Source of the DNA: a virus
Lineage: Duplodnaviria > Caudoviricetes
Virus record (IMG/VR): IMGVR_UViG_3300027766_000001
Strand: one strand, 5' to 3'
Length of the DNA: 64,000 nt
In this document: one piece after another, positions 1-64,000 of the stretch
Layout: each line of letters opens with the position of its first letter
How positions within the stretch are numbered: the first letter of the stretch is position 1
Notes under the pieces: generated by a model
The model's database searches: none
Seen by the model: only the letters and a program-made list of their open reading frames with translations
What the model was told of the DNA's origin: nothing
Program-made: the position numbers and the translations under genes

Positions 1-2
1 CT

Positions 3-788
3 GCGGATGCACCGGTGTTCTTGGCAGGGCGTGAATATACGCTTCCCGCCACGAGCATTGATCTGCGAAGCATCGACAGTTCACCTGGCAACAAAACGTT
101 CTACGTGTATGTGCGTCTAGCGGTAAAAGGCATCGAGTATTATCTAACGACCACGCCTGTGGGTCCGACGATGACACAGATGTACATCGGTAAAATCACC
201 ACGATCACCACACAGATCTCAACCATTGAGATTTCGAAGAAGATCCGTGTTGATACCTTTGAACTGTCACCAACCCACATCGGTTCCGCTATCCCAACGG
301 GTGTAGGTGTGCCGTCACAGGTTGGTGACTTCACAGGTTGGCTGGTGCCGTATATCCGGGCGAATCGTAAGGTGCTTAGGTTTGGCGCCAATATTGACTA
401 CGCGTCTGAGTTTAAGATCAACTTCCGCACAGGTGTTGTGTCGGTTGCGATTCAGCAGAACGGCTATACGAGCTACTCACGTCCTGTGACCTGTTATGAA
501 AGTGGCGAGGTTTGGGATCCAGGTATCACCACCCCGATCACCGCGGACACCAACGATAACCTCGTATTTGTTACACGCACTCACACCTTTGCACCGATTG
601 CTGTGAGCAGTGTTGATAAAGCGAGCTATTGGTCTGTGGCGATTGGTAACTTCTCTGGGCGGGATGCTGCGAACACCGTTATCACTCAACCTACGCGGGC
701 TAACGACTACACGGCGACCATTCGCATGATAGACGGCCCGGGCGGTAACGGAGAGTATGCGTTCGATCTGTTCGTTACCATCAACTAA
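3..788 (+). CDS. C-terminal part of probable tail fibre/virion structural protein (5' truncated by window)
   Basis: Frame is open from base 3; Thr/Ser/Gly-rich beta-type sequence; converges on spike gene at a shared terminator. Confidence 0.5.
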   Translation, partial: ADAPVFLAGREYTLPATSIDLRSIDSSPGNKTFYVYVRLAVKGIEYYLTTTPVGPTMTQMYIGKITTITTQISTIEISKKIRVDTFELSPTHIGSAIPTGVGVPSQVGDFTGWLVPYIRANRKVLRFGANIDYASEFKINFRTGVVSVAIQQNGYTSYSRPVTCYESGEVWDPGITTPITADTNDNLVFVTRTHTFAPIAVSSVDKASYWSVAIGNFSGRDAANTVITQPTRANDYTATIRMIDGPGGNGEYAFDLFVTIN

Positions 789-790
789 GA

Positions 791-842
791 CGGCATAAGC
801 AAGGCCTGGCTCTCCCTCGGGAGAGACCAGGGCCTTTATGCC
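791..842. terminator. Bidirectional intrinsic terminator with CGGCATAAG / TTATGCC flanks
   Basis: Hairpin GGCCTGG-CTCTCCC-TCG-GGAGA-GACCAG-GGCC between convergent genes. Confidence 0.8.
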
Positions 843-844
843 AA

Positions 845-1822
845 TTATTGTGGACCACCTGTTTGCGAGCCACCTGATTGTACGCCACCGTGACGATGAC
901 CCATCAGGGAGATACCGCCACCGCGCACATCTTTCTGTGCCGTGATGGCACCGGTTGTGGTTGTGTCGCCACCAGAGTGTTTGATCGGACCAATCAATTC
1001 AATACCACCCGGGGAGTTAATCCGTGTTGTGTTGGTATCGATTGAAACCTTTTGCGTGGTGAATGCAATGCTATTGTTCGCCTGCACGATCCAGTCTTCA
1101 CAGGTGAACAGAATCTTCTTCTTCGCGGTAAGCTTAAAAGTATCCTGGGCAATGATCTCCACGTTCTTCTTGTCGATCTTGAACATGGACTTATCGGTGT
1201 TAATCATCTGCCACAATGCGTTGACCGAATCCAACACAATATTGTTGTCCAGGTCATCCGCAATCGAGAACTTGCCTTCACCAAAGTCAAACTTTGCCGT
1301 GTACTGCACGACTTCACCGTTGGCTTTGGAGTTGGACATCATCATGTGCTTCTTGTGCGACGACCATTCAATGAAGTACCAATCACCGGAACCGATCTCT
1401 TTGTTCTCTTTGGTAGCAGGGGAACCCGAGATCGCAATGACGATGGTTTCTAAGCGACGCAGTTCATCATCAAGCCCGGTTTCACACCAATAGTACTTGT
1501 CTTCATCACCGACCCGCCAGACTTCGACCCGTTCACCTTTTTGGACATCCGGTGGGGTGACACGGTTAGAGCCATGGGGTAACCAGATCGCCGTCACCGT
1601 TGCATCGTTAACTACCTTCTCCTGGACCTGATCCCCTTCAGCGGTTTCACCTTTATACTCCACTTGCTTAGGATCCACTTCCACCTGACCAGACATGTAC
1701 GGTGACATTTCACGCAGGACAACCTGGATCTCCCGGGAGTTGGTGGATTTAGCGGCAGCCACAATCCCCATGGAGTGGATGTGCAGCACCGAGATGTTCT
1801 GTTGCGGTTGTGATTGTTCCAT
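845..1822 (-). CDS. Baseplate central spike protein (gpV/gp45/gp138-like)
   Basis: N-terminal OB-like region (PPDVQKGERVEVW), beta-repeat middle, C-terminal GGISLMGHRHGGVQSGGSQTGGP with HxH metal-binding apex typical of P2 gpV-type spikes. Confidence 0.8.
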   Translation of the reverse strand: MEQSQPQQNISVLHIHSMGIVAAAKSTNSREIQVVLREMSPYMSGQVEVDPKQVEYKGETAEGDQVQEKVVNDATVTAIWLPHGSNRVTPPDVQKGERVEVWRVGDEDKYYWCETGLDDELRRLETIVIAISGSPATKENKEIGSGDWYFIEWSSHKKHMMMSNSKANGEVVQYTAKFDFGEGKFSIADDLDNNIVLDSVNALWQMINTDKSMFKIDKKNVEIIAQDTFKLTAKKKILFTCEDWIVQANNSIAFTTQKVSIDTNTTRINSPGGIELIGPIKHSGGDTTTTGAITAQKDVRGGGISLMGHRHGGVQSGGSQTGGPQ

Positions 1823-1901
1823 GCTGAGGACCTTAATGTTAAACTATACTGACGTTTCAGATTGTATAAGCTAAATTCACACTTACCCAAAGGACGTCAA
1901 C

Positions 1902-2093
1902 ATGTCAGAATTCGTAATCGGTTATGAAGCACAAGCACTGCCTTCGTGGTTGTCTCAAGCCATTGCTGCAGGTACGGTAACCGTTAAAGGTGATTCCGTC
2001 AGTGACATACAGTACTACACCGTAAATGGCGTGACGGCAGGTCCGGAGCAACGCCTGGTGTTTGACGGCACGAGCATAACCGTACAAGGGTAA
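1902..2093 (+). CDS. Hypothetical protein (63 aa)
   Basis: ORF with AAGGA SD, directly upstream of sbcC-like gene. Confidence 0.7.
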   Translation: MSEFVIGYEAQALPSWLSQAIAAGTVTVKGDSVSDIQYYTVNGVTAGPEQRLVFDGTSITVQG

Positions 2094-2096
2094 CCA

Positions 2097-4586
2097 ATGC
2101 GTATCAAATACATTGAACTATACAATTACCAGCGCTTGAAGTCGAAAGGACTCAACCGCATCAAGATGACCTTTGACGAGATCATTCAGGTGATCATCGG
2201 GCCAAACGGCTACGGTAAGTCCAGTTTGATGCGTGAGCTGTCACCGCTTCCACCGGATAACAGTGATTACATCAAAGGCGGCACCAAGCACGTAATCCTG
2301 GAACACAAAGGCCAGACCTACGAGATGTTGTCCTTAGCCGGCTCACCAAGTCGTCACTCGTTTAAGTGTGGCGATGTGGAGCTGAATGCGTCCAAGAACC
2401 TCAGCGCACAGAAAGAGCTGTGTGAAATGCATTTCGGGTATACCAACGAAATCCATGAACTGCTGCTGGGCACCGTGAACGGGATCTCCTTTACCACCAT
2501 GTCACCGGCCAAACGTCGTGAGTGGCTGATGGCGTTGTATCCGAATGACCTGACGTATGTCACCTCGTTGCATGACCGCTTTAAAACCATGCTACGTGAC
2601 GCTAAGGGCGGGATTCGTACCAGCTCAACCCATTTGTCGGGTTTGTACGATCAACGCGGTGCAGGTACCTCTGTGGACGAAATGCAGCAGCGTATCGATA
2701 CCTTACAGTTGCGTCGTGACAAGATCGCTCGTTTGGTGTCTGAGCAAATCTCTACCGAGAATCACCAGGGGAATATCGACCGGACCTTTGTGGATCTCAA
2801 GACGCTGGTCAACCAACACCGTAACCCGATTGCATTGTCTCGTGATTACCGCGATCATGAACACATCGTGGATCTGATTAACCAAGCTCAGGCTGATTTA
2901 CAGCAATTGGAGTATGCGCATCAAACGCACACCAAAGAGCTCAGCGAGTTAGCCAACAACGAGGTGTTCAAACAAGCCGCTACAGCAGAAGACAAAGAAC
3001 GTCTTGAGCAACAGCAGGCCGAGCTCAATGCACAGATTGAAGCGGATCAGAATCGTTGGCAGCAGGCGAATGAGTATTATCAGGCAGAACCACTGTGGGG
3101 TAAGTTGACGGGGCTGGAAGAGTTTACCCAGCGCAACCTCGTGAACATCGCCAGTGAGTTACTGTCTGTGCTTGCCAGCATGACCCCGATGGATAACCGT
3201 GAAGTGACTATCCGTCAGTATGATTCCGTGATGAAGCTCAAGTATGAACTGGGTCCACAGATTGAACGTCAAACCGATATCGTGACTCGCATTCAGCATA
3301 AGCTTAAACATCTCGATTCAGCGGACCGTACAGAATGTCCTGAGTGTCATCATCGTTGGTTACCGGGTGTCAATCAGCAACAGATTGAAGACCTGCGTCA
3401 ACGGGGGATTACTGAGCAAGCCACCCTGGATTCATTGACTGAACGCTTTAACAAGTGTGAGCAGTATGTTAACACCTACAGCATCTGGTATACCGGTGCC
3501 GTAAACTACTCACGCTTTATGGCGGGTCACTCAGCCTTGGAGTCACTCAATGAGTGGTTGCTGGAAATGGATGTGTTGTACACCAAAGGCAAAGAGCTGG
3601 CAGGTACCTTACCGGGTATGCTGGAAGTATTACCGGTGCATCATCGCTTAACGGCAAACAAGGCTGCCTTAGAGCAGCTGGCAGGTCGTTTAAAGATGTT
3701 TGACTCAGATGCAGTGGAATGGCATAAACGTCGTTACCAGGAGCATGAGGATGCGTTGAGTGCGGTGATCAACAAGCAGCGCGGCGTGAAGCTTGACTTG
3801 GCACAGTTACGTCAAGATCTGGCTACCGCTGAAGATGCTGAGCGTATGGTGGCGAAGATTGCGGGACACAAGGGGTATATTCGTCAGCAGGCGTCTGCGT
3901 TGGCGGAGCAAACCTTGACTCGCATTGCCAACACCGAACATCAGGTCTTAGGCGAAGAGCAGCGTGCGTTGACCACCCAGCTTTATAACGTGCGTTCACT
4001 GGAAGGTACGATCACCAGTACTGAGCAACACGTTGAGATGATGAAGCAGCAAGAAGAAGTCTTGAAGCTGTTAGTGAAAGCTACATCGCCAATCGAAGGT
4101 GTGGTGGCCGAACAGCTCTCTGAATTCATTGCCTGTTTTATTGGTAACATCAACGTGGTGATTGATGAGCTGTGGGATGAAGTCCTGCAGATTCGTCCGT
4201 GCAGTATCGAAGAAGGCAGTCTCTCCTTTAAGTTCCCGCTGCTCTCCGGCGAGTACCAGTGTGAGACCAATGACATCTCTGAATCCTCCACCGGTGAGTC
4301 ACAAGTCATCAACTGGGTATTCCGTTTGATCCTGATGGAATACTTAGGGTTCGAAGACTATCCGTTGTACGGGGATGAAATTGGGGCGAACTTCGATGAA
4401 CGTCACCGTCCGAAACTCATGGAGTTCTTGAAGAAGTGTGCATCGTCAGGCAAGTACAGTCAGATCTTCTTGATCTCGCACTACATTGCCCAACACGGCG
4501 TACTGACCCATGCACAAGTGTGCGCGTTGTCAACCGACGGGGTAGCCTTACCTGAACGTTACAATGAACACGTTGAAATATCGTAA
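2097..4586 (+). CDS. sbcC: SbcC/Rad50-like SMC-family ATPase
   Basis: Walker A GPNGYGKS, long coiled coils, central zinc hook CPECHH, signature SSTGE, Walker B LYGDE, H-loop LISH. Confidence 0.9.
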   Translation: MRIKYIELYNYQRLKSKGLNRIKMTFDEIIQVIIGPNGYGKSSLMRELSPLPPDNSDYIKGGTKHVILEHKGQTYEMLSLAGSPSRHSFKCGDVELNASKNLSAQKELCEMHFGYTNEIHELLLGTVNGISFTTMSPAKRREWLMALYPNDLTYVTSLHDRFKTMLRDAKGGIRTSSTHLSGLYDQRGAGTSVDEMQQRIDTLQLRRDKIARLVSEQISTENHQGNIDRTFVDLKTLVNQHRNPIALSRDYRDHEHIVDLINQAQADLQQLEYAHQTHTKELSELANNEVFKQAATAEDKERLEQQQAELNAQIEADQNRWQQANEYYQAEPLWGKLTGLEEFTQRNLVNIASELLSVLASMTPMDNREVTIRQYDSVMKLKYELGPQIERQTDIVTRIQHKLKHLDSADRTECPECHHRWLPGVNQQQIEDLRQRGITEQATLDSLTERFNKCEQYVNTYSIWYTGAVNYSRFMAGHSALESLNEWLLEMDVLYTKGKELAGTLPGMLEVLPVHHRLTANKAALEQLAGRLKMFDSDAVEWHKRRYQEHEDALSAVINKQRGVKLDLAQLRQDLATAEDAERMVAKIAGHKGYIRQQASALAEQTLTRIANTEHQVLGEEQRALTTQLYNVRSLEGTITSTEQHVEMMKQQEEVLKLLVKATSPIEGVVAEQLSEFIACFIGNINVVIDELWDEVLQIRPCSIEEGSLSFKFPLLSGEYQCETNDISESSTGESQVINWVFRLILMEYLGFEDYPLYGDEIGANFDERHRPKLMEFLKKCASSGKYSQIFLISHYIAQHGVLTHAQVCALSTDGVALPERYNEHVEIS

Positions 4587-4618
4587 CGAGGGCTGCGGCC
4601 CTCTTTGAGGGCTTAGCC

Positions 4619-5053
4619 ATGATGCCAGAAGTGCGCGAAGAGCGTAAAGCAGAATTAGTTCAGGTCATGAACCGTTACCAGCAGATGGAGTTCTTTAAGA
4701 ACATCACTGCCGTACTGGCTCGGGTTTATGATGAGAAGTTTGATCGGGCGATTCACCTGTCTATTGATCAATTGGCTGCTAACATGGAATCCGAGTACAA
4801 CCTGCGTATTCGTAACATGGCAACTGCTAACCCCAAAAGCAACAACCTGCACTTGTCTGCTGATCTGCTCAGTGTGCAGTGTCATGCAACGCGCGGTGGT
4901 GTCTCTGTTGAATTCTCTGAAGAATTAAAACTCATGCAGACCGGCCAGTCTTCTATTAACATCGGACACTTCATCAATTGGAAGACGATGAGTGACGGTG
5001 GGATCAATCACATGCTGGCGTACTTACGTCAGAAAATCAGCACACCCCTTTGA
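4619..5053 (+). CDS. Hypothetical protein
   Basis: Co-directional ORF with GAGGG SD. Confidence 0.75.
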   Translation: MMPEVREERKAELVQVMNRYQQMEFFKNITAVLARVYDEKFDRAIHLSIDQLAANMESEYNLRIRNMATANPKSNNLHLSADLLSVQCHATRGGVSVEFSEELKLMQTGQSSINIGHFINWKTMSDGGINHMLAYLRQKISTPL

Positions 5054-5065
5054 GGTAGTAGAATT

Positions 5066-6232
5066 ATGTCTGAGAAGAAAATGAGTGAAGGTCGTCGTAA
5101 GTGGAAGATGAACGCCATCGCCTTATTAAAGCCTCTGGTTCTGGAAGGCAATCACATCTCTCGTCGTATCGCGGTGAAGCTGGTTAAGCCCACCAATGAC
5201 TGGGAGCGTCGTCAGCTGGATACCCTGCGTGGCCAGGCCAACAAGATCATCCGTCGTGAAAACACCGAGCCACTGCTGTACGCAGCATGGGGGATGTCGC
5301 TTGAACACCCGGCCATGGCCACTGTAAAGAAAATCTCAGCTGCTATGAAAGAAATCAATCCGCATGGCTCTCCGTTTGTAATGCCGGAACGCCTGAACAT
5401 CCGTGGCCTGCAGGAAAGTCCCGAAGCAGTGTACCACGATGGACTGGGTAATCCACGTCAAGTAGAGCCCGGTGAAGTCTGGGCACTGCGTTCGGGTAAC
5501 TTGCACCAGTTGATGTTTATCGAAGAGGGCGACACGTACGTACTCTCTTCGCCAATCAAGCCTGGTCATATGGTGGACGCTACGCCAGGTGAACGCTTTG
5601 ATCGCCACTCACACATTGGGTTGGCACGCATTGACTTCGTCGGCATTAAGCCGGCGACTCAAACAGCGGAAACAGTTCTTTCTGACACCGTGATCAATTT
5701 GATGCGTAAAGAAGATGCGCTGGCATGCAAGTCTTTGAAGAGAGGCGACGCCTATAGCGAAGAAGGCAGACTGCACGTCTACACCGGCGAAAGTAACGAA
5801 TGGTTGAAGTTGGACATGGTGGCCAATCGCAACAACCCACATGTTCAAGCGATCATGCCTAAGCCGGATTCTTTCAACGCCTGCGGTGTGCCGCCACTGG
5901 TACGCGGTAAAGCTAATACGGTGGAAGAGCTACCTGACGTAGCTGAGCAGGGTGATCTGTACTATGTCGAAGAGCTGAACTTCGAACCGATCGTACACAA
6001 CGGCACCGACTGGGTAAGTAGCTACCCTCCGTTTGAGGTCGTTAAGAAGTGTCTGCCGCCTGCAAAAGGTCAGCGTCGTATGCAGGGCGGTCAGGTTGAG
6101 TTTTGGGACGGTACACAGTGGGTAATGTCAATGGATGATACTGAAGAACGTAAAGTCGCGGTGTTTGATCCTGAGCGTCAGAAGAAACTGTCTGTGTGGC
6201 AGCGTCTGAAACGCATGGCCGGCTTTAAATAA
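5066..6232 (+). CDS. Hypothetical protein with three short G-x-Y...xGxxW repeats
   Basis: GAGG SD; repeats YTGESNEW, HNGTDWV, WDGTQWV. Confidence 0.75.
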   Translation: MSEKKMSEGRRKWKMNAIALLKPLVLEGNHISRRIAVKLVKPTNDWERRQLDTLRGQANKIIRRENTEPLLYAAWGMSLEHPAMATVKKISAAMKEINPHGSPFVMPERLNIRGLQESPEAVYHDGLGNPRQVEPGEVWALRSGNLHQLMFIEEGDTYVLSSPIKPGHMVDATPGERFDRHSHIGLARIDFVGIKPATQTAETVLSDTVINLMRKEDALACKSLKRGDAYSEEGRLHVYTGESNEWLKLDMVANRNNPHVQAIMPKPDSFNACGVPPLVRGKANTVEELPDVAEQGDLYYVEELNFEPIVHNGTDWVSSYPPFEVVKKCLPPAKGQRRMQGGQVEFWDGTQWVMSMDDTEERKVAVFDPERQKKLSVWQRLKRMAGFK

Positions 6233-6258
6233 TTTCAGTACTACATTACCTAAGTGTG
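6233..6258 (+). promoter_or_regulatory. Putative phage early promoter
   Basis: TTTCA-gta-CTACATTAC-ctaa-GTGT; one of 8 intergenic copies; resembles phiKZ early TATATTAC core. Confidence 0.75.
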
Positions 6259-6289
6259 TGCGTTCAGTAAGTCTAACGGAGGGTAATGT

Positions 6290-6679
6290 ATGTTTGGCTA
6301 CTTAACCATAGCCTTTCTTGGACTGGAAGCCTCGGTCCAAGAAACCATTCAAGCGACGAACTATGCGCCGACTTTAACATCGGTGCATTTCTTAACCGCT
6401 GCAGTTGAGCGTATCCGGTCAGACGAGCATACGTCGCTGGATAAGCTCTTTGAGTATATTCACACCATTGCACCAGAGCTGCGTGACTGGCCGTATGAAG
6501 CAGATGACGATTGGTTGTTACTTGACAACCTGACGTTGTTTGCCGGTCAGATAGAGCGAGTGATCACTCCCATGATTCCACCAGGGGCGATCCCCACCTA
6601 TCACAGTCACACGGATGATTCAATCACCTTGACCATCCGATTACTGCAAGACACACAGGTCCCCTTCTACCCGCTGTAA
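6290..6679 (+). CDS. Hypothetical early protein
   Basis: GGAGG SD, first gene after promoter motif. Confidence 0.75.
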   Translation: MFGYLTIAFLGLEASVQETIQATNYAPTLTSVHFLTAAVERIRSDEHTSLDKLFEYIHTIAPELRDWPYEADDDWLLLDNLTLFAGQIERVITPMIPPGAIPTYHSHTDDSITLTIRLLQDTQVPFYPL

Positions 6680-6683
6680 GGGA

Positions 6684-7142
6684 ATGCAAGGGAATGTAAT
6701 TCTTAACACGTTGGGTAACATCATTATGCTAGATGGCGAATTGACAGAACAACCTAAAACGGAATCGATCACGCTTAAGCTGCGTCGGTTTTGTGCGGAG
6801 CTTTATGTCCGGCTGAACCAAGTCGACAAAGAGTATAACCGCTGGCTTACCATTCACTATCCTGATTACGAGCTGGTAGTAACGCAGCAGCGTTCACGTG
6901 CAATCGGGATTGCCATGGCCGTCTATAAAGAGGTGACAGGGCGTGAGTTGGAAGACGAAGACAAGCGTCGGATACTCGACTGGATGAGAAACCATCCGTT
7001 CGTCATACTCGACCAGCAGCTGGCAACGGAGATCTTTTTCCGTCTCCACACCAACGTGCCTTTCTGCGCATCTGAGCTGATTGAGGCACGAATTGTCTGC
7101 GAACCTTTTAACTACGAACTGGTGATGTACAGCGCTGTGTGA
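6684..7142 (+). CDS. Hypothetical protein
   Basis: Operon ORF, AAGGGA SD. Confidence 0.75.
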   Translation: MQGNVILNTLGNIIMLDGELTEQPKTESITLKLRRFCAELYVRLNQVDKEYNRWLTIHYPDYELVVTQQRSRAIGIAMAVYKEVTGRELEDEDKRRILDWMRNHPFVILDQQLATEIFFRLHTNVPFCASELIEARIVCEPFNYELVMYSAV

Positions 7143-7492
7143 TAAATGATGTAGGAGGACCTATGCCTAGGGTCATTGCACAGTGCATGATCACGGTGCC
7201 ATCTTTACTAGGGCGTTATGCGCTTTTCGGCCTGACACCTGAACAATTGATCGCCGTAGCGGTCGATCACATCAACCGGGGAAACGTTGCCTATGTGGAA
7301 CATCCCGAATACGACCGCTCAGGTTGTGCCTTTAGTGATACCGTGGTGGACCTGGCTGTAGAGATCATTGCGCAATTGCCGGCGGAATTCGAATCCGATT
7401 ATGACCGGCTTGTCGTTCTCTATAACTCAGGTGCCGCGGTGTTACTCTCTCTGGAGTTTACTGATGCAATTGACATCGAACCCAACCACTGA
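7139..7492 (+). CDS. Hypothetical protein (start may be ATG 7163)
   Basis: Operon ORF; AGGAGG precedes ATG 7163. Confidence 0.7.
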   Translation: MINDVGGPMPRVIAQCMITVPSLLGRYALFGLTPEQLIAVAVDHINRGNVAYVEHPEYDRSGCAFSDTVVDLAVEIIAQLPAEFESDYDRLVVLYNSGAAVLLSLEFTDAIDIEPNH

Positions 7493-7907
7493 ATTGGCAC
7501 GGGTGGTTTGTGTGATAGAGTGCAAAACAGCTGACGAGCTGTTAAAGCAACATTGTGCCAATGAAAACAAAAGTTGGAACATCACGTTTGACGACCTGAT
7601 GAATGCGGTCACGTTAGTCATGGAAGGGAAACATCGGTCTGCCTATGTAGCCATCGAGGAAGCCATTGGCATGCCATTGTTTCACCCCCTGCACTACAAC
7701 AACGACACATTCTCTCAACCGGCGATCGACCTGGTCGACGGTATGGCGATGGCGCTCAAACATGCAATGCCCAGGGTGCACCCGAATAAAGAAAACATCA
7801 TCGTTCGCTGTAACTACTTACAGGTGACCGACAAGTGGTTTGTATTCGACGTGCTTTTACAAGAACCAGCTCTAGATGAGGGGAAAGTAACCGTTTATCA
7901 CTTCTAA
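7464..7907 (+). CDS. Hypothetical protein, probable paralogue of upstream gene
   Basis: GGAG SD before ATG 7464; shares FS..(V/I)DL pattern with 7139 gene. Confidence 0.7.
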   Translation: MQLTSNPTTELARVVCVIECKTADELLKQHCANENKSWNITFDDLMNAVTLVMEGKHRSAYVAIEEAIGMPLFHPLHYNNDTFSQPAIDLVDGMAMALKHAMPRVHPNKENIIVRCNYLQVTDKWFVFDVLLQEPALDEGKVTVYHF

Positions 7908-7993
7908 GAAAGTGACCCAAACGCCGTGGAGACGATAGGTTAGTTGTTTTTGTCTCCACTCAAAATATCCACGACTTTGGTGAAACACAGAAC

Positions 7994-8734
7994 ATGAAAC
8001 CAATTCAGCGCATCCTGTTGGCATTTATCCTGACCTTGTTGTCAGTCGTTACAACTACCGCTGTGGCCTCAACCGCCACCAAGCAAGTTTCCTTTAACCA
8101 GGCTGGCTTCGACAAGTACAAGAAAGTACTGTATCGCGTAAGCCAAGAAACCGGCGAGTCAGCAACGACGCTTGCTGCATACTCCTCCATTGAAACAAAC
8201 ATGCGTGCAGACGTGTGTAACCGATCGGGCAGTGGTGCCTGTGGGTTAACCCAGTTCCTGCCGGGAACGTGGAATGCCATGTTGAAACAACATCACCGCA
8301 AGTATGGCTTGAGTAAAAACGTATCTCGTTCTAATGCTTACGCTAACCTGGTCATGACGGCCGAGTACATCAAGTTGAACCGTGCGTTCCTTGAGAAAGC
8401 GTTAAAACGAGATGTCAGCCCCTCTGAAGTTTACCTGGCACATGCATTAGGCCCGGGCAATGCCCTGAAGGTCTTACGTGCTAATCCGAGTAAGAAGATC
8501 ACCGCGGTACTCAACGTACACCGGGGAAATAACAACCTTCTCTACTCCAAAGGTAAAGCTCTTACCGTGGCCCAGTTTAAAGCCAACATGCAACGAAAGT
8601 TCAGCGTTCACAGCAGTACGTACCGCCCGGCTGTGAACCAGTATGCCTTAAACCAGATGATGAGCGACCCACAACGTGGTCTCGACCATCTCATTGCTCA
8701 GGTATCGACGATCCCTGGTGTGCCGTCTTTGTAA
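7994..8734 (+). CDS. Lytic transglycosylase (SLT/lysozyme-like) with N-terminal signal peptide
   Basis: MKPIQRILLAFILTLLSVVTTTAVA signal; catalytic IETN, GACGLTQF..TW, YLAH..GPG motifs of the SLT family. Confidence 0.85.
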   Translation: MKPIQRILLAFILTLLSVVTTTAVASTATKQVSFNQAGFDKYKKVLYRVSQETGESATTLAAYSSIETNMRADVCNRSGSGACGLTQFLPGTWNAMLKQHHRKYGLSKNVSRSNAYANLVMTAEYIKLNRAFLEKALKRDVSPSEVYLAHALGPGNALKVLRANPSKKITAVLNVHRGNNNLLYSKGKALTVAQFKANMQRKFSVHSSTYRPAVNQYALNQMMSDPQRGLDHLIAQVSTIPGVPSL

Positions 8735-8770
8735 AACCTTACATGACTCGTCGATAATGTACACCCACAT

Positions 8771-8801
8771 GGGCAGGGCTTCGGCTCTGCCCCTTATGCC
8801 G
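8771..8801 (+). terminator. Intrinsic terminator with UUCG loop and TTATGCCG tail
   Basis: GGGCAGGGC-TTCG-GCTCTGCCC-CTTATGCCG. Confidence 0.75.
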
Positions 8802-8818
8802 ATTTACCAGGAACGTGT

Positions 8819-9223
8819 ATGAACAACTCTATTAATTTCGATGGCTTGAAAGGTATTTCGGCAATCTCCCTTAACCCCAATACCGTTGAGCTGGCCATCA
8901 CCGGTACGGATGTGTCGTTTACCATTATTAAGCGCGACTTGCATGAACTGAAGCCTGGCGCGTTCTTTTGGATAGCGGACCTTGCAGACGTAAAGATTCT
9001 GGTAGAGTGGATTGGCAACGATAGTCAGTTTGTTGAGGACACACGTCAACTGATTGCAACCTGGATAAACAACAACCGTCGTCGGATGCCGATCATTATG
9101 CCGTTTAAGGTGATGAGCAATGTCGGCGGGTCGTTACGTGCCAAACCGATGTTCTCCCCGGAGATGGATATCTGGACCTTTACGGTTGAGAACAATGTGT
9201 TAATTATTCGTACTAAGAAATGA
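8819..9223 (+). CDS. Hypothetical protein
   Basis: AGGA SD, co-directional. Confidence 0.75.
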   Translation: MNNSINFDGLKGISAISLNPNTVELAITGTDVSFTIIKRDLHELKPGAFFWIADLADVKILVEWIGNDSQFVEDTRQLIATWINNNRRRMPIIMPFKVMSNVGGSLRAKPMFSPEMDIWTFTVENNVLIIRTKK

Positions 9224-9233
9224 GGATACCTGT

Positions 9234-10178
9234 ATGAGCTCTACCCGTTCGTTAATTAGCTTCACCAGTGGCTTGGATTCAACCTATGTGTTGCATGAAG
9301 AACTGAAGAAAGGACACAATGTTGAAGTGGTGTATGCGTCAGTGGCACAAGGCGATGACGCCAAACTTGCCGAGATCACCTGTCGTCGCCGTATTCTGGA
9401 GCATTTCAAACAGAAGTTCCCGGAGCAGATAAAAGAAGAGTGGATTGTGCCCACGATAATGTTGAACGTCTCTCAACGTGGTTATAGCAGCAGTAGCAGT
9501 TCACGTCCTCAGTTGGTGCAACAAACCAACACCATGCTTGCATTGATTCAGGTGATGCTGTTTTCAGAGGTTGATTATTATCGCCCGATGACCGGCTGGC
9601 ATTATCAGGACGTGCTTGAGAATGACCCTAACGAGCTCATGACCGAAGACGGTTATCGCTTGCTTAAGTCCACGTTTAAACCCATGGTGCGGATGATGGA
9701 TCCTAAACGTCATGTGGTGTGTGATCTGTTAACTCCGGCCTGGGACGTTGAGAAGTTCGTTATGTGGGAGTCCTTAGATGACTGGACACAAGCCAATCTC
9801 TGCCTGGATTATTTCTACAGTATCGAAAACCGTGCCGGGCTGAACATGATGATGCAAGGCATGGCCACACCCAAGTTCCGTGAATACCGTAAGTTCGGTT
9901 TCAGTGTAGGGCCGGGTGTTCACGCCAGCTATGGGTTACTTTCTAACCTGGATCGCTTCTATCTGGCCCGCAGTGCTACTGATAATGGTAATGGGATTAT
10001 CACTCAGTGCAGGGAAGACTTTAAACGTGCTGAGGGGTATTCAACCCTGGATCATGCGGTATCAACGCAGTCTATCAGTAGCTTCATGAGTAAGCTGGAT
10101 ATCTTTCGCACCACCTTGCTTAAACTCGCCCCGTCACCCTCTGAAGGTACGGAGTTAAAACTCGTTAGTAATAACTAA
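9234..10178 (+). CDS. QueC-like PP-loop (adenine nucleotide alpha-hydrolase fold) protein
   Basis: N-terminal LISFTSGLDSTYVL matches SGGxDS PP-loop; Q...E motif (QGDDAKLAE); no C-terminal Zn cysteine cluster. Confidence 0.65.
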   Translation: MSSTRSLISFTSGLDSTYVLHEELKKGHNVEVVYASVAQGDDAKLAEITCRRRILEHFKQKFPEQIKEEWIVPTIMLNVSQRGYSSSSSSRPQLVQQTNTMLALIQVMLFSEVDYYRPMTGWHYQDVLENDPNELMTEDGYRLLKSTFKPMVRMMDPKRHVVCDLLTPAWDVEKFVMWESLDDWTQANLCLDYFYSIENRAGLNMMMQGMATPKFREYRKFGFSVGPGVHASYGLLSNLDRFYLARSATDNGNGIITQCREDFKRAEGYSTLDHAVSTQSISSFMSKLDIFRTTLLKLAPSPSEGTELKLVSNN

Positions 10179-10223
10179 CATACCTTTAGCAATCTTGTGG
10201 AAACTTAATCGTAGGAACTTTAC

Positions 10224-10664
10224 ATGTCTGATACCTGTATAGAGCGTGAACTGGTGTTGATCACCAACACAGAGATTGCCGAGACCCAACTCTCGCATCC
10301 TGTCCTGTTAAAGCTTACTCAGAAGCAGCACGTCTGTGAACTGGGAAGTCCTGAAGAACCGTACGTTGAAGACTACATGCCGATGCAGTTTATCTCGGAA
10401 GAGGTCCGTCAAACCGTGGAACGTTACAAAACCATTGACCCGACGCAAGCCGTTGCAGTGGTGATGTCCTCACGGATGGACGTCGCCGGTAACCTGGTCG
10501 GTGTGGTGCGCGTGCTGAACAACCACCCAAAAGCAGATGCGGTCAAAAAGGCCATGCAGAAGCACCGCAGTGGGGTTCGGATTATTCCGCGTATTGGTCA
10601 TGAGTACCTGGCAGGTAATCGCCGGGAAACCGTTGTCTTTGCTTTCGATGTGGGGTTTAAATAA
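10224..10664 (+). CDS. Hypothetical protein, probable degenerate prohead-protease fold
   Basis: CELGSP...R..TID...VVFAFD pattern shared with gene at 43697. Confidence 0.55.
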   Translation: MSDTCIERELVLITNTEIAETQLSHPVLLKLTQKQHVCELGSPEEPYVEDYMPMQFISEEVRQTVERYKTIDPTQAVAVVMSSRMDVAGNLVGVVRVLNNHPKADAVKKAMQKHRSGVRIIPRIGHEYLAGNRRETVVFAFDVGFK

Positions 10665-11035
10665 TGTCTAAGCTAGTGCCACTGTCTGATGTGCCCGTAA
10701 ACAAAGTTCTCCCGTTCGGCAGCCTGGCCGTCATCCCAACTATAAGGGATAACGAACTTGGCACCGCCACCCGTCATGGCAGGTTATTTGCCTTGCAGCA
10801 TGACAACGGTTTTTATTACCTGGTCACCCCGGCGGTCGGTGACGCACTGTGTAAACTGGCCAATGCCCTAACGGACACTCACGGGGCCGCGGTCACCAGT
10901 GAAGTTTACAAACGCGGAACCGGAATGGTTTGGACCAAGGGTTCACAGTCACCCTATGCATACATCACCGCCGGTGTTGACGGTAAGGTAGCTGAGGTGC
11001 GCGTAAAAGCAACCGACCTCACACTCGAGGTTTAA
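10664..11035 (+). CDS. Hypothetical protein
   Basis: TAATG stop-start coupling. Confidence 0.75.
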   Translation: MSKLVPLSDVPVNKVLPFGSLAVIPTIRDNELGTATRHGRLFALQHDNGFYYLVTPAVGDALCKLANALTDTHGAAVTSEVYKRGTGMVWTKGSQSPYAYITAGVDGKVAEVRVKATDLTLEV

Positions 11036-11040
11036 CACGA

Positions 11041-11070
11041 AGGCCGGGTGATACCGGCTTTCTTTTTTTT
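11041..11070 (+). terminator. Intrinsic terminator
   Basis: GCCGG-gtgata-CCGGC followed by long T tract. Confidence 0.8.
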
Positions 11071-11087
11071 TGTCTCTGGAGTCCACC

Positions 11088-11678
11088 ATGACTACATACT
11101 ACCTGAGCGCAATCGAAACTGCCTGCACCAATGAAGGAGACCCGGTTCACAACGGGATCGCAGTGACAGTCAGGGATGGGTATGGTCATTCACATGTGCT
11201 GCGTTTGATCCCGGGTTACGACTCGTATCTGACCGCAGTGATTGTGAATAACGGCGAATACGGTTTCTACCGGTTTGATCGTCGTCTTCGTTCAATGTCT
11301 GATGAAGCAGAAATCCGTGGATTAGGGTTACTGGCCTTGCGTCAGATTCTGCGTGAATGTCAGCGCAACCTGAAGTCCAAAGATAACGGCATCTATTTCC
11401 TTGAGCACATGGTGGGTGAGATCCAGATGCCTTTGTTGTTCCGTGACAACTACCGTTACTCAGTAAAGAACAAAGCCGTGACGTTGATGTCGCTGGTACG
11501 CTGGCCGGATAACCGTTATGAGTTTGGTTTCACCACCACACTCAGAGCTATGTTCCATCGGCTGCGTGTGAAGGTCACGCGCATCAACGCTGAGACCATG
11601 AATCATTTATTAGCACTGTCTCGCCAAGACTACGGCAAGAAGTGTAACCCTAGCTTCACTAACCTCCTCTCTAAATAG
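11088..11678 (+). CDS. Hypothetical protein
   Basis: GGAG SD before ATG 11088. Confidence 0.75.
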   Translation: MTTYYLSAIETACTNEGDPVHNGIAVTVRDGYGHSHVLRLIPGYDSYLTAVIVNNGEYGFYRFDRRLRSMSDEAEIRGLGLLALRQILRECQRNLKSKDNGIYFLEHMVGEIQMPLLFRDNYRYSVKNKAVTLMSLVRWPDNRYEFGFTTTLRAMFHRLRVKVTRINAETMNHLLALSRQDYGKKCNPSFTNLLSK

Positions 11679-11687
11679 GCACCTGTC

Positions 11688-12455
11688 ATGATCGGTATTT
11701 TAAACAACTGGTTCACTGGTTTCAAAAAGCGTCATCAATTCTCTAAATGCTCCAACAGTGCAAGCTGGGAACGTCACGAACGTAAAGGCCTGTGGATGGC
11801 GAAGATCGACTGGTATCTGTTTAAGCAGGCCAAAGAGCTGTCGCTGATGCTGGGGTTCAGTAACAACTACGCAGGTAGTTATCAGCTGCGTATTGGTATC
11901 CCGTTCCTGTTCCTGGTCTATCTGCGCATCAAGTCCACACCCAACTGGTTTACCAAATGGGTCGGCGGTGACAGCATTATGGGTGGACGTGAAACCGGGT
12001 TCTCTATCGGTAAACTTATTAACCTGCGTCTGGCGTGTTATACGGACGGCTGGGACTCTAAGAAGTTCAATGGTTGGTCTTACATCAAAACCTGGCAAGA
12101 AGTCCTCATGGGCTCACACAGCCACGTTCTGACCGGTGTACGCTACACCACAACCGATGGTCAGTTGAAACGCAGCAAGAACCACCCGAACGGGTTGGGT
12201 TACGTGCTGTTCCATGCCAAGATTGAAACCTTCCGCTCCAGCTACTCCCGTTGGTACCTGTTCTGGTATCACCCGACTTATCAATCTATCACCCTCGATC
12301 CAAGTACTGAGATCGTGGTGCCGGGTAAAGGCGATAACGGCTGGGATCAAGATGACGAAACCATGGGTACGATCTCGTTTGGCAGCCACGTCAAAACGTT
12401 AGCGCAAGCCGTGGGTCAATACATGGAAAGCGTTGAGCGCTACATGCGTCGCTAA
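11688..12455 (+). CDS. Hypothetical Trp/Gly-rich protein
   Basis: 255-aa co-directional ORF. Confidence 0.75.
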   Translation: MIGILNNWFTGFKKRHQFSKCSNSASWERHERKGLWMAKIDWYLFKQAKELSLMLGFSNNYAGSYQLRIGIPFLFLVYLRIKSTPNWFTKWVGGDSIMGGRETGFSIGKLINLRLACYTDGWDSKKFNGWSYIKTWQEVLMGSHSHVLTGVRYTTTDGQLKRSKNHPNGLGYVLFHAKIETFRSSYSRWYLFWYHPTYQSITLDPSTEIVVPGKGDNGWDQDDETMGTISFGSHVKTLAQAVGQYMESVERYMRR

Positions 12456-12490
12456 CATGTTATACAGACAAAGCGAATAGAGGTGCACTT

Positions 12491-12937
12491 ATGAGCGGGA
12501 AACCTAATCGCATGATGTCGGTGGACTTAGGCCGACGTTTCATGTTGGCCGAATCACCGTGGTTCGATGTCGACATGCGCGAATCCAGTGTCAAGATGGC
12601 GGAGCCCGCAAAGAGGAATCCGAGCACGGAGAAGGTCAAACACACCATCTGTATCCATGCGGTCAATGCCTTTAAAGCAAAGAGCAATGAAGCGGATGCA
12701 GACGGAGTATTGGAGTACATGTGGTTTACCTACGGGATGCTACCTTGCCAGTTTAAGCTTGATGGAAGGGTCATTGCGTGTTTGGTATCGATCCGTGGCA
12801 TCTGCTGGGTCGATACCTTACCGTATCCGGTGGGTAATGCCGATGGCATGTATTACGGCTCTGTGATGCGACAAGTGGCTGGCGTTCTTCGTGATATTCG
12901 TCATCTGATCAAAAACGAATACAACCCTCCTGTTTAA
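12491..12937 (+). CDS. Hypothetical protein
   Basis: GAGGTG SD. Confidence 0.7.
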   Translation: MSGKPNRMMSVDLGRRFMLAESPWFDVDMRESSVKMAEPAKRNPSTEKVKHTICIHAVNAFKAKSNEADADGVLEYMWFTYGMLPCQFKLDGRVIACLVSIRGICWVDTLPYPVGNADGMYYGSVMRQVAGVLRDIRHLIKNEYNPPV

Positions 12938-12958
12938 TCCATAAAAAGAGAATTGATT

Positions 12959-13510
12959 ATGAACCACATTTTCCTGGCCGGCGAACACATTCTGGTGGCG
13001 TATGTAGAGGACGGTGAATACCCGCGCCCTGCCGGCAGTCATGACATGGGTGTGGTCGACATGACCAACTGGCCTGTGGACATCATGAGCATCAACCAGA
13101 CGCAGTGTATGGTGTTTGCGGACCCGAACTTCATGACCACCATGGGCACGGGCTTTACCTCAAACGGCACACTGATTACCGGTGCGCTGGTCCTGCGTGA
13201 CAACTACCTGTATCGTCACACGGTCGCCGAAGAGCTCGAGCAGATCGCTGAGTTCCCGCTGCCGTGGTACAACCTGTCACGCAACTGGTACGTCGCGAAC
13301 TACGCCGGTGAGCTGTACGATGAGCTGACCACGGCGGTGCGTAAGGCTGACAACCTGAACGACACTAAGAAGTTCCAGGATGAACTGGGTGCGAAGATCA
13401 TGTTGATCTTTAAGAAGTACAAAGCCCCGGTGAAATTCGTCTACAGCGTCAACACCCGTACCGGTGGTATGTCGCGCATGAACGCCAACCGTCTCAAAGA
13501 CTTCAGCTAA
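12959..13510 (+). CDS. Hypothetical protein, codon usage suggests high expression
   Basis: Strong CTG/AAC/CGT/GGT preference; followed by terminator. Confidence 0.8.
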   Translation: MNHIFLAGEHILVAYVEDGEYPRPAGSHDMGVVDMTNWPVDIMSINQTQCMVFADPNFMTTMGTGFTSNGTLITGALVLRDNYLYRHTVAEELEQIAEFPLPWYNLSRNWYVANYAGELYDELTTAVRKADNLNDTKKFQDELGAKIMLIFKKYKAPVKFVYSVNTRTGGMSRMNANRLKDFS

Positions 13511-13515
13511 CAAGA

Positions 13516-13558
13516 AGCCGGCCTCCTACTTCGGTGGGAAGCTGGCTTTTTTATGCTG
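13516..13558 (+). terminator. Intrinsic terminator with UUCG loop
   Basis: AAGCCGGCCTCCTAC-TTCG-GTGGGAAGCTGGCTT-TTTTATGCTG. Confidence 0.75.
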
Positions 13559-13565
13559 CATTATT

Positions 13566-13590
13566 TTTCAGATCTACATCACTCCGGTGT
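13566..13590 (+). promoter_or_regulatory. Putative phage early promoter
   Basis: TTTCA-gat-CTACATCAC-tccg-GTGT. Confidence 0.7.
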
Positions 13591-13653
13591 ACAACCTCAG
13601 TAATAACAAACATAACTGCCTAAACGTATAAGCCCGTACTACGGAGATATTAC

Positions 13654-13977
13654 ATGTTAGAACACGCCGGCGATTACTTAATAGAACGTGCAGCACTGAT
13701 CATCATCGGGAAATTCCTGATTAGCTTTACTTTTGTATTACTTTGCGAAAGAAACCAACACCAACCGTACTTCTATAAAACGGAAGTATTTTTAGGCAGT
13801 ATTGTTATCGCAGCAATCCCCCTTCTGGGCCAAGTGGTGATGTATGTTGCCACAGCCTACATGTTACGTAAATACCCGTACGGGGTAATGCGTGCATGGC
13901 TCTGGCCGATAGAGTTGTATCGGTCACTCGTGAAGTCTTTTTCTCACCGTTACCCGTTTAGAAAACGAAGAGGTTAA
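13654..13977 (+). CDS. Small membrane protein
   Basis: Two hydrophobic segments; GGAG SD. Confidence 0.75.
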   Translation: MLEHAGDYLIERAALIIIGKFLISFTFVLLCERNQHQPYFYKTEVFLGSIVIAAIPLLGQVVMYVATAYMLRKYPYGVMRAWLWPIELYRSLVKSFSHRYPFRKRRG

Positions 13978-13978
13978 T

Positions 13979-14524
13979 ATGTCTATTGTTGATAAGTTCA
14001 AGAACTGGAAACCCCAAAAGCAGCGTGAGTTGTTAGAAGAGTTGCTCATGATCCACGCCGGCACACCGTGTGAGCAACAGCTCTATGGGGAACTGCGTCC
14101 TGTGAACTTCGTGCAACATGAAAACCCGGAGAGTATTCATCTGGCGTATTGGACGCCGGTGTGTCTCCGTGAGAACATTTCGTATGAAACGCTGATGTCC
14201 GGTTCTATTGAAACGGGCTTTAACGGCATGGGTGAACACATAGGGAACACCCCGGCGCAACTGATTGAGGGTATTCGCTCTCAGGGTTGCTGGGCGTTTA
14301 CCGACTACCAATCCCGTACCATGCACGTGTGGGTTAATGGGGAAGTGGATCAGCTCATGGTCATGCAAATGATCGCCAGTGAAGTGGGGCACTTAACCAC
14401 CGACCGCTGGGACAACGAACAGCTGGAAGAACTGCGCACCTTCCAAATGGGCGTTGTGGCCAACCTGAGTCTGCAGCTGTTCAACCAGGTCATGGAAAAC
14501 CGCGCGTCTAAGTTGGAAGGATAA
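13979..14524 (+). CDS. Hypothetical protein with degenerate HExxH-like motif
   Basis: beta-strand MHVWV then helix ending ASEVGH. Confidence 0.6.
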   Translation: MSIVDKFKNWKPQKQRELLEELLMIHAGTPCEQQLYGELRPVNFVQHENPESIHLAYWTPVCLRENISYETLMSGSIETGFNGMGEHIGNTPAQLIEGIRSQGCWAFTDYQSRTMHVWVNGEVDQLMVMQMIASEVGHLTTDRWDNEQLEELRTFQMGVVANLSLQLFNQVMENRASKLEG

Positions 14525-14529
14525 TCATC

Positions 14530-15624
14530 ATGTCCGCGATGTACATCTTGATCGTGTTTGTGCCTTCGGTGTTTGTGGTGTTGCTCAGTAAAGCCCTGTT
14601 CCGTCACCACATCACCATGAAGGAGTGGTGTGTGCAAGCGGGTGCAGTGTTCGTCTCAACTCTGCTCATGTGGATGATCAGTCTCTTTGGTGGTTTAAGC
14701 TGGTCGTATGACACAGAAGTGTTAAACGGTTACGTGACCAGTAAAGCCCCGGTCGAAGTAACTTGCACACATGAGCATCAATGCGGTGAAACGTGCTGGA
14801 AAGATAAAGACGGTAAACGACACTGCAAGCCGAAGTATTGTAAAGACCATGCTTACGACGTCGATTGGGATGTCCGCACAACGGTGGGTACGGCAACCAT
14901 CAGTCGTGTGGATAAACGCGGACTGATTGAACCTCCTCGTTTTACGCAAGCAAAAATTGGCGAGCCAGCGGCTAACGTCGGTTTTGGTAAAAACTACATG
15001 TTGATCGATTCGGAACACTTCCATACCTCCGAGGCCATTATGGAGAAGTATAAGAATGTGTTGCCGGACTACCCGCGCATTACGGATTATTACCGTATCA
15101 ACCGGGTGATCAATGACACGCAACAAGACTACAGCTGGATCAACACGTATCTCAATGACCAACTCCGTTTGCTGGGTAAAGCGAAACAGTTGAACATTGT
15201 CGTGGTGGTGACCAAGAACCCGTATGACTATTATACGGCTATTCGTCAACACTGGTCCGGTACCAAACGCAACGACGTGCAACTCTATTACGGCGTCGAT
15301 GCAGAAGGGAACATTACGTGGTTTAAGGCCGACTCTTTTGCAGACGGCCAGTCGAATAACGTGATGCTCGATATGTTGCGCACCCCAACCCTGCAGGCGA
15401 AGTTAACACCGGCGGTGGTCGAAGAACAAGTTGGCATTATCAAAGACAAGTTTGTGCGTCTGCATAATGAACAACTGGCTTACCTGAAAGAACAGTGGTC
15501 ACCGTCGATCGGGTTTATTGTGTTCCTGACTCTCTTTAACCTCATCATCACTTGCGGTATCGCCTTTGCGTTTATCCGGGAAGATGCGGGTGAATTTGAA
15601 TTTATTAAACGTAACGCTCATTAA
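14530..15624 (+). CDS. Membrane-anchored periplasmic protein, TPM-domain-like
   Basis: Two N-terminal TM helices, Cys-rich loop, LNIVVVVT...W.G.KRNDVQLYYGV, C-terminal TM helix. Confidence 0.55.
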   Translation: MSAMYILIVFVPSVFVVLLSKALFRHHITMKEWCVQAGAVFVSTLLMWMISLFGGLSWSYDTEVLNGYVTSKAPVEVTCTHEHQCGETCWKDKDGKRHCKPKYCKDHAYDVDWDVRTTVGTATISRVDKRGLIEPPRFTQAKIGEPAANVGFGKNYMLIDSEHFHTSEAIMEKYKNVLPDYPRITDYYRINRVINDTQQDYSWINTYLNDQLRLLGKAKQLNIVVVVTKNPYDYYTAIRQHWSGTKRNDVQLYYGVDAEGNITWFKADSFADGQSNNVMLDMLRTPTLQAKLTPAVVEEQVGIIKDKFVRLHNEQLAYLKEQWSPSIGFIVFLTLFNLIITCGIAFAFIREDAGEFEFIKRNAH

Positions 15625-15635
15625 TAAGGATAAGT

Positions 15636-16238
15636 ATGTCACACGTAGAATCAGCGCCTCAAAAGAAAGGTTCCGCTGTTGCCATCATTGGCATCACGGT
15701 AGGTATCATCGTCGTTCTTTGTCTGCTGGTTGCAGGCATTGGTGTGATGTCGTACTTCAGTGCAGCGAACAAAGGTAACCAGGCAGAGAACCGGATTGAT
15801 GAGATCCGTCAGAACTCGGCCAGTAACCTCTCCAACCTCACAATGCGCATACAGGAAATGGCGCAGGTACCAGACATGGCGGTGGGTCATTTGAAGGAAT
15901 TGATTCAGGCGCAGATGTCGGGGCGTTACGGCGCTGATGGGTCTAAGGCCGTGGTGCAGTTCCTGAAAGAGCAGAACGTGTCGGTTGACCAGCGTATGTA
16001 TCTGAACATCCAATCCGAGATCTCCGGTGGGCGTAAAGAGTTTGAGATTACGCAGAACCGTTTGATGGGACAGTGTCGTAGCTATAAGGACGAACTGGGC
16101 AATGCCTGGAGCGGCTTCTGGTTACGTCTGGCAGGTTATCCTAAGGGTGATCTGAAAGAGCTGTGCCGTGCGGTAACCGACGCTAAGACGGACTCGGCGT
16201 TCTCAACTGGTCAGCAGACCAAAATCAGTCTGAAGTAA
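15636..16238 (+). CDS. LemA-like membrane-anchored helical protein
   Basis: Single N-terminal TM then helical domain ending Y...GF..RLAGYP, as in LemA-type proteins. Confidence 0.55.
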   Translation: MSHVESAPQKKGSAVAIIGITVGIIVVLCLLVAGIGVMSYFSAANKGNQAENRIDEIRQNSASNLSNLTMRIQEMAQVPDMAVGHLKELIQAQMSGRYGADGSKAVVQFLKEQNVSVDQRMYLNIQSEISGGRKEFEITQNRLMGQCRSYKDELGNAWSGFWLRLAGYPKGDLKELCRAVTDAKTDSAFSTGQQTKISLK

Positions 16239-16255
16239 GTGTTGCGATAATAAAA

Positions 16256-16284
16256 ATAGAGAGGAGGGAAACTTCCTCTCTTTA
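16256..16284 (+). terminator. Intrinsic terminator
   Basis: AGAGAGGAG-GGAAA-CTTCCTCTCT-TTAT. Confidence 0.7.
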
Positions 16285-16314
16285 TACCCGTTGACTTGTA
16301 AGGAGTAGTAAATT

Positions 16315-17631
16315 ATGGCTGGTAGTTACATGACGATTGTTCACCGTTGCATGAGTGTTATCACTAACCAACCGGGTGGCGTCACCTGGGCACGTTTGCT
16401 GGAACGCGTAGACATATTAAGCAAAGCCTCCAACCGTGAAAAGGTTCGGGTCTTTCAACATTTAAAAGAGAAGAACGTTGTATGGAACAATCAAGCTGAC
16501 GACATGTCAGACACCTTATTCATGCTCGCCTCTGAAGCACCTGCTGAGGAAGTAGCCGAAACCGGTACGACCACTGTTTCGACTACGGCTAACGCAAAGA
16601 AATCCCGTATGGAAAAGTTCCAGAACCTCGCCAGCGGTAAAACAACACCTCCGACCCCTCCTGCTGTATCTGAACCTGTAACCAAGAAGGAAACACCTGT
16701 GGCGCAATCAACCTCTGCTAAGTCCGATATCTTTGAAGGCAACTCGTTCTACAATGAAGACGAAGTCATGACAGAGATGGCCTGGCATGTGTTACAGGCC
16801 GGTGATCACGGTTTATCTCTGACCGCATTGCGTATGTCGGTGCCAGAGTATTCGGACAGCAGCGATGAAGATCGTATCTACCTGATCAACACCATGCGTC
16901 AACGCTACAACATCGGCTTCTACGAGCGTCTGATCCCTAATGACAACGAGGGTCGTACTGTTAAAGTGCTGGCTGTGCGTGTCGGTGGTGCGAACAGCAT
17001 CGAACGGTCTGACTGGTTCATCAAACAGAACCGTGGTTTGTATAACCGTCCGGCAGCTGCACAGGAAGGGGAACTGAAGACCAACGTGGCTAAGTTTGGC
17101 GCCGTGGGTAATAGTGCGATGGCCGATGCATTGGCGGGGATCAAAGCAATCGCCACCTTCAACGACAACTCCGGGAAAGAGCCGGATGAGTTCGATGAAG
17201 ATGACAACGACTCGTTCATGGAAACCGAAGGCACGCTGCCAGCGCCTAAGGTAGAACCGATTCAACCGACCAACGTGGTCTCCATGAAAGAAGCCATGTC
17301 AGCACCGGCTAAACCTACTGAGCCAGTTTCTCGTCACGGCGCGGTGGATCACTCATCTGAATCAGCACATGCTCCGGTACCAGCTGAACCTGCTAAACCG
17401 TCGGTCACTCCTGAAGCGGTTAGCAGCACGGCAGATACCCTGCGTCTGATTGCTGATCAACTGGAACGTCAAGCGGCAAACAGTAAAGTGATGTTTGAAC
17501 GTAAAGCGCGCTTCGACGCATTAATGGCCCAGGCTCGCAATAGCGCACAGGCTATTCAGTCGATGGTCGATAACCACAACACGTTGCTGGATAATCTGCA
17601 ACAGGCGGCTGACGATTTAACGTCACTGTAA
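16315..17631 (+). CDS. Hypothetical modular protein (two helical globular domains, disordered linkers, C-terminal coiled coil)
   Basis: AAGGAG SD; Pro/Ala/Thr/Glu-rich linkers; heptad-like C-terminus. Confidence 0.75.
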   Translation: MAGSYMTIVHRCMSVITNQPGGVTWARLLERVDILSKASNREKVRVFQHLKEKNVVWNNQADDMSDTLFMLASEAPAEEVAETGTTTVSTTANAKKSRMEKFQNLASGKTTPPTPPAVSEPVTKKETPVAQSTSAKSDIFEGNSFYNEDEVMTEMAWHVLQAGDHGLSLTALRMSVPEYSDSSDEDRIYLINTMRQRYNIGFYERLIPNDNEGRTVKVLAVRVGGANSIERSDWFIKQNRGLYNRPAAAQEGELKTNVAKFGAVGNSAMADALAGIKAIATFNDNSGKEPDEFDEDDNDSFMETEGTLPAPKVEPIQPTNVVSMKEAMSAPAKPTEPVSRHGAVDHSSESAHAPVPAEPAKPSVTPEAVSSTADTLRLIADQLERQAANSKVMFERKARFDALMAQARNSAQAIQSMVDNHNTLLDNLQQAADDLTSL

Positions 17632-17644
17632 ATCAGGAGCGTTT

Positions 17645-18436
17645 ATGACTCACCCATTACTTGTTGACACACCCGATCCACAGGTATTGCGTATGCTGGC
17701 TCAAGCACTCGATGAGCAGCGTAACATACCTGAACAGGAACGGCAGATTGAAGAGGGGCTTCGTCACCTGGAACAACAACTGCAGTCTTCGGCTACAGCG
17801 TTGGAACAGGCTATCATCAATCACCAGAAGATTCTGGATGAACTGCAGTTGGCTGCGGATGAACTCATGGGAACGTTTGACCACGAGATTCACAAACAGA
17901 CAGTAGGTGGTGAATTCATTATCGATAACGTGATTGTTCAGATCGAAGTCGAGTTTGAAGTCCTGACGCGGATGGGTAACCCTATTCGTGCCATTAACAG
18001 CATTGTGTTAAAGCGTGGCAAAGAACGCCTTGACATTGTATCAATGAACAGCGGGACACTATTAGTATACGAAGACCGTGAACTTCTGATGGACATTGCC
18101 ATTCGCTCATTGGAAGGCAACACTGCAGAAGATGCACTGCGTTTCGTCATGACTGCGGTCGAACGCTGGACACTGGAGCATCGTCACGACAACCACTACG
18201 ACTTGGTGATCAAGTTGTTGCTGAAGTGTCAGGTGATTGTGCACCCAGAAGAAAAGATCATTCAAGAAACCCCACCTGCTGAACCGGTGGCTGAAGAACC
18301 TAAACCCGTTGCTACCCGTGCCCCACATACCCGGACGTACACGCCTCATGGAACCACGTTCTGGCGTGAAGGCTTCTACCGCACCAGTCGTAACGGTGTG
18401 CGTCACTGGGTTACTGGCCACTGGATTACTCGTTAA
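17645..18436 (+). CDS. Coiled-coil protein with Arg/His/Trp-rich C-terminal tail
   Basis: AGGAG SD; tail HTRTY...FWREGFYR...RHWVTGHWITR. Confidence 0.75.
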   Translation: MTHPLLVDTPDPQVLRMLAQALDEQRNIPEQERQIEEGLRHLEQQLQSSATALEQAIINHQKILDELQLAADELMGTFDHEIHKQTVGGEFIIDNVIVQIEVEFEVLTRMGNPIRAINSIVLKRGKERLDIVSMNSGTLLVYEDRELLMDIAIRSLEGNTAEDALRFVMTAVERWTLEHRHDNHYDLVIKLLLKCQVIVHPEEKIIQETPPAEPVAEEPKPVATRAPHTRTYTPHGTTFWREGFYRTSRNGVRHWVTGHWITR

Positions 18437-18448
18437 TAAGGAAAGTCT

Positions 18449-18688
18449 GTGACAACTAAAACTGTAAACACTGATGCGATGTTAAACATGAAAGAAGTGG
18501 CTGATGCTTTAGGTATCGGTCAGAAAGCCTTGCGTGTCCGTCTGAGCAAAGGCAAGTTCCCAGAACCAACAGCCCGCAAAGGCGCTGAACTCTTCTGGTC
18601 GGCGAACAGTCTGCGTGGGTTTGTTGCACCCACTCAACGTGTGCTGGATGCGATCAATAATGAGTTCGATGAAGACGTCCAGTTCTAA
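18449..18688 (+). CDS. AlpA/MerR-like helix-turn-helix DNA-binding protein
   Basis: MLNMKEVADALGIGQKALRVRLSKGKFPEP...LFW pattern; GTG start with AAGGA SD. Confidence 0.75.
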   Translation: MTTKTVNTDAMLNMKEVADALGIGQKALRVRLSKGKFPEPTARKGAELFWSANSLRGFVAPTQRVLDAINNEFDEDVQF

Positions 18689-18690
18689 GA

Positions 18691-18732
18691 CGGCATAAGG
18701 AGTAGGGGTTCGCCCCCTACTCTTTTTTTTTT
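18691..18732 (+). terminator. Intrinsic terminator with CGGCATAAG flank
   Basis: GAGTAGGGG-TTCGC-CCCCTACTC then T tract. Confidence 0.85.
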
Positions 18733-18743
18733 GATCATGGAAG

Positions 18744-18768
18744 TTTCATACCTACATTACTAATGTGT
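18744..18768 (+). promoter_or_regulatory. Putative phage early promoter
   Basis: TTTCA-tac-CTACATTAC-taat-GTGT. Confidence 0.75.
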
Positions 18769-18838
18769 TCACTCACCGACATCGCTTTGATGTCATTCAA
18801 TCATTCAAGGGAGCATTGGGCTGCCCGAGGAGATTATC

Positions 18839-19546
18839 ATGCATGTATTAGAAAAAGGCACGGCCGAATTAAAGGGCAACAGTTTCAGTCTTATTTTGGG
18901 TGGAGGCGAAGGCGGTGTGACTGACCTGCTCGACCTGAAGATGAAAGTGCAGCGTAACACGGTTGCCAAGTTCCTGGACATGCTGCCGGTACTGATTCAT
19001 CGTCGTTACTGGAAAATGGATAAGATCAAATTCCACATTGACACCCCGGTTGACATGTGTCACATGATCAAAGGTGAAACACCCCGTCGGGATGAAACCA
19101 TTGAGCTCTCATCCAGCCGCCTGGAAGTGTCTGTGGACGGTAACGACATGATCTGCTCCATCAAAGGGTATCCGTTTGCCGTTAAGCTTCATGTGGATGA
19201 TTACGTCAAACGTGTGACCGAAGTCTACGCTGAACTCAATAAGGCAGAGATCTTCGTGGTGAAGCCGTTCATCGCCACCGCCACCAAAGGCAGTGAAGGG
19301 GTGAAAGGCTGTGGTCTGAACTTGCCAGGGTTTTATCCGGGTTGGTTAATGGCAGTGGTACGTAATAAAACGTGTCTGATTTCGCATTACACCCGCAGCG
19401 GCCAAGTGCACAGTAAGTATCGCCAGTACAAAGGGAGCTTACCCACCAAGACGCTGACACTGCTTGACGGTACGTGGGAGTTGAGTCGGACCGCCATGTT
19501 CGATGAAACCAAGATTTACGAATTAGCTGAAGAGTTTAGCTTTTAA
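18839..19546 (+). CDS. Hypothetical early protein
   Basis: GAGGAG SD; first gene after promoter motif. Confidence 0.8.
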   Translation: MHVLEKGTAELKGNSFSLILGGGEGGVTDLLDLKMKVQRNTVAKFLDMLPVLIHRRYWKMDKIKFHIDTPVDMCHMIKGETPRRDETIELSSSRLEVSVDGNDMICSIKGYPFAVKLHVDDYVKRVTEVYAELNKAEIFVVKPFIATATKGSEGVKGCGLNLPGFYPGWLMAVVRNKTCLISHYTRSGQVHSKYRQYKGSLPTKTLTLLDGTWELSRTAMFDETKIYELAEEFSF

Positions 19547-19595
19547 TCCATTTTAAATAGGAGGGGGTGTCCCCCTCTTTTAAGGAAACCACAAC

Positions 19596-21377
19596 ATGTC
19601 TGAACAACAGATCGACTTACTGCATGATGATGACGTTGAGTTCGAACCGGTCGTCATTTACAAACCCCGCATTCTTAACAAAATCAACATTGCGATCACC
19701 ACCCAACACTTTGGGGTAAAGCGTTATTCCATTGATTTCAATCGCTACCTGTCATCGATCTTCCAGACCCATCCTGACAAGTACCGTTACATCTCTGTTA
19801 AGAACATTCCGATTAAGCAGCGTCTTGATGCCGACGCCACATTAACTGGAAATGTCTCACTGTATCTCGAATACAATGAACACGGTTTTGTTGTGATCAC
19901 CGCGATGCTCACGGATTATTCGTTTGAACCAACTGATCCATTTACGTTTGTGTCATTCGATAACATCTTGGATATCGTTGTTGAGTCGTTAGAGGTTGAC
20001 GGACTGCACACACTGGTTACCGGTCATAAACCTCGTGCGGAACAACCACAAGCATCGTTGAAGCAGCTGACGCGTATTACCTTACAAGGTGCGCTCCTTG
20101 ATAAAGAAACCGCCGCGTACGATTTCCAGGTGCCAACCGGCGCAGGGTCATTTACCCTGATCGATAAAGACCATGCCAAGGTGGTACTGGATAACGTGCG
20201 TCTCTTTACCATCGATGAAGTCCACGGTCGCAAGATCGAAATCGGTGTGTCTCTGGAAGCGACATCGATCGATCAACAACTGCTGGTCACCGGTGTGCGT
20301 GTCATCGCGCCGGTCGTGTACCGTAAAGACCTGAGCCACGAGTGGGTGAAGCGTCAGACGGACACGGCTGAGTTCTTTGGCTGGGTCAGTGAAGTCGAAG
20401 CGGATGAGTCGGTGACCGTGTCACTTGATATGCCGGAAGATTACATGCTGCATCCGTATGTGTATCGTGAAGGCATGAACCATCACCCTGCCTATCCGGG
20501 TATCTGGGTAGCGTACAACAACTGGCGTCTGAAAGACCGTTACGACATTCAGTTGAAGAACGGTGAACGTTGGCAGTACTATTTCCCGAACGGTGGATCG
20601 TTTGCTAAATGGACTGATGCCCACGATGGCCCACAGCGTGTAGAAGATGACGAAATCGCCATGATACGGTTAATCCCGGATGAAGAGATCACGGAGAAGT
20701 ATCACTTCAAAGGTAAAGATCGTCTGGAGCGTAACGTCAAGATGTTTGGTAATGCGCTGCCGGAAGTTGAAGAACTGGCGGATGGCACTATCAATTTCCG
20801 AAACACGTATCGTCGTCACTTCCGTGATGAGCAGATCTCCTCGCATGAAGTTCCGGGTGATGTGTTCAACAGCGGACCAACACACTACCTGATGGCACAC
20901 GAGTATACCCTGACCGAAATCCTGCACATGCCGTTTAAGGTTGGTGAACCGCTGTATAAAGCTGCGGTGCATTATCTGAAAACAGCAGTGAAGGGTAAGG
21001 TGTTCCGCGGGATGGCATTGATCCAGGATAAAACGCACGGTTACATCGGCTCCATTGATGACCATAACTTTGCGGACCCAGAGATCGACTGGGTGATCCG
21101 TCAGCTGATCAATGTGGCGAAGGAGCTGCCAGAGCGCCCTAAGGTAAAGAACGTCGGCAGTATCGGTCACGTCTCCCAGCACAACGTCGGCGAACTTGTT
21201 GATATCTTGAGCCGCCCACGTGGTAAGGACGAAGGTAAACACAACTTAAGCGGTAACGGTCGTGCGATCCCTGCCGGTGGTACTAGCCTCGGTCGTTCGA
21301 AAACCAACAAGGCGGATAAGAAAGCCGCTAAGAAAGCCAAAGTCAAAATGATGAAGGCGCAACGGGAGCAACAATGA
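19596..21377 (+). CDS. Large hypothetical protein with EF-Tu-like NVGSIGHV motif and Lys-rich tail
   Basis: AAGGA SD; 593 aa; ERPKVKNVGSIGHV near C-terminus. Confidence 0.75.
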   Translation: MSEQQIDLLHDDDVEFEPVVIYKPRILNKINIAITTQHFGVKRYSIDFNRYLSSIFQTHPDKYRYISVKNIPIKQRLDADATLTGNVSLYLEYNEHGFVVITAMLTDYSFEPTDPFTFVSFDNILDIVVESLEVDGLHTLVTGHKPRAEQPQASLKQLTRITLQGALLDKETAAYDFQVPTGAGSFTLIDKDHAKVVLDNVRLFTIDEVHGRKIEIGVSLEATSIDQQLLVTGVRVIAPVVYRKDLSHEWVKRQTDTAEFFGWVSEVEADESVTVSLDMPEDYMLHPYVYREGMNHHPAYPGIWVAYNNWRLKDRYDIQLKNGERWQYYFPNGGSFAKWTDAHDGPQRVEDDEIAMIRLIPDEEITEKYHFKGKDRLERNVKMFGNALPEVEELADGTINFRNTYRRHFRDEQISSHEVPGDVFNSGPTHYLMAHEYTLTEILHMPFKVGEPLYKAAVHYLKTAVKGKVFRGMALIQDKTHGYIGSIDDHNFADPEIDWVIRQLINVAKELPERPKVKNVGSIGHVSQHNVGELVDILSRPRGKDEGKHNLSGNGRAIPAGGTSLGRSKTNKADKKAAKKAKVKMMKAQREQQ

Positions 21378-21829
21378 TTGTAGAAACCGTTACACACTGG
21401 GCGCATGTCAAACTAACCCTGGGCGTGGATCCAACCAAGTACATTCATGTATTGGTCCCAAGTACCCCTGGTGAGGCACCCCATCTCCATTATCGCTTCA
21501 GTAAGACCGCTTCACCTACCTCGCTGTGCGCAGGCTGGTCAATCAACTACCGCGAATGTCTTGTCAGCGGTCTTGAGTTTATCTTTGATCGCAATTACCC
21601 GCAGGTCATTGATTTAATTGAAACGGTCAAAGAGTCATTGCGTCCGCTGATTGATAACAGGGTAATCATTTTGGCGTCAGACGATGCGTTTATTGAGTGG
21701 TTGAGTTGTGGGAGTGGTCGAACCATCAAATGGCATAATGGTAACAGTGCTAAAGACAGCAAGTGTCGCTATCTGCTGGTTGAGGTGTCTGAATTTACTA
21801 ACGAGCCAGAGGTAAGTGATGGTGATTAA
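21374..21829 (+). CDS. Hypothetical protein
   Basis: ATGA overlap with upstream gene. Confidence 0.7.
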   Translation: MIVETVTHWAHVKLTLGVDPTKYIHVLVPSTPGEAPHLHYRFSKTASPTSLCAGWSINYRECLVSGLEFIFDRNYPQVIDLIETVKESLRPLIDNRVIILASDDAFIEWLSCGSGRTIKWHNGNSAKDSKCRYLLVEVSEFTNEPEVSDGD

Positions 21830-22220
21830 ATCTTGCCCGTTGTGTGCTTCTTCTGCCAAGACCATTAAGTATGCGTTGGTGTTCTGGATGGTGAAGTGCA
21901 CCAGCTGCATGCTGAAGTTAAAAGACATGCACACCAGTGAAGACGCAGCGATCAAAGCCTGGAACACACGCCTCACTGATCAAGACCGCCGTAACCAGAG
22001 CAGTAAGCGTTGGAGCAAACAGGCGTTCTTTGAAATCGTGGCAACACGTACCGGTGAAGTCCTTGAGCGTTGGTTAGAGGACGACACCGATATTGCGGTG
22101 CTGGTGTGTTACGGGTTCAGCTGGGATTGTCATGATCGTGCCAAAGACTACGGTCAGGTCGATCGTTACAGCGGACGCTTAGCGGGGCCGGTTGAACTGC
22201 GTTATTACGACGAGGTGTAA
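21816..22220 (+). CDS. Lar-like restriction-alleviation zinc-finger domain protein
   Basis: KSCPLC...CTSC...SEDAAIKAWNTR matches the Lar family pattern CPFCG...C..C...EAIAAWNRR. Confidence 0.7.
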   Translation: MMVIKSCPLCASSAKTIKYALVFWMVKCTSCMLKLKDMHTSEDAAIKAWNTRLTDQDRRNQSSKRWSKQAFFEIVATRTGEVLERWLEDDTDIAVLVCYGFSWDCHDRAKDYGQVDRYSGRLAGPVELRYYDEV

Positions 22221-22221
22221 C

Positions 22222-22425
22222 ATGGTGGCTGAGAAACCCGGTACGTTGAAATTCTTTCGTGATGGTCAATTGCTGACTACCTGGAAAGAAGATGAGCCCG
22301 TGCCTGAATCTGCTCGTCGCTGTTGCGCCACTTCTACTGACCCTGCCTATGCGAAGGAACACGGCGAAAGCTGCTGGTACTCTGCAGGGCATTGTCGGGT
22401 GGAGTATCATAAACCTGAATCATAA
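22222..22425 (+). CDS. Small Cys-containing hypothetical protein
   Basis: GAGGTG SD before ATG 22222. Confidence 0.65.
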   Translation: MVAEKPGTLKFFRDGQLLTTWKEDEPVPESARRCCATSTDPAYAKEHGESCWYSAGHCRVEYHKPES

Positions 22426-22434
22426 GGACATCGC

Positions 22435-22920
22435 ATGTACAATCCTGCAGCTCCTATCCTGGAAGTAGGGAAATCCTACTTGGTAGGAGAGTCCCAACGT
22501 GGCTTACTGATCACCAATGAGATTTCGATCTTACCGGTGTTGGTAACCATGAACCTGGCTGACCTGACTCAAACGGTACTGGTGCGTGGCCGTAGCTTTA
22601 CCGAACTGGGTGATTTCCTCAATAAACTGCATGCAGGTCAAATCCATGTGGGTGAGGTATTAGTCACTAAAGGCAACACCCGTATTGAACTGCCGCCGGC
22701 GTTAGCCGCCTCGTATCAAGCCCCAACCTGCTCTACCTTTATTACCATGGTAATGATGGCAGCGGCGAAAGGGTTCTCAGTCACGGTGCTCGGTGGTCAT
22801 ACGGAATCGTTCGACACGGACAAGCGTCGCTTCCTGCCAGAGATCATGCACTACCAATTGTGCTGGGTCGATCACAACGGCTACCACATCCCGTTTGTTG
22901 ACATTGAAGAGGTCATGTAA
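22435..22920 (+). CDS. Hypothetical protein
   Basis: AAGGA SD. Confidence 0.75.
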   Translation: MYNPAAPILEVGKSYLVGESQRGLLITNEISILPVLVTMNLADLTQTVLVRGRSFTELGDFLNKLHAGQIHVGEVLVTKGNTRIELPPALAASYQAPTCSTFITMVMMAAAKGFSVTVLGGHTESFDTDKRRFLPEIMHYQLCWVDHNGYHIPFVDIEEVM

Positions 22921-23237
22921 TGTCGTCAGAGAAAATTGTTACTGCCGTAATCGTTCGTAACACCGTTGAAAACATCACGTACCCGATGCGGATTGTCGAT
23001 AATGATAAGTACGATGCTTATGATGCGGCAATAGCTGCATTACCACTGCCGCACAACGCCAAGATTGAAAACATCGCCGGTGCATTTGCAGGCCATGTAA
23101 AAGCACAGCCTGAAAGTAACGAGGTCGTCTGCATCCGCGTTGGCCCGTTGGAAGGCCAGGTTGTTTGTTGTGCCGAAAGCAAGGTTGTTGTGAAGTACGT
23201 AAACGGCGAACCTGTCTTCGTTAAACCTGGGGAGTAA
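22920..23237 (+). CDS. Hypothetical protein
   Basis: TAATG coupling, GAGG SD. Confidence 0.75.
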   Translation: MSSEKIVTAVIVRNTVENITYPMRIVDNDKYDAYDAAIAALPLPHNAKIENIAGAFAGHVKAQPESNEVVCIRVGPLEGQVVCCAESKVVVKYVNGEPVFVKPGE

Positions 23238-23241
23238 CATC

Positions 23242-23547
23242 ATGATCATCGCACTGTATATTGCGAAACAAGGGCTGGTCAAACATCATCCGATCTTCAG
23301 AGTTGAGCCGGATAAAGTCGATGATCTGAAAACCCCCATTGCCGCCCATCTGCACGAGCAAGGTGAAACCAAGGAACTGGCTGATCATTACGCTGATCGG
23401 TTAATTTATTTCATCAAGCGACTGCGTCCTGACACCGTGGATGGTTTCCTCTTCAGCGACTTTAAAGCACGTGTGGTTTACTTACACCCTACCGACTTCT
23501 ATGTGGATTATTCTGAACCGCATAAACCGAAGTTCGTTATTGTATGA
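23242..23547 (+). CDS. Hypothetical protein
   Basis: GGGGAG SD. Confidence 0.75.
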   Translation: MIIALYIAKQGLVKHHPIFRVEPDKVDDLKTPIAAHLHEQGETKELADHYADRLIYFIKRLRPDTVDGFLFSDFKARVVYLHPTDFYVDYSEPHKPKFVIV

Positions 23548-23560
23548 GTAACATGTGTTT

Positions 23561-23745
23561 GCGACATCAACATCGATAGTCGCTCAAAAGAGGTGATCCA
23601 TTATCTCCCATGGGGAAGGGTTAGACTCCGGCTGCGGTTGCATGACCGTATGTGGAATTGCCACAGTCGTTAGATTTAGGCAGTCCCGCGTTCGCTTCGC
23701 CTGTAACTCAAATGCCGGAGGTAACCCCTCCGGCTTTTTATGCCG
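23561..23745 (+). ncRNA. Candidate structured RNA ending in a terminator
   Basis: Non-coding gap of about 215 nt with several hairpins, a three-way junction and terminator GCCGGAGG/CCTCCGGC. Confidence 0.35.
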
Positions 23746-23762
23746 CTTAAAAGGAAACATGT

Positions 23763-24392
23763 ATGAATTTGATGAAACAACCAGAGTTAGATGCTGTACT
23801 AAGAAGCATCGGTGACACCACCCCGCTGTCAGGTCAGATCATTCCCTGGAACTGGATGAGTACCGATTTCTTTAGCGTGCTCCCGGGTCGTCACCGACAT
23901 CAACCTGATCTGCGTAACGTAACGGGTTATTGCCAACCCTTTAAGCGTCCGATCGAGCTGGAAGAAGAAGTCAAATACTGGCCGTACTTTGTCGCGCAGT
24001 ATGTTGATAATGAAAACCAGAGCATCGAGAACTGCAGTATCGAATACGGCCTTTATCTCGAAGGTGAAACTGACCACTACTATATCGACTTGACGGGTTG
24101 GCACATCAGTCGCCACAAGCAAGAACGTACGCATCATGCGGGGGTCAAAACCGGCATGACTGATTACGCCAGTCAAGTGGTCTTCGCGCATTATCCGTGG
24201 ATCCGCCATCTGCTGGAAACGTTCTGCGAACAGATGGCATTGCGTGAACGTTGCGCCGGTATTCCGTATCTGGCTTCGTTGGCGAACCATCACTTAGTGA
24301 GCGTGTACCGTGATGGCGGGGTGGATCGATCGTCGATCATCGCCGAGCTGAGTTTCAACCGTCCACTGAAACATTTAATTTGGGGTAAGTAA
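23763..24392 (+). CDS. Hypothetical protein
   Basis: AAGGA SD. Confidence 0.75.
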   Translation: MNLMKQPELDAVLRSIGDTTPLSGQIIPWNWMSTDFFSVLPGRHRHQPDLRNVTGYCQPFKRPIELEEEVKYWPYFVAQYVDNENQSIENCSIEYGLYLEGETDHYYIDLTGWHISRHKQERTHHAGVKTGMTDYASQVVFAHYPWIRHLLETFCEQMALRERCAGIPYLASLANHHLVSVYRDGGVDRSSIIAELSFNRPLKHLIWGK

Positions 24393-24393
24393 C

Positions 24394-24804
24394 ATGACAA
24401 CGATTGTTGCCTTTCTGGTAAAGGATGCAGACGAAGATGAACAAGCCGGTGTGATCATTCGTGGTGACCGTCTGTCGTTCTCCGATATCCAATCCATGGT
24501 AAACCACGTTGGTTACCATTCTGACCTGCGTGATAAGTTCGATCTACCCATGGCAGACTATGAGCCCACGCTTGGTCTGGAGTCAGTGGATGGCGTGATG
24601 CTGGGTCAGTTTGTGTATCACAATGTATCTCGCCGGAATTGGGCGGTGGATGTGGTTGAGGCGTTAATTCAGCAACATCCCGAATTGTCTATCACTCGCA
24701 CATCAGCCTCAGCACTGGCGACAATGGTGCGATCGACCATGAAAGAAATCACCCTGATGGATCTTGCGGGTGAGTGGCAAGGTATTGCCTGCGTGGAGGT
24801 ATAA
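24394..24804 (+). CDS. Hypothetical protein
   Basis: Operon ORF. Confidence 0.75.
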   Translation: MTTIVAFLVKDADEDEQAGVIIRGDRLSFSDIQSMVNHVGYHSDLRDKFDLPMADYEPTLGLESVDGVMLGQFVYHNVSRRNWAVDVVEALIQQHPELSITRTSASALATMVRSTMKEITLMDLAGEWQGIACVEV

Positions 24805-25139
24805 TGAGCCGCATTGACGAAGACGAAATCAAAGCAGTCGGCGATCTCGTCGACGCCTTGGTGCGGTTAGCAAATCGTAAAGACATGCCGGATAACCCCC
24901 GGCGTGATCTCAATGATCAAAACATCTTGCGCTTGATGTCACCTGAATTAAAAGAGCTGGTTACCAAAGTCAAGATGGGGGTTTACGCGGTTGGCTTTGA
25001 TGCTGATTCGCGCAGGGCTGTCGTGTCGCTATCTAAACTTGATAAGGTATCGATCAAGTGGATCCCTGGCGAACAAGACAGTTGTGGTTGGCTCTCTGCG
25101 AAGCTTGTGATGAGCAAAGGTTTTGTGCTGTTTGCCTGA
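24804..25139 (+). CDS. Hypothetical protein, paralogue of 29453 gene
   Basis: GGAGG SD before ATG 24804; C-terminus DSCGWLSAKLVMSKGFVLFA. Confidence 0.7.
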   Translation: MSRIDEDEIKAVGDLVDALVRLANRKDMPDNPRRDLNDQNILRLMSPELKELVTKVKMGVYAVGFDADSRRAVVSLSKLDKVSIKWIPGEQDSCGWLSAKLVMSKGFVLFA

Positions 25140-25223
25140 ATATGTATTTGTTAACATATGTGTTCCCATCATTTGAAAAGCAGCTTTGCCGATCACCTTG
25201 TTTCATTTAGTAAGGGATGCATC

Positions 25224-25850
25224 ATGATACACGCATTACTTGCAAATTCAGAATCCGGGAGTGGGGAAGAGGTTCCCACCGCGACAGTTCCTGCGGCAAC
25301 CCTCTTCAGCGTCACTACCCCTGAGTCTGCTGTACAATTTAGCACCCCCTTTTGTGACAGTAGCCCATCAGCAGGAGCGAGTTACCCAACGTTACGCGTA
25401 AGCAACCAATGGCTGGACGGTCGTCGTCACGACGAAGAGACCCAACAGTGGTGGCAACAAGAACGTTTGGCGACTGCACGTGGCTTCATCAGAGACGGCG
25501 CCATGGATTTTACGACGGCATTGGTGAAATTCAAAAGCCTCGTCGATGATTTAAAAGCGATGCATCAAGCCCAAAGCGGGCCTGAAAACAAACCTGTAGT
25601 GTTCTTTCGTGGTCGTCTTATTGACGATACTTATCAACATCTTGTTGCTGGCCAGTCTGGAGCTGACCCCGGTCACTCCTTTGGTTGGCGCCGCGAGGTA
25701 AGGACCTATATCGATGCCAAACTAACCACCATCGGGTACATCCCGGACTTCAAACCGTTCCCGGGTCTTCCGTGTTGCCACACGACGCAAGACACTACTT
25801 CCTTGTGCGGAGTAGCTCACCGGGCACTATTGCACACACCTGTCTCATAG
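25224..25850 (+). CDS. Degenerate 3'-5' exonuclease (DEDDh, Rv2179c/Exo VIII-like)
   Basis: TQQWWQQ..AR, FFRGRLIDD, WRREVRTYID and H.TQD motifs; ExoI motif reads NSE instead of DxE. Confidence 0.55.
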   Translation: MIHALLANSESGSGEEVPTATVPAATLFSVTTPESAVQFSTPFCDSSPSAGASYPTLRVSNQWLDGRRHDEETQQWWQQERLATARGFIRDGAMDFTTALVKFKSLVDDLKAMHQAQSGPENKPVVFFRGRLIDDTYQHLVAGQSGADPGHSFGWRREVRTYIDAKLTTIGYIPDFKPFPGLPCCHTTQDTTSLCGVAHRALLHTPVS

Positions 25851-25854
25851 ACGC

Positions 25855-26031
25855 TCAGCTGTCAGCATTTAGCTGAACCCTAACAACTCGTCACTGTTAG
25901 GTCGTTGCTCTGCCTTAAGTGTGTGTAAGAAACGGCATGAAAGTCAAGACAGTTGGATCTGTCGATGGCGACTGCCCCGTTCGGCCTAGCCACCGAGCAG
26001 GGAATCAGTATCTAAAGATTCGGAGGATCAA
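25855..26031 (+). ncRNA. Candidate structured RNA or 5' leader
   Basis: 180-nt gap with at least five hairpins and a closing TGCTC/GAGCA helix; last hairpin abuts the SD. Confidence 0.35.
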
Positions 26032-26478
26032 ATGACTTACTCTAACGTTACTAACTATTGGGCTGAAGTTAACACTCACGCGGGAGTCGGATCTCTATCC
26101 GCTGCCGATGTTTCGCAAGTATTCCACCCGTTCACACTGCAGGTGATCTTGCACGGACTGAATATCAATGACATCAAACAACCCGGGGTGACGTTCACCG
26201 GCCGTTGTCTGGAGTTAGCTAATATTAACACGCATCAGTCCCCCATCAAAACCTTTATCTGTCGGTTCGATTTCCAGGGAACCAGAATGATCCGTTCGTT
26301 GGTCGTGACAGTGAAGATGGATCTCACTACCCAACAAGTATCAGCCGTGCCGCTGGTTGGTTGGGATGTACGTGGCATGTCTATTTCAGATGCACTGGAC
26401 ATGCGTACTGGCATGGAAATTTACGGCTCGTACGGCAACATAAAAGCTTGTGCTGATTGGCTCATGGCCGCAGCATAA
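26032..26478 (+). CDS. Hypothetical protein
   Basis: GGAGG SD. Confidence 0.75.
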   Translation: MTYSNVTNYWAEVNTHAGVGSLSAADVSQVFHPFTLQVILHGLNINDIKQPGVTFTGRCLELANINTHQSPIKTFICRFDFQGTRMIRSLVVTVKMDLTTQQVSAVPLVGWDVRGMSISDALDMRTGMEIYGSYGNIKACADWLMAAA

Positions 26479-26546
26479 TACTCGGGTTGGCGTCCGTCTC
26501 TCTGGGTGGGCGCCCCACCTTCCTCTCTAATACGGGAATCACGCTA

Positions 26547-26984
26547 ATGCTAAAGATCTTTAATGTCTGCTTAGATGCCATCAACAAGTGCATCAAAAAT
26601 CTCCTGGAAGATGGGTTACTGTGCATCAGCAATGATTTCAGTGATCAAATCAAACCTTATCAGCGTAACGCAGTTGACAACCTCGCTGAAGGGTGTGACA
26701 TCACGGAAATCACTGGGTGCCATCTGCCTTCTGTTGATATCCACGGGATGCCTACGGACTCGATGGTCGTTGGGGTGCAGTACACAAAAGACAACCGTTT
26801 GCATTGGACCTCTGCATTAGTGGTATCCAACCCCGCTACTGAATGGACCAATGTGTCAGTGTTAGAATCACTGACCGCCGCAACTGGCGTAGACGAGGAC
26901 GACATCAAGATCGTCCAGGGCTACCCGTCAATTGCAACTGCTGGTGAAATGTCTTTGAACGCTTTGACTACTAAGTCACTTTAA
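26547..26984 (+). CDS. Hypothetical protein
   Basis: GGGA SD before ATG 26547. Confidence 0.65.
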   Translation: MLKIFNVCLDAINKCIKNLLEDGLLCISNDFSDQIKPYQRNAVDNLAEGCDITEITGCHLPSVDIHGMPTDSMVVGVQYTKDNRLHWTSALVVSNPATEWTNVSVLESLTAATGVDEDDIKIVQGYPSIATAGEMSLNALTTKSL

Positions 26985-27080
26985 TTACTTACAGCAATTC
27001 TTTGTGTTACTCAGTTTGAAAACTTAGGCGATTTACATTCGTTACTAGTTGGTTCGATATCCGAACGAAGGGCATAATAA

Positions 27081-28229
27081 ATGGATAATAAATATCTAAC
27101 CCTGGGTCACCATATCCTGAAAGAAGGCCGTTCCCGTGGCGATCGGACAGGTACTGGTACCAAAAGCATCCGTAGTGCTAAGTTGGTGTTTGACATGCGT
27201 GAGGGATTCCCCTTACCTACAACTAAAAAAGTGAATTTAGAGTCGGTGTTTCGCGAACTGAAATGGATTCTGCTGGGTCGCACCGATGTGCAGTATTTGG
27301 ATCAGTTTAAATGTGGGTTCATCTGGCGAGCCTGGTCACTAACCGAGCCGGTGTTGCGCAAGCAACACCTCACTGGTTACGATCGGGTGTGTTGGCTGCG
27401 TGAAAACAAACCCGAAGCCTATGCAGAATGGGTTGAAGGTAAGTACGAACAAAAAGCAGAAGAGGCCGGTAAAGCCTTCATGCTCCAGCACCATGTCCCC
27501 ACTGAAGTTGATGTTGTTGCAATACCCGAAGGCGAAACCAATGCGCCGTACGGTCCGAGAATGCGTGCCTGGAAAGGCCGCGATGGCACCACGGTTGATC
27601 AGGTGGAATACACCTTGGATCTCCTGCGTCATAATCCGGAAAGCCGTCGCATTATGATTAGCCTCTGGGATCCGGTAGACATGCCAGATGAATCAATCTC
27701 TCCGCAAGATAACGTGCGCAATGGCAAACCTTGCCTGACGCCGTGTCACTGGGCGATTGAGTTCTACACCGATGAACTGACCCATGTTGAACGTGTTCAG
27801 TGGCTGGTTGACAACAACCCGCATATCTGGGACAAGTGGGTCAAAGAAAACGGTGATGAGCATCAGCTGGATGCTTTCCTGGATCAGCACGACGTACCAA
27901 CCCGTTATCTCGATCTGAAGTGGCACCAACGTTCTGTGGACTTCTGTGTGGGTCTTCCGTACAACATCGCCAGCTACGGTCTCATGCTGCTGATGTACGC
28001 GAAAACCCTGAACATGATTCCACGTGAGTTGGAGTTCGATGGGACGAACGTACACGTGTACAAAAATCACGTCGAAGGTCTGGTTCAGCAATTCTCTCGC
28101 ACGCCGCGTGAACTTCCAATTGTGGAGATCGTCAACAAACACGATCGCCTGGAAGATTACGAGTGGGAAGACATTGCCGTGGCCGCGTACGATCCGCACC
28201 CGTTCATCAAGTTCGATGTAGCTGTTTAA
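27081..28229 (+). CDS. thyA: Thymidylate synthase with two insertions
   Basis: DRTGTGT, FPLPTTKK, SRR, catalytic PCH, QRSVDFCVGLPYNIASY (Asn = dUMP specificity), HVYKNH, IKFDVAV terminus. Confidence 0.95.
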   Translation: MDNKYLTLGHHILKEGRSRGDRTGTGTKSIRSAKLVFDMREGFPLPTTKKVNLESVFRELKWILLGRTDVQYLDQFKCGFIWRAWSLTEPVLRKQHLTGYDRVCWLRENKPEAYAEWVEGKYEQKAEEAGKAFMLQHHVPTEVDVVAIPEGETNAPYGPRMRAWKGRDGTTVDQVEYTLDLLRHNPESRRIMISLWDPVDMPDESISPQDNVRNGKPCLTPCHWAIEFYTDELTHVERVQWLVDNNPHIWDKWVKENGDEHQLDAFLDQHDVPTRYLDLKWHQRSVDFCVGLPYNIASYGLMLLMYAKTLNMIPRELEFDGTNVHVYKNHVEGLVQQFSRTPRELPIVEIVNKHDRLEDYEWEDIAVAAYDPHPFIKFDVAV

Positions 28230-28237
28230 CCTGACTG

Positions 28238-28270
28238 GCAGAGGCGTCGAAAGGCGTCTCTGCTTTTATG
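28238..28270 (+). terminator. Intrinsic terminator
   Basis: GCAGAGGCGTC-GAAA-GGCGTCTCTGC-TTTTATG. Confidence 0.75.
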
Positions 28271-28284
28271 AGGATTTTACCTGT

Positions 28285-28857
28285 ATGAATAATCAAATAC
28301 CTGATGTAAAGGACGACCATCTGGTTTTCTCGCCCGTTGTCAGGGAGAAGATCAAACGGCTGCTTGTCCTGCTGTGTGAGCAAGATATGACCGTTAATGA
28401 ACGTTTTGGTATCTTAAACCAGGGTGTAGAAAGTGGCCTGGATAACATGCTGCGCCGTTACGGACCTAAACCTCCTACACCGCAGGAAGTGTCGAAAACA
28501 CACCTGAGTAACCCCCAGGTAGGTGATCGCTGGATCAGCAGGGGTAATACCCAATTGGCACTCCTTATCTATCACGTGACCAATGAGAACGACTTCATTG
28601 CCTGGGTGTGGGATGATGCGCCGCGTTTTGTACGTATGGACCGCGAGTATTTAGCCTGGCAGGTACATGTGTGTCCAAGCAAGACACAAGACGGACCGGT
28701 CGATTTTGATACTCTTCCAATATCACACTTCTCGCATATGTGTCAGCCAGACACTATAACTGACTACAGCGCAGAGTTATTCAAAGAGCTCTCCAAGAGA
28801 GCACAGGAAAATGTAGCGGAAGATGTCCGTGCTAATAAGGAGCCCGTCAATGGATAA
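28285..28857 (+). CDS. Hypothetical protein (NPxVGDxW family)
   Basis: GAGGA SD; LSNPQVGDRW motif. Confidence 0.75.
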   Translation: MNNQIPDVKDDHLVFSPVVREKIKRLLVLLCEQDMTVNERFGILNQGVESGLDNMLRRYGPKPPTPQEVSKTHLSNPQVGDRWISRGNTQLALLIYHVTNENDFIAWVWDDAPRFVRMDREYLAWQVHVCPSKTQDGPVDFDTLPISHFSHMCQPDTITDYSAELFKELSKRAQENVAEDVRANKEPVNG

Positions 28858-29389
28858 GCAACCTGATACCTCAGTGTTCACACTGAGTGCTGAAAACCAA
28901 CAACGTCTTGAGAAGCTGCAGATTAATCTGGCGGCATTGAACAAACCGTCTGTTGATATTAATGAGATCGTTAACGACGGGTTAGGTAAAACCTTAGCCA
29001 GACTGCTGGCTGAGAACAAACATCCCACTGAAACACAGGAGTACCTCAACCAGGATCGGTTACACAATCCGCGTGTGGGGGATTCCTGGGCTGAACGTTG
29101 TATCGGCTATCTGACAGTCATGCATGTCCACAACAGCGACGATGTCGTGGTATATACCTTTGTGAAGTTCGGTGATCATGACAAAGGTGTGTACCGCATC
29201 AACCGTAACTGGCTGGCGCGCATGGTGTTGTATGCGAACAAAATCCCGACTGACCGCCCGCTTAAGAACTCTGACTTCTGTGCGGACCTCACCTGGTATG
29301 ACGGAAAGCATATCGCTGAAGCAACGGAATGGTATAGTCAGTTGGACAAAACTTTGATTGTGGACCTCCGCAACGAAGTGCCAGCGTAG
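28850..29389 (+). CDS. Hypothetical protein (NPxVGDxW family), RHH-like N-terminus
   Basis: AAGGAG SD before ATG 28850; LHNPRVGDSW motif. Confidence 0.75.
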   Translation: MDKQPDTSVFTLSAENQQRLEKLQINLAALNKPSVDINEIVNDGLGKTLARLLAENKHPTETQEYLNQDRLHNPRVGDSWAERCIGYLTVMHVHNSDDVVVYTFVKFGDHDKGVYRINRNWLARMVLYANKIPTDRPLKNSDFCADLTWYDGKHIAEATEWYSQLDKTLIVDLRNEVPA

Positions 29390-29452
29390 ACAAATAACAG
29401 CGGGGCGTTGCCGCCTCGCTTTATTTTTTGTTACGTTTACGGTTACGGTATT

Positions 29453-29770
29453 ATGCTACCTACAACAGTGATCCCAGAAGTGTGCACTCTTATTCAATCG
29501 CTTGAAGCACACCCCACGGTTCCTTGCTCGACGCTTCGCATCACCGACAAGGCTAACCGACGTCACCTGCCTGACGATGCGCAAGACACTATAATCGAAT
29601 TACAGTACCTGCTTAATGAGCATTTTAATGATCAAGACACCGTCGATGCATTATTAAAATACTGTGCCGAGCAGGGGTTAACCTTAACTTGTACCCGGAC
29701 TAAAACCGACACCTGGGGGCTATGCACATTCTTTCTGGTTTTGACCAAGGGGAAAATCTGGTTTGGCTGA
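29453..29770 (+). CDS. Hypothetical protein, paralogue of 24804 gene
   Basis: Starts after terminator-like hairpin at about 29399-29428; ends DTWGLCTFFLVLTKGKIWFG. Confidence 0.65.
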   Translation: MLPTTVIPEVCTLIQSLEAHPTVPCSTLRITDKANRRHLPDDAQDTIIELQYLLNEHFNDQDTVDALLKYCAEQGLTLTCTRTKTDTWGLCTFFLVLTKGKIWFG

Positions 29771-30450
29771 TGAATGATATGTCTTTGTTACCTGAGGAAT
29801 GTCTCGTGAGTCGATCAATGTCCTGGTCTAAACTTGAAATGGGTTGGGTACTGGGCGCTTCCTTGGTGTTATCGGCCACAGCATGTTTCATGGCGGATTG
29901 GTTCTACTACGTAGCGACGCTATCCTTCGTGCTGCATTTCATTCTTCTGGGACGGGGCTGTTTGGTAGGTTTCTTATTCGGCGGCTTTGCGGTTGCCTTT
30001 TACGGGATCTACTGTTCTCGTCTGGGGATGGCCGTTCACCTCTGGGAGCAAGGGCTGTTTTTGGTAGTTAACTTACTGGGTGCTTTTGTTTGGCGGTATG
30101 AGTTCGCTTTTCAACGCCCCCAATCCCCACAATCACTTCCCTTTTGGCAAGATTTGGCTATTACTGCCGGGCTACTGTTAGGCACCGGGTTAGTTGTCCA
30201 CAATCTCTTAGCCACAGGCGATATAGCGGAAACGTTGCGTAGCCTTACCTTGATTGGAGGGAGCATCGGTACGCTGTTGATAATCTTAGGGTTCCGTGAG
30301 CAGTGGCTAGTCTGGATCCAGGTCTGCATCATTGCAGTCATCTTGTGGGTCGTCTACTATCTGCAAAATGGCCACGGAATACCAGGAGTGATCGCTTGGT
30401 TGGTTTCTTTGGTTAGTGTCATCATTTGCCACTATACACACAGAAAGTAA
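29770..30450 (+). CDS. pnuC: PnuC-like vitamin/nucleoside transporter
   Basis: About 7 TM helices; G..Y...LWEQ..F...G.F.W and REQWLVWI motifs of the PnuC family. Confidence 0.7.
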   Translation: MNDMSLLPEECLVSRSMSWSKLEMGWVLGASLVLSATACFMADWFYYVATLSFVLHFILLGRGCLVGFLFGGFAVAFYGIYCSRLGMAVHLWEQGLFLVVNLLGAFVWRYEFAFQRPQSPQSLPFWQDLAITAGLLLGTGLVVHNLLATGDIAETLRSLTLIGGSIGTLLIILGFREQWLVWIQVCIIAVILWVVYYLQNGHGIPGVIAWLVSLVSVIICHYTHRK

Positions 30451-30456
30451 ATAACT

Positions 30457-30491
30457 GGGCGGGTGGGTAAAACCATCCGCCTTTTATGCCG
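30457..30491 (+). terminator. Intrinsic terminator with TTATGCCG tail
   Basis: GGCGGGTGG-GTAAAA-CCATCCGCC-TTTTATGCCG. Confidence 0.8.
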
Positions 30492-30508
30492 GTTTGATCT
30501 GCAGATGG

Positions 30509-30533
30509 TTTCAGACCTATATCACCCGGATGT
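30509..30533 (+). promoter_or_regulatory. Putative phage early promoter
   Basis: TTTCA-gac-CTATATCAC-ccgg-ATGT. Confidence 0.7.
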
Positions 30534-30564
30534 AATTCTAACCCTTACTTGTGAGATATAAACG

Positions 30565-30861
30565 ATGTCAAAGAACTACGAAGAAATGATTGATGCACGC
30601 CTGGAAGATCTGGAACGTTTAGCGGCTCGTACGTTACACAACCAGAATCTGGCGACTATGGCGCTGATGGGTGCGGAAACACTCCGTGCTAAAGCTCTGA
30701 CGTTCCCAGAAGGTAATGGTCAGCGTGAGATGTATCGCATGCTCGGTGCTGCTGCAACCATCCAGGCACGCAACCTGCAACAAGAAACCGATCGTATTCG
30801 CAAATCCAGCCAGATCGCCATTCTGAACTTCAATCTGGATTTCCCTTCTCATCGCATCTAA
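30565..30861 (+). CDS. Small helical early protein
   Basis: First gene after promoter; RLEDLERL motif. Confidence 0.75.
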   Translation: MSKNYEEMIDARLEDLERLAARTLHNQNLATMALMGAETLRAKALTFPEGNGQREMYRMLGAAATIQARNLQQETDRIRKSSQIAILNFNLDFPSHRI

Positions 30862-30884
30862 CGCCTTAACCTGTGGAGAGCATT

Positions 30885-31187
30885 ATGTCAGCTAATGATA
30901 AGAATTCGATCATGTCTAGACATGAAGACATTGAAAGACTGGTGAGGTTATCAACTTTGCACTATACCAAGGCGGGGGAGTTTTATCGTGAGGCGCAAGA
31001 GTGCACACGTAAACAAATGGCACTGCCGCCCTACGATCCTCGGCATGACTTTATTGAACAAGCCCATCACGAGGCTAAACAAAAAGGCGACGATCACTTA
31101 AGAGAAGCTGCAGAGATGGATAGCCGCATCAAAAGAGCAAGGGAATGTTTCAAAGCTGACTTCTCACCACAAGGCGGTAGCCAGTGA
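30885..31187 (+). CDS. Small helical early protein, probable paralogue of upstream gene
   Basis: GGAG SD; RHEDIERL motif. Confidence 0.7.
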   Translation: MSANDKNSIMSRHEDIERLVRLSTLHYTKAGEFYREAQECTRKQMALPPYDPRHDFIEQAHHEAKQKGDDHLREAAEMDSRIKRARECFKADFSPQGGSQ

Positions 31188-31190
31188 TAT

Positions 31191-31221
31191 AAAGGAAGGG
31201 GCTTCGGCCCTTTCTTTTTTG
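31191..31221 (+). terminator. Intrinsic terminator with UUCG loop
   Basis: AAAGGAAGGGGC-TTCG-GCCCTTTCTTT-TTT. Confidence 0.8.
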
Positions 31222-31283
31222 TTTTATGATAAATAGTCAACCTATGGGTATATAGGTGTTATGACGATTTATAAGGAGAGATC

Positions 31284-31745
31284 ATGGAACAGAAACTGGC
31301 GTTGTATCAAGTGCAGTGGAGCGCAGCAGATATAGGTCGTGCTTTTGGTTACCGGGCGGTGCCGGGGTCTAATTTGTTGTGTCATTATTTTTTAGGCGCT
31401 GACAAAGAAAACATCGGACGATTTAATTATTTTGGTTTGGTTGTTGTTCCGCAAGGAATGCATCCGCAAAGTGTATTAGAGGCCGAGTTCCTTAACGTAA
31501 AAATAACCGAATGCAGAAAAGCAAAACAGTTAGCCGATACCGCGATTGGTCAACACCCTAATTGGAACTATGATTGGGGTGGTGAGCGGCTGCGTTACTT
31601 TGCAGCTACCGGCGGTGTTTACAACGCACCTATCATTGAACACTACGACTTCCACGGTCGAGAACTACTTGACGAGAAGTATGGATGGACTCACGAAGAT
31701 AAGTGGAAGTGCACCACACTCACTGAGCTGTTCAATCTTTCCTAA
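31284..31745 (+). CDS. Hypothetical protein
   Basis: AAGGAG SD. Confidence 0.75.
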   Translation: MEQKLALYQVQWSAADIGRAFGYRAVPGSNLLCHYFLGADKENIGRFNYFGLVVVPQGMHPQSVLEAEFLNVKITECRKAKQLADTAIGQHPNWNYDWGGERLRYFAATGGVYNAPIIEHYDFHGRELLDEKYGWTHEDKWKCTTLTELFNLS

Positions 31746-31763
31746 TCTCACACTTGCAGTTAT

Positions 31764-31788
31764 TTTCACGCCTACATTACTAATGTGT
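31764..31788 (+). promoter_or_regulatory. Putative phage early promoter
   Basis: TTTCA-cgc-CTACATTAC-taat-GTGT. Confidence 0.75.
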
Positions 31789-31833
31789 GTGATCACCTTA
31801 AACCCTTAAACCTAAACCCGTAGGAACACCATC

Positions 31834-32436
31834 ATGTTAAAGAATCCTTTAGCTAGCTCTTATAATGACGACGCACCAAGAAAAGCCGGCGCCATTGAAA
31901 ACTTCGTGCGTAAAGCCATTGACCCTAACTATGCGGTTACTCGTCAGTGCGAAAAAATAAGAGAGGTTGTAGCACAAACTCTGATCGATGCTGCTAATGT
32001 CATCGGCCTGTCTTATGTCGAGATCTCCAAACACGGTGATCTCAAACCCAATGCAGTGGATGATTTCCTGGTAAACGGTACACATGAGGAAGTGGATTTA
32101 AAAAATGGCACCATTAGCATCCGCGCTTTCGTTCGCCAACCGGGCTTATTGATGTTGACTGTCTGTCAATCCGATAAAACGACTCCACAGGAAGAACAGC
32201 GTCCCTTCCAGCGCAGCAATGGGTTAGACATGCGTCACCTTCTCGATGTCCCGCCGACCCCGAGTCATGCGTCTATGTACTGCAGCGCAGACATTGTGAC
32301 ACATGATGCAACGAGGCCATTGTCACTCGCGATCTTAGACATTCTTCGCATCTTTTCTCTCGAAAACAACCTTACGTTGCTGACAGAGCTTGACGTGACC
32401 AGCACCGTAACTTATGTGTTCATCGATAAAGCATAA
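31834..32436 (+). CDS. Hypothetical early protein
   Basis: AGGA SD. Confidence 0.75.
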   Translation: MLKNPLASSYNDDAPRKAGAIENFVRKAIDPNYAVTRQCEKIREVVAQTLIDAANVIGLSYVEISKHGDLKPNAVDDFLVNGTHEEVDLKNGTISIRAFVRQPGLLMLTVCQSDKTTPQEEQRPFQRSNGLDMRHLLDVPPTPSHASMYCSADIVTHDATRPLSLAILDILRIFSLENNLTLLTELDVTSTVTYVFIDKA

Positions 32437-32447
32437 GGTTGTGATGC

Positions 32448-32711
32448 ATGGACAAAGAAACCAATCAACACGTTGGCGTGTCGGTTAAGTTCCCCACACT
32501 CCCTCGTAAAGACAAGACGCTCATGACTGCACATGAGTTTGAAGAACTGTTACGTCTCTCCGGTGAGACTAACCGTTCTCGTCTTATTCATCAGGCATTG
32601 CATCATTATCGTGATGTGGTGCGTCAGCAACTCATTGAAGAACAAGAAAACCTCGGTAAGCGCATTGCAGAGTTCAATGCCGTCTTTCCGTCTGATAAGG
32701 AACCATCATGA
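32448..32711 (+). CDS. Possible ribbon-helix-helix DNA-binding protein
   Basis: VSVKF strand, EFEELLRLSGETNRSRLIHQAL helix pair. Confidence 0.5.
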   Translation: MDKETNQHVGVSVKFPTLPRKDKTLMTAHEFEELLRLSGETNRSRLIHQALHHYRDVVRQQLIEEQENLGKRIAEFNAVFPSDKEPS

Positions 32712-33454
32712 GCGAAACAAAATCCCTGGGTGGCGAAGCGATCCTGGTGTACCGCAAACATAACTTCCGTCGACTGCTGGAGCCGTATCTGCCAGAAAGC
32801 GTGATCAATAAAGCACTGGCGCAGTATGCGTTAAATGACGCGGCGCATCTGGAAGACCATGCCATTGCGGTGGTCATCCATGCGGATGAAATCATCAAGC
32901 GTTTTCCGGAACTGAAACCGTGGCGTCATGTAATTCTGGTGGGTGCGTTACTGCATGACACCAAATGTCATGTTAGTCGGGATAAGCATCACATCCTGGG
33001 AGCATTGGCGGTGTATCGTGAATTCCTCTGTGCCAGCCCAGTCAGTCGTAATGCGTTTACGTACGATGAAGTTACCATGGTTGAAGAGTGTGTGTTAGAG
33101 CACCGTGCCTCCTGGAAGCACAAACGCTCTCACGACGCCTCTGAGGCTGTGGCGGCAGCAGACAGGGGTAAGCCTGACTTGTACGGTTACATGCGCCGTG
33201 CGGTGCGTTTCCGTTACGCTCAGCTGGAACAGGGTACGGTGGTCACGGAAGACACCAAGCGCACTATTATTACCGACTCCATCACCCACATGCGGGAAAA
33301 GTTCGGGGTTAGTGGTTACGCCTGGGACAGCATGCCCAAGTACACCCTGCTGATGTATGAAGCGGAGATCGAAGAAATGAAATCGGCTGTGTCGTATCCC
33401 AACAGTCATCTGGTTACTGTGGCGCTTGAGCGCTTTGATGAGTGGGTGTCATAA
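32708..33454 (+). CDS. HD-domain metal-dependent phosphohydrolase
   Basis: H (EDH)...ALLHD...EH...AAD residues of the HD superfamily. Confidence 0.85.
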   Translation: MSETKSLGGEAILVYRKHNFRRLLEPYLPESVINKALAQYALNDAAHLEDHAIAVVIHADEIIKRFPELKPWRHVILVGALLHDTKCHVSRDKHHILGALAVYREFLCASPVSRNAFTYDEVTMVEECVLEHRASWKHKRSHDASEAVAAADRGKPDLYGYMRRAVRFRYAQLEQGTVVTEDTKRTIITDSITHMREKFGVSGYAWDSMPKYTLLMYEAEIEEMKSAVSYPNSHLVTVALERFDEWVS

Positions 33455-33515
33455 CCACTATACCTTAAATGGCCAGGGAGTCCTGGCTTCTTTGCTTAAC
33501 TTGTGAGGTCCTTTT

Positions 33516-33986
33516 ATGTCTACTATGAGCCCATCCGTACAATCTATCTTTAAGTTCAAGCACCCGAGTCTGTTAGGTTATGACCCGGATCGTGAGAACA
33601 TCAAGGTGGAACGCTTTAACTTAAAGTTGGAACGTGCTCCGGCTAATGTCAAGAACGCGCCGTATGTCCAGGAACACCTGGTGGCGTTGTTGAACCGGCT
33701 GGAGTTACGGGGTGAAGTCATTAAGCAGGTAGTGATGTGTGATTGGACACTGAGCTGCCGCATGCCCGATGACATCGTAGGTGTATTGGCCAAGGGCGTG
33801 GATCGTATCGACCTGGAACACTATGTCTGGTACGGCCGTGCCGATGTCTGGCAGTCTGATTTACAGCTGGATGATTTAGTCGGGGAGTTGCATCGACGTC
33901 ACGGTACGGCTATTAAGCCACAGTACCTGATTGAGAAGTTTCTCCAATTAGAGTGTACGGTCGAAATCGTCATGCTCAACCCTTAA
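33516..33986 (+). CDS. Hypothetical protein
   Basis: GAGG SD after hairpin at about 33471-33494. Confidence 0.75.
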   Translation: MSTMSPSVQSIFKFKHPSLLGYDPDRENIKVERFNLKLERAPANVKNAPYVQEHLVALLNRLELRGEVIKQVVMCDWTLSCRMPDDIVGVLAKGVDRIDLEHYVWYGRADVWQSDLQLDDLVGELHRRHGTAIKPQYLIEKFLQLECTVEIVMLNP

Positions 33987-34001
33987 GTATTTTCGTACAA
34001 T

Positions 34002-34061
34002 CTCGTCTCTTCGTATAGAAGCCATTATTGGTTTTTAGCGAGCTAACGCTAACGAGACGAG
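34002..34061 (+). ncRNA. Candidate three-way-junction leader RNA
   Basis: CTCGTCTC/GAGACGAG closing GAAGCCA/TGGTTTT and TAGCG/CGCTA hairpins. Confidence 0.35.
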
Positions 34062-34096
34062 TTATATGACGATACCCTTTTAAGAGAACTCTTATC

Positions 34097-34639
34097 ATGA
34101 TTAACTACATTGTCACCACACTGCTAACGGTGTGTTTGATTCTTATGCTATTGATTCACATCGGGTATGCCAAGAACAACATCAAGCGAATGGAACACAT
34201 GAACTTGACGTACTTGTTCAGCATGCTCACCACCGCCCTCAACAGCATCAACTTGACGGTTGTTCCGTCGCAAAGTATCGCTGCTGGGAGTGATACCGAA
34301 GACATGGATCGATTGCGTAAGATCACCGATGGTGTAGCAACCTATTTGCAAGTCTGGCAGGCGACGTTAGATTACATGTTAACGGCGTCACGTTGTCCCA
34401 GGATGCAAATCAACATGTCGGTAAGTCATACGACCACGTTCTTAAGTGACATGGGTGAACAGGTGGCTTACGGGTTCCAGCTCACCATCAATACCAACGA
34501 AGTGGTGAACACCCTGCCGTTAGTGATTGACAGTGTAAACCTTGCTGCTGTGGAAGGCAAGATGATGTACCACTCGCAACAGCTCGAGCAGCTGGTGAAC
34601 GGATTCATGCGGGGCGGTGAAGGGGTTGTACTTGCATAA
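34097..34639 (+). CDS. Membrane-anchored hypothetical protein
   Basis: N-terminal hydrophobic helix. Confidence 0.75.
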   Translation: MINYIVTTLLTVCLILMLLIHIGYAKNNIKRMEHMNLTYLFSMLTTALNSINLTVVPSQSIAAGSDTEDMDRLRKITDGVATYLQVWQATLDYMLTASRCPRMQINMSVSHTTTFLSDMGEQVAYGFQLTINTNEVVNTLPLVIDSVNLAAVEGKMMYHSQQLEQLVNGFMRGGEGVVLA

Positions 34640-34724
34640 GGGTTTTTAGGTATCGTTGGGGCTACTTCTGCTGGGGCTCACGCCCTGGTAGAGGTAGTTT
34701 CTTTTTATGATAATGAGGTGAGAA

Positions 34725-35240
34725 ATGAGTGCAGCAGAGTGGGGGAAGGTCGCGGTATACGGTATCATCATTGCGGTGTTACTGTGGATCACCATCGGGC
34801 GTTATCGGGGTGACAACAAAACGGTGTTATTACCGCCGGGTCATGAATTGGTGTTAGAGCACCTGAACGACTCTTTCCGTAATGTCATCATCACCATGAC
34901 AAACCGCATCGAAGACCACTTCGAAACGGAGTACAGTGAAAACTATTACCTGTTTATGGAACAGGCTGCCGAGCACTTTCGTCTCGGCACCGATTATGTC
35001 AAGACACTGGAGATCTACAAGCGCGGCTATCCGGGCTGGGTCTATTACGTCCGCGACATTATTCAGCCGGAAGATGAAAACCAGGCCTGGGAAATTACCC
35101 TGCAAACGGGGTATGACCAACAGGAGAAGTACTACATCCCGTGGCACAACATGGCACACTGCATTGATACCTTGACGATACTGAACAAGAGCAATGCCCT
35201 GCTGGTAAGCCGGTTTGAGCACGCGTTAAGTAAAATCTGA
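34725..35240 (+). CDS. Membrane-anchored hypothetical protein
   Basis: GAGGTG SD; N-terminal TM helix. Confidence 0.75.
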   Translation: MSAAEWGKVAVYGIIIAVLLWITIGRYRGDNKTVLLPPGHELVLEHLNDSFRNVIITMTNRIEDHFETEYSENYYLFMEQAAEHFRLGTDYVKTLEIYKRGYPGWVYYVRDIIQPEDENQAWEITLQTGYDQQEKYYIPWHNMAHCIDTLTILNKSNALLVSRFEHALSKI

Positions 35241-35289
35241 CATCCGCGGTACATGGTTTGACTTTAACTATAAATAGCAGGTATGTGTA

Positions 35290-35616
35290 ATGACTTTAAG
35301 TGACAAGCACGACAGCGATAACATTGGTTCAACGGAACGTATTGGTGGCCGGGGTATCAAGCGTAAAAAGAGTAACCGGCTTTTGACGATCCTGTTGGTT
35401 TGCGCGATTGCTTACGTTCTCGGAATGTTCTTTATTTTCGATCATGCGGATGTAGGCAATCCACTTGATGCGTATGAAAAGACCAGCATCGATAACACCC
35501 CAAACTTTAACATCACTGAACCGCACACACGCTGTCAGTATGTCTACGACTCGGTGAACAAAACCATCACGCAAGCCAAAGGTTCTGAAGGCTGTGCGTT
35601 ACCGAGTTTCAACTAA
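35290..35616 (+). CDS. Single-pass membrane protein
   Basis: Basic stretch then TM helix, C-terminal Cys pair. Confidence 0.75.
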   Translation: MTLSDKHDSDNIGSTERIGGRGIKRKKSNRLLTILLVCAIAYVLGMFFIFDHADVGNPLDAYEKTSIDNTPNFNITEPHTRCQYVYDSVNKTITQAKGSEGCALPSFN

Positions 35617-35637
35617 CCTTTACTTGTAGGAAAACGT

Positions 35638-35991
35638 ATGCACCTTGAAGATGTAATTTCCGTTGACGTTGCCGGTAAGACGTATCACTTCACCCGTCTT
35701 GAATCCCCGTTGAAAGAAATGCAAACCGGGAAGCTCGTCATCATGTATGTGTCTAAGCGCAAACGCTGCATTGAGAAAGTGTGGATGTGTGATGCTGAGA
35801 TTGACTACGACCTGCAGGGTCACATGGAAAACATCCTGGTAAGCCCACGCACCAAATGGTTTACCAAAGATTATGCCATGACGCGTATCGGACATATCGA
35901 TGAACGTTCGGTCACGATCACTGGCCCGGATAAGAAAAGCCTCAGTATGAGCATCATGGGTGACACGCTGTATACCCAAAAGCACCATTAA
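35638..35991 (+). CDS. Hypothetical protein
   Basis: AGGA SD. Confidence 0.75.
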   Translation: MHLEDVISVDVAGKTYHFTRLESPLKEMQTGKLVIMYVSKRKRCIEKVWMCDAEIDYDLQGHMENILVSPRTKWFTKDYAMTRIGHIDERSVTITGPDKKSLSMSIMGDTLYTQKHH

Positions 35992-36027
35992 CCTTTAACC
36001 CTTACTTGTTTGTACTCAGGAGACATT

Positions 36028-36512
36028 ATGTCAGAGTCCACCCGTCAGAACTTGATCAATCACCTCAAACAAAAAGAGGGTATCATTCCCGTCTGGGCCA
36101 ATTCCATTTACGGTCGTGGCGAGTACATCGTGGCGTCCAACGGTTTCCCGGGTAGTGAAAGCCGCAGTGCACACATCGACCACGTCGAAGGCATGTCCTG
36201 GGATCCGGCAGGTACAGTGTTGCTGGTCAATGCGGGTAAGCTTGTCAAAGGCGAGGAGAAGAACCCGCACAAAGACAGCATCACCATTACCATCGCGGGG
36301 ATGAGCAACACCGGCAAGACGTTGATTCAGCACATCATCACCGATGCACTGCGCGACAAAGGTTTCGAAATCAACTTCACCCCACGGGCTGAAAGTGAAA
36401 TGGCGAACACCGTTGACGACATTGACAAAGCTGCGGCCACGGTGCGTAAGCAGACTAAGATTCTGCTGGACGAACAGCACCTGTATAAACGTACGGTGCT
36501 CGGGAGTAAGTA

Positions 36513-36513
<1 letters not shown>
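36028..36513 (+). CDS. Hypothetical protein with C-terminal mini P-loop
   Basis: ITITIAGMSNTGKT Walker A-like; AGGAG SD before ATG 36028. Confidence 0.7.
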
Positions 36514-38872
<2,359 letters not shown>

Positions 38873-38876
38873 ATCG

Positions 38877-38901
38877 ATTCAAATCTATATTACTGTGGTG
38901 A
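38877..38901 (+). promoter_or_regulatory. Putative phage early promoter
   Basis: ATTCA-aat-CTATATTAC-tgtg-GTGA; contains exact TATATTAC. Confidence 0.7.
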
Positions 38902-38954
38902 ATCTCAATGCCGTGATCTCTTCACGGCACTTCATTTAATAAAAGGAAACCTGT

Positions 38955-40358
38955 ATGAACACCTCTATCAAAGCCCTGCGTTCTGTATCTGACCTGAACA
39001 CTGACGTTTCTGTAACCTCTATTGTTAAACCCCTGGATTCTGTGTTCGGCTCATTGGGCGAATTGCTGTTCAGCTGGGTTAATTCCTGTGGCTACGGCGA
39101 TCAGGATCACAAAGATCTCGACATGGCGCTCACCAAAGCCTGCTGCGAAGCACTCGGTCTTCCGTTCGTCAACTTCGACACCGACAACTTCATCAACCAC
39201 ACCCAGTATTTCCCGTCCGATGAATTCCTTGAGCCTTTCCTGGTAAAGCATGACTTCATCCGCAAAGGCAATGGTTCCTTCGTCGCCCTGGATCACGGTA
39301 ACCGTGTAATCGGTTATCTGTCTGTTGCGCCGGACAGTCACCGTAACGTCACCGTTGTTTTCGGTGGTGCGGAATCGCTTGCGCTTGAGTTGCTGGATCT
39401 TTTTAAAGGGAACCTTGCTACCGACCCGGTGAGCGAGTCTCGTACTCCGTACTATGAAGTGGTTAAAGGTGGTCGTGGTATGAGCTTTATGCCGGGCGGT
39501 GGTGGCGAAGCACTGGCGTTGACCAATGGGGTGATTGATCGCCCGCGCGTTGCTCAGCCGGAGTTCTATCCTTACCTGGGTGGTTCGGTGCATGAGCTGT
39601 TTGCGCAGTTTATGGCTTCCGATGAAACGGTGATGATTCTGTCAGGTCCTCCGGGCACCGGCAAAACTTCAGCAGTTTCTGCGGCTATTGATCTGCTGCG
39701 TATTCTGCCGATCTATGCCAAGAAAACCGACGTCATCGCGGACCGTGACTTTGTTGACTTCGTCTTTAAGGTGAGCGACAAGTACATGAGCCAGATTGGC
39801 GGGACCGATGCACGTGCACGTGCAGATCTGTTTAAAGATAACCCGCTGATTGAGCGTGAGTTACTCGACAAGAAACTCGCTGCGTTCCGTACTGACGAGG
39901 GTGTCGAGAAAGAAGAGCCGCGTGTTCCGATGGTTATCTGTGAAGATGCAGATCTTCTTCTGGCGCCGCGTAGCATGGGTAACACCTTGATGGGTAACCT
40001 GCTGAACGAAACTGACGGCATCTCCAGCAACACGTCACGTAAAGTGGTCTTCCTCACCAACATCACCGATCGTAAATTGATCGAAGAAGCGTTGATGCGT
40101 GAAGGTCGTTGCTTTGCAGTGATTGACTTCCGTCTGCTGACCCCGGAAGAAGCGGTTGCTGCACGCGAAGCTGCGGGTCTGCCGCCGTTCAAAGAAGTGC
40201 CAACCGCACCGATTTCTCTGGCTGCGACTTTGCGTAAACCACGTAAGAGCATCAAAATCATCGATGGCAAAATTGTCATCAGTGAAGTGGTGGTCGACCA
40301 CGTCAATGCGGAAACGCACGTTGATGATCGTGTTGACGAAGACAAAGACGCTGAGTAA
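38955..40358 (+). CDS. AAA+ ATPase
   Basis: Walker A GPPGTGKT, Walker B ICEDAD, LLNETDG, LTN sensor, REGR arginine finger. Confidence 0.85.
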   Translation: MNTSIKALRSVSDLNTDVSVTSIVKPLDSVFGSLGELLFSWVNSCGYGDQDHKDLDMALTKACCEALGLPFVNFDTDNFINHTQYFPSDEFLEPFLVKHDFIRKGNGSFVALDHGNRVIGYLSVAPDSHRNVTVVFGGAESLALELLDLFKGNLATDPVSESRTPYYEVVKGGRGMSFMPGGGGEALALTNGVIDRPRVAQPEFYPYLGGSVHELFAQFMASDETVMILSGPPGTGKTSAVSAAIDLLRILPIYAKKTDVIADRDFVDFVFKVSDKYMSQIGGTDARARADLFKDNPLIERELLDKKLAAFRTDEGVEKEEPRVPMVICEDADLLLAPRSMGNTLMGNLLNETDGISSNTSRKVVFLTNITDRKLIEEALMREGRCFAVIDFRLLTPEEAVAAREAAGLPPFKEVPTAPISLAATLRKPRKSIKIIDGKIVISEVVVDHVNAETHVDDRVDEDKDAE

Positions 40359-40359
40359 T

Positions 40360-40399
40360 CGGCATAAGCGCCAGGGGTAATTCCCTGGCCTTATTTTTT
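40360..40399 (+). terminator. Intrinsic terminator with CGGCATAAG flank
   Basis: GCCAGGGG-TAATT-CCCTGGC-CTTATTTTTT. Confidence 0.75.
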
Positions 40400-40419
40400 A
40401 ACACAAACCAGAGGTTTTT

Positions 40420-40920
40420 ATGGGTAAGTTTGCTGATCTTAAATCCCAAACAGTGCCGTTGTTGAAAGCCACGCCGCAAGCAGAACCCCTTCATTATCGT
40501 GTCGGTAAGCAGTTAGGCGAAACCATGGCCGATGCGCTAACAGGGATGCTTAACGCACCTGTTGCCGATTTAGAAGCTGCAGTAATAAAAGATGGTGGTG
40601 TCGCGTCGAACCACAACGTTACGTTTAGCATTAATGAAAACATGGGTTGGTTTGACATTCGTGTTGATAAACTGAAAGTTGACGGTGTCAATGTTTACGA
40701 CCAACTCATCTATGGTGACAGCATCAAGAAGATGTTGAACGTTGCATGTCTGACTATTGTTAGCAAACACCCAGACTTGTTTGCGGTCTACCAATTCGAT
40801 GAAATGGCGTGTGCGACGGTTTACATTAACGATGAGTCGTTCGAGCCCGCTCGTCCGGTTTCCTTCAGCGTTTGGAAATGGCTTAAGTCCTTGTTTGTGC
40901 CGCACAAAGTCGGCGTGTAA
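40420..40920 (+). CDS. Hypothetical protein
   Basis: GAGG SD. Confidence 0.75.
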   Translation: MGKFADLKSQTVPLLKATPQAEPLHYRVGKQLGETMADALTGMLNAPVADLEAAVIKDGGVASNHNVTFSINENMGWFDIRVDKLKVDGVNVYDQLIYGDSIKKMLNVACLTIVSKHPDLFAVYQFDEMACATVYINDESFEPARPVSFSVWKWLKSLFVPHKVGV

Positions 40921-40944
40921 TTCTTAACTTGTTGGGGTGTTACT

Positions 40945-41289
40945 ATGCCATTCATGATTGTCAACACAAAGCAGATCAACATTGATCAGCCCATGTTTAA
41001 TCAGCTTTGCCAGCTTATCCGTAAGTGTCGTCCACAAATTGACAACATGTCAATCCTGGAAGCTTACCAGATTAAAGAAGATGGTGATTACGCCATCCTC
41101 AACAACAAGGTGTACGTGATTCTGAAAATCAGTGGTCATCGTCTGCCGAAATATCTGTGTCTCGGACGTCGTGAGCTTCAGCCTGAGCTGGATGCGTTAA
41201 ACCCTACGTTCATTACCGATCGACGGATGCGGATTGATAACCATCTGTCCTTCCCCGATCAACCTGAAATCATTTACCACACCTGTTAA
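40945..41289 (+). CDS. Hypothetical protein
   Basis: GGGGTG SD. Confidence 0.75.
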   Translation: MPFMIVNTKQINIDQPMFNQLCQLIRKCRPQIDNMSILEAYQIKEDGDYAILNNKVYVILKISGHRLPKYLCLGRRELQPELDALNPTFITDRRMRIDNHLSFPDQPEIIYHTC

Positions 41290-41301
41290 GGATAAACCCG
41301 T

Positions 41302-41997
41302 ATGATCAATGCACAACCTGCCACCGGCTACCCAAATCTGTTTGAGTACGGTGAAAACGAAGTGCCGTTCACCGCCAAGGTCGACAGCAAGAAAGAGCTG
41401 CCGGCCAATGCCGATGACAACGACGTCGCGCTGGTTGCCGATGAGGTGGTCTACAGCTTCAATGCCGAAGAAGGCGAGTGGAAATTGAACCTGTGGCTGA
41501 CACACGTTTGGGAAATGGAAGTCAAGCGTGATGAAGCAAACAAATCCAAATGGGAGCTGGCGGTGATGGATGCCGTGACCCGTCTGGACTTCGGCAAAGG
41601 TGAACGTAAAGACTGGACTCTTCAGAACTGGATGGCACATGTCGGTGCGGGTCTGCGTTCTGATCATCTGGTGGTGTTCGGTAGCATCCAGGCGGCTGAT
41701 GCCATGATTCGCGGCATCCTGAATACCGTGGCAGCCGCACACGCTGAAACTAAAGAAGCCGGCCCGTTGACCCTGAACTTCTCAGGTGGCACCGAACTGC
41801 AACGCACGCTGATCGGCACTACCCTTATCGGTAAGCTTGCACCTCTGCCGGTTAAAGTCGGTGAGAACCTATCCTCGCTGTTCCAACGCATGGATCACAC
41901 TGGCGGGCTGGGCGAAGAAGAATACCTGGTCGTGATGGAAGCGGTGGCTAAAACCGGCATCACGATCGAAGCTGACCTGTCTCCAAAAGAAGATTAA
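41302..41997 (+). CDS. Hypothetical protein
   Basis: AAGGA SD; ELP.....D...V...Y.F....W module like that of the 5066 gene. Confidence 0.75.
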   Translation: MINAQPATGYPNLFEYGENEVPFTAKVDSKKELPANADDNDVALVADEVVYSFNAEEGEWKLNLWLTHVWEMEVKRDEANKSKWELAVMDAVTRLDFGKGERKDWTLQNWMAHVGAGLRSDHLVVFGSIQAADAMIRGILNTVAAAHAETKEAGPLTLNFSGGTELQRTLIGTTLIGKLAPLPVKVGENLSSLFQRMDHTGGLGEEEYLVVMEAVAKTGITIEADLSPKED

Positions 41998-42029
41998 CCC
42001 TTTTAACCACCTCAATAAAGAGAACACGC

Positions 42030-42917
42030 ATGTCACAGTCTAACGGTACCTTAGTTATTAGCATTCCTCATGATGCAACCGACCCGATCGCCATCGTTAA
42101 AAAGGTCGTCAATAGTTTCATCGTTGACGCACCGGTGTCCGGTCTGTCGGTCAATATCGATGTGAACGCCACCTACAAAGAAGTACCGGTAAGTGGCCCG
42201 TCTCGCTTCCTGGGTAACGTGGTTATTAGCAACGGCACTGTAGTGGCTAACAACGTACATCCGCTGGAAGACGTGCCGGAGTATATGGCGAAGATCCGTC
42301 AGTGGGCAACCGACCGTAACATCATCGGCGGTGGCTCTACCGACCTGGATCAGCTGATCAAAGGTCTGACAGAAGCGGGTGAGTTCTGGACTCATATCGG
42401 TAAACGTCAGCATGCAATGCTCAAAGACGACATCGGTGACATCATTGTTTGCCTGGTGAACTCAGTGGGTTGTCTGGATATCAATCTGGAAGACTACATC
42501 ACAGCACTGGACAAAGACAGTCGTGTCGGCGCTAAGGCCCAGTATGAAGCAAAAGGCCTGAAACGCACCAGCCTGCAGGTACTGTACGGTCTGACTGATG
42601 CGGCGCGTCACATCGAAACATTGATGGATAACAGCGACGCACACCCTGTTGACATCCGCTCCATTAAAATCGATATCGCAGACGCAGCAAGCGACGTGGT
42701 TTACGTGCTGGAAACGATTGCCATTGAAATGGGCTGGACGCTGGCTGAATGTCTGCACGAAGCCTACTACGATATCTGGCAGCGTAAAGGTCTGATGGTT
42801 CAGGGTACGTTTGTCAAAGAGTCTGACTTCACCCGTGAAATGGTTGAAGCCGCGCTGGCTGACCCGAACACCAAACCGACCACCCGTGCCTACCTGACGG
42901 GTTGGCTGGCCAAGTAA
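42030..42917 (+). CDS. MazG-like NTP pyrophosphohydrolase
   Basis: QLIKGLTEAGE...DDIGDIIVCL all-alpha motif; C-terminal ECLHEAYYDI..RKG.M.QG.FVKESD. Confidence 0.75.
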   Translation: MSQSNGTLVISIPHDATDPIAIVKKVVNSFIVDAPVSGLSVNIDVNATYKEVPVSGPSRFLGNVVISNGTVVANNVHPLEDVPEYMAKIRQWATDRNIIGGGSTDLDQLIKGLTEAGEFWTHIGKRQHAMLKDDIGDIIVCLVNSVGCLDINLEDYITALDKDSRVGAKAQYEAKGLKRTSLQVLYGLTDAARHIETLMDNSDAHPVDIRSIKIDIADAASDVVYVLETIAIEMGWTLAECLHEAYYDIWQRKGLMVQGTFVKESDFTREMVEAALADPNTKPTTRAYLTGWLAK

Positions 42918-42932
42918 TCCCTGGGGGGTTGT

Positions 42933-43280
42933 ATGATCGAAGTCAAACAAGTCGCTTACCGCTTTAATGCTGACATGTTAAAGCTGTATGCTGAGCGTAT
43001 TACCCGTGCACAGGACGAAGGGCGTCAGGTGTTCATTGTAGCGTCTCCGGAAAACCAGGAGAAGTTCAAAGATCACTTGCCACACTTTATCAACGAGGCG
43101 TCTTTTGCCGCGGTGGTGTTTGTTGGTTACCCGGTCAGTGAACGTGAGGCTAATAACCTCGGTCGTGGTGCCGCCAACGTCAGCTGGATCGTTGTCGATG
43201 ATACAGGTCGTTATACTGAGATCATGGCACCTGTGATGGAAGCGGTTGGCAATCCCGACGTGTTGTTCGTCCAACATTAA
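42933..43280 (+). CDS. Hypothetical protein, tandem paralogue A
   Basis: YRF...YP...IVVDDTGRYT. Confidence 0.75.
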   Translation: MIEVKQVAYRFNADMLKLYAERITRAQDEGRQVFIVASPENQEKFKDHLPHFINEASFAAVVFVGYPVSEREANNLGRGAANVSWIVVDDTGRYTEIMAPVMEAVGNPDVLFVQH

Positions 43281-43323
43281 TACCTAGAGGGCTTCGGCCC
43301 TCTTCTTATACCCGGAGACTTGT

Positions 43324-43680
43324 ATGATCAGAGAAATTAAAACCGAGTACCGTTTTAGCAACGTCATGATCGCAACGTACCTTGCGTATGTTAAAACGGC
43401 ATTTGAATCCAACCAGACGCCTGTCGTCTTTGCAGATGTGGGGAGTCGCAGTGAACTCAAAACTCTGTTCCAGGAGAACCTGGATAAGGCACAGTTTGAG
43501 CGCATTGAGTTTCGTGCTTACCCGCATGATCCGCGCGTGGCTGAGAACATGGCCAAAGGCTTATCCAATAAGCTGTTTATCGTCATTGATGAGAAAGGTC
43601 GCTTCACTGACCAGATCAGTCGTTCCATTGGTTGGTCCATGGCTGCTGCCAGAACCGACGCATTAATTGTTCACCACTAA
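43324..43680 (+). CDS. Hypothetical protein, tandem paralogue B
   Basis: YRF...YP...IVIDEKGRFT; hairpin at about 43286-43307 upstream. Confidence 0.75.
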   Translation: MIREIKTEYRFSNVMIATYLAYVKTAFESNQTPVVFADVGSRSELKTLFQENLDKAQFERIEFRAYPHDPRVAENMAKGLSNKLFIVIDEKGRFTDQISRSIGWSMAAARTDALIVHH

Positions 43681-43696
43681 CCCGTAGGGAGTTGTT

Positions 43697-44470
43697 ATGT
43701 CAAAGAAGATTGTTGTTGAGATTGAAGTCGACGTTGCCGTTATTGCCGCTAACATGAAACGCCATGGCATGGTCATGGATGGCGAGCGTGTTAACCCGCT
43801 TAAGCTCGATGAGTACCTCAAAGGTTACCTGAGCGGTGCTATGGTGTCTGGGCTCGAGCTGAACGGTAAACTCGACATGCTTAAGATCGATGTCGAAAAC
43901 TTCCTGCAGGGTAAACCGGTTAGCGACGATGCTTTCTGGCAGACCTGGAACCGTGCACAAAACAACACCACCAACACTGCGCCGTTCGAATTGACTGACG
44001 CTACGTGTAAACTGGTTAATGATCGTGAAGGCGACCAGATTGTTGCACTGCTGGGTGTCTTTGGCAAACCTAACCGCCTGGGTCACACTTACTCGGTTTA
44101 TGACAAAGCTGTGTTAATCCATCGACTGGAAAGCATGATCGGTAACGCAGTGGGTGAGATCGAAAACCCCATCACTGCCCAACTCGACCACAATTCCACC
44201 ATGGTCCGTAGCACCACGATTGATTATGAAAAATCAGCGGGTGTGTTGTTAGACTACGAAATCACCACGTTTAGCCATGAGGGTAAAGAGGTTCATGAAG
44301 TGGTAGGGTTGATCGAACCGTCTGAGAAACTTAAGCAGAAGGCCCGTAACGGTGAAAGCTGCTTCTTTGGCATTCGCTGTTTGAACGAGTTTAACAGCCC
44401 TGACGGCAAAAACCATAGTGTCACTCTCCTCGTAGCTTTTGATATTCTGCGCGAAGATCCGCGTTACTAA
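43697..44470 (+). CDS. Protein with C-terminal degenerate prohead-protease (gp21/gp175-like) fold
   Basis: NRLGHTY...GEIENP...R..TID...VVGLIEP...FGIR...VAFD. Confidence 0.55.
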   Translation: MSKKIVVEIEVDVAVIAANMKRHGMVMDGERVNPLKLDEYLKGYLSGAMVSGLELNGKLDMLKIDVENFLQGKPVSDDAFWQTWNRAQNNTTNTAPFELTDATCKLVNDREGDQIVALLGVFGKPNRLGHTYSVYDKAVLIHRLESMIGNAVGEIENPITAQLDHNSTMVRSTTIDYEKSAGVLLDYEITTFSHEGKEVHEVVGLIEPSEKLKQKARNGESCFFGIRCLNEFNSPDGKNHSVTLLVAFDILREDPRY

Positions 44471-44793
44471 TGATCAGTAAACAACTCCTGAAGTTGTACT
44501 GGGCTGGGTACTTCTTCAGGCGTAAGCTTCCTTCTGGGTTGACGCTGTTTATGCTGACCGTGGTGGTGTTGCTCGGTTTCGGTATTGTTGATTGGGTTGT
44601 TAACTTTACCACTGGCTTAAACAGCGGTCCGTCGTTAGCGGATGTGTTTACCGACAAGGAATACACAGCCACTGAGACTGTTGCAGAACAGTTCTTTAAA
44701 CTCCCAGCACTGGATAACGTGTCTGGGGATAACCTGGTGAAACTCGGGATAAGAGCCGCCGCACATGAAAAGAACCAAGAACATCCGCCATGA
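44470..44793 (+). CDS. Membrane protein
   Basis: TAATG coupling; TM helix LTLFMLTVVVLLGFGIV. Confidence 0.7.
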   Translation: MISKQLLKLYWAGYFFRRKLPSGLTLFMLTVVVLLGFGIVDWVVNFTTGLNSGPSLADVFTDKEYTATETVAEQFFKLPALDNVSGDNLVKLGIRAAAHEKNQEHPP

Positions 44794-45346
44794 CCGTTTT
44801 CGTAAGGCATGGCATTTTGGCAAGGTATCCATGATCGTGATTGCATCAACCGGCGCATTGGTTGCCTGTGATGAAGTTGCTGATCAAGATGTTGCAATGT
44901 ATAAAAACGCAGATGACTGCAGTCGAGCCCATCCGTCTGAATCTGCACAGTGCAAGTCAGCGTACGACAAAGCACTGAGTGAAGCGGATCGTACCGGTCC
45001 GAAGTACAACAGTCAAAAAGATTGTGAGCAGGACTTCTCAACCGATCAGTGTCATTACTCCAGCAGCGGGTCACACTGGATGCCGTATATGTACGGTTAC
45101 ATGTACGGAAACACTGGCAGCAGTTATGCACAGCCATTGTACTCATCAAGCCGCCCGGGTAGCCAGATGTATCGTCAAGCCTTTGATGCACAAGGCAAGA
45201 ACTACGGCAGTGCTATCTCTGGTCGTAACTTTAAAACCAGCCGTACGGCGTTTGTGAGTCGCCCTACGTCTTCTACTATTACCCGTGGTGGGTTTGGTCG
45301 CTCTGTGTCCGCACACGCGTCCTCTTCTCACTCCTCAGGAGGTTAG
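44765..45346 (+). CDS. ygiB: YgiB/DUF1190 family lipoprotein
   Basis: MKRTKNIRH..FRK.W N-terminus as in enterobacterial YgiB, lipobox LVAC, four Cys, WMPYMYGY, TITRGGFG. Confidence 0.9.
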   Translation: MKRTKNIRHDRFRKAWHFGKVSMIVIASTGALVACDEVADQDVAMYKNADDCSRAHPSESAQCKSAYDKALSEADRTGPKYNSQKDCEQDFSTDQCHYSSSGSHWMPYMYGYMYGNTGSSYAQPLYSSSRPGSQMYRQAFDAQGKNYGSAISGRNFKTSRTAFVSRPTSSTITRGGFGRSVSAHASSSHSSGG

Positions 45347-45349
45347 TCC

Positions 45350-46024
45350 ATGTTTTACCCTTACCCGTTGGAAAGTAAAAAGCAACAATCAAAACGCACC
45401 AAGAAACTGTTTAACCGGTTCCTTAAGCACACAGATCACAATCGCACGTTCAACCACAAACAATGGAAGAACTGGCTTAATGGCGATAGTCTTGAAGGCA
45501 ATGACTATGTTCACACCTGGAAGGTGCGTGAGTCCTACATTCCGCGTTATGGGTTTGCAATCATCACAACAGAAGTGGTCAGTCGCCTTGCCACGTTCAT
45601 GCGTGGTAAACGCGTGCTGGATAGTGGTGCGGGCGCTGGTTACCTAAGTAACTGTTTACGTAATCGTGGCATTAAGGTTACAGCCATCGATAATTGGTCA
45701 CACAGTTACGCCAGCTGGGGTAGTTTCAAAAGAGTCAGCAGCAATGTCATTGATTGTGATGTTCGTGATCACGATGTCGCGCAGTATGACGTGATTATCC
45801 TGAGCTGGCCGCATGATGGCATGGAGGCCCTCAGCAAGATGGTCTCTGGTCAATATCTCATCTATCAAGGTGAAAGCGCGTACGGTGCTACCGGCAGTGA
45901 GGAGTTCTTCGCAACGTTAGAAGAGTCTGGTCAGTTTGAAGAAATTGATGCGGGATTCTTAAACGAGTATGCATTGCAGTTCGACGGCATCCACGACTAC
46001 TGGAATGTCTACAAAAAGAAATAA
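45350..46024 (+). CDS. Class I SAM-dependent methyltransferase
   Basis: Motif I VLDSGAGAGY, TAID, ILSWP. Confidence 0.75.
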   Translation: MFYPYPLESKKQQSKRTKKLFNRFLKHTDHNRTFNHKQWKNWLNGDSLEGNDYVHTWKVRESYIPRYGFAIITTEVVSRLATFMRGKRVLDSGAGAGYLSNCLRNRGIKVTAIDNWSHSYASWGSFKRVSSNVIDCDVRDHDVAQYDVIILSWPHDGMEALSKMVSGQYLIYQGESAYGATGSEEFFATLEESGQFEEIDAGFLNEYALQFDGIHDYWNVYKKK

Positions 46025-46064
46025 CCACACTCAACGGGGCAATTGAGTCCCAGAGGAAAATACC

Positions 46065-46742
46065 ATGAATTCATCTTTACGTGTTATTAATCGTTCGTTT
46101 TCTATTGAAATGGTCAATGCACTGACCCAAATGCTGACCGTCAAGTGCAGCGAGAACCACCTTGAAGGGTTGGCGCAGTTTATCCGTTTCAATAACCTTG
46201 GGTTCAAAAGCATCTTCTCCAAACAGGCGTTTCTGGTAACCCCGCACAAAGTGCGTGTCGAAACAGCGGTAATGGAATCCACCCACGGTAAGATCTATTG
46301 GGAGCTGCGTGACGGTATTGTCGAGCTTTACCCAATGGGTCGTTTCGGTGATCTGCGTTTTACGTTAACGCTCGAGCACCTGTGTGAAATCCTGATGCGG
46401 GAAACCGAGCTCAAACGCTGGGACGACTTCCGTATCGCCAGCATGGGTCTCGATGGACGGGTGATCTACTTCTATTCGCATCTGATGTTTGATGACCACA
46501 TCACCATTACCGACCGTGAAACCTTCTACATTGAACTGAGTGAAGGCATGGGTGGTAACTGGATCTGCGAAGAACATTTCTGCACCGAAGAGATGCGTGC
46601 AATGTTGGCGGAACAGCAGAACACCGGCCCGAGTTATTACCTCAGTAACGACGGCCAGTCAGTGCTGACGCGCAAACTCGACAGCGTCATGAAACAGTTT
46701 AAAACCGTGGCTGATATCAAAGCCCATTTCCACGTAAGCTAA
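46065..46742 (+). CDS. Hypothetical protein
   Basis: GAGGA SD. Confidence 0.75.
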   Translation: MNSSLRVINRSFSIEMVNALTQMLTVKCSENHLEGLAQFIRFNNLGFKSIFSKQAFLVTPHKVRVETAVMESTHGKIYWELRDGIVELYPMGRFGDLRFTLTLEHLCEILMRETELKRWDDFRIASMGLDGRVIYFYSHLMFDDHITITDRETFYIELSEGMGGNWICEEHFCTEEMRAMLAEQQNTGPSYYLSNDGQSVLTRKLDSVMKQFKTVADIKAHFHVS

Positions 46743-46752
46743 GGGGTCAGTC

Positions 46753-47034
46753 ATGTTAGAGTTATTATTATGGGTAGTCATCCTGTTCGGTGTTTTCGTC
46801 TTCTACCGTGGTGCGTGCGCTATCAGCCCCATGGTTATCCTGCTGGGTGCCGCAATTATCTTTGTGGGTAATAGCGGGCTTAACCGTCAAGAAGCCGAGT
46901 CAACCTGTGAAGCTATCCAACGCTTGGGCGGTAGTGCCGCCTATGACAATGGGAAGTGCCTGATCAAAGACAGTGCAGGTGTTTCCTTCGATCGCGATAA
47001 CGAGCGTTTCATTATCATTAATAAGGACAAGTAA
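46753..47034 (+). CDS. Small membrane protein
   Basis: Two TM helices, periplasmic Cys pair. Confidence 0.75.
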   Translation: MLELLLWVVILFGVFVFYRGACAISPMVILLGAAIIFVGNSGLNRQEAESTCEAIQRLGGSAAYDNGKCLIKDSAGVSFDRDNERFIIINKDK

Positions 47035-47038
47035 CCGC

Positions 47039-47224
47039 GTGGGTACGATCGTCAATCTGTTTGGTAAATTCCGCAGTCGTTGGGCTAAGTATCATGCACA
47101 GCGTCTGCGCGAACTGCGTCACTGTCAATTCAACGGTAACCCAGTGGAATGGTTCACTGGGCCTGAAACTATCATTTACCTGGACGAGAACGGCAAGCCT
47201 GAGCGCACCGTCGTCGTTCACTAA
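47039..47224 (+). CDS. Small hypothetical protein
   Basis: GTG start with AAGGA SD. Confidence 0.5.
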   Translation: MGTIVNLFGKFRSRWAKYHAQRLRELRHCQFNGNPVEWFTGPETIIYLDENGKPERTVVVH

Positions 47225-47237
47225 CGAGACAATCCTC

Positions 47238-47555
47238 ATGGGACAAAACACACAGCAGTACAGTCGTCTGGTAGACATCGCCGTAGAAGCGAACCCTGGC
47301 GACCTGATCCGTCACTCATCCTGGCGTGAGGGACAGACGGTCACCTGTTCAACCGAGTTCTTGCGTGGCTACGGTAACTATCCGCATGCTGCTCGGGCCG
47401 CTGAAGGTCTGAACAACTGGCCGGCTATCCGTAACGTCAAAGACGGTTACTGGACGTTTGCCGGTAAGTACCCGCGTACCCGCATCGAACCACGTCGCCC
47501 TTCGCGTTCGTGGATCAACAACGTACCTCCAATGGAAGGTGCGAAAGCGCTCTAA
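47238..47555 (+). CDS. Hypothetical protein
   Basis: ATG 47238 after GAG. Confidence 0.65.
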   Translation: MGQNTQQYSRLVDIAVEANPGDLIRHSSWREGQTVTCSTEFLRGYGNYPHAARAAEGLNNWPAIRNVKDGYWTFAGKYPRTRIEPRRPSRSWINNVPPMEGAKAL

Positions 47556-47558
47556 GCG

Positions 47559-47608
47559 TCATAAACCAGGTAGGCGCCCTTGCGGGCACCTACCTGGGTC
47601 TTATGCCG
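47559..47608. terminator. Bidirectional terminator between convergent genes
   Basis: CATAA-ACCAGGTAGG-CGCCC-TT-GCGGGCACCTACCTGGGT-CTTATGCCG. Confidence 0.75.
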
Positions 47609-48014
47609 GTCTAACCAATAAATCAGGCACCACGACGAGATTCGGTGGAAGTTCAGCGTGACTGTCTAATGACGGTCTGCCAAACACCCGCACGAACCAG
47701 TACATGGGCCACCAATAACTTGCACCCAAGCCACAGCGCTGAATGTTCTTCTTGAACAGCCAGTCCGCATCGGCCTTTGTCCCGACGCCCCGAATTGCTA
47801 ACAGATACATGTAATCGTGCACAACACACGCTGGCAGGTATTTGTAGTAAGGTGGGAATAAGGACCATAACACACGAGGGATAGTACCGCCGTCAGTGAT
47901 TAACCCCTTCGGTACAATTACTTCCGGAGTTACATAATCTTCAGTCAGCTGGAAACGATCACGGTGATTCAAGTACAGCAATGGAATATTGGGTAACACA
48001 ACGTTATCTGACAT
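47601..48014 (-). CDS. DUF1353 domain protein
   Basis: IVPKG.ITDGG.IPR.LW...P......ACVVHDYMY...ADW.F...MY.FVR.FG pattern. Confidence 0.8.
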   Translation of the reverse strand: MSDNVVLPNIPLLYLNHRDRFQLTEDYVTPEVIVPKGLITDGGTIPRVLWSLFPPYYKYLPACVVHDYMYLLAIRGVGTKADADWLFKKNIQRCGLGASYWWPMYWFVRVFGRPSLDSHAELPPNLVVVPDLLVRPA

Positions 48015-48061
48015 GATCCATCCCCTATTCGTATTACATACCATTTTTAGGAGACCGCTCC

Positions 48062-48502
48062 ATGTCTACAGTTAAATTTGTCACTGACCGTATTTTAAAC
48101 GGTTTAGGTTCTAACCCGATCCATCACCAGTCTCTGTTAATTAATACCATCGAGGACTCATCTTTTGGGTCTGTCAGAGTTATCATGTTTATCATGCGTG
48201 TTGCCGACAACGATTTCAACGCAGAAATGTACGAACGTCGTATCCTGCAAGAGATGGAAGCAAAGCATATTTACGTGGCATTTCACAAGACACGTCGCCA
48301 CGAAGGTGAACGTCTTATCACGGTTGCTAAGGCACTGGAACCCAACCACCACAACTACACGCCAGGTAACCTTAAAGGGTTTACCAAGCTCTGGTTAATC
48401 AAAGCCACCGATGCTGAGCGTGCGGTTGCCGAGATTCGTCGTAAGCGTGCAGCTGAAGCACCACGGGCAGGCCGGGAGAGTATCACTATCGGTCGCCGTT
48501 AA
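48062..48502 (+). CDS. Hypothetical protein
   Basis: AGGAG SD. Confidence 0.75.
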   Translation: MSTVKFVTDRILNGLGSNPIHHQSLLINTIEDSSFGSVRVIMFIMRVADNDFNAEMYERRILQEMEAKHIYVAFHKTRRHEGERLITVAKALEPNHHNYTPGNLKGFTKLWLIKATDAERAVAEIRRKRAAEAPRAGRESITIGRR

Positions 48503-48510
48503 GGAGGGCT

Positions 48511-48669
48511 ATGTTTCTCATGATGATTGTTGTCGTGGTGGTAATGCTCGCAGCTGCTTACAAGCTGGCAGGGTGTTTCGATCTTAACCGCACGGCAACA
48601 ACGTTTCTCATTTTCCTGGTGATGCTGTTTATGCTCACCGCTTTTATCCGTGCTCTAATGTTTGTATAA
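48511..48669 (+). CDS. Small two-TM membrane protein (52 aa; not in ORF track)
   Basis: AAGGAGG SD; MFLMMIVVVVVMLAAAYKLAGCFDLNRTATTFLIFLVMLFMLTAFIRALMFV. Confidence 0.7.
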   Translation: MFLMMIVVVVVMLAAAYKLAGCFDLNRTATTFLIFLVMLFMLTAFIRALMFV

Positions 48670-48678
48670 GGACCTACT

Positions 48679-49260
48679 ATGCCGAACGTATCTGAAGTAA
48701 AGAGTAAAACCATTGGCGCAGCCGTGCTGAAGTTAATTGGTGGTGAGTCCATCACGATCTTCCAGCCAAACAAAGAACTCAAACTGGTTGATTTCATGGC
48801 ACCGCCAGCTATGGGTGATGACCTGCCAGGCTGGGGGTCGGCTATCATGCGTGTGAATGTGGATGACTTCCCCTCGAGTGTGTACGTAGAATTGGTTGAT
48901 GCACGCTGCCGTGAGTTGTTTGGGTTCGGTCTCAAACGCACCGGCAATAGTGTCGCCTTGACCAAACCGGTCAAGCCACGGGGTTATCACGATGGTTACT
49001 CTTACACCACCGACAAAGACGGTCGTATGATGCTCATCGGTGACTACGCGCATGAACTCAATGTGGTTTACATGAAGCTACTGGATGAGCCGATGGAATT
49101 GCGTCATCGTGATGATTACCAGTGTGTCCAGAACCGCTCAGCCATTATTTACGTGAATGACTTGCGTAAAATTGCTGAGTGGTGCGGTGACACTGTATCA
49201 ATCCATCAAGGCATGGTTCACATTACCCCTGCTTATACCGGTGAGGGGCGATCTGAATGA
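48679..49260 (+). CDS. Hypothetical protein
   Basis: AAGGA SD. Confidence 0.75.
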   Translation: MPNVSEVKSKTIGAAVLKLIGGESITIFQPNKELKLVDFMAPPAMGDDLPGWGSAIMRVNVDDFPSSVYVELVDARCRELFGFGLKRTGNSVALTKPVKPRGYHDGYSYTTDKDGRMMLIGDYAHELNVVYMKLLDEPMELRHRDDYQCVQNRSAIIYVNDLRKIAEWCGDTVSIHQGMVHITPAYTGEGRSE

Positions 49261-49793
49261 TGTTCACCATTCAACACATTGCCGCATTCGTCACGATGCT
49301 GTTGCGTGGGCCACCGCGTGAAGTACTCAACTGTGCCGAAGACAAACAGAAGATCATCGATGCGTTTAAAGCCAATCAGCTTTTTTACGCTGACGTAGGT
49401 GGTGTGTCATTTACGTCTGACATGCAAGCCCTCTGGGTGGACTCGGTGCAGTACCTGAACGAGGGTCGTGTGCCGCCTTTAGAGATCATGCTCAAGCACG
49501 AGTTCGTGGGGTTGTTTGCACACTGGTTCTGGACGACACTGCAACGTCTAGGTGAGGACGATTACTTCGCTACCCCACCGATGCATTATACCCAGGACGT
49601 CGTCGATGCAATGAATGCCAAGACGGTAGAAGAAGGTTGGCTGATTGCTTTCATCTTACCGTATCTGCATTACGAGCATGACCGTATCCTTGCTGAACGT
49701 ATCAAAATAGAAAAGGTGCTAAAGCGTGAGCCTGTAGCGCGCGCAGCATTTCCCTTCCTTGGTACTCTGTACCACAACAACGACCAGGAGTAG
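49257..49793 (+). CDS. Hypothetical protein
   Basis: ATGA overlap. Confidence 0.75.
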   Translation: MMFTIQHIAAFVTMLLRGPPREVLNCAEDKQKIIDAFKANQLFYADVGGVSFTSDMQALWVDSVQYLNEGRVPPLEIMLKHEFVGLFAHWFWTTLQRLGEDDYFATPPMHYTQDVVDAMNAKTVEEGWLIAFILPYLHYEHDRILAERIKIEKVLKREPVARAAFPFLGTLYHNNDQE

Positions 49794-49795
49794 CC

Positions 49796-49975
49796 ATGCT
49801 TTCGTTTGCGTTAGCATTTGTATTAATTGTGTTAGCCACTGCATTAGTGTTAAGTCGTATACTGGTGTCACGCCAATCCACCCGTAGCATGCTTGCCTGG
49901 ATCATTGTGTTGATGGCGATGATGGTGGGCTTTGGCATGTGGCTGGGTGAGTTAATGAATCTGCAGCTTTTGTAA
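49796..49975 (+). CDS. Small two-TM membrane protein (59 aa; not in ORF track)
   Basis: AGGAG SD; MLSFALAFVLIVLATALVLSRILVSRQSTRSMLAWIIVLMAMMVGFGMWLGELMNLQLL. Confidence 0.7.
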   Translation: MLSFALAFVLIVLATALVLSRILVSRQSTRSMLAWIIVLMAMMVGFGMWLGELMNLQLL

Positions 49976-49984
49976 TCCAGATAT

Positions 49985-50009
49985 TTTCACAGCTACATTA
50001 CTAAGGTGT
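49985..50009 (+). promoter_or_regulatory. Putative phage early promoter
   Basis: TTTCA-cag-CTACATTAC-taag-GTGT. Confidence 0.75.
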
Positions 50010-50051
50010 ATCTGTGTAAAATAATTAACCTTTACTTGTGAGGAACACCCT

Positions 50052-50270
50052 ATGACTCAGTTAATCGCTGCGGTAATGATCTTAGTATTTGCTGGTAGTT
50101 TCACCTGCTTCAGTTATACCAGCATGGGTTGGCGTTCGGTGCGTGATAACGACCGTCGCTACTCCGTTGCCTGGTGGTTTACCTCAGTCGGGGTAATCTG
50201 CACAATCATCGCCATTATGGCATTCGCTATGACCCTGCGCACTGCGTTAGGGCTACCACCGCACCCGTAA
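50052..50270 (+). CDS. Small two-TM early membrane protein
   Basis: GAGGA SD; first gene after promoter motif. Confidence 0.75.
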   Translation: MTQLIAAVMILVFAGSFTCFSYTSMGWRSVRDNDRRYSVAWWFTSVGVICTIIAIMAFAMTLRTALGLPPHP

Positions 50271-50342
50271 GCAGTCCCGTTGTAAACCTTAACATTCTTT
50301 ATACTTCATATACCTGTTAGACCAATAAACCGGAGAACCACC

Positions 50343-50930
50343 ATGACCACAACTACTACTACTACTTCAACTCAGACTACCGCTGACCAGAACAAAGCCG
50401 AACCGCATCTGCGTGACCTGTCTATCACTATCGACGGTCTGAACGCGCTGGACATTCAAGTCGGTGGTGCTGGCGCCTGGGCTCCTCGTCTGACGGTACA
50501 GCTGTCGGGTGACCAGGGTCTGGATGATAACACCAACGGTCGTAAAGTGTTCCTGAACGCAGCCGGCTTCCTGCGTGCTGCGCTGTTCAACGATGGCGTG
50601 ACCGTTGAGACCGACGGTCAGAAAGTGAACCACAACTTCGTACCGCACGCGAACATCAGCCGCGACGACCTCGACGCAGATATCAAGCGTGCCGTGTCGC
50701 TGGCTAATACTGCTATCGAAGGTCTGGAAGAAGCCTACCGCACCGCCGGTAATGGTCCGGACGAGCTGGTCTATGTGAACGGTTCGCTGCTCATCAAAAT
50801 CGCGCAGGTTGACTTCGACCTGGTAGAGAAAAAGCTCGGTCTGAAAGTCGACGGCAACAACATCTCTGTTGACGGCCTCGATGTGCGCAACACCACGGTC
50901 TTCCGTGATGGCGAGCAGCAGCCGCAGTAA
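50343..50930 (+). CDS. Hypothetical protein with poly-Thr N-terminus, likely highly expressed
   Basis: GGAG SD; MTTTTTTTSTQTT; strong codon bias; terminator at about 50934-50968. Confidence 0.8.
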   Translation: MTTTTTTTSTQTTADQNKAEPHLRDLSITIDGLNALDIQVGGAGAWAPRLTVQLSGDQGLDDNTNGRKVFLNAAGFLRAALFNDGVTVETDGQKVNHNFVPHANISRDDLDADIKRAVSLANTAIEGLEEAYRTAGNGPDELVYVNGSLLIKIAQVDFDLVEKKLGLKVDGNNISVDGLDVRNTTVFRDGEQQPQ

Positions 50931-50992
50931 GTCATAAGGCCTGGGTTCGTCCCAGGCTTTTTCTTTTATCCTTTACCCGTAGGAGTAGTGAA

Positions 50993-51268
50993 ATGGACAG
51001 AACGCAAAACACTAACGTAGAAAAGAAGTCGGTCGGATTAAGTGATGCCACACTACTTAACTATCAGATGCTGGAGCTGAGACAAGCAATTGGTGACTAT
51101 GACGTAATTATTCGTCAACTGTCTGACTCTGGATTGCGTAATCCTAAACGTGGTGCTGACCCTGATTTGTTAAGAGCACGTGACACGGTGCGTAAACGTA
51201 TCAGTGAACTGGCGTCACCCGCGTTGCTTTTAAAGCTTCTCGATTTGGCTGAGGTAAGTAGCAAATGA
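50993..51268 (+). CDS. Hypothetical helical protein
   Basis: AGGAG SD. Confidence 0.75.
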   Translation: MDRTQNTNVEKKSVGLSDATLLNYQMLELRQAIGDYDVIIRQLSDSGLRNPKRGADPDLLRARDTVRKRISELASPALLLKLLDLAEVSSK

Positions 51269-51597
51269 ACAACGCCGTTACCTTTAACGACTCTGCGTCG
51301 AAAGCGGTCAAGACCTTGCTGGACAACCTGGTGCTGGCCCGTGCGTCTGCTATCTCCCACGGTGGTCAGCCTAACCGGGCAATTCGCAATTGCTGTCGAG
51401 AGATCGTGAACGCCCGTAAAGAACCTGAGCAGGTGTTGGCGGTTGCACGTCACATTGCCAACAAGCATCTGTGTGAGCACGAGCTTTTGAAAGTGGTTGA
51501 AACATTTAACCAACTCGCAACCGGTGAACTGGAAGTGGTCATTGAAGGTGTGTTACATACACCGACCAAAGACGCCCCACAGATCATCGGATCTTGA
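51265..51597 (+). CDS. Hypothetical helical protein
   Basis: GAGG SD; overlaps upstream stop. Confidence 0.75.
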   Translation: MNNAVTFNDSASKAVKTLLDNLVLARASAISHGGQPNRAIRNCCREIVNARKEPEQVLAVARHIANKHLCEHELLKVVETFNQLATGELEVVIEGVLHTPTKDAPQIIGS

Positions 51598-51608
51598 TAT
51601 GTTATACG

Positions 51609-51636
51609 TGAGGAACTTCGGTTCCTCTTTTTTTTT
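51609..51636 (+). terminator. Intrinsic terminator with UUCG loop
   Basis: GAGGAAC-TTCG-GTTCCTC then T tract. Confidence 0.85.
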
Positions 51637-51652
51637 GTTTAAGGAATCCACT

Positions 51653-52315
51653 ATGACTGACGTAACCAAGCCTGTGTTTAAACAGGAGCTCTTCACCCAG
51701 GTGTTCATCAACGGCGCACGCTTTGACCCAATCAGCGTTGGTCTGAGCGACCAAACCCAGCGCGATGATAATCCTGAGCAGCTGGATTTCGTTAAAGCGG
51801 TTGAGCTGCTGAGAAGTGCCTACGTGCATCGTCACAATCCTGTGCGTGACAAACTGATCATCATGGGTATGCTCGACACCATCATGGCTGAGCTGCCGAC
51901 GGGTAACTTGAACTATAACCGCAGTATCTCACTGGGTGATGTGGTCCTGCATTACGGTGTGGCGCTGCGTAAAGCCCCGCCGGCCAATGTTATACCAGAT
52001 GAAGTTAAACCGGAACGTAAGCGCGGTGAAATCCCAGGCATCATTCCAGCTAATGAGTTTGGTGAAACGCTTACCGACGACATCCCCTGGGATCCGGTTC
52101 AGGCCGAACACGAAGCTGTACTCCAGCAACAATACGAAAGAGAGGAAAAAGAAATGTCAGGTAACACCCCTGCCGCTGATGGCGATTTTAACATCGATGC
52201 ACTGAGCGCACTGGATCTGGAAGCAGCTGAGAAAGTTGCCGAAGAGAAACAAGCCGGTGGTGGCGAAGTCGTTGAAGCCTCTAACGAGTGCGATGGCGGC
52301 GGTTGCAAGATCTAA
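51653..52315 (+). CDS. Hypothetical protein ending in an NrdA-type redox tail (ECDGGGCKI)
   Basis: AAGGA SD before ATG 51653; acidic flexible C-terminus with CX4C-KI-COOH. Confidence 0.75.
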   Translation: MTDVTKPVFKQELFTQVFINGARFDPISVGLSDQTQRDDNPEQLDFVKAVELLRSAYVHRHNPVRDKLIIMGMLDTIMAELPTGNLNYNRSISLGDVVLHYGVALRKAPPANVIPDEVKPERKRGEIPGIIPANEFGETLTDDIPWDPVQAEHEAVLQQQYEREEKEMSGNTPAADGDFNIDALSALDLEAAEKVAEEKQAGGGEVVEASNECDGGGCKI

Positions 52316-52319
52316 ACAT

Positions 52320-52351
52320 ACGGGCCAGACTTCGGTCTGGCTCTTATGCCG
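52320..52351 (+). terminator. Intrinsic terminator with UUCG loop and TTATGCCG tail
   Basis: GGGCCAGAC-TTCG-GTCTGGCTC-TTATGCCG. Confidence 0.8.
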
Positions 52352-52409
52352 GTCAATGGTATGAACACTACGTTCACTACACTTAACTTGTTTACTAAGC
52401 GGAGACATC

Positions 52410-54317
52410 ATGGCCGAGAATAGCACTGTATTGCAAATTCAGGATATCGCTGATGCTGGCGGTAAAGTTGTGTTTCTGGACAGCGCAGGTGAGCTGAAAA
52501 GCTTTGCCTTGTCCCAGATCACGGATCTTCTGAAAAACAATCTGTCTGCTGATTCGTTAGCGTCCAGCGATGCCCTGAGTATGATTGGCCAGGTCGAGTC
52601 CTTTGCGGCTCTGCGTCAATTGAAGCCCAAGAAAGACGGTATGCGTGTTTCTCTTAAAGGGTGGAACGCCGGCTCTACCGAAGGTGGTGGAGAGTTCGTT
52701 GGTTACCTTAGTAAAGGGACTGACGATGGCGGGATGGTGGCAGCTGGGAATGGTTTCCGGTGGGTCCGTGCTTGTCACGATGTTAACACTATCAACGTCA
52801 CGCATTTTGGGGCGAAGATGGATGGGGTGACTGATACGGCAGCCGCGGCTATTGCCATGTACAACTGGAGTGTGAAGAACATGCAAGGCGTGGGTATTCG
52901 TTACCCAGCTGGGGTATGCTTCATTTCTCAGATTAAATTCCCTAATGAACTCAACCTGTTTAAACTCACTGGCGGTCAGACTAACTTCGGTTATCTGAGC
53001 AGCACCATTGTTTACACCGACACCAATAGCAACTTCATCGTTGATATTGCGGCCCGTAAAGTGGAGCTGGCTAACTTTATCTTCCGGGGCAAGGCAACTG
53101 AAGCAACTCCGGATACTAAAGGCGTCTACAACAACAGCATCATCGGCGGTCAGTTCTTTAACATGACCTCTGTGCGTTTTGAACAGATCGGCGGCACCTG
53201 CGTTCAACTGGTCGATACTCTGGATACCAAATTGCATCAGTGGTATGCCTCTGAGTGTCGCGGTGACGTGATTGCGTCTAAATGGTCTGGTCGTGCTGCG
53301 GGTGTGTGGGATCACTCCACTGCCATCGACATGAGCAACTTCAACGTACAGAAATGTGTGGGTGGTAAAGTCTTTAACTTGCCACGTTGCACACAGTCCT
53401 TTATTACCAACGGGTGGATCGAGCACACCGAATTCCCTGGCGATATCTCCAACGGACAATGGATCATTAACGGTTTCAACATGGAAGATTGTAAGAACCC
53501 ACTCAAGGCAACTTACTCTCGTCTGATTGAAAATCAAACGGGCCTGCAGTCAGGCTCTTCTATTGATTACTCCGATGATCCAAATGTCGTTGAATGGCTG
53601 AGCCAGTGGGAGCGTGGTCGAATCGATATCAGCAACCACGGTATTTATATCAACGGTACGCTGGAACCTGGCTCAATGTTGTCTCGCAACAAAATGGGCA
53701 ACAGCGGTGATACGCCGAAGTGGTTCCGTGTGGGTCGCTGGTTCTCGCCGGAAGAAGGTGACCAGCTGGACATCAACATGATTGGCTGCGGTAACTTCCT
53801 GTCGGAAAGCCCTAACCTGAATGACGTTGACGACTCGCGTCAGGGTGGCGGTAATACCCTGATTCGTGTACAGCTCAAGAAGAACGGTGCCATTGGCGGA
53901 ACGCTGATGCCGTGCGGTTCTTCTCCTATCCTGGCAGCGAAGCTGATTAAGGTGAGCGGTGGATCATTTGTGTTGTACGTGCAGCTGAAAGGCTATACGC
54001 GCAACGTGATCCCAATGATCACAGCAACGGGTAAGACGCGCGCTGAAGCTGGTGTGTGTTATTATTTCCGTCCGGACGTCGCAGCGGTAACTGAAGCTGA
54101 GATCGCAGCACAGGAAACTGAACAGAACAAAGTTCAGACTATCTCTGAGCAGTGGTCGATGGGTCAGAAGGCAGGCGTTGGTGCAACTAACGAAGGTCAT
54201 CTGTTGCTGAAAGGTCAGATCAAGAATGATCACCTGGCGGTACGTGTTCTGGTAAGCTCTGCAGCATGGGCGAAGTCAGAAATCCGTTACATCCAGCTGA
54301 AGAAAGACGCAGTGTAA
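52410..54317 (+). CDS. Tailspike / polysaccharide depolymerase (parallel beta-helix)
   Basis: LRQLKP...GGGEFV...DDGG...RWVR module and INVTHFGAKMDGVTD pectate-lyase-3-like start; Asn/Gly/Thr-rich repeats. Confidence 0.75.
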   Translation: MAENSTVLQIQDIADAGGKVVFLDSAGELKSFALSQITDLLKNNLSADSLASSDALSMIGQVESFAALRQLKPKKDGMRVSLKGWNAGSTEGGGEFVGYLSKGTDDGGMVAAGNGFRWVRACHDVNTINVTHFGAKMDGVTDTAAAAIAMYNWSVKNMQGVGIRYPAGVCFISQIKFPNELNLFKLTGGQTNFGYLSSTIVYTDTNSNFIVDIAARKVELANFIFRGKATEATPDTKGVYNNSIIGGQFFNMTSVRFEQIGGTCVQLVDTLDTKLHQWYASECRGDVIASKWSGRAAGVWDHSTAIDMSNFNVQKCVGGKVFNLPRCTQSFITNGWIEHTEFPGDISNGQWIINGFNMEDCKNPLKATYSRLIENQTGLQSGSSIDYSDDPNVVEWLSQWERGRIDISNHGIYINGTLEPGSMLSRNKMGNSGDTPKWFRVGRWFSPEEGDQLDINMIGCGNFLSESPNLNDVDDSRQGGGNTLIRVQLKKNGAIGGTLMPCGSSPILAAKLIKVSGGSFVLYVQLKGYTRNVIPMITATGKTRAEAGVCYYFRPDVAAVTEAEIAAQETEQNKVQTISEQWSMGQKAGVGATNEGHLLLKGQIKNDHLAVRVLVSSAAWAKSEIRYIQLKKDAV

Positions 54318-54320
54318 TAT

Positions 54321-54351
54321 AAGGCGGGACTTCGGTCCCGCTTTTATGCCG
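54321..54351 (+). terminator. Intrinsic terminator with UUCG loop and TTATGCCG tail
   Basis: AAGGCGGGAC-TTCG-GTCCCGCTTT-TATGCCG. Confidence 0.8.
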
Positions 54352-54455
54352 CCATGTTATGTCTTACGGCAAGGTAAGTCGAGGGAAGTGAAATGTTCGA
54401 AACAATAATAAACTACTTGTATCATAAGTTCGCTAATAAAAGTGGGGATGTAAAA

Positions 54456-54905
54456 ATGACAGACGTAGTCGCTGAAGGTCAAGGTGTCGTTGCAGCACCT
54501 GCGGTAGATCCAACACCTACTCCGGTAGGTCAGGCGGTCGTGCGTGCAGAAGTGACAGCAGAGGTGAAACCTGCTTCACTGCTGGAAACAGTAGAAGGTG
54601 TTGCGGAGTCAGTGGTTAATGAAGTAAAAGCTGATGTGACCGCCGTCATCAAAGGCGTAGAAGACAAGATCGCTGAGGTCTTGACGGAACGCGCCGACAA
54701 ACTGCTGGATGCGGTAAAAGAACTGCTGGCAACCGCGGGTCATGACCTGGGTCCGGTGTTTGATGATGCCGCAGCTCTGGCTAAGGCGTTCTCGTCTAAC
54801 GACGATGAAGCAGCCGACAAAGTCCTCAATATCCTGAAGGTTGCCGGTCACGAGTTCGGTAACAAAGGTGTCGGTATTCTGGCGTTTGTCAAGAAGCACC
54901 TGTAA
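54456..54905 (+). CDS. Hypothetical helical protein with internal AGH(D/E) repeat
   Basis: GGGGA SD before ATG 54456; ADKLLDAVKELLATAGHDLG / ADKVLNILKVAGHEFG. Confidence 0.7.
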   Translation: MTDVVAEGQGVVAAPAVDPTPTPVGQAVVRAEVTAEVKPASLLETVEGVAESVVNEVKADVTAVIKGVEDKIAEVLTERADKLLDAVKELLATAGHDLGPVFDDAAALAKAFSSNDDEAADKVLNILKVAGHEFGNKGVGILAFVKKHL

Positions 54906-54910
54906 GCAAT

Positions 54911-54940
54911 AGGGCAGACTTCGGTCTGCCTTTTATGCCG
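54911..54940 (+). terminator. Intrinsic terminator with UUCG loop and TTATGCCG tail
   Basis: AGGGCAGAC-TTCG-GTCTGCCTT-TTATGCCG. Confidence 0.8.
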
Positions 54941-54983
54941 ATTGATGATATGTATCATCACTTGAACACGGGGTTCATGCATC

Positions 54984-55943
54984 ATGATAGAGGCCATTTT
55001 ATTCGGTGGTAGCAGTAAAGTGCTGCTCCGCTATTCCGGTCCGGGTAACAAACAGCTTGTGGCTGGCGACAAACACAATGGCTGGCTTGGACTGATCGAC
55101 ACAGCGTTGATGCCAACCTTACAGCAAGTGGCTGCGAACGCCGGCTTGACAGTAGGGGCTTACGGTGGCACAACCAACACACCGCCCTTCTGGTTGAAAG
55201 CGGTGATCAATGACAAGTTTATTTTTGTCCCCAACGGTCCGTGGTCGACGACTGTCAATTGGGCACAGCTTTATAATGCAGGATTGGTATACGGGACCGA
55301 TGACACGGGCCCCGGCAAGCCGCTTAATTTAACGGGCGTCAATCAGCTGAACTACTTTGAATGGAAGGCGCCTGATGGGTCGTCGTGGTTATTCAAAGTC
55401 CGTTTACTGCAAGACAACGTTCCGGTCTCTGTGGGTGCAACTTCTGAAGTCACCACAACCACCATACAAAGCTCTGAACAGTTTACCTTGTTCAGCCATC
55501 TTTTCCGTGGGGGTCAGCCTGTCGATAACATTAAATGGGATGACTTGACCAACACTGCAGGACTTTACCCATTCCAGACGTTTGGTCAGACGGTTGCCAG
55601 TAACGGTTACATTCACACTTTTACAAGTAACGGTCAACCTGACGCGGGATACTTCTACGCCCCAACAGGTGTGTCCTTGGTTTGGTTACCTGTGCTGGAA
55701 GTGGTAAGTCCTGAGGATAACCTGATCTTTGCGTTGAGTGTCCAAAGCACACGATCGCAAGCAATACCTGTTGCGGCAACTGCAACCTCAATCAAGTATC
55801 AGGTTGCACAGGACGTAGCAGGGTTAGGCACACCCGCCCAACCGGTCTCGCCTTCGTTCTCTTCATCGACGCTGGCTGCACCTGGTGACTTTAGAGCAAC
55901 CAATGCCAACATGTATTCTGTGGCACCTACAGCGAGTAAATAA
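54984..55943 (+). CDS. Putative virion/tail-associated protein (paralogue family)
   Basis: GPGNKQLVAG...GWLG domain shared with the next two genes. Confidence 0.6.
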   Translation: MIEAILFGGSSKVLLRYSGPGNKQLVAGDKHNGWLGLIDTALMPTLQQVAANAGLTVGAYGGTTNTPPFWLKAVINDKFIFVPNGPWSTTVNWAQLYNAGLVYGTDDTGPGKPLNLTGVNQLNYFEWKAPDGSSWLFKVRLLQDNVPVSVGATSEVTTTTIQSSEQFTLFSHLFRGGQPVDNIKWDDLTNTAGLYPFQTFGQTVASNGYIHTFTSNGQPDAGYFYAPTGVSLVWLPVLEVVSPEDNLIFALSVQSTRSQAIPVAATATSIKYQVAQDVAGLGTPAQPVSPSFSSSTLAAPGDFRATNANMYSVAPTASK

Positions 55944-55945
55944 TC

Positions 55946-56773
55946 ATGTTCATTAATCTGGCTTGGACCAATGCCAACATTGGCTCCGTTACCACGAATA
56001 TCTACCGTGGCACCGCAGAGCTCGATCGTAAGAATCTCGGTACTCCGCTGGCAACGTTAACCAACGGTGAAACCACCTATAAAGACAGTAACGTTACCCT
56101 GGGCACAACTTACTATTACGTGATTGAGTTTGTCTCAGGTGGTACCAAGGTCACCACCCGTAACTTCCCACTGGTAGCGCAATACGTACGTGGCCACGGC
56201 AACCCTACTATCGTCTTAGGGAGCGATGCGTACGGCTTCATTGACTACGTGTCACTGGGTCGCATCACTTCGCTGTTAACCCAACTGGGAATGCCAACCA
56301 CTGGCATTGCGGACGGTTTGGTACCACAGGGCATTAAGTTCTCCTACAATGGCAAGGTAGTAATCGCCACCCAATTCGCTGCAAGTGCTATTGCCAGTGT
56401 TAACTCGTCATTCACCCCACTGCTGAATAATGCTGACGGTGTGCAGGTGACCATTGACGGCTTTAAGTACATCGTGCGGTTACCCAAAGGCATGCCAGCA
56501 AGTTGGGACAACGCCAGTCGCCCAACCACGGCAATGGATTGGGATACTGACTTTATTAAACTGTGCCTGTGTCAGTATAACCAGCTGGTGCCAAATGACG
56601 CTGAGACATTGGGTAAGTTGAATAGCTTGTCCAAGAACTCAACAGTGATCTTCCGTGAAACCAACGGCGGATATATCTGTACACGCAACGTGTCAACCAG
56701 TGCACCCAGCTGGCCTACGGTTGGCAACAACGTAACTGGTAACGTCTTCTTATTGTTTGAACTGGTGGAATAA
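55946..56773 (+). CDS. Putative virion/tail-associated protein with N-terminal FN3-like domain
   Basis: NLAWTN...NIYRG...YKD...YYY pattern, then GHGN.TIVLG...GF domain. Confidence 0.6.
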   Translation: MFINLAWTNANIGSVTTNIYRGTAELDRKNLGTPLATLTNGETTYKDSNVTLGTTYYYVIEFVSGGTKVTTRNFPLVAQYVRGHGNPTIVLGSDAYGFIDYVSLGRITSLLTQLGMPTTGIADGLVPQGIKFSYNGKVVIATQFAASAIASVNSSFTPLLNNADGVQVTIDGFKYIVRLPKGMPASWDNASRPTTAMDWDTDFIKLCLCQYNQLVPNDAETLGKLNSLSKNSTVIFRETNGGYICTRNVSTSAPSWPTVGNNVTGNVFLLFELVE

Positions 56774-56776
56774 CCC

Positions 56777-57727
56777 ATGGCGATCACTTTAAACTGGACC
56801 AACAAAAACACGGGTATCACGAACTTCAAAGTGTACCGTGGTACCTCGCGTGGTAACCTCAGCCTGTTAACCACACTTGCCAGTACGGCATTAACCTACA
56901 GTGACACCAGTGCATCAAACAACGTACTGTACTACTACCAGATCAATGCGGTAATCGGTGCGTCGGAAGAGATCCCTGGATCAATCGTTCCTTATGCAAA
57001 CATCACCGATACCGGACCGGGTCCGCAAACGTTAGTGCGCGGCACCATGGAGTTTGGTTATTTCGGTACGTTAGCAGCGGCGGACTTTGTTGCCTCTTCC
57101 GATATGCAAGCCGCTTTCCCGGTAGGGTCAGCTTACGCAACCGCGGTCACGTTCTGGTTTAAGATGGCGTGCAACGGGAAAGTGTTGTTTATCCCTAATC
57201 AGCCAGCACGTTCTCTTTCACAGTCCACTGTTAACACGCTGAACGGCCTGTATAATGCAGGGTGTCTGTTGGGTACCGGTGAAGCGACGGTCCCACACGC
57301 AGCCATCACTGCTGGCAGCACACCGGTGATGCAAAACAAGAAAGTGACGTTCGGCGCGTATGAGTTCTACGCCCGGATGCCAAAGGCGGCACAGTCTACG
57401 GATATCAAATCGAATCTGGTCATCCCCGCCACCATCACGCCAGACATTGCGTTTTCGGAAGCGTCGTTAATGGCATCACTGAACACCACGTGGCTTGCCA
57501 CCCCTGCGAGCATTGCTGCTGGTGCCATGCCCTCACAACCGCACAGTGGTAACAGTGCATTGGTCATGGGTGGGGCGACTATGCTAACACAGCACGCAAC
57601 GGCGAGTAATGTGGTGGCCCTGCTTAATACCAACGGCACTGTGACGTCGTGTGTTTACGCCAGTCCAGCCACTTCCAGCATTACGGCGTATATTTACGGT
57701 ATCCTCGAACTCATTCCTTCGAGTTAG
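56777..57727 (+). CDS. Putative virion/tail-associated protein with N-terminal FN3-like domain
   Basis: TLNWTN...FKVYRG...YSD...YYY, then GPGPQTLVRG...GYFG. Confidence 0.6.
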   Translation: MAITLNWTNKNTGITNFKVYRGTSRGNLSLLTTLASTALTYSDTSASNNVLYYYQINAVIGASEEIPGSIVPYANITDTGPGPQTLVRGTMEFGYFGTLAAADFVASSDMQAAFPVGSAYATAVTFWFKMACNGKVLFIPNQPARSLSQSTVNTLNGLYNAGCLLGTGEATVPHAAITAGSTPVMQNKKVTFGAYEFYARMPKAAQSTDIKSNLVIPATITPDIAFSEASLMASLNTTWLATPASIAAGAMPSQPHSGNSALVMGGATMLTQHATASNVVALLNTNGTVTSCVYASPATSSITAYIYGILELIPSS

Positions 57728-57882
57728 CTGATGTCAGCCGTCAGTGGAGTTGGCAAAATGGTTGGTGGGATGCTGGGTAACGTCTTGCGTTTGTAAAACA
57801 TTACATACTTCACTGGTATATATAACCACACACTTATTGGTCAGGGTTCTTCCCTGGCCTTTATTCCCATCAAGGACTGCTT

Positions 57883-58143
57883 ATGATTTCAGACATTACT
57901 GTTGGTCACGTTTACCGCTCACCATCAGGCTTGCCGTTTCAGGTATTGGCGAAAGCCGCCCACGGCCAAGACTGCTCATTATCGATGATCGTTTATCAGA
58001 ACTTGACAGCGACCTATGACTATCCGCCGGGCAAAACCTGGGTGGAGTCCGAGTCGATGTTTCTCAAGCAGTTTACCGAATATGACTCTGGAGTGTATTA
58101 TGACTTTAACCATGCAGCAACACCTCAGGGAGCGCGGCTATGA
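57883..58143 (+). CDS. DUF1653-like protein
   Basis: G.VYR...G..FQV...A........MIVYQ.L......WV....MF pattern. Confidence 0.7.
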   Translation: MISDITVGHVYRSPSGLPFQVLAKAAHGQDCSLSMIVYQNLTATYDYPPGKTWVESESMFLKQFTEYDSGVYYDFNHAATPQGARL

Positions 58144-58399
58144 CCTAGAGCGCTACCCAACCACCTGGTTGACTGAGACCAGTATGACCGTTCCCCTGTT
58201 TGACTTTGATGGCAAATTAAAAGGCTATCAGACCTATACCCCCGATGCGCCGAAGAAGCCACTAACGAACAATCCAAAAGAGGCGAAGTACTTCACTCGC
58301 ATGATGGGTCATGGTCAGCTCGTCTGGGGAACTGAATTGGAGTTGGCTGTGGAGTATGAAATTAACAACCAACAGACCAACAACCGTATTCTTAACTGA
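58100..58399 (+). CDS. Primase-like protein, N-terminal part (no Zn-binding domain)
   Basis: GGAG SD; VPLFDFDGKLKGYQ...KYF...VWG typical of the DnaG catalytic N-terminal subdomain. Confidence 0.6.
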   Translation: MTLTMQQHLRERGYDLERYPTTWLTETSMTVPLFDFDGKLKGYQTYTPDAPKKPLTNNPKEAKYFTRMMGHGQLVWGTELELAVEYEINNQQTNNRILN

Positions 58400-58649
58400 A
58401 TCGGTTTTCAAAGCGTGTGCGTTACACCGGTTAGGATTTAACGCCTGGTCAGTGCTCGGGAGCAACGTTTCTGAGGCGCTGTATAAACAGTTGTGTTTAC
58501 TTCCTTATCGGTTTGTTTGTGCCGGAGACGATGACAAGGCAGGTCACGCGTTCTCTGAGACATTTAAATATGGGTTTGTTTCTTCTGACTTAGATGAATT
58601 ATCGTCTGAAGAAGTCTTGCGTCTTGCAACCCCATTTGTTGATTATTAA
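58311..58649 (+). CDS. Primase-like protein, TOPRIM part (+1 frame relative to N-terminal part)
   Basis: VFLTESVFKA (TOPRIM Glu), VLGS, AGDDDKAG (DxD), SDLDEL. Confidence 0.65.
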   Translation: MVSSSGELNWSWLWSMKLTTNRPTTVFLTESVFKACALHRLGFNAWSVLGSNVSEALYKQLCLLPYRFVCAGDDDKAGHAFSETFKYGFVSSDLDELSSEEVLRLATPFVDY

Positions 58650-58663
58650 AAGAGACTACCACC

Positions 58664-59989
58664 ATGAGTGAAGGACGTGCTGTAAAAGAAGAGTTTCGTC
58701 AACTCGCCCGGATCGTGGAAATCGACGATGTATTACCCCACCCGAATGCCGACCGTATGGAACTGGCCATCGTCGGTGGCTGGCAGATCTGTATCAAGCT
58801 CGGTGAGTTTAAGAAAGGCGATTGGGCGTTGTATTGCGAGATCGATTCACTGGTACCGACCATCTTGCCGGAATTCAGATTCCTGGAAGAGCGTGGTCAG
58901 GATATCAAGGTGTTTAACGATCAGACTTACTGTCGCATCAAATCCATTAAGCTGCGTAAAGAGATGTCGCAAGGGTTGCTGGTTCCGATCCCTGTGGCAC
59001 TCGCCTCGGCTGGCAAGGTAGAGGGCGACGACTGCACCGAAGAACTCGGTGTGTTGAAGTACGACAAGTCCGAATCAAAGGTGACCAATCCGGTTGAGCA
59101 ACAATACAGCTGGTATCACCGCCTGGCACTGCGTATCCTGGGCCCGCAGCCTGAACCGCTGCCTTTCCCCTCCTTCCTGCGTAAGTCCGAGGAGAATCGC
59201 GTACAGAACGCCTCCTCTATGTATAAGCATGCGGTAGAGAACCGTGAAGAGTTTGAAGTGTCTGTCAAGCTCGACGGCGAATCCATGACTGTGTACAGCA
59301 TGGAGGATAACGGGCGTCTGGTCACCGGCGTGTGTTCACGTAACACCGAAATTGAACAGCGGGACATCGTCTACAGCTGGCCACGTGCGATTCGTCGCTG
59401 GATCGGTTTGCTGATGCTGCGTAACCGTCGTGCAATTCAACCACGCTGCTTCGTTAAACCAGAAGGCAAGTTTGGTCTGGCGTGGATTAAACAGCTGATT
59501 GATCTTAATCGTGAGTCGCGCTTCATTAACATGGGCACACCGAAGTTTGTGCGTGTCATCAAGGCCAGCGATGACAGCTTCCTGCGCACAGCCTTGAATT
59601 GGGCGGTGATGGAAAAGCTCAAGCTCGAGTACAAACGTCGTGGTGTAGCATACACGGTGCAAGGTGAAGTGGTCGGGCCGGGCGTTCAGGGTAACTACGA
59701 AGGTATGGACGAGAAGCAGTACTTCGTCTATCGCGTCTATGTAAATGGTCGTACACCACTGCTACCCGAAGAAGCCCGTGAAGTGTGTAAACGCATTGGC
59801 CTCAGTTATGTGCCGGTATTGGATGACAACTTCCGTTTACCGGTCGACATGAAGGGCTTACTGCGTTACGCCGAAGGTCCTCGCTTCTTTGCCAAGAACG
59901 GTCACCGTGAAGGCATCGTGGTGAAATCCAAAACCCGCGACTTCTCGCTTAAAATCATCTCCAACAAATATCTGCTGAACGAAGCATAG
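58664..59989 (+). CDS. ATP-dependent RNA ligase (DRB0094/Rnl2-like) with N-terminal OB-like domain
   Basis: HPNADRME...GGWQ...YCEIDS; motif I KLDG, SRN, QGE, YFVY, EGIVVK, LKIIS. Confidence 0.9.
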   Translation: MSEGRAVKEEFRQLARIVEIDDVLPHPNADRMELAIVGGWQICIKLGEFKKGDWALYCEIDSLVPTILPEFRFLEERGQDIKVFNDQTYCRIKSIKLRKEMSQGLLVPIPVALASAGKVEGDDCTEELGVLKYDKSESKVTNPVEQQYSWYHRLALRILGPQPEPLPFPSFLRKSEENRVQNASSMYKHAVENREEFEVSVKLDGESMTVYSMEDNGRLVTGVCSRNTEIEQRDIVYSWPRAIRRWIGLLMLRNRRAIQPRCFVKPEGKFGLAWIKQLIDLNRESRFINMGTPKFVRVIKASDDSFLRTALNWAVMEKLKLEYKRRGVAYTVQGEVVGPGVQGNYEGMDEKQYFVYRVYVNGRTPLLPEEAREVCKRIGLSYVPVLDDNFRLPVDMKGLLRYAEGPRFFAKNGHREGIVVKSKTRDFSLKIISNKYLLNEA

Positions 59990-59998
59990 GAACAGATC

Positions 59999-60598
59999 AT
60001 GGCTAAACTCGAATTTCGTTTTGGCAGCATGAACACGGGCAAGTCTACCGGGTTAATTCAGGTGTGGCACAACTACACCGAACTCAAACGTTCTTGTTTG
60101 ATCCTGAAACCCAGCGTAGATACGCGTGATGGTGACAATGTATCAAAAGTCACCAGTCGTGTTGGGTTGGAAGCACCGGCGGTACTGTTCAGTGTCGACA
60201 GCGTATTAATGGATGTGGTTTCACGACTGATCCGTGAAGTGCGCCCGCATTGCATCTTGATTGATGAAGCCCAGTTCATGACAGAGCAGCAGGTGCGTGA
60301 TATCGCTGGCATCGTGGATATCTTTAAGATTCCGGTCATTGCCTTTGGTTTGCGTACCGACTTCCAGGGTAAGCTGTTCCCGGGGTCTGCAGCGATGTTG
60401 TCGATTGCGGACAAACTCACTGAAACCAAAACCATCTGTGGTGATCCGAGCTTCTGTACTCGTAAAGCCACGCATGTGCTTCGCTTAGACAAGCATGGTG
60501 ATGCAGTGAAGGACGGTCCACAGGTCGAAGTAGGCGGTAACGACCGCTACGTGGCAGTGTGTCGTTATCACCACGGCAAGTCCATGGGTTACTACTGA
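59999..60598 (+). CDS. tdk: Thymidine kinase (type II, TK1-like)
   Basis: GSMNTGKS, ILIDEAQF, FGLRTDFQG, Zn-site C...C...YVAVCRYH. Confidence 0.95.
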   Translation: MAKLEFRFGSMNTGKSTGLIQVWHNYTELKRSCLILKPSVDTRDGDNVSKVTSRVGLEAPAVLFSVDSVLMDVVSRLIREVRPHCILIDEAQFMTEQQVRDIAGIVDIFKIPVIAFGLRTDFQGKLFPGSAAMLSIADKLTETKTICGDPSFCTRKATHVLRLDKHGDAVKDGPQVEVGGNDRYVAVCRYHHGKSMGYY

Positions 60599-60604
60599 TC
60601 ATAC

Positions 60605-60634
60605 GGGCAGGGCTTCGGTCCTGCCTTTATGCTG
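60605..60634 (+). terminator. Intrinsic terminator with UUCG loop
   Basis: GGGCAGGGC-TTCG-GTCCTGCCT-TTATGCTG. Confidence 0.8.
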
Positions 60635-60676
60635 ATCAAATTCTATAACAGCAGAAGTAATCAATGGGGTGCGATG

Positions 60677-61384
60677 ATGTTAGAAATGATTATGGGGAGG
60701 AGCAGAGGGAGTATTGTGCCAGGTACCCCGGTCATGGGGTTCAACTTTGATCTGGGGAAAAGCACCAGTACGCCAGCCACAACTGGCTACTCAGGTGGAG
60801 TAATCTCAAAAAACGCAGCAGGCCCTGAATTGAGTGGGTATGCTCAAAGCCTGCGCTGTAATGGCACCTTCGCCAACGTCACACCACTAAGTGCATTGGA
60901 TACCCTTGGGACCAGTGATTTTACATTGGAGTGCTGGTGCTGGATGACCACTATTCCAGGTGATTACTATCCGCTTATTCTGATCACCTTTAAAAACGGC
61001 AAGTACCTGACCATCCGTGTGGCTAACGGCGGGTACGGTCAGCGTATGCAGGTGGGTATTGATCTGGGCAATGGTGGTAACTTCAGTCCTAACGTAACCG
61101 GTACGTCATTACGTAATGGCTGGCATCACTTCGCACTGGTGCGTAAAGATAACCGCTGTGTGTTCTACATCGACGGTAATCAACAGATGCTGGCCGCAGG
61201 AGTCGGCACGACGTATAACTTGCCTGACTTCAACGGTGCGTTTGATTTATCAGGTGGGATGTCTGCTTTCACTATTGGTAAGGCCAGCAGCGGAACCGGT
61301 GATCTGTATATGCCCGAATTTGGGATGTATAACTTCGCACGTTACAGCGCTAGCTTCACACCACCACACCCAATCTACAAATAG
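60677..61384 (+). CDS. LamG/concanavalin A-like lectin-domain protein (likely virion-associated)
   Basis: DFTLECW, WHHFALVR...FYIDG, YSASFTPP; GGGG SD. Confidence 0.75.
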   Translation: MLEMIMGRSRGSIVPGTPVMGFNFDLGKSTSTPATTGYSGGVISKNAAGPELSGYAQSLRCNGTFANVTPLSALDTLGTSDFTLECWCWMTTIPGDYYPLILITFKNGKYLTIRVANGGYGQRMQVGIDLGNGGNFSPNVTGTSLRNGWHHFALVRKDNRCVFYIDGNQQMLAAGVGTTYNLPDFNGAFDLSGGMSAFTIGKASSGTGDLYMPEFGMYNFARYSASFTPPHPIYK

Positions 61385-61392
61385 GTGCTCCT

Positions 61393-62109
61393 ATGCTGGA
61401 GATGATATTAGGTAAACCCAAGGCAAAGATCGGTGGACCCATACTTGGGTATAACTGGTCCGCCGGTACGAGTACAAGTTCGCCGGATGTAACAACGTAT
61501 AGCGGTGGTGTCACCACACCACTGAGCGAATCTAGCGCATTGGCTGGATACAGCAATACGTTGCGCGCACTGAGTACCACTATCCAATTATCCAAACCGA
61601 CCGCGCTCAACTCCCTGGCATTACAAGACTTTACGTGTGAAGGGTGGTTTTGGTGCTCGACGATCCCCAATAATTACCAAACGTTGTTTCAAATAAAGTG
61701 GCCGGGAATTGGTGATGTTTTCATGCAGTTCGGTGACAGTGGGTTTGGTAACCGATTGCAGACTGGCCTGCGTGCAGCGTACGCCACCAATGAAACCTTT
61801 AGCACACCGTATACGCGGGCTAATTTTCTTAACGCCTGGCATCACATTGCGTTAGTGCGTAAAGACAGCAGGATTCGTTTGTATATCGACGGCGTGTTAC
61901 AGGCTATGGCGGCTGGGACAAGCACAACGTACAATGTCTACGACATGACGGGTAATTACAGCTTGACTGGCACGCCGAGTTTGTGTCAGATCAGCGGGAC
62001 CTATGCAACACCGAGTGATATCTACACACCTGAATTCTTATTTACCCTTGGCGCTAAATACACCGCCAACTTTACACCACCGAAGGGCCCTATCGTCAGC
62101 TTGACATAA
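61393..62109 (+). CDS. LamG/concanavalin A-like lectin-domain protein, tandem paralogue
   Basis: DFTCEGW, WHHIALVR...LYIDG, YTANFTPP. Confidence 0.75.
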   Translation: MLEMILGKPKAKIGGPILGYNWSAGTSTSSPDVTTYSGGVTTPLSESSALAGYSNTLRALSTTIQLSKPTALNSLALQDFTCEGWFWCSTIPNNYQTLFQIKWPGIGDVFMQFGDSGFGNRLQTGLRAAYATNETFSTPYTRANFLNAWHHIALVRKDSRIRLYIDGVLQAMAAGTSTTYNVYDMTGNYSLTGTPSLCQISGTYATPSDIYTPEFLFTLGAKYTANFTPPKGPIVSLT

Positions 62110-62141
62110 ATGCCAGGGGTTACGCCCCTGGCTTTATGCCG
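62104..62141 (+). terminator. Terminator with CATAAA / TTTATGCCG flanks
   Basis: CATAAATGCCAGGGG-TTACG-CCCCTGGCTTTATGCCG. Confidence 0.8.
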
Positions 62142-62150
62142 CCTAAATGT

Positions 62151-62175
62151 TTTTATACCTACATTACCAATATGT
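62151..62175 (+). promoter_or_regulatory. Putative phage early promoter
   Basis: TTTTA-tac-CTACATTAC-caat-ATGT. Confidence 0.7.
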
Positions 62176-62228
62176 ATCTCCCAACTAATTGCTTTACATT
62201 TATAGCGTTCAACGATTAAGGAGACGGA

Positions 62229-62549
62229 ATGGACCGGTCGATCTTCGACATCACCAATCCTCTGCTGCCGGTATTTCCACTGTGCAGTGATCCGGAGGTC
62301 AATCAAAAGCAAGCCGATTACCTGCGTCCGATTATTTTGAATGTTCTGGTTGCAGTGTCCAATCCGTTGCACTATCCCCGGTTGGAACAAGACATGCAGT
62401 CGTGGGACCCACAAGGCCGTGACATCTTTATCCGCTTGCATCGTCACTTGCAACCTGCGCTTATCCAGCACTCGGGTATCTTGCTGACTATCCTTGAGGT
62501 GTCAGCCACCCCAGTGAACTATCAGATAACAATAGGTCATGGTGTATGA
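62229..62549 (+). CDS. Hypothetical early protein
   Basis: AAGGAG SD. Confidence 0.75.
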   Translation: MDRSIFDITNPLLPVFPLCSDPEVNQKQADYLRPIILNVLVAVSNPLHYPRLEQDMQSWDPQGRDIFIRLHRHLQPALIQHSGILLTILEVSATPVNYQITIGHGV

Positions 62550-64000
62550 AAACCACATTTGAAATCACGCAATATTTAGACCAGTTTGTTATTGGTCAAA
62601 TGGATGCCAAACGTGCCATCGCTGTTGCTTACCGTGAACGCGCTTTGCGTTTAGAGAACTCCGGTGAAGAATGGCGCTACGTAGTGCCGAACAACATTTT
62701 GATGATTGGTCCAAGTGGGGTAGGGAAAACTGAGTTGGCACGGCAAATGGCCGAACTCACCAATGCACCGTTCATCAAAGTGGAGATTACGGAATTCACG
62801 CAGGTGGGTTACTTTGGTCGGGATGTGAAAACCATTCTCTCTGATTTGGTCACCGAAGCTGTGCGGATTGCGCCCAGTCTGTGGAAAGAGCAAAGTAAGG
62901 CAGTCGGCCCTTCTGCTGCAGTGAGTGGGTTAACGCGCAAACTGTTTTTGGAAGACAAAGACCTGGTTGCCAAGCACCTTAAAGTTGACCCGGCTGGGTT
63001 GACCTATGCGCAAGTAGAGGATGCCTCGAACGCGGGTAAGCTGAACAAGTTAATTGTGCCGGCCAGTTACATTCTGCATCATCGCTTAACTGTACCCGTT
63101 GAAAAGAAGAAGTCAACCATTGACGATATGCTGGAAGAAATGGGACTGTCGTTCAATGGCAACAAAGCATCGGGTGATTACGGCATCTACCAAAACTTCG
63201 CAGCAATGTGTATCTCAGCAGCGGGTTTGAAAGACAAAGCTGTGGCTGACCATCTGCAGACGTTACTGCCGGCAAGTTACTACGCAAGGTTGAGCCGTCG
63301 CCCCAAACTGTCAGAGTCATATGTCAACAACATCATGATTGGCATGGCACCTGACAAAATAAAAGACATCGCCATTGAACTGGGTAAGTACCACAAGACT
63401 AAATGGAGTGACCTGGTTAAAACGGTCAAGGTTGCCAATCGCTCATCCAATGACATTCCGGATGACTTCATTGTCCGTTTAGTGGAAGACCGCGGGATTA
63501 TCTTTATCGACGAGATTGATAAGATCTTTGTCGACAAGTCCGGTGGTAATGTGGGTAACATCGGTGTGGTGCGTGACTTACTCCCCTATTTGGATGGGGT
63601 GACCTTGGACGTTCCGATGCAAGGTGAACGCGAACAATACTACGGTAACAGCCGTGGTAAGAATCGTACCTTCCGTATCAACACCGCCAACATCCTCTGG
63701 ATTGCGTCTGGTGCATTCAATATCGCCAAGGTCTCTGATGTACCTGCTGAGATACTGGGGCGTCTTCCGGTGCATGTGCGTTTGCAACCACTGGACAAAG
63801 ACTCCTTGTACCAAATCCTGAACAAGCCGCACGGTTCAGTAATTGCTCGACTGAAGATGATCATGGGCGCTGAAGGGGTGGAGTTTAACATCACTGATGA
63901 AGCCGTGAAAGACATTGCCCAGTTGGCCTTTGACTGTAACCAACGCGGTGAGGATATCGGTGCACGTCGTCTGATTAACCTCAGCAGTGTCTTGTTTGAC
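62546..64000 (+). CDS. hslU: HslU/ClpY-like AAA+ unfoldase (3' truncated by window; not in ORF track)
   Basis: Read from sequence: MKTTFEITQYLDQFVIGQMDAKRAIAVA, GPSGVGKT, FTQVGYFGRDV, IFIDEIDK, RDLLP, ASGAF, GRLP, IGARRL. Confidence 0.9.
   Translation, partial: MKTTFEITQYLDQFVIGQMDAKRAIAVAYRERALRLENSGEEWRYVVPNNILMIGPSGVGKTELARQMAELTNAPFIKVEITEFTQVGYFGRDVKTILSDLVTEAVRIAPSLWKEQSKAVGPSAAVSGLTRKLFLEDKDLVAKHLKVDPAGLTYAQVEDASNAGKLNKLIVPASYILHHRLTVPVEKKKSTIDDMLEEMGLSFNGNKASGDYGIYQNFAAMCISAAGLKDKAVADHLQTLLPASYYARLSRRPKLSESYVNNIMIGMAPDKIKDIAIELGKYHKTKWSDLVKTVKVANRSSNDIPDDFIVRLVEDRGIIFIDEIDKIFVDKSGGNVGNIGVVRDLLPYLDGVTLDVPMQGEREQYYGNSRGKNRTFRINTANILWIASGAFNIAKVSDVPAEILGRLPVHVRLQPLDKDSLYQILNKPHGSVIARLKMIMGAEGVEFNITDEAVKDIAQLAFDCNQRGEDIGARRLINLSSVLFD

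What the first reader, a model, noticed from the sequence alone, without database searches (positions are those of the whole stretch)
21132..21183. EF-Tu N-terminal-like motif embedded in an unrelated 593-aa phage protein
Seen: ERPKVKNVGSIGHVSQH near the C-terminus, followed by a Gly-rich linker and a Lys-rich tail. Known: EF-Tu begins ...[20 protein letters not shown]; 7 of 8 residues of NVG(T/S)IGHV match, but GKT and the rest of the G domain are absent, so this is not a GTPase. Inference: short linear mimicry of a translation factor, perhaps a decoy for EF-Tu-targeting defences or modifying enzymes, or a ribosome/RNA contact together with the basic tail.
Basis: partly seen in the sequence, partly recalled or inferred. 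Interest (0 to 1): 0.6.

Follow-up and report, generated by a model that had tools for sequence, protein, structure and literature searches.

The report
EF-Tu peptide copy in phage protein
A large jumbo-phage protein of unknown function carries, in a flexible stretch near its end, a worn copy of a short piece of the bacterial translation factor EF-Tu. The same piece sits on about twenty unrelated phage proteins, so it probably has a job, but here it is partly decayed and its partner is unknown.

Summary
The motif is real: residues 513-529 of a 593-residue protein (window 19596-21377), with the core NVGSIGHV at 519-526. The protein is not a GTPase.

As a single pairwise match to EF-Tu it is at chance level (BLASTP 21 bits). 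Three other results suggest it is not an accident.

1. In IMG/VR viral contigs the EF-Tu octamer occurs in 48 closed non-EF-Tu ORFs, about 18-20 unrelated families. A second EF-Tu motif gave 0 such ORFs. The reversed peptide gave 6 loci, all one family.
2. A profile built only from those other phage proteins finds this site as the one clear hit in the six-frame window (E 1.3e-5).
3. Orthologues keep different parts of the EF-Tu peptide. One lineage keeps the first half and another (Salmonella phage SA002) keeps IGHVD. Seven of 13 have lost it.

My reading, at about 0.55: this is an old, partly decayed copy of the EF-Tu first-strand/P-loop peptide. It sits on a low-confidence linker between a folded domain and an invariant basic helix. 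Whether it still acts as a mimic is untested, and it lacks the Asp that most copies keep.

This scan has reported the same peptide class twice before, on other phage DNA.

The parts
19596..21377 (+). Gene for the 593-aa protein (P0001); stop TGA at 21375-21377 overlaps the ATG of the next gene (ATGA)
   Evidence: Orthologues at 40-45% identity in Salmonella phage SA002 and Erwinia phage pEa_SNUABM_37, plus metagenomic contigs. dN/dS 0.09 against the 90%-identical P0002.
20457..20843 (+). Central domain, aa 288-416. It also occurs as a stand-alone ~100-aa phage protein and in other fusions. Function unknown.
   Evidence: phrog_10978 E=4.8e-40. 82 cluster representatives match aa ~290-415. No Pfam family in ten relatives.
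20925..21146 (+). Last folded domain, aa ~444-517, alpha-beta-beta-beta-alpha, pLDDT >90
   Evidence: AF2 model. Only weak fold matches: T7 Gp1.2 Z 5.7, HPF/RaiA Z 4-5.1, dsRBDs Z 4.2-4.7.
21132..21182 (+). EF-Tu N-terminal-like segment, aa 513-529; core octamer aa 519-526 = nt 21150-21173
   Evidence: Only PHROG hit of the C-terminal 99 aa is phrog_27465, E=0.007. Class HMM 22.8 bits. hhalign P=3.4e-7. pLDDT <50 for aa 522-531.
21186..21209 (+). Short helix after the motif, aa 531-538, shared with the P0003/P0005 lineage and absent from the other orthologues
21210..21305 (+). Gly-rich, fast-evolving, low-confidence linker, aa 539-570, with a small conserved N-G-R-x-Y/I-P element
   Evidence: pLDDT <50 for aa 538-569. 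dN/dS 0.67 over aa 513-570 against P0002, with the changes lying after the motif. Alignment.
21306..21374 (+). Basic C-terminal helix, aa 571-593; the K-A-x-K-K-A-A-K-K core is invariant in all orthologues
   Evidence: invariant columns K572 A573 K575 K576 A577 A578 K579 K587. Helix 572-592 with pLDDT ~86-94. dN/dS 0.065.
21127..21198 (.). 72-nt run identical to the P0002 contig: the longest identical run in the ~3-kb alignment, lying exactly over the motif
   Evidence: 0 of 11.3 synonymous sites changed in the motif, against a gene-wide pS of 0.44. No RNA-structure signal, z=+1.35.
18697..18725 (+). Terminator-like hairpin that closes the upstream unit. The next strong one is at 23714-23734, so the gene lies in a unit with the genes up to ~23.7 kb.
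21816..22220 (+). Lar-like restriction-alleviation gene, two genes downstream in the same unit; this neighbourhood is conserved next to the orthologue P0005
   Evidence: phrog_599 E=2.5e-14. PF14354 on the neighbour of P0005.

Best explanation
The segment is a diverged, partly decayed copy of the first strand and P-loop of bacterial EF-Tu (about residues 5-20). It belongs to a class of short EF-Tu N-terminal copies found on many unrelated phage proteins, especially in jumbo phages of Erwinia and Salmonella.

In this protein the copy has no G domain around it and cannot bind GTP. It lies in a low-confidence, probably flexible linker between the last folded domain and an invariant basic C-terminal helix, so it is exposed as a linear peptide.

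Shown here:
- the class exists and is specific to this part of EF-Tu;
- this site matches the class profile;
- the peptide is under purifying selection in one lineage of the family and lost in others.

Inferred: the family's ancestor carried a fuller copy (core plus Asp), and the peptide works by being bound or modified by whatever recognises that piece of EF-Tu. In this phage that function may be weakened, because the Asp21 equivalent is Ser.
For: 1. The class exists. The DNA pattern for N-V-G-[S/T]-I-G-H-V found 77 IMG/VR loci. Of these, 21 are long EF-Tu genes, 6 are cut by contig ends, 2 are intermediate and 48 are closed ORFs with under 60 aa of EF-Tu similarity. After masking the motif the orphans form 29 clusters, about 18 of them credible T-type proteins, and 14 of those have Asp next.
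2. The controls are clean. The reversed peptide gave 6 loci in one family. EF-Tu motif DCPGHADY gave 65 loci with 0 orphans. The copies span only EF-Tu residues ~3-48. Within families they vary synonymously.
3. Named examples exist. A 109-aa protein in 48 Erwinia, Salmonella, Escherichia, Enterobacteria and Proteus phage records, some annotated 'putative elongation factor Tu', and Erwinia phages Wellington and Kwan.
4. This site fits the class. E. coli EF-Tu aa 1-30 hits phrog_27465 at 1.3e-14. The C-terminal 99 aa of P0001 and of P0002 hit only that PHROG, at E=0.007 and 0.003. An HMM built from 18 orphan families scores P0001 at 22.8 bits; no shuffle of 2000 exceeded 6.5. In the six-frame window the same HMM gives E=1.3e-5. 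hhalign of the variant-A profile against an EF-Tu N-terminal profile gives 93% probability, P=3.4e-7.
5. Orthologues keep complementary parts. P0003/P0005 keep N-V-G-T-I (8.3 bits, p=0.001). SA002 keeps IGHVD (10.9 bits, best shuffle 3.8). P0016 has IGHFD. Lineages with the motif lie on both sides of the deepest split of the family tree.
6. Selection acts on it in one lineage. P0003 against P0005 shows 14 synonymous and 0 non-synonymous changes across 51 linker codons, against a gene-wide dN/dS of 0.18.
Against: - The pairwise similarity to EF-Tu is at chance level.
- This copy has Ser, not Thr, at position 4, and Ser instead of Asp after the core. Ser-type octamers alone are not clearly enriched in IMG/VR: 5 clusters, of which 3 look like spurious ORFs.
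- Seven of 13 orthologues have a different linker. MAFFT does not place SA002's IGHVD in register with the motif; that alignment is my own and was guided by the EF-Tu similarity.
- hhalign aligns only 12 columns.
- No partner is known for any member of the class, and the linear peptide is the buried first strand of a folded G domain.
Confidence: 0.55

Rival explanations
1. Chance resemblance. The linker holds a family-specific strand-loop-helix element that happens to share 7 of 8 residues with EF-Tu. It has no evolutionary or functional link to EF-Tu or to the phage EF-Tu-peptide class.
For: BLASTP 21.2 bits, which scales to about 1.5 such matches to EF-Tu expected in the window proteome. Nothing in PDB at E<=10. 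5.65 chance 7/8 matches expected against only 65 E. coli proteins. No Asp after the core. The motif is absent from most orthologues. Ser-type octamers are not clearly enriched. The L-P-x-[KR]-P part of the 'ERPK' flank is conserved family-wide, including in orthologues without the motif.
Against: The class HMM, built without this family, gives E=1.3e-5 in the six-frame window. phrog_27465 is the only PHROG hit out of 38,880 families. Chance does not explain why SA002 has IGHVD and P0003 has Thr at position 4, both changes towards EF-Tu. A degenerate pattern that also covers the P0003 form finds only 2 loci in all of IMG/VR: one chance hit in an iteron-like repeat and one class member.
Confidence: 0.3
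2. RNA or ribosome contact. The alpha-beta-beta-beta-alpha domain, the motif and the Lys-rich helix together bind RNA or the ribosome, with the EF-Tu-like loop contacting what the EF-Tu P-loop region contacts on the ribosome. This concerns function and could hold alongside the best explanation.
For: aa 444-517 resemble HPF/RaiA (Z 4-5.1) and dsRBDs (Z 4.2-4.7, rmsd 2.6-3.3 over 54-62 residues). The basic helix with its K-K-A-A-K-K core is invariant. EF-Tu Asp21 sits in a 23S rRNA pocket on the ribosome (PMC9825190).
Against: All Z values lie below the tool's own noise level of about 8. Foldseek finds no PDB match at E<=0.001. The domain-only fold failed, pLDDT 44. The Asp21 equivalent is missing in this copy. 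No RNA-binding family is detected.
Confidence: 0.1
3. Recent capture of host tuf DNA, or the remnant of a decayed phage-encoded EF-Tu gene.
For: Giant viral contigs do carry full-length EF-Tu-like genes: 21 loci.
Against: No nucleotide similarity to any E. coli genome's tuf at E<=10. The motif sits at aa 519 of a 593-aa protein that is conserved on both sides of it. Random truncation would leave fragments of all lengths, but only 2 intermediates were found and the G3 motif had no orphans. No tRNA genes lie next to the orphan ORFs or anywhere in the window.
Confidence: 0.03
4. A degenerate but working nucleotide-binding loop, that is, a cryptic NTPase.
For: Only the resemblance to a Walker-A strand and loop.
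Against: No GK[ST], no G3 or G4 motifs and no PF00009 hit. The segment is modelled as disordered.
Confidence: 0.01

Closest known systems
Bacterial EF-Tu (tufA/tufB; PF00009, TIGR00485), residues ~5-20: N-terminal arm, strand beta-1, start of the G1/P-loop
   Same: 7 of 8 core residues are identical, and 12 of 23 with one gap. A strand-loop-helix order follows in both.
   Different: The P-loop Lys/Thr, Asp21, the switch regions, G3/G4 and domains II-III are all absent. The segment lies at aa 519-526 of an unrelated 593-aa protein and is modelled as flexible.
Phage families phrog_27465 (59 aa), phrog_12626 (109 aa; e.g. the 'putative elongation factor Tu' of Erwinia phages ChrisDB, Huxley and Parshik and of SPN3US-like Salmonella phages) and phrog_28329; all of unknown function
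   Same: All are non-GTPase phage proteins that carry a copy of the EF-Tu N-terminal strand and P-loop. P0001's C-terminal region hits phrog_27465. Their hosts, Erwinia and Salmonella, are those of P0001's nearest isolate relatives.
   Different: Those are small proteins with an exact N-V-G-T-I-G-H-V-D(-H) core, and often the first helix too. Here the copy is degenerate (Ser for Thr, Ser for Asp), lies in the C-terminal linker of a large multidomain protein, and is lost in most orthologues.
Gol peptide of T4 gp23 (from my own knowledge, and named in earlier scan note e1-4035658)
   Same: A short phage-encoded peptide whose biological meaning lies in an interaction involving EF-Tu during phage-host conflict.
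   Different: Gol is a piece of the capsid protein that binds EF-Tu and activates the Lit protease. It does not copy EF-Tu. No such interaction has been shown here.
Target site of the Salmonella Rhs toxin TreTu (ADP-ribosylates EF-Tu Asp21 in the P-loop; PMC9825190)
   Same: It shows that the peptide T-I-G-H-V-D-H-G-K is a real target of conflict enzymes. Most class members keep that Asp.
   Different: TreTu needs folded, GTP-bound EF-Tu. P0001 has Ser at the Asp position. No link between TreTu-like enzymes and phage defence was tested.

Membership tests
Translational GTPase (PF00009 GTP_EFTU) | G1 P-loop GxxxxGK[ST] | tested here: not met
   The sequence after the core reads S-Q-H-N-V-G-E, with no GK[ST].
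Translational GTPase (PF00009 GTP_EFTU) | Rest of the G domain (G2-G5), detectable by profile | tested here: not met
   No PF00009 hit at E<=1. No EF-Tu among 82 hits in 1.84 billion representatives. No PDB hit at E<=10.
Phage EF-Tu N-terminal peptide copies (phrog_27465 / phrog_12626 type) | Profile match to the family | tested here: met
   phrog_27465 E=0.007 for P0001 and 0.003 for P0002, in each case the only PHROG hit for the C-terminal region. Independent class HMM: 22.8 bits, E=1.3e-5 in the window. The match is marginal in absolute terms.
Phage EF-Tu N-terminal peptide copies (phrog_27465 / phrog_12626 type) | Exact core N-V-G-T-I-G-H-V followed by Asp | tested here: not met
   Ser replaces Thr and Ser replaces Asp. 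P0003 has 6 of 8 core residues. SA002 keeps I-G-H-V-D only.
Phage EF-Tu N-terminal peptide copies (phrog_27465 / phrog_12626 type) | EF-Tu similarity limited to the N-terminal ~45 residues, inside a non-GTPase protein | tested here: met
   BLASTP aligns EF-Tu residues 1-23 only. Class members align within EF-Tu residues 3-48, with one reaching 1-62.
Phage EF-Tu N-terminal peptide copies (phrog_27465 / phrog_12626 type) | Purifying selection on the peptide | tested here: inconclusive
   P0003 against P0005: 6 synonymous and 0 non-synonymous changes in 18 motif codons. P0001 against P0002: identical even at the DNA level. But 7 of 13 orthologues have lost the motif.
dsRBD / HPF-RaiA-like RNA or ribosome binders | alpha-beta-beta-beta-alpha (or beta-alpha-beta-beta-beta-alpha) fold with a significant structural match | tested here: inconclusive
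   The topology is present at aa 452-509. Z is only 4.2-5.7. Foldseek finds nothing at E<=0.001. The domain-only model failed.

The most novel reading that the evidence does not exclude
The EF-Tu strand/P-loop peptide is a portable short linear motif that phages attach to many unrelated proteins. It engages a host or rival factor that recognises this piece of EF-Tu, for example a defence or toxin enzyme aimed at the P-loop, or a factor that handles nascent or unfolded EF-Tu. P0001 would be a working member: the peptide hangs on a flexible arm next to a basic helix and acts as a decoy or docking tag early in infection, in a unit that also encodes a Lar-like anti-restriction protein.
Probability: 0.2. 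Interest if true: 0.8.

Novelty: new variant of a known kind. Interest (0 to 1): 0.5.

Why it matters
Mimicry of short host peptides is well documented for eukaryotic viruses and hardly at all for phages.

The controls run here show that one particular piece of EF-Tu, and not another equally conserved piece, recurs on about twenty unrelated phage proteins. It is under protein-level selection there. I found no paper describing this, although some GenBank records label the small proteins 'putative elongation factor Tu'.

This locus adds three things:
- a case on a large multidomain protein;
- an evolutionary series within one family, running from near-complete copy to half copies to loss;
- a clean pair of natural variants, with and without the peptide, for experiments.

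If a partner is found, it would reveal either a new EF-Tu-directed host defence or toxin, or a new way for phages to interfere with translation. If there is none, the locus remains a useful negative control for the class.

Tried and rejected
- **Host tuf capture.** blastn of 161 nt around the motif against 5,426 E. coli genomes found no tuf match at E<=10.
- **tRNA-cluster hitchhiking** (tufB lies after tRNA genes). There are no tRNA genes next to 37 orphan loci, apart from distant ones in two, and none in the window.
- **Truncated pseudogenes of phage EF-Tu genes.** The break points all fall at EF-Tu residues ~21-62, many copies are internal or C-terminal, and the G3 motif has no orphans.
- **RNA element under the 72-nt identical run.** The fold z-score is +1.35.
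- **Other copies nearby.** None in the window, and none in phages SA002 or pEa_SNUABM_37 at up to 2 mismatches. An out-of-frame HMM hit at 7592-7786 is chance.
- **Fold assignment of the whole protein.** Foldseek PDB found nothing at E<=0.001. BFVD returned only relatives. ESM Atlas gave TM <=0.35. VIA-wide gave Z <=5.7.
- **Folding aa 365-593 alone.** This gave pLDDT 44 and was unusable.
- **More variant-A orthologues.** IMG/VR holds none: the pattern scan found 2 unrelated loci and the relatives scan found one more variant-B orthologue and one short form. A word search on aa 500-593 found only P0001 and P0002.
- **Literature.** Searches for EF-Tu mimicry or fragments in phages, for the nonamer itself, and for the relatives' names gave nothing on this feature.
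- **Complex prediction.** Not run, because I name no partner.
- **Whole genome.** Not held for this window.
Full report
**What is there.** The window comes from a jumbo phage. The collection lists the protein on a 280-kb contig, and its neighbours include SbcC-like, thymidylate synthase, NAD-ligase, RNA-ligase, depolymerase and virion genes. ORF 19596-21377 (+) encodes 593 residues. The core NVGSIGHV at 519-526 matches EF-Tu residues 13-20 in 7 of 8 positions. No P-loop Lys/Thr follows and Pfam finds nothing. The protein is not a GTPase.

**The protein.** The nearest isolates are Salmonella phage SA002 (43% identity) and Erwinia phage pEa_SNUABM_37 (40%). With metagenomic sequences there are 13 full-length orthologues. 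An AlphaFold2 model (mean pLDDT 84) gives beta-rich N-terminal domains and a small central domain (aa 288-416, phrog_10978). That central domain is widespread as a stand-alone ~100-aa phage protein. The model ends in a last folded domain with alpha-beta-beta-beta-alpha topology at about aa 444-517. After it come the motif (pLDDT <50 for 522-531), a short helix (531-538), a low-confidence Gly-rich stretch (538-569) and a confident basic helix (572-592). The K-A-x-K-K-A-A-K-K core of that helix is invariant in every orthologue. Fold searches gave no convincing match: Foldseek found nothing at E<=0.001, and VIA gave Z <=5.7 to T7 Gp1.2, HPF/RaiA and dsRBDs, below the tool's noise level. The gene lies between terminator-like hairpins at 18697 and 23714. 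Its stop overlaps the next start, and a Lar-like restriction-alleviation gene lies two genes downstream. That neighbourhood is kept beside orthologue P0005.

**Is the match more than chance?** Taken alone, no.
- BLASTP against E. coli EF-Tu gives 12/23 identities, 21 bits and E=0.009 for that one pair. That scales to about 1.5 expected over the window proteome.
- phmmer against the PDB, which holds many EF-Tu chains, finds nothing at E<=10.
- Comparing the window proteome with only 65 E. coli proteins, shuffles give 5.65 matches at >=7/8, while 2 were observed.
- There is no nucleotide similarity to E. coli tuf.

I scanned IMG/VR for the DNA pattern of N-V-G-[S/T]-I-G-H-V.
- It found 77 loci. 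Of these, 21 are long EF-Tu genes, 6 are cut by contig ends, 2 are intermediate, and 48 are closed ORFs whose similarity to EF-Tu covers under 60 residues.
- The reversed peptide, with the same composition and degeneracy, gave 6 loci, all one family.
- The equally conserved EF-Tu motif DCPGHADY gave 65 loci with no orphans.
- With the motif masked, the orphans fall into 29 clusters. About 18 are credible Thr-type proteins of 60-445 residues, with the peptide at N-terminal, internal or C-terminal positions, and 14 of them have Asp next.
- The copied part spans EF-Tu residues ~3-48 and no more.
- Family members differ synonymously across the peptide, so the constraint is on the protein.
- tRNA hitchhiking and truncated pseudogenes do not explain this.
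- PHROGs already holds such families. E. coli EF-Tu residues 1-30 hit phrog_27465 at 1.3e-14 and phrog_12626 at 3.4e-6.
- phrog_12626 is a 109-aa protein found in 48 phage records: Erwinia 22, Salmonella 22, Escherichia 2, Enterobacteria 1 and Proteus 1. Some are annotated 'putative elongation factor Tu'. Another family sits in Erwinia phages Wellington and Kwan. These are jumbo phages of the same hosts as P0001's relatives, and they share other genes with this window.
- I found no paper on this class.
- Two earlier reports of this scan describe the class on other DNA. My scans reproduce their main claim independently.

**Does P0001 belong to the class?** In favour:
- Its C-terminal 99 residues hit one PHROG of 38,880, phrog_27465, at E=0.007 (P0002: 0.003). 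Orthologues without the motif hit nothing comparable.
- An HMM built from 18 orphan families, none related to P0001, scores the linker at 22.8 bits. The best of 2000 shuffles scored 6.5. It is the one clear hit in the six-frame window, E=1.3e-5.
- hhalign of the variant-A profile against an EF-Tu N-terminal profile gives P=3.4e-7 over 12 columns.
- A degenerate pattern that also covers the P0003 form finds only two loci in all of IMG/VR, so the chance rate is low.

Against:
- This copy is Ser-type and lacks the following Asp.
- Ser-type octamers alone are not clearly enriched.

**Orthologues.** The motif is not family-wide.
- P0001/P0002 have the near-complete core.
- P0003/P0005 have N-V-G-T-I-A-H-L, with Thr as in EF-Tu, followed by the same short helix.
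- SA002 has I-G-H-V-D, with Asp as in EF-Tu. It scores 10.9 bits against the class HMM, with the best shuffle at 3.8.
- P0016 has I-G-H-F-D.
- Seven others have only G-x-G-[IVL] at that place.

So different lineages keep different halves of the EF-Tu nonamer. Together they cover all nine residues, as expected if an ancestral full copy is decaying. A caveat applies: MAFFT does not put SA002's pentamer in register with the motif. That alignment is mine.

Trees of the N-terminal, middle and C-terminal parts disagree with each other (P0003 and P0005 carry different middle domains). Motif-bearing lineages lie on both sides of the deepest split, so modules have been exchanged.

Selection is uneven. 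P0003 against P0005 shows 14 synonymous and 0 non-synonymous changes over 51 linker codons. In P0001 against P0002, the part after the motif evolves fast (dN/dS 0.67 over aa 513-570), while the motif is identical even at the DNA level.

**Verdict.** At about 0.55, this is an old, diverged copy of the EF-Tu first-strand/P-loop peptide, of the kind that many phages carry, exposed on a flexible arm and partly decayed in this family. Chance resemblance stays a serious rival at about 0.3.

The mechanism is not shown for any member. The one published enzyme I found that acts on this peptide, TreTu, ADP-ribosylates Asp21 but needs folded GTP-bound EF-Tu (PMC9825190). P0001 has no Asp there. I therefore put the chance that this copy is a working mimic at about 0.2. 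The RNA/ribosome reading rests on weak fold matches and the basic helix only.

Noticed in passing
L023:3053-3634 (-), L071:3289-3870 (+): A 194-aa prophage-type protein joins EF-Tu residues 1-62 (P-loop changed to G-G-K-A-K) to a complete YbcO nuclease domain (PF07102, E=3.5e-44).
   Followed up: partly
L022:379-705 (+) and L057:3117-3503 (+): Two unrelated small EF-Tu-copy genes (109 aa and 129 aa) occupy the same place in related ~245-kb Erwinia jumbo phages: about 1.5 kb upstream of a homologue of window gene 7994-8734 and, at least in L057, after an SbcC-like gene. The matching stretch of this window (4.6-7.9 kb) has no such copy.
   Followed up: partly
window 21127-21198 against L130: The longest identical DNA run (72 nt) between this phage and the 90%-identical P0002 contig lies exactly over the motif. 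Just downstream, homology ends and the next gene differs: a GNAT acetyltransferase in L130, a 151-aa hypothetical protein here. It could be a recombination joint or a nucleotide-level constraint. There is no RNA-fold signal.
   Followed up: partly
window 21306-21374, and all orthologues: The basic C-terminal helix with a K-A-x-K-K-A-A-K-K core is invariant in all 13 orthologues, although the linker before it is the most variable part of the protein. The short 333-aa relatives in RAY-like phages (L136) also end in a Lys/Arg-rich tail.
   Followed up: partly
window 20457-20843: The central domain (phrog_10978) is a widespread phage module: 82 cluster representatives, many of them stand-alone ~100-aa proteins. 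It has no Pfam family and no fold match. P0003 and P0005 are near-identical elsewhere but carry different versions of it (mosaicism).
   Followed up: partly
IMG/VR loci L006, L008, L018, L030, L041, L046, L054, L077 and others: Twenty-one viral contigs, many of 200-600 kb, carry long, apparently full-length EF-Tu-like genes with intact G1 and G3 motifs. Several share an unusual N-terminal extension (G-W-Q-P). Whether they are phage-encoded or host contamination was not examined.
   Followed up: no
window 21374-21829 and 21816-22220: The stop of the 593-aa gene overlaps the start of a 151-aa gene with no family match (ATGA). That gene in turn overlaps a Lar-like restriction-alleviation gene. 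This order is kept beside P0005 (L132).
   Followed up: no
L134:13150-13350: The one chance hit of the degenerate pattern lies in an iteron-like array of GTCCCACTAAC repeats, downstream of an 802-aa primase/helicase-like ORF. It is probably a replication origin.
   Followed up: no

What the first reader, a model, noticed from the sequence alone, without database searches (positions are those of the whole stretch)
51653..52315. Stand-alone non-RNR protein carrying the exact NrdA C-terminal redox tail
Seen: a 220-aa protein between two terminators ends in an acidic flexible segment and ECDGGGCKI-stop (codons from 52289). Known: E. coli class Ia NrdA ends CESGACKI, and this CX4C pair shuttles electrons from thioredoxin/glutaredoxin to the RNR active site. 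Seen: the rest of the protein has no RNR catalytic motif and is far too short for an alpha subunit. Inference: the tail may re-reduce a tail-less phage RNR or the host RNR in trans, act as a Trx/Grx decoy, or supply reducing power to the N-terminal domain. This is my best candidate for an undescribed function.
Basis: partly seen in the sequence, partly recalled or inferred. Interest (0 to 1): 0.75.

Follow-up and report, generated by a model that had tools for sequence, protein, structure and literature searches.

The report
Phage protein copying host RNR tail
A 220-residue jumbo-phage protein joins a domain of unknown function to a small portable phage module whose last residues copy the two-cysteine tail through which the host's ribonucleotide reductase is recharged, in phages that have no reductase of their own, so it probably acts on the host's DNA-precursor supply, though this is untested.

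Summary
ORF 51653-52315 (+) encodes 220 aa ending ECDGGGCKI. Its only two cysteines are C213 and C218. E. coli NrdA ends DDGCESGACKI.

The last ~50 residues are a conserved, mobile phage module (PHROG 10239, unknown function). I collected 87 distinct members:
- All 87 end C-x(2-4)-C-x-[I/L]; 79 are CX4C.
- 24 carry an octapeptide identical to an Enterobacterales NrdA end (CESGACKI or CEGGACKI).
- 74 are stand-alone proteins of 41-94 aa. The rest are fused to three unrelated N-terminal domains.

In this window's clade the N-domain gene and the tail gene are a conserved adjacent pair, and here they are fused. Named hosts are Erwinia, Dickeya, Yersinia and Klebsiella.

None of the 20 near-complete module-bearing phage genomes tested has an RNR alpha gene. 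The 11 tested further also lack beta, NrdD, Grx and Trx. So "tail-less phage RNR" and "split NrdA" are rejected. "Reducing power for the N-domain" is unsupported, because that domain has no cysteine.

The best reading is a mimic of the host NrdA tail that engages host Trx/Grx and/or the NrdA active site. Whether it helps or hinders is unknown. No co-fold could be run, and the phiR1-37 homologue g117 is almost untranscribed in laboratory infection.

This scan has flagged the same family repeatedly on other phage DNA. I found no paper describing it.

The parts
51610..51636 (+). Intrinsic terminator of the upstream gene (7-bp stem, 4-nt loop, T9). It marks the start of the transcription unit or read-through point.
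   Evidence: conserved in L002
51639..51652 (+). Ribosome-binding region (AAGGA, 8 nt before the ATG)
   Evidence: read from the sequence; the same TAAGGAA-type site precedes homologues in L014-L017
51653..52315 (+). Whole ORF, 220 aa (P0001): a fusion of the N-domain and the NrdA-tail module
   Evidence: an 86%-identical full-length relative, P0002, exists
51653..51985 (+). N-terminal domain, residues 1-111. It has a compact beta-beta-alpha-alpha-beta-beta fold, no cysteine and an unknown function. It also exists as a separate gene in relatives.
   Evidence: AF2 pLDDT about 90. Fold matches are only to uncharacterised jumbo-phage proteins. PDB and AFDB searches gave nothing convincing. The separate genes are P0004, P0011 and L001 6004-6330.
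51986..52153 (+). Acidic, poorly conserved linker, residues 112-167. It is specific to this sub-lineage.
   Evidence: pLDDT 40-65; 7 synonymous and 8 non-synonymous changes plus one in-frame indel against L002
52154..52312 (+). NrdA-tail module, residues 168-220: acidic DFNIDAL..LD.. helix, GGGEVVEAS strand, terminal CDGGGCKI. It begins at an internal M-S-G that matches the start of stand-alone homologues. GAGG lies 8 nt upstream, so this may be an internal start.
   Evidence: PHROG 10239 at E 5.8e-9 over residues 175-220; family alignments A1, A3 and A4; 74 stand-alone homologues; purifying selection
52289..52312 (+). Terminal octapeptide C-D-G-G-G-C-K-I (C213, C218): the NrdA-like CX4C-K-I
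52324..52341 (+). Conserved GC-rich hairpin after the stop codon. It has no T-run on the + strand, so it is a weak terminator or an RNA-stabilising element.

Best explanation
P0001 is a Rosetta-stone fusion of two neighbouring jumbo-phage genes. One encodes an orphan 110-residue domain. The other encodes a ~50-residue portable module that mimics the C-terminal redox tail of the host's class Ia ribonucleotide reductase alpha subunit (NrdA).

The module is disordered and acidic. It ends in a dithiol loop, C-[D/E]-[G/S]-G-[G/A]-C-x-I-COOH, placed exactly as in Enterobacterales NrdA.

Inferred mechanism: the tail is recognised by the same partners as the real NrdA tail. Host thioredoxin or glutaredoxin would reduce its disulfide, attacking the Cys at position -3. 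The dithiol would then enter the NrdA active site and reduce the C225-C462 disulfide in trans. That would give an RNR-less phage a handle on host dNTP synthesis. The N-domain is a lineage-specific partner or cargo of unknown role.

Shown here: the motif identity, its invariance, its modularity, the Enterobacterales hosts of every named member, and the absence of any phage RNR, Trx or Grx.

Inferred only: binding, redox exchange, and whether the net effect is stimulation.
For: (1) Terminal motif. 87 of 87 members end C-x(2-4)-C-x-[I/L]. 79 are CX4C. 24 have an octapeptide identical to an Enterobacterales NrdA terminus. P0070 and P0071 share DGCESGACKI with E. coli NrdA.
(2) hhalign of the module profile against the NrdA-tail profile gives probability 92.5% and E 4.8e-7 over the last 11 columns.
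(3) CX4C is a minority tail type among class I RNRs that includes E. coli (PMC9669993). Every named host is Enterobacterales: Erwinia, Dickeya, Yersinia and Klebsiella.
(4) The Cys2-x-[I/L]-COOH geometry is shared with E. coli NrdA (CKI) and T4 NrdA (CAACKL).
(5) None of the 20 near-complete module-bearing phage genomes has RNR alpha. None of the 11 tested has beta, NrdD, Grx or Trx. The T4 positive control gave E 1.7e-136.
(6) The tail is the most constrained part of the ORF: 8 synonymous against 2 non-synonymous changes.
(7) In some lineages the gene sits among nucleotide-metabolism and replication genes. dCMP deaminase and thymidylate synthase lie 1-3 kb downstream in the Dickeya group, and thymidylate synthase about 3 kb downstream in the related L012 locus. 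Elsewhere the gene follows DNA polymerase A and lies near nrdD/nrdG.
(8) A free 25-residue NrdA tail peptide is a bona fide glutaredoxin-1 partner (PDB 1QFN chain B; its role is from my own knowledge of Berardi and Bushweller 1999).
Against: - There is no direct evidence of binding or redox exchange.
- Similarity to NrdA is limited to 11 residues, so convergence on a small Gly-rich dithiol loop cannot be excluded.
- This window's copy (CDGGGCKI) is identical to NrdA at only 5 of 8 positions.
- Eight members have CX3C or CX2C spacing, and Erwinia phages carry several different variants, so there is no strict host-matching.
- The phiR1-37 homologue g117 is almost silent in RNA-seq of a laboratory infection (total gene reads 3.9, 1.5 and 1.2; PMC4848604 Table S2).
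- Host NrdA already has its own tethered tail, so the benefit of an extra free tail is unclear.
- The 20 genomes fall into about 6 lineages and are not independent. No base rate of RNR absence in comparable phages was measured.
- At least one carrier lineage encodes a class III RNR.
- A later check recorded in the scan's notes for a sister finding gave its bold functional reading only 12/100 (e1-128314).
Confidence: 0.38

Rival explanations
1. The module is a decoy or inhibitor. It copies the NrdA tail in order to compete with it. It could titrate or trap host thioredoxin or glutaredoxin, or plug the NrdA active site. The effect would be to throttle host (or a co-infecting phage's) dNTP synthesis or thiol redox metabolism rather than support it.
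For: The motif evidence is the same as for the best explanation. A free peptide competes with a tethered tail more plausibly than it outperforms it. In a lambdoid provirus the gene sits in the moron position directly after antiterminator Q. That position fits an accessory or exclusion function.
Against: The carrier phages have no RNR of their own. Their genomes of 250-300 kb should need host de novo dNTP synthesis, so inhibiting it looks self-defeating (inference). Thioredoxin is abundant, and the phiR1-37 homologue is barely expressed. Stoichiometric titration is therefore unlikely.
Confidence: 0.2
2. The cysteine tail has nothing to do with RNR. It is a metal-binding or disulfide-forming end, for example a Zn or Fe site bridged between subunits, or a covalent link to a virion or tail-fibre component. 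Its likeness to NrdA is convergence on a short Gly-rich CX4C loop.
For: Similarity to NrdA stops after 11 residues. The spacing varies between CX2C and CX4C. In this window's clade the cassette lies directly upstream of tail-fibre or depolymerase genes. The downstream EPS depolymerase lacks the first ~125 profile positions, which are the usual anchor region.
Against: The non-cysteine positions (D/E, S/G, G, A/G, K, I) and the distance to the C-terminus also match host NrdA, and 24 members are identical over 8 residues. Most members are stand-alone 45-60-aa proteins in non-structural contexts: after lambdoid Q, next to DNA polymerase, or in nucleotide-metabolism clusters. No family member is annotated as a virion protein.
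Confidence: 0.17
3. It is a decayed remnant of a phage nrdA gene, or one half of a split RNR whose catalytic part lies elsewhere in the genome.
For: Split RNRs exist (class II NrdJa/NrdJb, mentioned in PMC9669993). Notes of this scan describe detached tails next to tail-less nrdA in some bacteria (not checked here).
Against: No RNR alpha is present in any of the 20 carrier genomes tested or in the window. The module has its own RBS. It is under purifying selection, carries a conserved non-NrdA N-terminal helix, and is fused to three unrelated domains.
Confidence: 0.03
4. It is a ribosomally made peptide precursor (RiPP). An acidic FNLD-like leader and a GG motif would be followed by a Cys-containing core that a maturase modifies.
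For: There is a superficial likeness: DFNIDAL/DEFNLD resembles lanthipeptide leader boxes, GGG precedes the core, and many members have S-x-x-C (the leader comparison is from my own knowledge).
Against: No neighbour family is conserved across lineages, and no maturase-type Pfam hit appeared among the neighbours scanned. Five members have no Ser or Thr before the cysteines. The module is fused to 110-250-aa folded domains.
Confidence: 0.02

Closest known systems
C-terminal redox tail of class Ia RNR alpha (E. coli NrdA residues ~737-761, C754/C759; tail peptide bound to glutaredoxin-1 in PDB 1QFN)
   Same: Both are disordered acidic segments ending C-[D/E]-[S/G]-G-[A/G]-C-K-I-COOH, with the second Cys at position -3. 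The octapeptide is identical in 24 of 87 family members. The profile match has E 4.8e-7.
   Different: The module is not attached to any RNR catalytic barrel. It is encoded by phages without RNR. It has its own conserved upstream elements (the DFDIxAL..LD.D helix and GGGEVVEAS) that are absent from NrdA. Similarity ends after 11 residues.
T4 NrdA tail (…ADDCAACKL)
   Same: It is a phage-encoded RNR tail with Cys-x-[I/L] at the very end. The family's rare CX2C variants (CEGCKI, CDGCKI) resemble it.
   Different: In T4 the tail is part of a full 754-aa NrdA. T4 has no stand-alone module.
Split or rearranged RNR redox components (class II NrdJa/NrdJb; glutaredoxin fused to NrdB in Facklamia ignava, PMC6187632)
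   Same: They show that parts of the RNR electron relay can be detached or re-fused in nature.
   Different: Those pieces sit beside their own RNR genes and serve them. Here there is no cognate RNR in the genome, so any target must belong to the host.
PHROG 10239 and PHROG 24014 (phage protein families of unknown function)
   Same: P0001 residues 175-220 match PHROG 10239 end to end (E 5.8e-9) and PHROG 24014 weakly. Sequence-wise, this is the family the module belongs to.
   Different: The PHROG has no annotation. P0001 adds an N-terminal domain and a linker.
Viral short-linear-motif mimicry and small phage proteins that act on host enzymes (for example T7 Gp2 and Gp1.2; my own knowledge)
   Same: These are small, acidic, non-enzymatic phage proteins that act by binding a host enzyme.
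   Different: No known example copies an enzyme's own redox-active tail.

Membership tests
Class Ia RNR alpha subunit (NrdA) / split NrdA fragment | RNR catalytic barrel (Pfam PF02867, with PF00317 and the ATP-cone) in the same protein, or in a partner gene of the genome | tested here: not met
   P0001 has no Pfam hit. tblastn finds no NrdA or NrdB in the window. PF02867 is absent from all 20 near-complete carrier genomes tested. The T4 positive control worked.
NrdA-type C-terminal redox tail (as a motif) | Two cysteines 2-4 residues apart at the extreme C-terminus, second Cys at -3, hydrophobic last residue | tested here: met
   P0001 ends CDGGGCKI. 87 of 87 relatives keep C-x(2-4)-C-x-[I/L]. 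The feature is shared with E. coli and T4 NrdA.
NrdA-type C-terminal redox tail (as a motif) | Flexible, acidic segment preceding the cysteines | tested here: met
   pLDDT is below 50 over residues 202-217, and the tail module has pI 4.05.
NrdA-type C-terminal redox tail (as a motif) | Reduced by thioredoxin or glutaredoxin, and able to reduce the active-site disulfide of RNR alpha | not testable with these tools
   This needs biochemistry.
PHROG 10239 (uncharacterised phage tail-module family) | Full-length match to the 47-position profile | tested here: met
   E 5.8e-9, residues 175-220 against profile positions 3-47 of 47. An HMM built from the family recovers 74 small proteins.
RiPP precursor peptide | A conserved neighbouring maturase gene, and modifiable core residues conserved | tested here: not met
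   No neighbour family is shared across lineages. No maturase domain appeared among the neighbours scanned. Ser/Thr is absent before Cys1 in 5 members.
Thioredoxin-fold redoxins (Trx, Grx, NrdH) | Thioredoxin fold with a CXXC active site | tested here: not met
   There is no Pfam hit. The N-domain has no cysteine. The model fold is beta-beta-alpha-alpha-beta-beta with no redoxin match.

The most novel reading that the evidence does not exclude
RNR-less phages of Enterobacterales carry a portable 'detached NrdA tail'. It docks on the host class Ia reductase and shuttles electrons from host thioredoxin or glutaredoxin into its active site in trans, or gates that step. This would be a previously unknown way for a virus to control host dNTP synthesis with a ~50-residue peptide. 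In this phage the peptide is tethered to a second domain that may bring a further activity or partner to the reductase.
Probability: 0.3. Interest if true: 0.85.

Novelty: new variant of a known kind. Interest (0 to 1): 0.62.

Why it matters
Re-reduction of ribonucleotide reductase through its C-terminal cysteine pair is a textbook step that is thought to belong to the enzyme itself. A virus-encoded free copy of that tail, kept under selection in phages that depend wholly on the host enzyme, would be a new kind of host take-over factor. It would also be a natural reagent for probing how the tail reaches the active site and is recognised by thioredoxin and glutaredoxin, a step that remains poorly resolved structurally.

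The fused, split and stand-alone forms found here give ready-made constructs for testing this. If the reading is wrong, the family is still a widespread and strictly conserved dithiol peptide of unknown use in large phages of plant and human enterobacterial pathogens.

Tried and rejected
- Megablast of the gene against 50,697 phage records found no match. tblastn found only the N-domain in two Erwinia phages. tblastn with the tail alone found nothing, probably because of the low-complexity filter.
- Pfam, NCBIfam and PADLOC scans of P0001 gave nothing.
- phmmer of the tail against PDB sequences gave nothing. The family profile hit only designed TIM-barrel repeats, at insignificant per-domain scores.
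- Fold searches of the N-domain model found only uncharacterised phage proteins. The best solved chain reached Z 5.5, which is within noise (PDB Foldseek, BFVD, AFDB clusters, VIA wide).
- The ESM Atlas gave no usable hit.
- The fold of the second fusion partner (P0007 type) gave no match. Pfam and PHROG scans of all three fusion partners gave nothing.
- The whole genome of the window is not held. Logan and ENA contigs could not be searched whole. I therefore could not tell whether the ~105-kb NrdD-bearing carrier phage also has NrdA.
- I looked for a universal conserved neighbour by all-against-all BLAST of the flanks and found none across lineages.
- Homology of the 301-aa and 250-aa neighbours of stand-alone P0010 to the P0007 or P0001 domains was tested and not found.
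- Scanning representative bacterial genomes for prophage copies gave one hit on a 2.4-kb MAG contig, so host-by-host matching of tail variants could not be tested.
- Literature searches for a phage NrdA-tail mimic or an RNR-directed small phage protein found no relevant paper.

Full report
**1. The observation**

The window's + strand carries an ORF from the ATG at 51653 to the stop at 52313-52315. An AAGGA ribosome-binding site lies 8 nt upstream. The ORF follows a strong intrinsic terminator: a hairpin at 51610-51627 followed by T9.

The 220-residue product (P0001) ends ...GGGEVVEASNECDGGGCKI, and the first Cys codon is at 52289. Cys213 and Cys218 are the only cysteines in the protein. The C-terminal half is acidic, with pI 4.05 for residues 168-220.

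The hairpin after the stop codon (52324-52341) is conserved in a relative, but it has no T-run on the + strand. So "between two terminators" is only half right.

I fetched E. coli K-12 nrdA and translated it. It ends ...DDLVPSIQDDGCESGACKI. This copy is identical to E. coli NrdA at 5 of the last 8 positions, not all 8.

**2. What the protein is made of**

AlphaFold2, run with a 7-sequence alignment, gives a confident compact N-terminal domain. Residues 5-110 have pLDDT about 90 and the order beta-beta-alpha-alpha-beta-beta. The rest is low-confidence: a linker, two short helices, and a disordered end.

Pfam, NCBIfam and PADLOC find nothing. PHROGs matches only the last 46 residues, to PHROG 10239, a 47-position family of unknown function (E 5.8e-9).

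Fold searches with the N-domain find only uncharacterised proteins of jumbo phages: Erwinia Mortimer, Special G and PhiEaH1, Cronobacter GAP32 and Klebsiella FBKp24. Nothing convincing turns up among solved structures.

**3. The tail is a portable module**

An exhaustive phmmer search of 1.84 billion representatives gave only 14 hits. These showed that the last ~50 residues occur in three settings:
- alone, as proteins of 49-61 aa;
- fused to the P0001-type domain;
- fused to a different ~240-residue domain (the P0007 type).

A scan of viral contigs added a third fusion partner, a 296-aa protein in L019. It also added copies in complete jumbo-phage genomes and in a 42-kb lambdoid provirus, where the 47-aa gene sits directly after antiterminator Q. 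A profile search of 5.8 billion proteins found 74 stand-alone members of 41-94 aa.

I compared 87 distinct sequences:
- All 87 end C-x(2-4)-C-x-[I/L]-COOH.
- 79 are CX4C, 6 are CX3C and 2 are CX2C.
- The last residue is Ile in 86.
- 24 carry an octapeptide identical to the end of an Enterobacterales NrdA, either CESGACKI or CEGGACKI.
- Two (P0070 and P0071, the latter from Erwinia phage pEa_SNUABM_39) share the ten residues DGCESGACKI with E. coli NrdA.

Upstream of the cysteines most members share GGGEVVE[A/P]S and an acidic amphipathic stretch, DDFDIxAL..LD.DA. NrdA has neither.

**4. The window's gene is a fusion of a conserved gene pair**

In Erwinia phage pEa_SNUABM_37, a 108-aa gene 68% identical to P0001 residues 4-111 is followed 36 nt later by a 61-aa tail gene, MSGKDLSSYLQEP...CVDGCKI. 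Two further N-domain-only genes from metagenomes (P0004 and P0011) are each followed 37-39 nt later by such a tail gene.

The fused forms P0003, P0005 and P0006 still contain the KDLSxYxxEP start of the tail protein in their linkers. In P0001 the module begins at an internal Met-Ser-Gly (M168, ATG at 52154) with GAGG 8 nt upstream. A separate 53-aa product is therefore conceivable, but this is inference only.

I compared the window with an 86%-identical relative (L002) segment by segment:

| Segment | Synonymous | Non-synonymous | Note |
|---|---|---|---|
| Tail | 8 | 2 | differences by codon position 0/1/9 |
| N-domain | 38 | 21 | |
| Linker | 7 | 8 | plus one in-frame indel |

The tail is the most constrained part.

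**5. Comparison with real NrdA tails**

The 120 best NrdA matches to the E. coli tail region all end QDD[G/D]CE[S/G]GACKI. The CESGACKI form is found in Escherichia, Salmonella, Erwinia, Pantoea and Klebsiella. The CEGGACKI form is found in Pectobacterium and Brenneria.

hhalign of the module profile against an NrdA-tail profile gives probability 92.5% and E 4.8e-7. It aligns only the last 11 columns. The likeness is therefore a motif-level copy, not extended homology.

According to PMC9669993, most class I RNR tails are CXXC, and CX4C is a minority type that includes E. coli. The named carriers of the module infect Erwinia, Dickeya, Yersinia and Klebsiella. The motif type thus fits the hosts.

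T4 NrdA ends ...DDCAACKL, so the Cys-x-[I/L]-COOH end is a shared feature of these reductases. PDB 1QFN chain B is the free 25-residue NrdA tail peptide. From my own knowledge, it was solved as a mixed disulfide with glutaredoxin-1.

**6. Do the phages have a reductase that needs a tail?**

No. PF02867 (RNR alpha) is absent from pEa_SNUABM_37 and from 19 IMG/VR genomes that carry the module. These genomes are 96-100% complete by CheckV.

The first eleven also lack four other families:
- RNR beta (PF00268)
- NrdD (PF13597)
- glutaredoxin (PF00462)
- thioredoxin (PF00085)

The same search finds T4 nrdA at E 1.7e-136. The window has no NrdA or NrdB by tblastn, and its larger ORFs show no RNR domain.

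There are caveats. The window's own full genome is not held. The 20 genomes fall into about six lineages. One other carrier lineage, a ~105-kb phage, encodes class III NrdD/NrdG 5 kb away.

**7. Genomic context**

No neighbour family is shared by all lineages.
- In the Dickeya group the gene lies about 1 kb upstream of dCMP deaminase and about 3 kb upstream of thymidylate synthase. Thymidylate synthase lies at a similar distance in the related locus L012.
- In another lineage it follows DNA polymerase A.
- In the window's clade it precedes tail-fibre or depolymerase genes.

**8. Expression data for a homologue**

Yersinia phage phiR1-37 g117 (51 aa...CDGGGCKI) has its own RBS and terminator. 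[quoted passage not shown] It is nearly silent under those conditions (PMC4848604 Table S2). This argues against a high-copy sponge, at least in that phage.

**9. Interpretation**

The data reject three readings:
- A split or decayed NrdA.
- A tail for a tail-less phage RNR.
- A redox supply for the N-domain. That domain has no Cys and no recognisable cofactor fold.

The data also do not fit a RiPP precursor. There is no conserved maturase, and some members lack Ser or Thr.

The best-supported reading is molecular mimicry of the host NrdA tail. The module should be seen by the proteins that see that tail, namely host thioredoxin or glutaredoxin and the NrdA active site. I favour a trans-acting electron shuttle or handle on host RNR (0.38) over a competitive decoy (0.20). 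The reason is that these large phages must rely on host de novo dNTP synthesis. The direction is inferred, not shown.

A function unrelated to RNR, such as a metal or disulfide end reached by convergence, keeps about 0.17. The similarity is short, and in this clade the cassette adjoins tail-fibre genes.

**10. Relation to earlier work**

I found no paper describing such a protein. This scan has flagged free-standing RNR-tail peptides many times on other DNA. Those notes are unchecked AI readings that agree with mine, and I did not use them as evidence. One later check of a sister finding rated its bold functional reading at only 12/100, which I took as a reason for caution.

What this window adds:
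- the fused 220-aa form;
- the conserved N-domain and tail gene pair behind it;
- three independent fusion partners;
- an RNR/Trx/Grx-absence test over 20 genomes.

**11. Verdict**

This is a real, conserved feature. It is a new variant of a known kind: a detached, virus-borne copy of the RNR redox tail. Its function is unproven. Interest: 0.62.

Noticed in passing
window 52410-54317 (+): A 635-aa EPS depolymerase/tailspike matches PHROG 4250 at E 5e-225. The match starts only at profile position 125 of 786, so the protein seems to lack the usual N-terminal anchor region. It directly follows the fusion gene.
   Followed up: partly
window 52154 (internal ATG, M168 of P0001): The internal Met-Ser-Gly matches the start of the stand-alone tail proteins (MSGKDLS...), and GAGG lies 8 nt upstream. 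A separate 53-aa tail product might be made from the same mRNA.
   Followed up: partly
window 54984-57727 (+): Three consecutive paralogous genes (319, 275 and 316 aa) all match PHROG 1062/3589 'virion structural protein'. This looks like a tandem-duplicated structural or fibre family.
   Followed up: no
window 27081-28229 (+): A 382-aa thymidylate synthase matches the Pfam model in two stretches, which suggests an insertion within the enzyme. The window also carries an NAD-dependent DNA ligase (36890-38872), an RNA ligase with a PHA02142 OB domain (58664-59989) and an SMC-like protein (2097-4586).
   Followed up: no
L020 9180-10761 (42-kb lambdoid provirus, IMG/VR): The 47-aa tail gene (...CESGACEI) sits in the moron position right after antiterminator Q and before a TerB-like gene and the lysis genes. 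Near-identical copies are annotated in Klebsiella variicola and K. quasipneumoniae chromosomes (P0052, P0053).
   Followed up: partly
L025-L027 (~105-kb phage contigs): A stand-alone tail with the exact E. coli ending CESGACKI (P0069) lies just after DNA polymerase A and 5 kb from class III nrdD/nrdG. I could not determine whether this phage also has class Ia nrdA.
   Followed up: no
L005 10204-10956: An HNH homing-endonuclease-like gene (PHROG 374, E 2e-54) is inserted immediately after the stand-alone tail gene P0010 in ~213-kb phage contigs.
   Followed up: no
L023 (phiR1-37 g116-g118): g117, the tail homologue, is almost untranscribed, while its neighbour g118 is among the most highly expressed genes (total gene reads about 34,000) in PMC4848604 Table S2.
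   Followed up: partly
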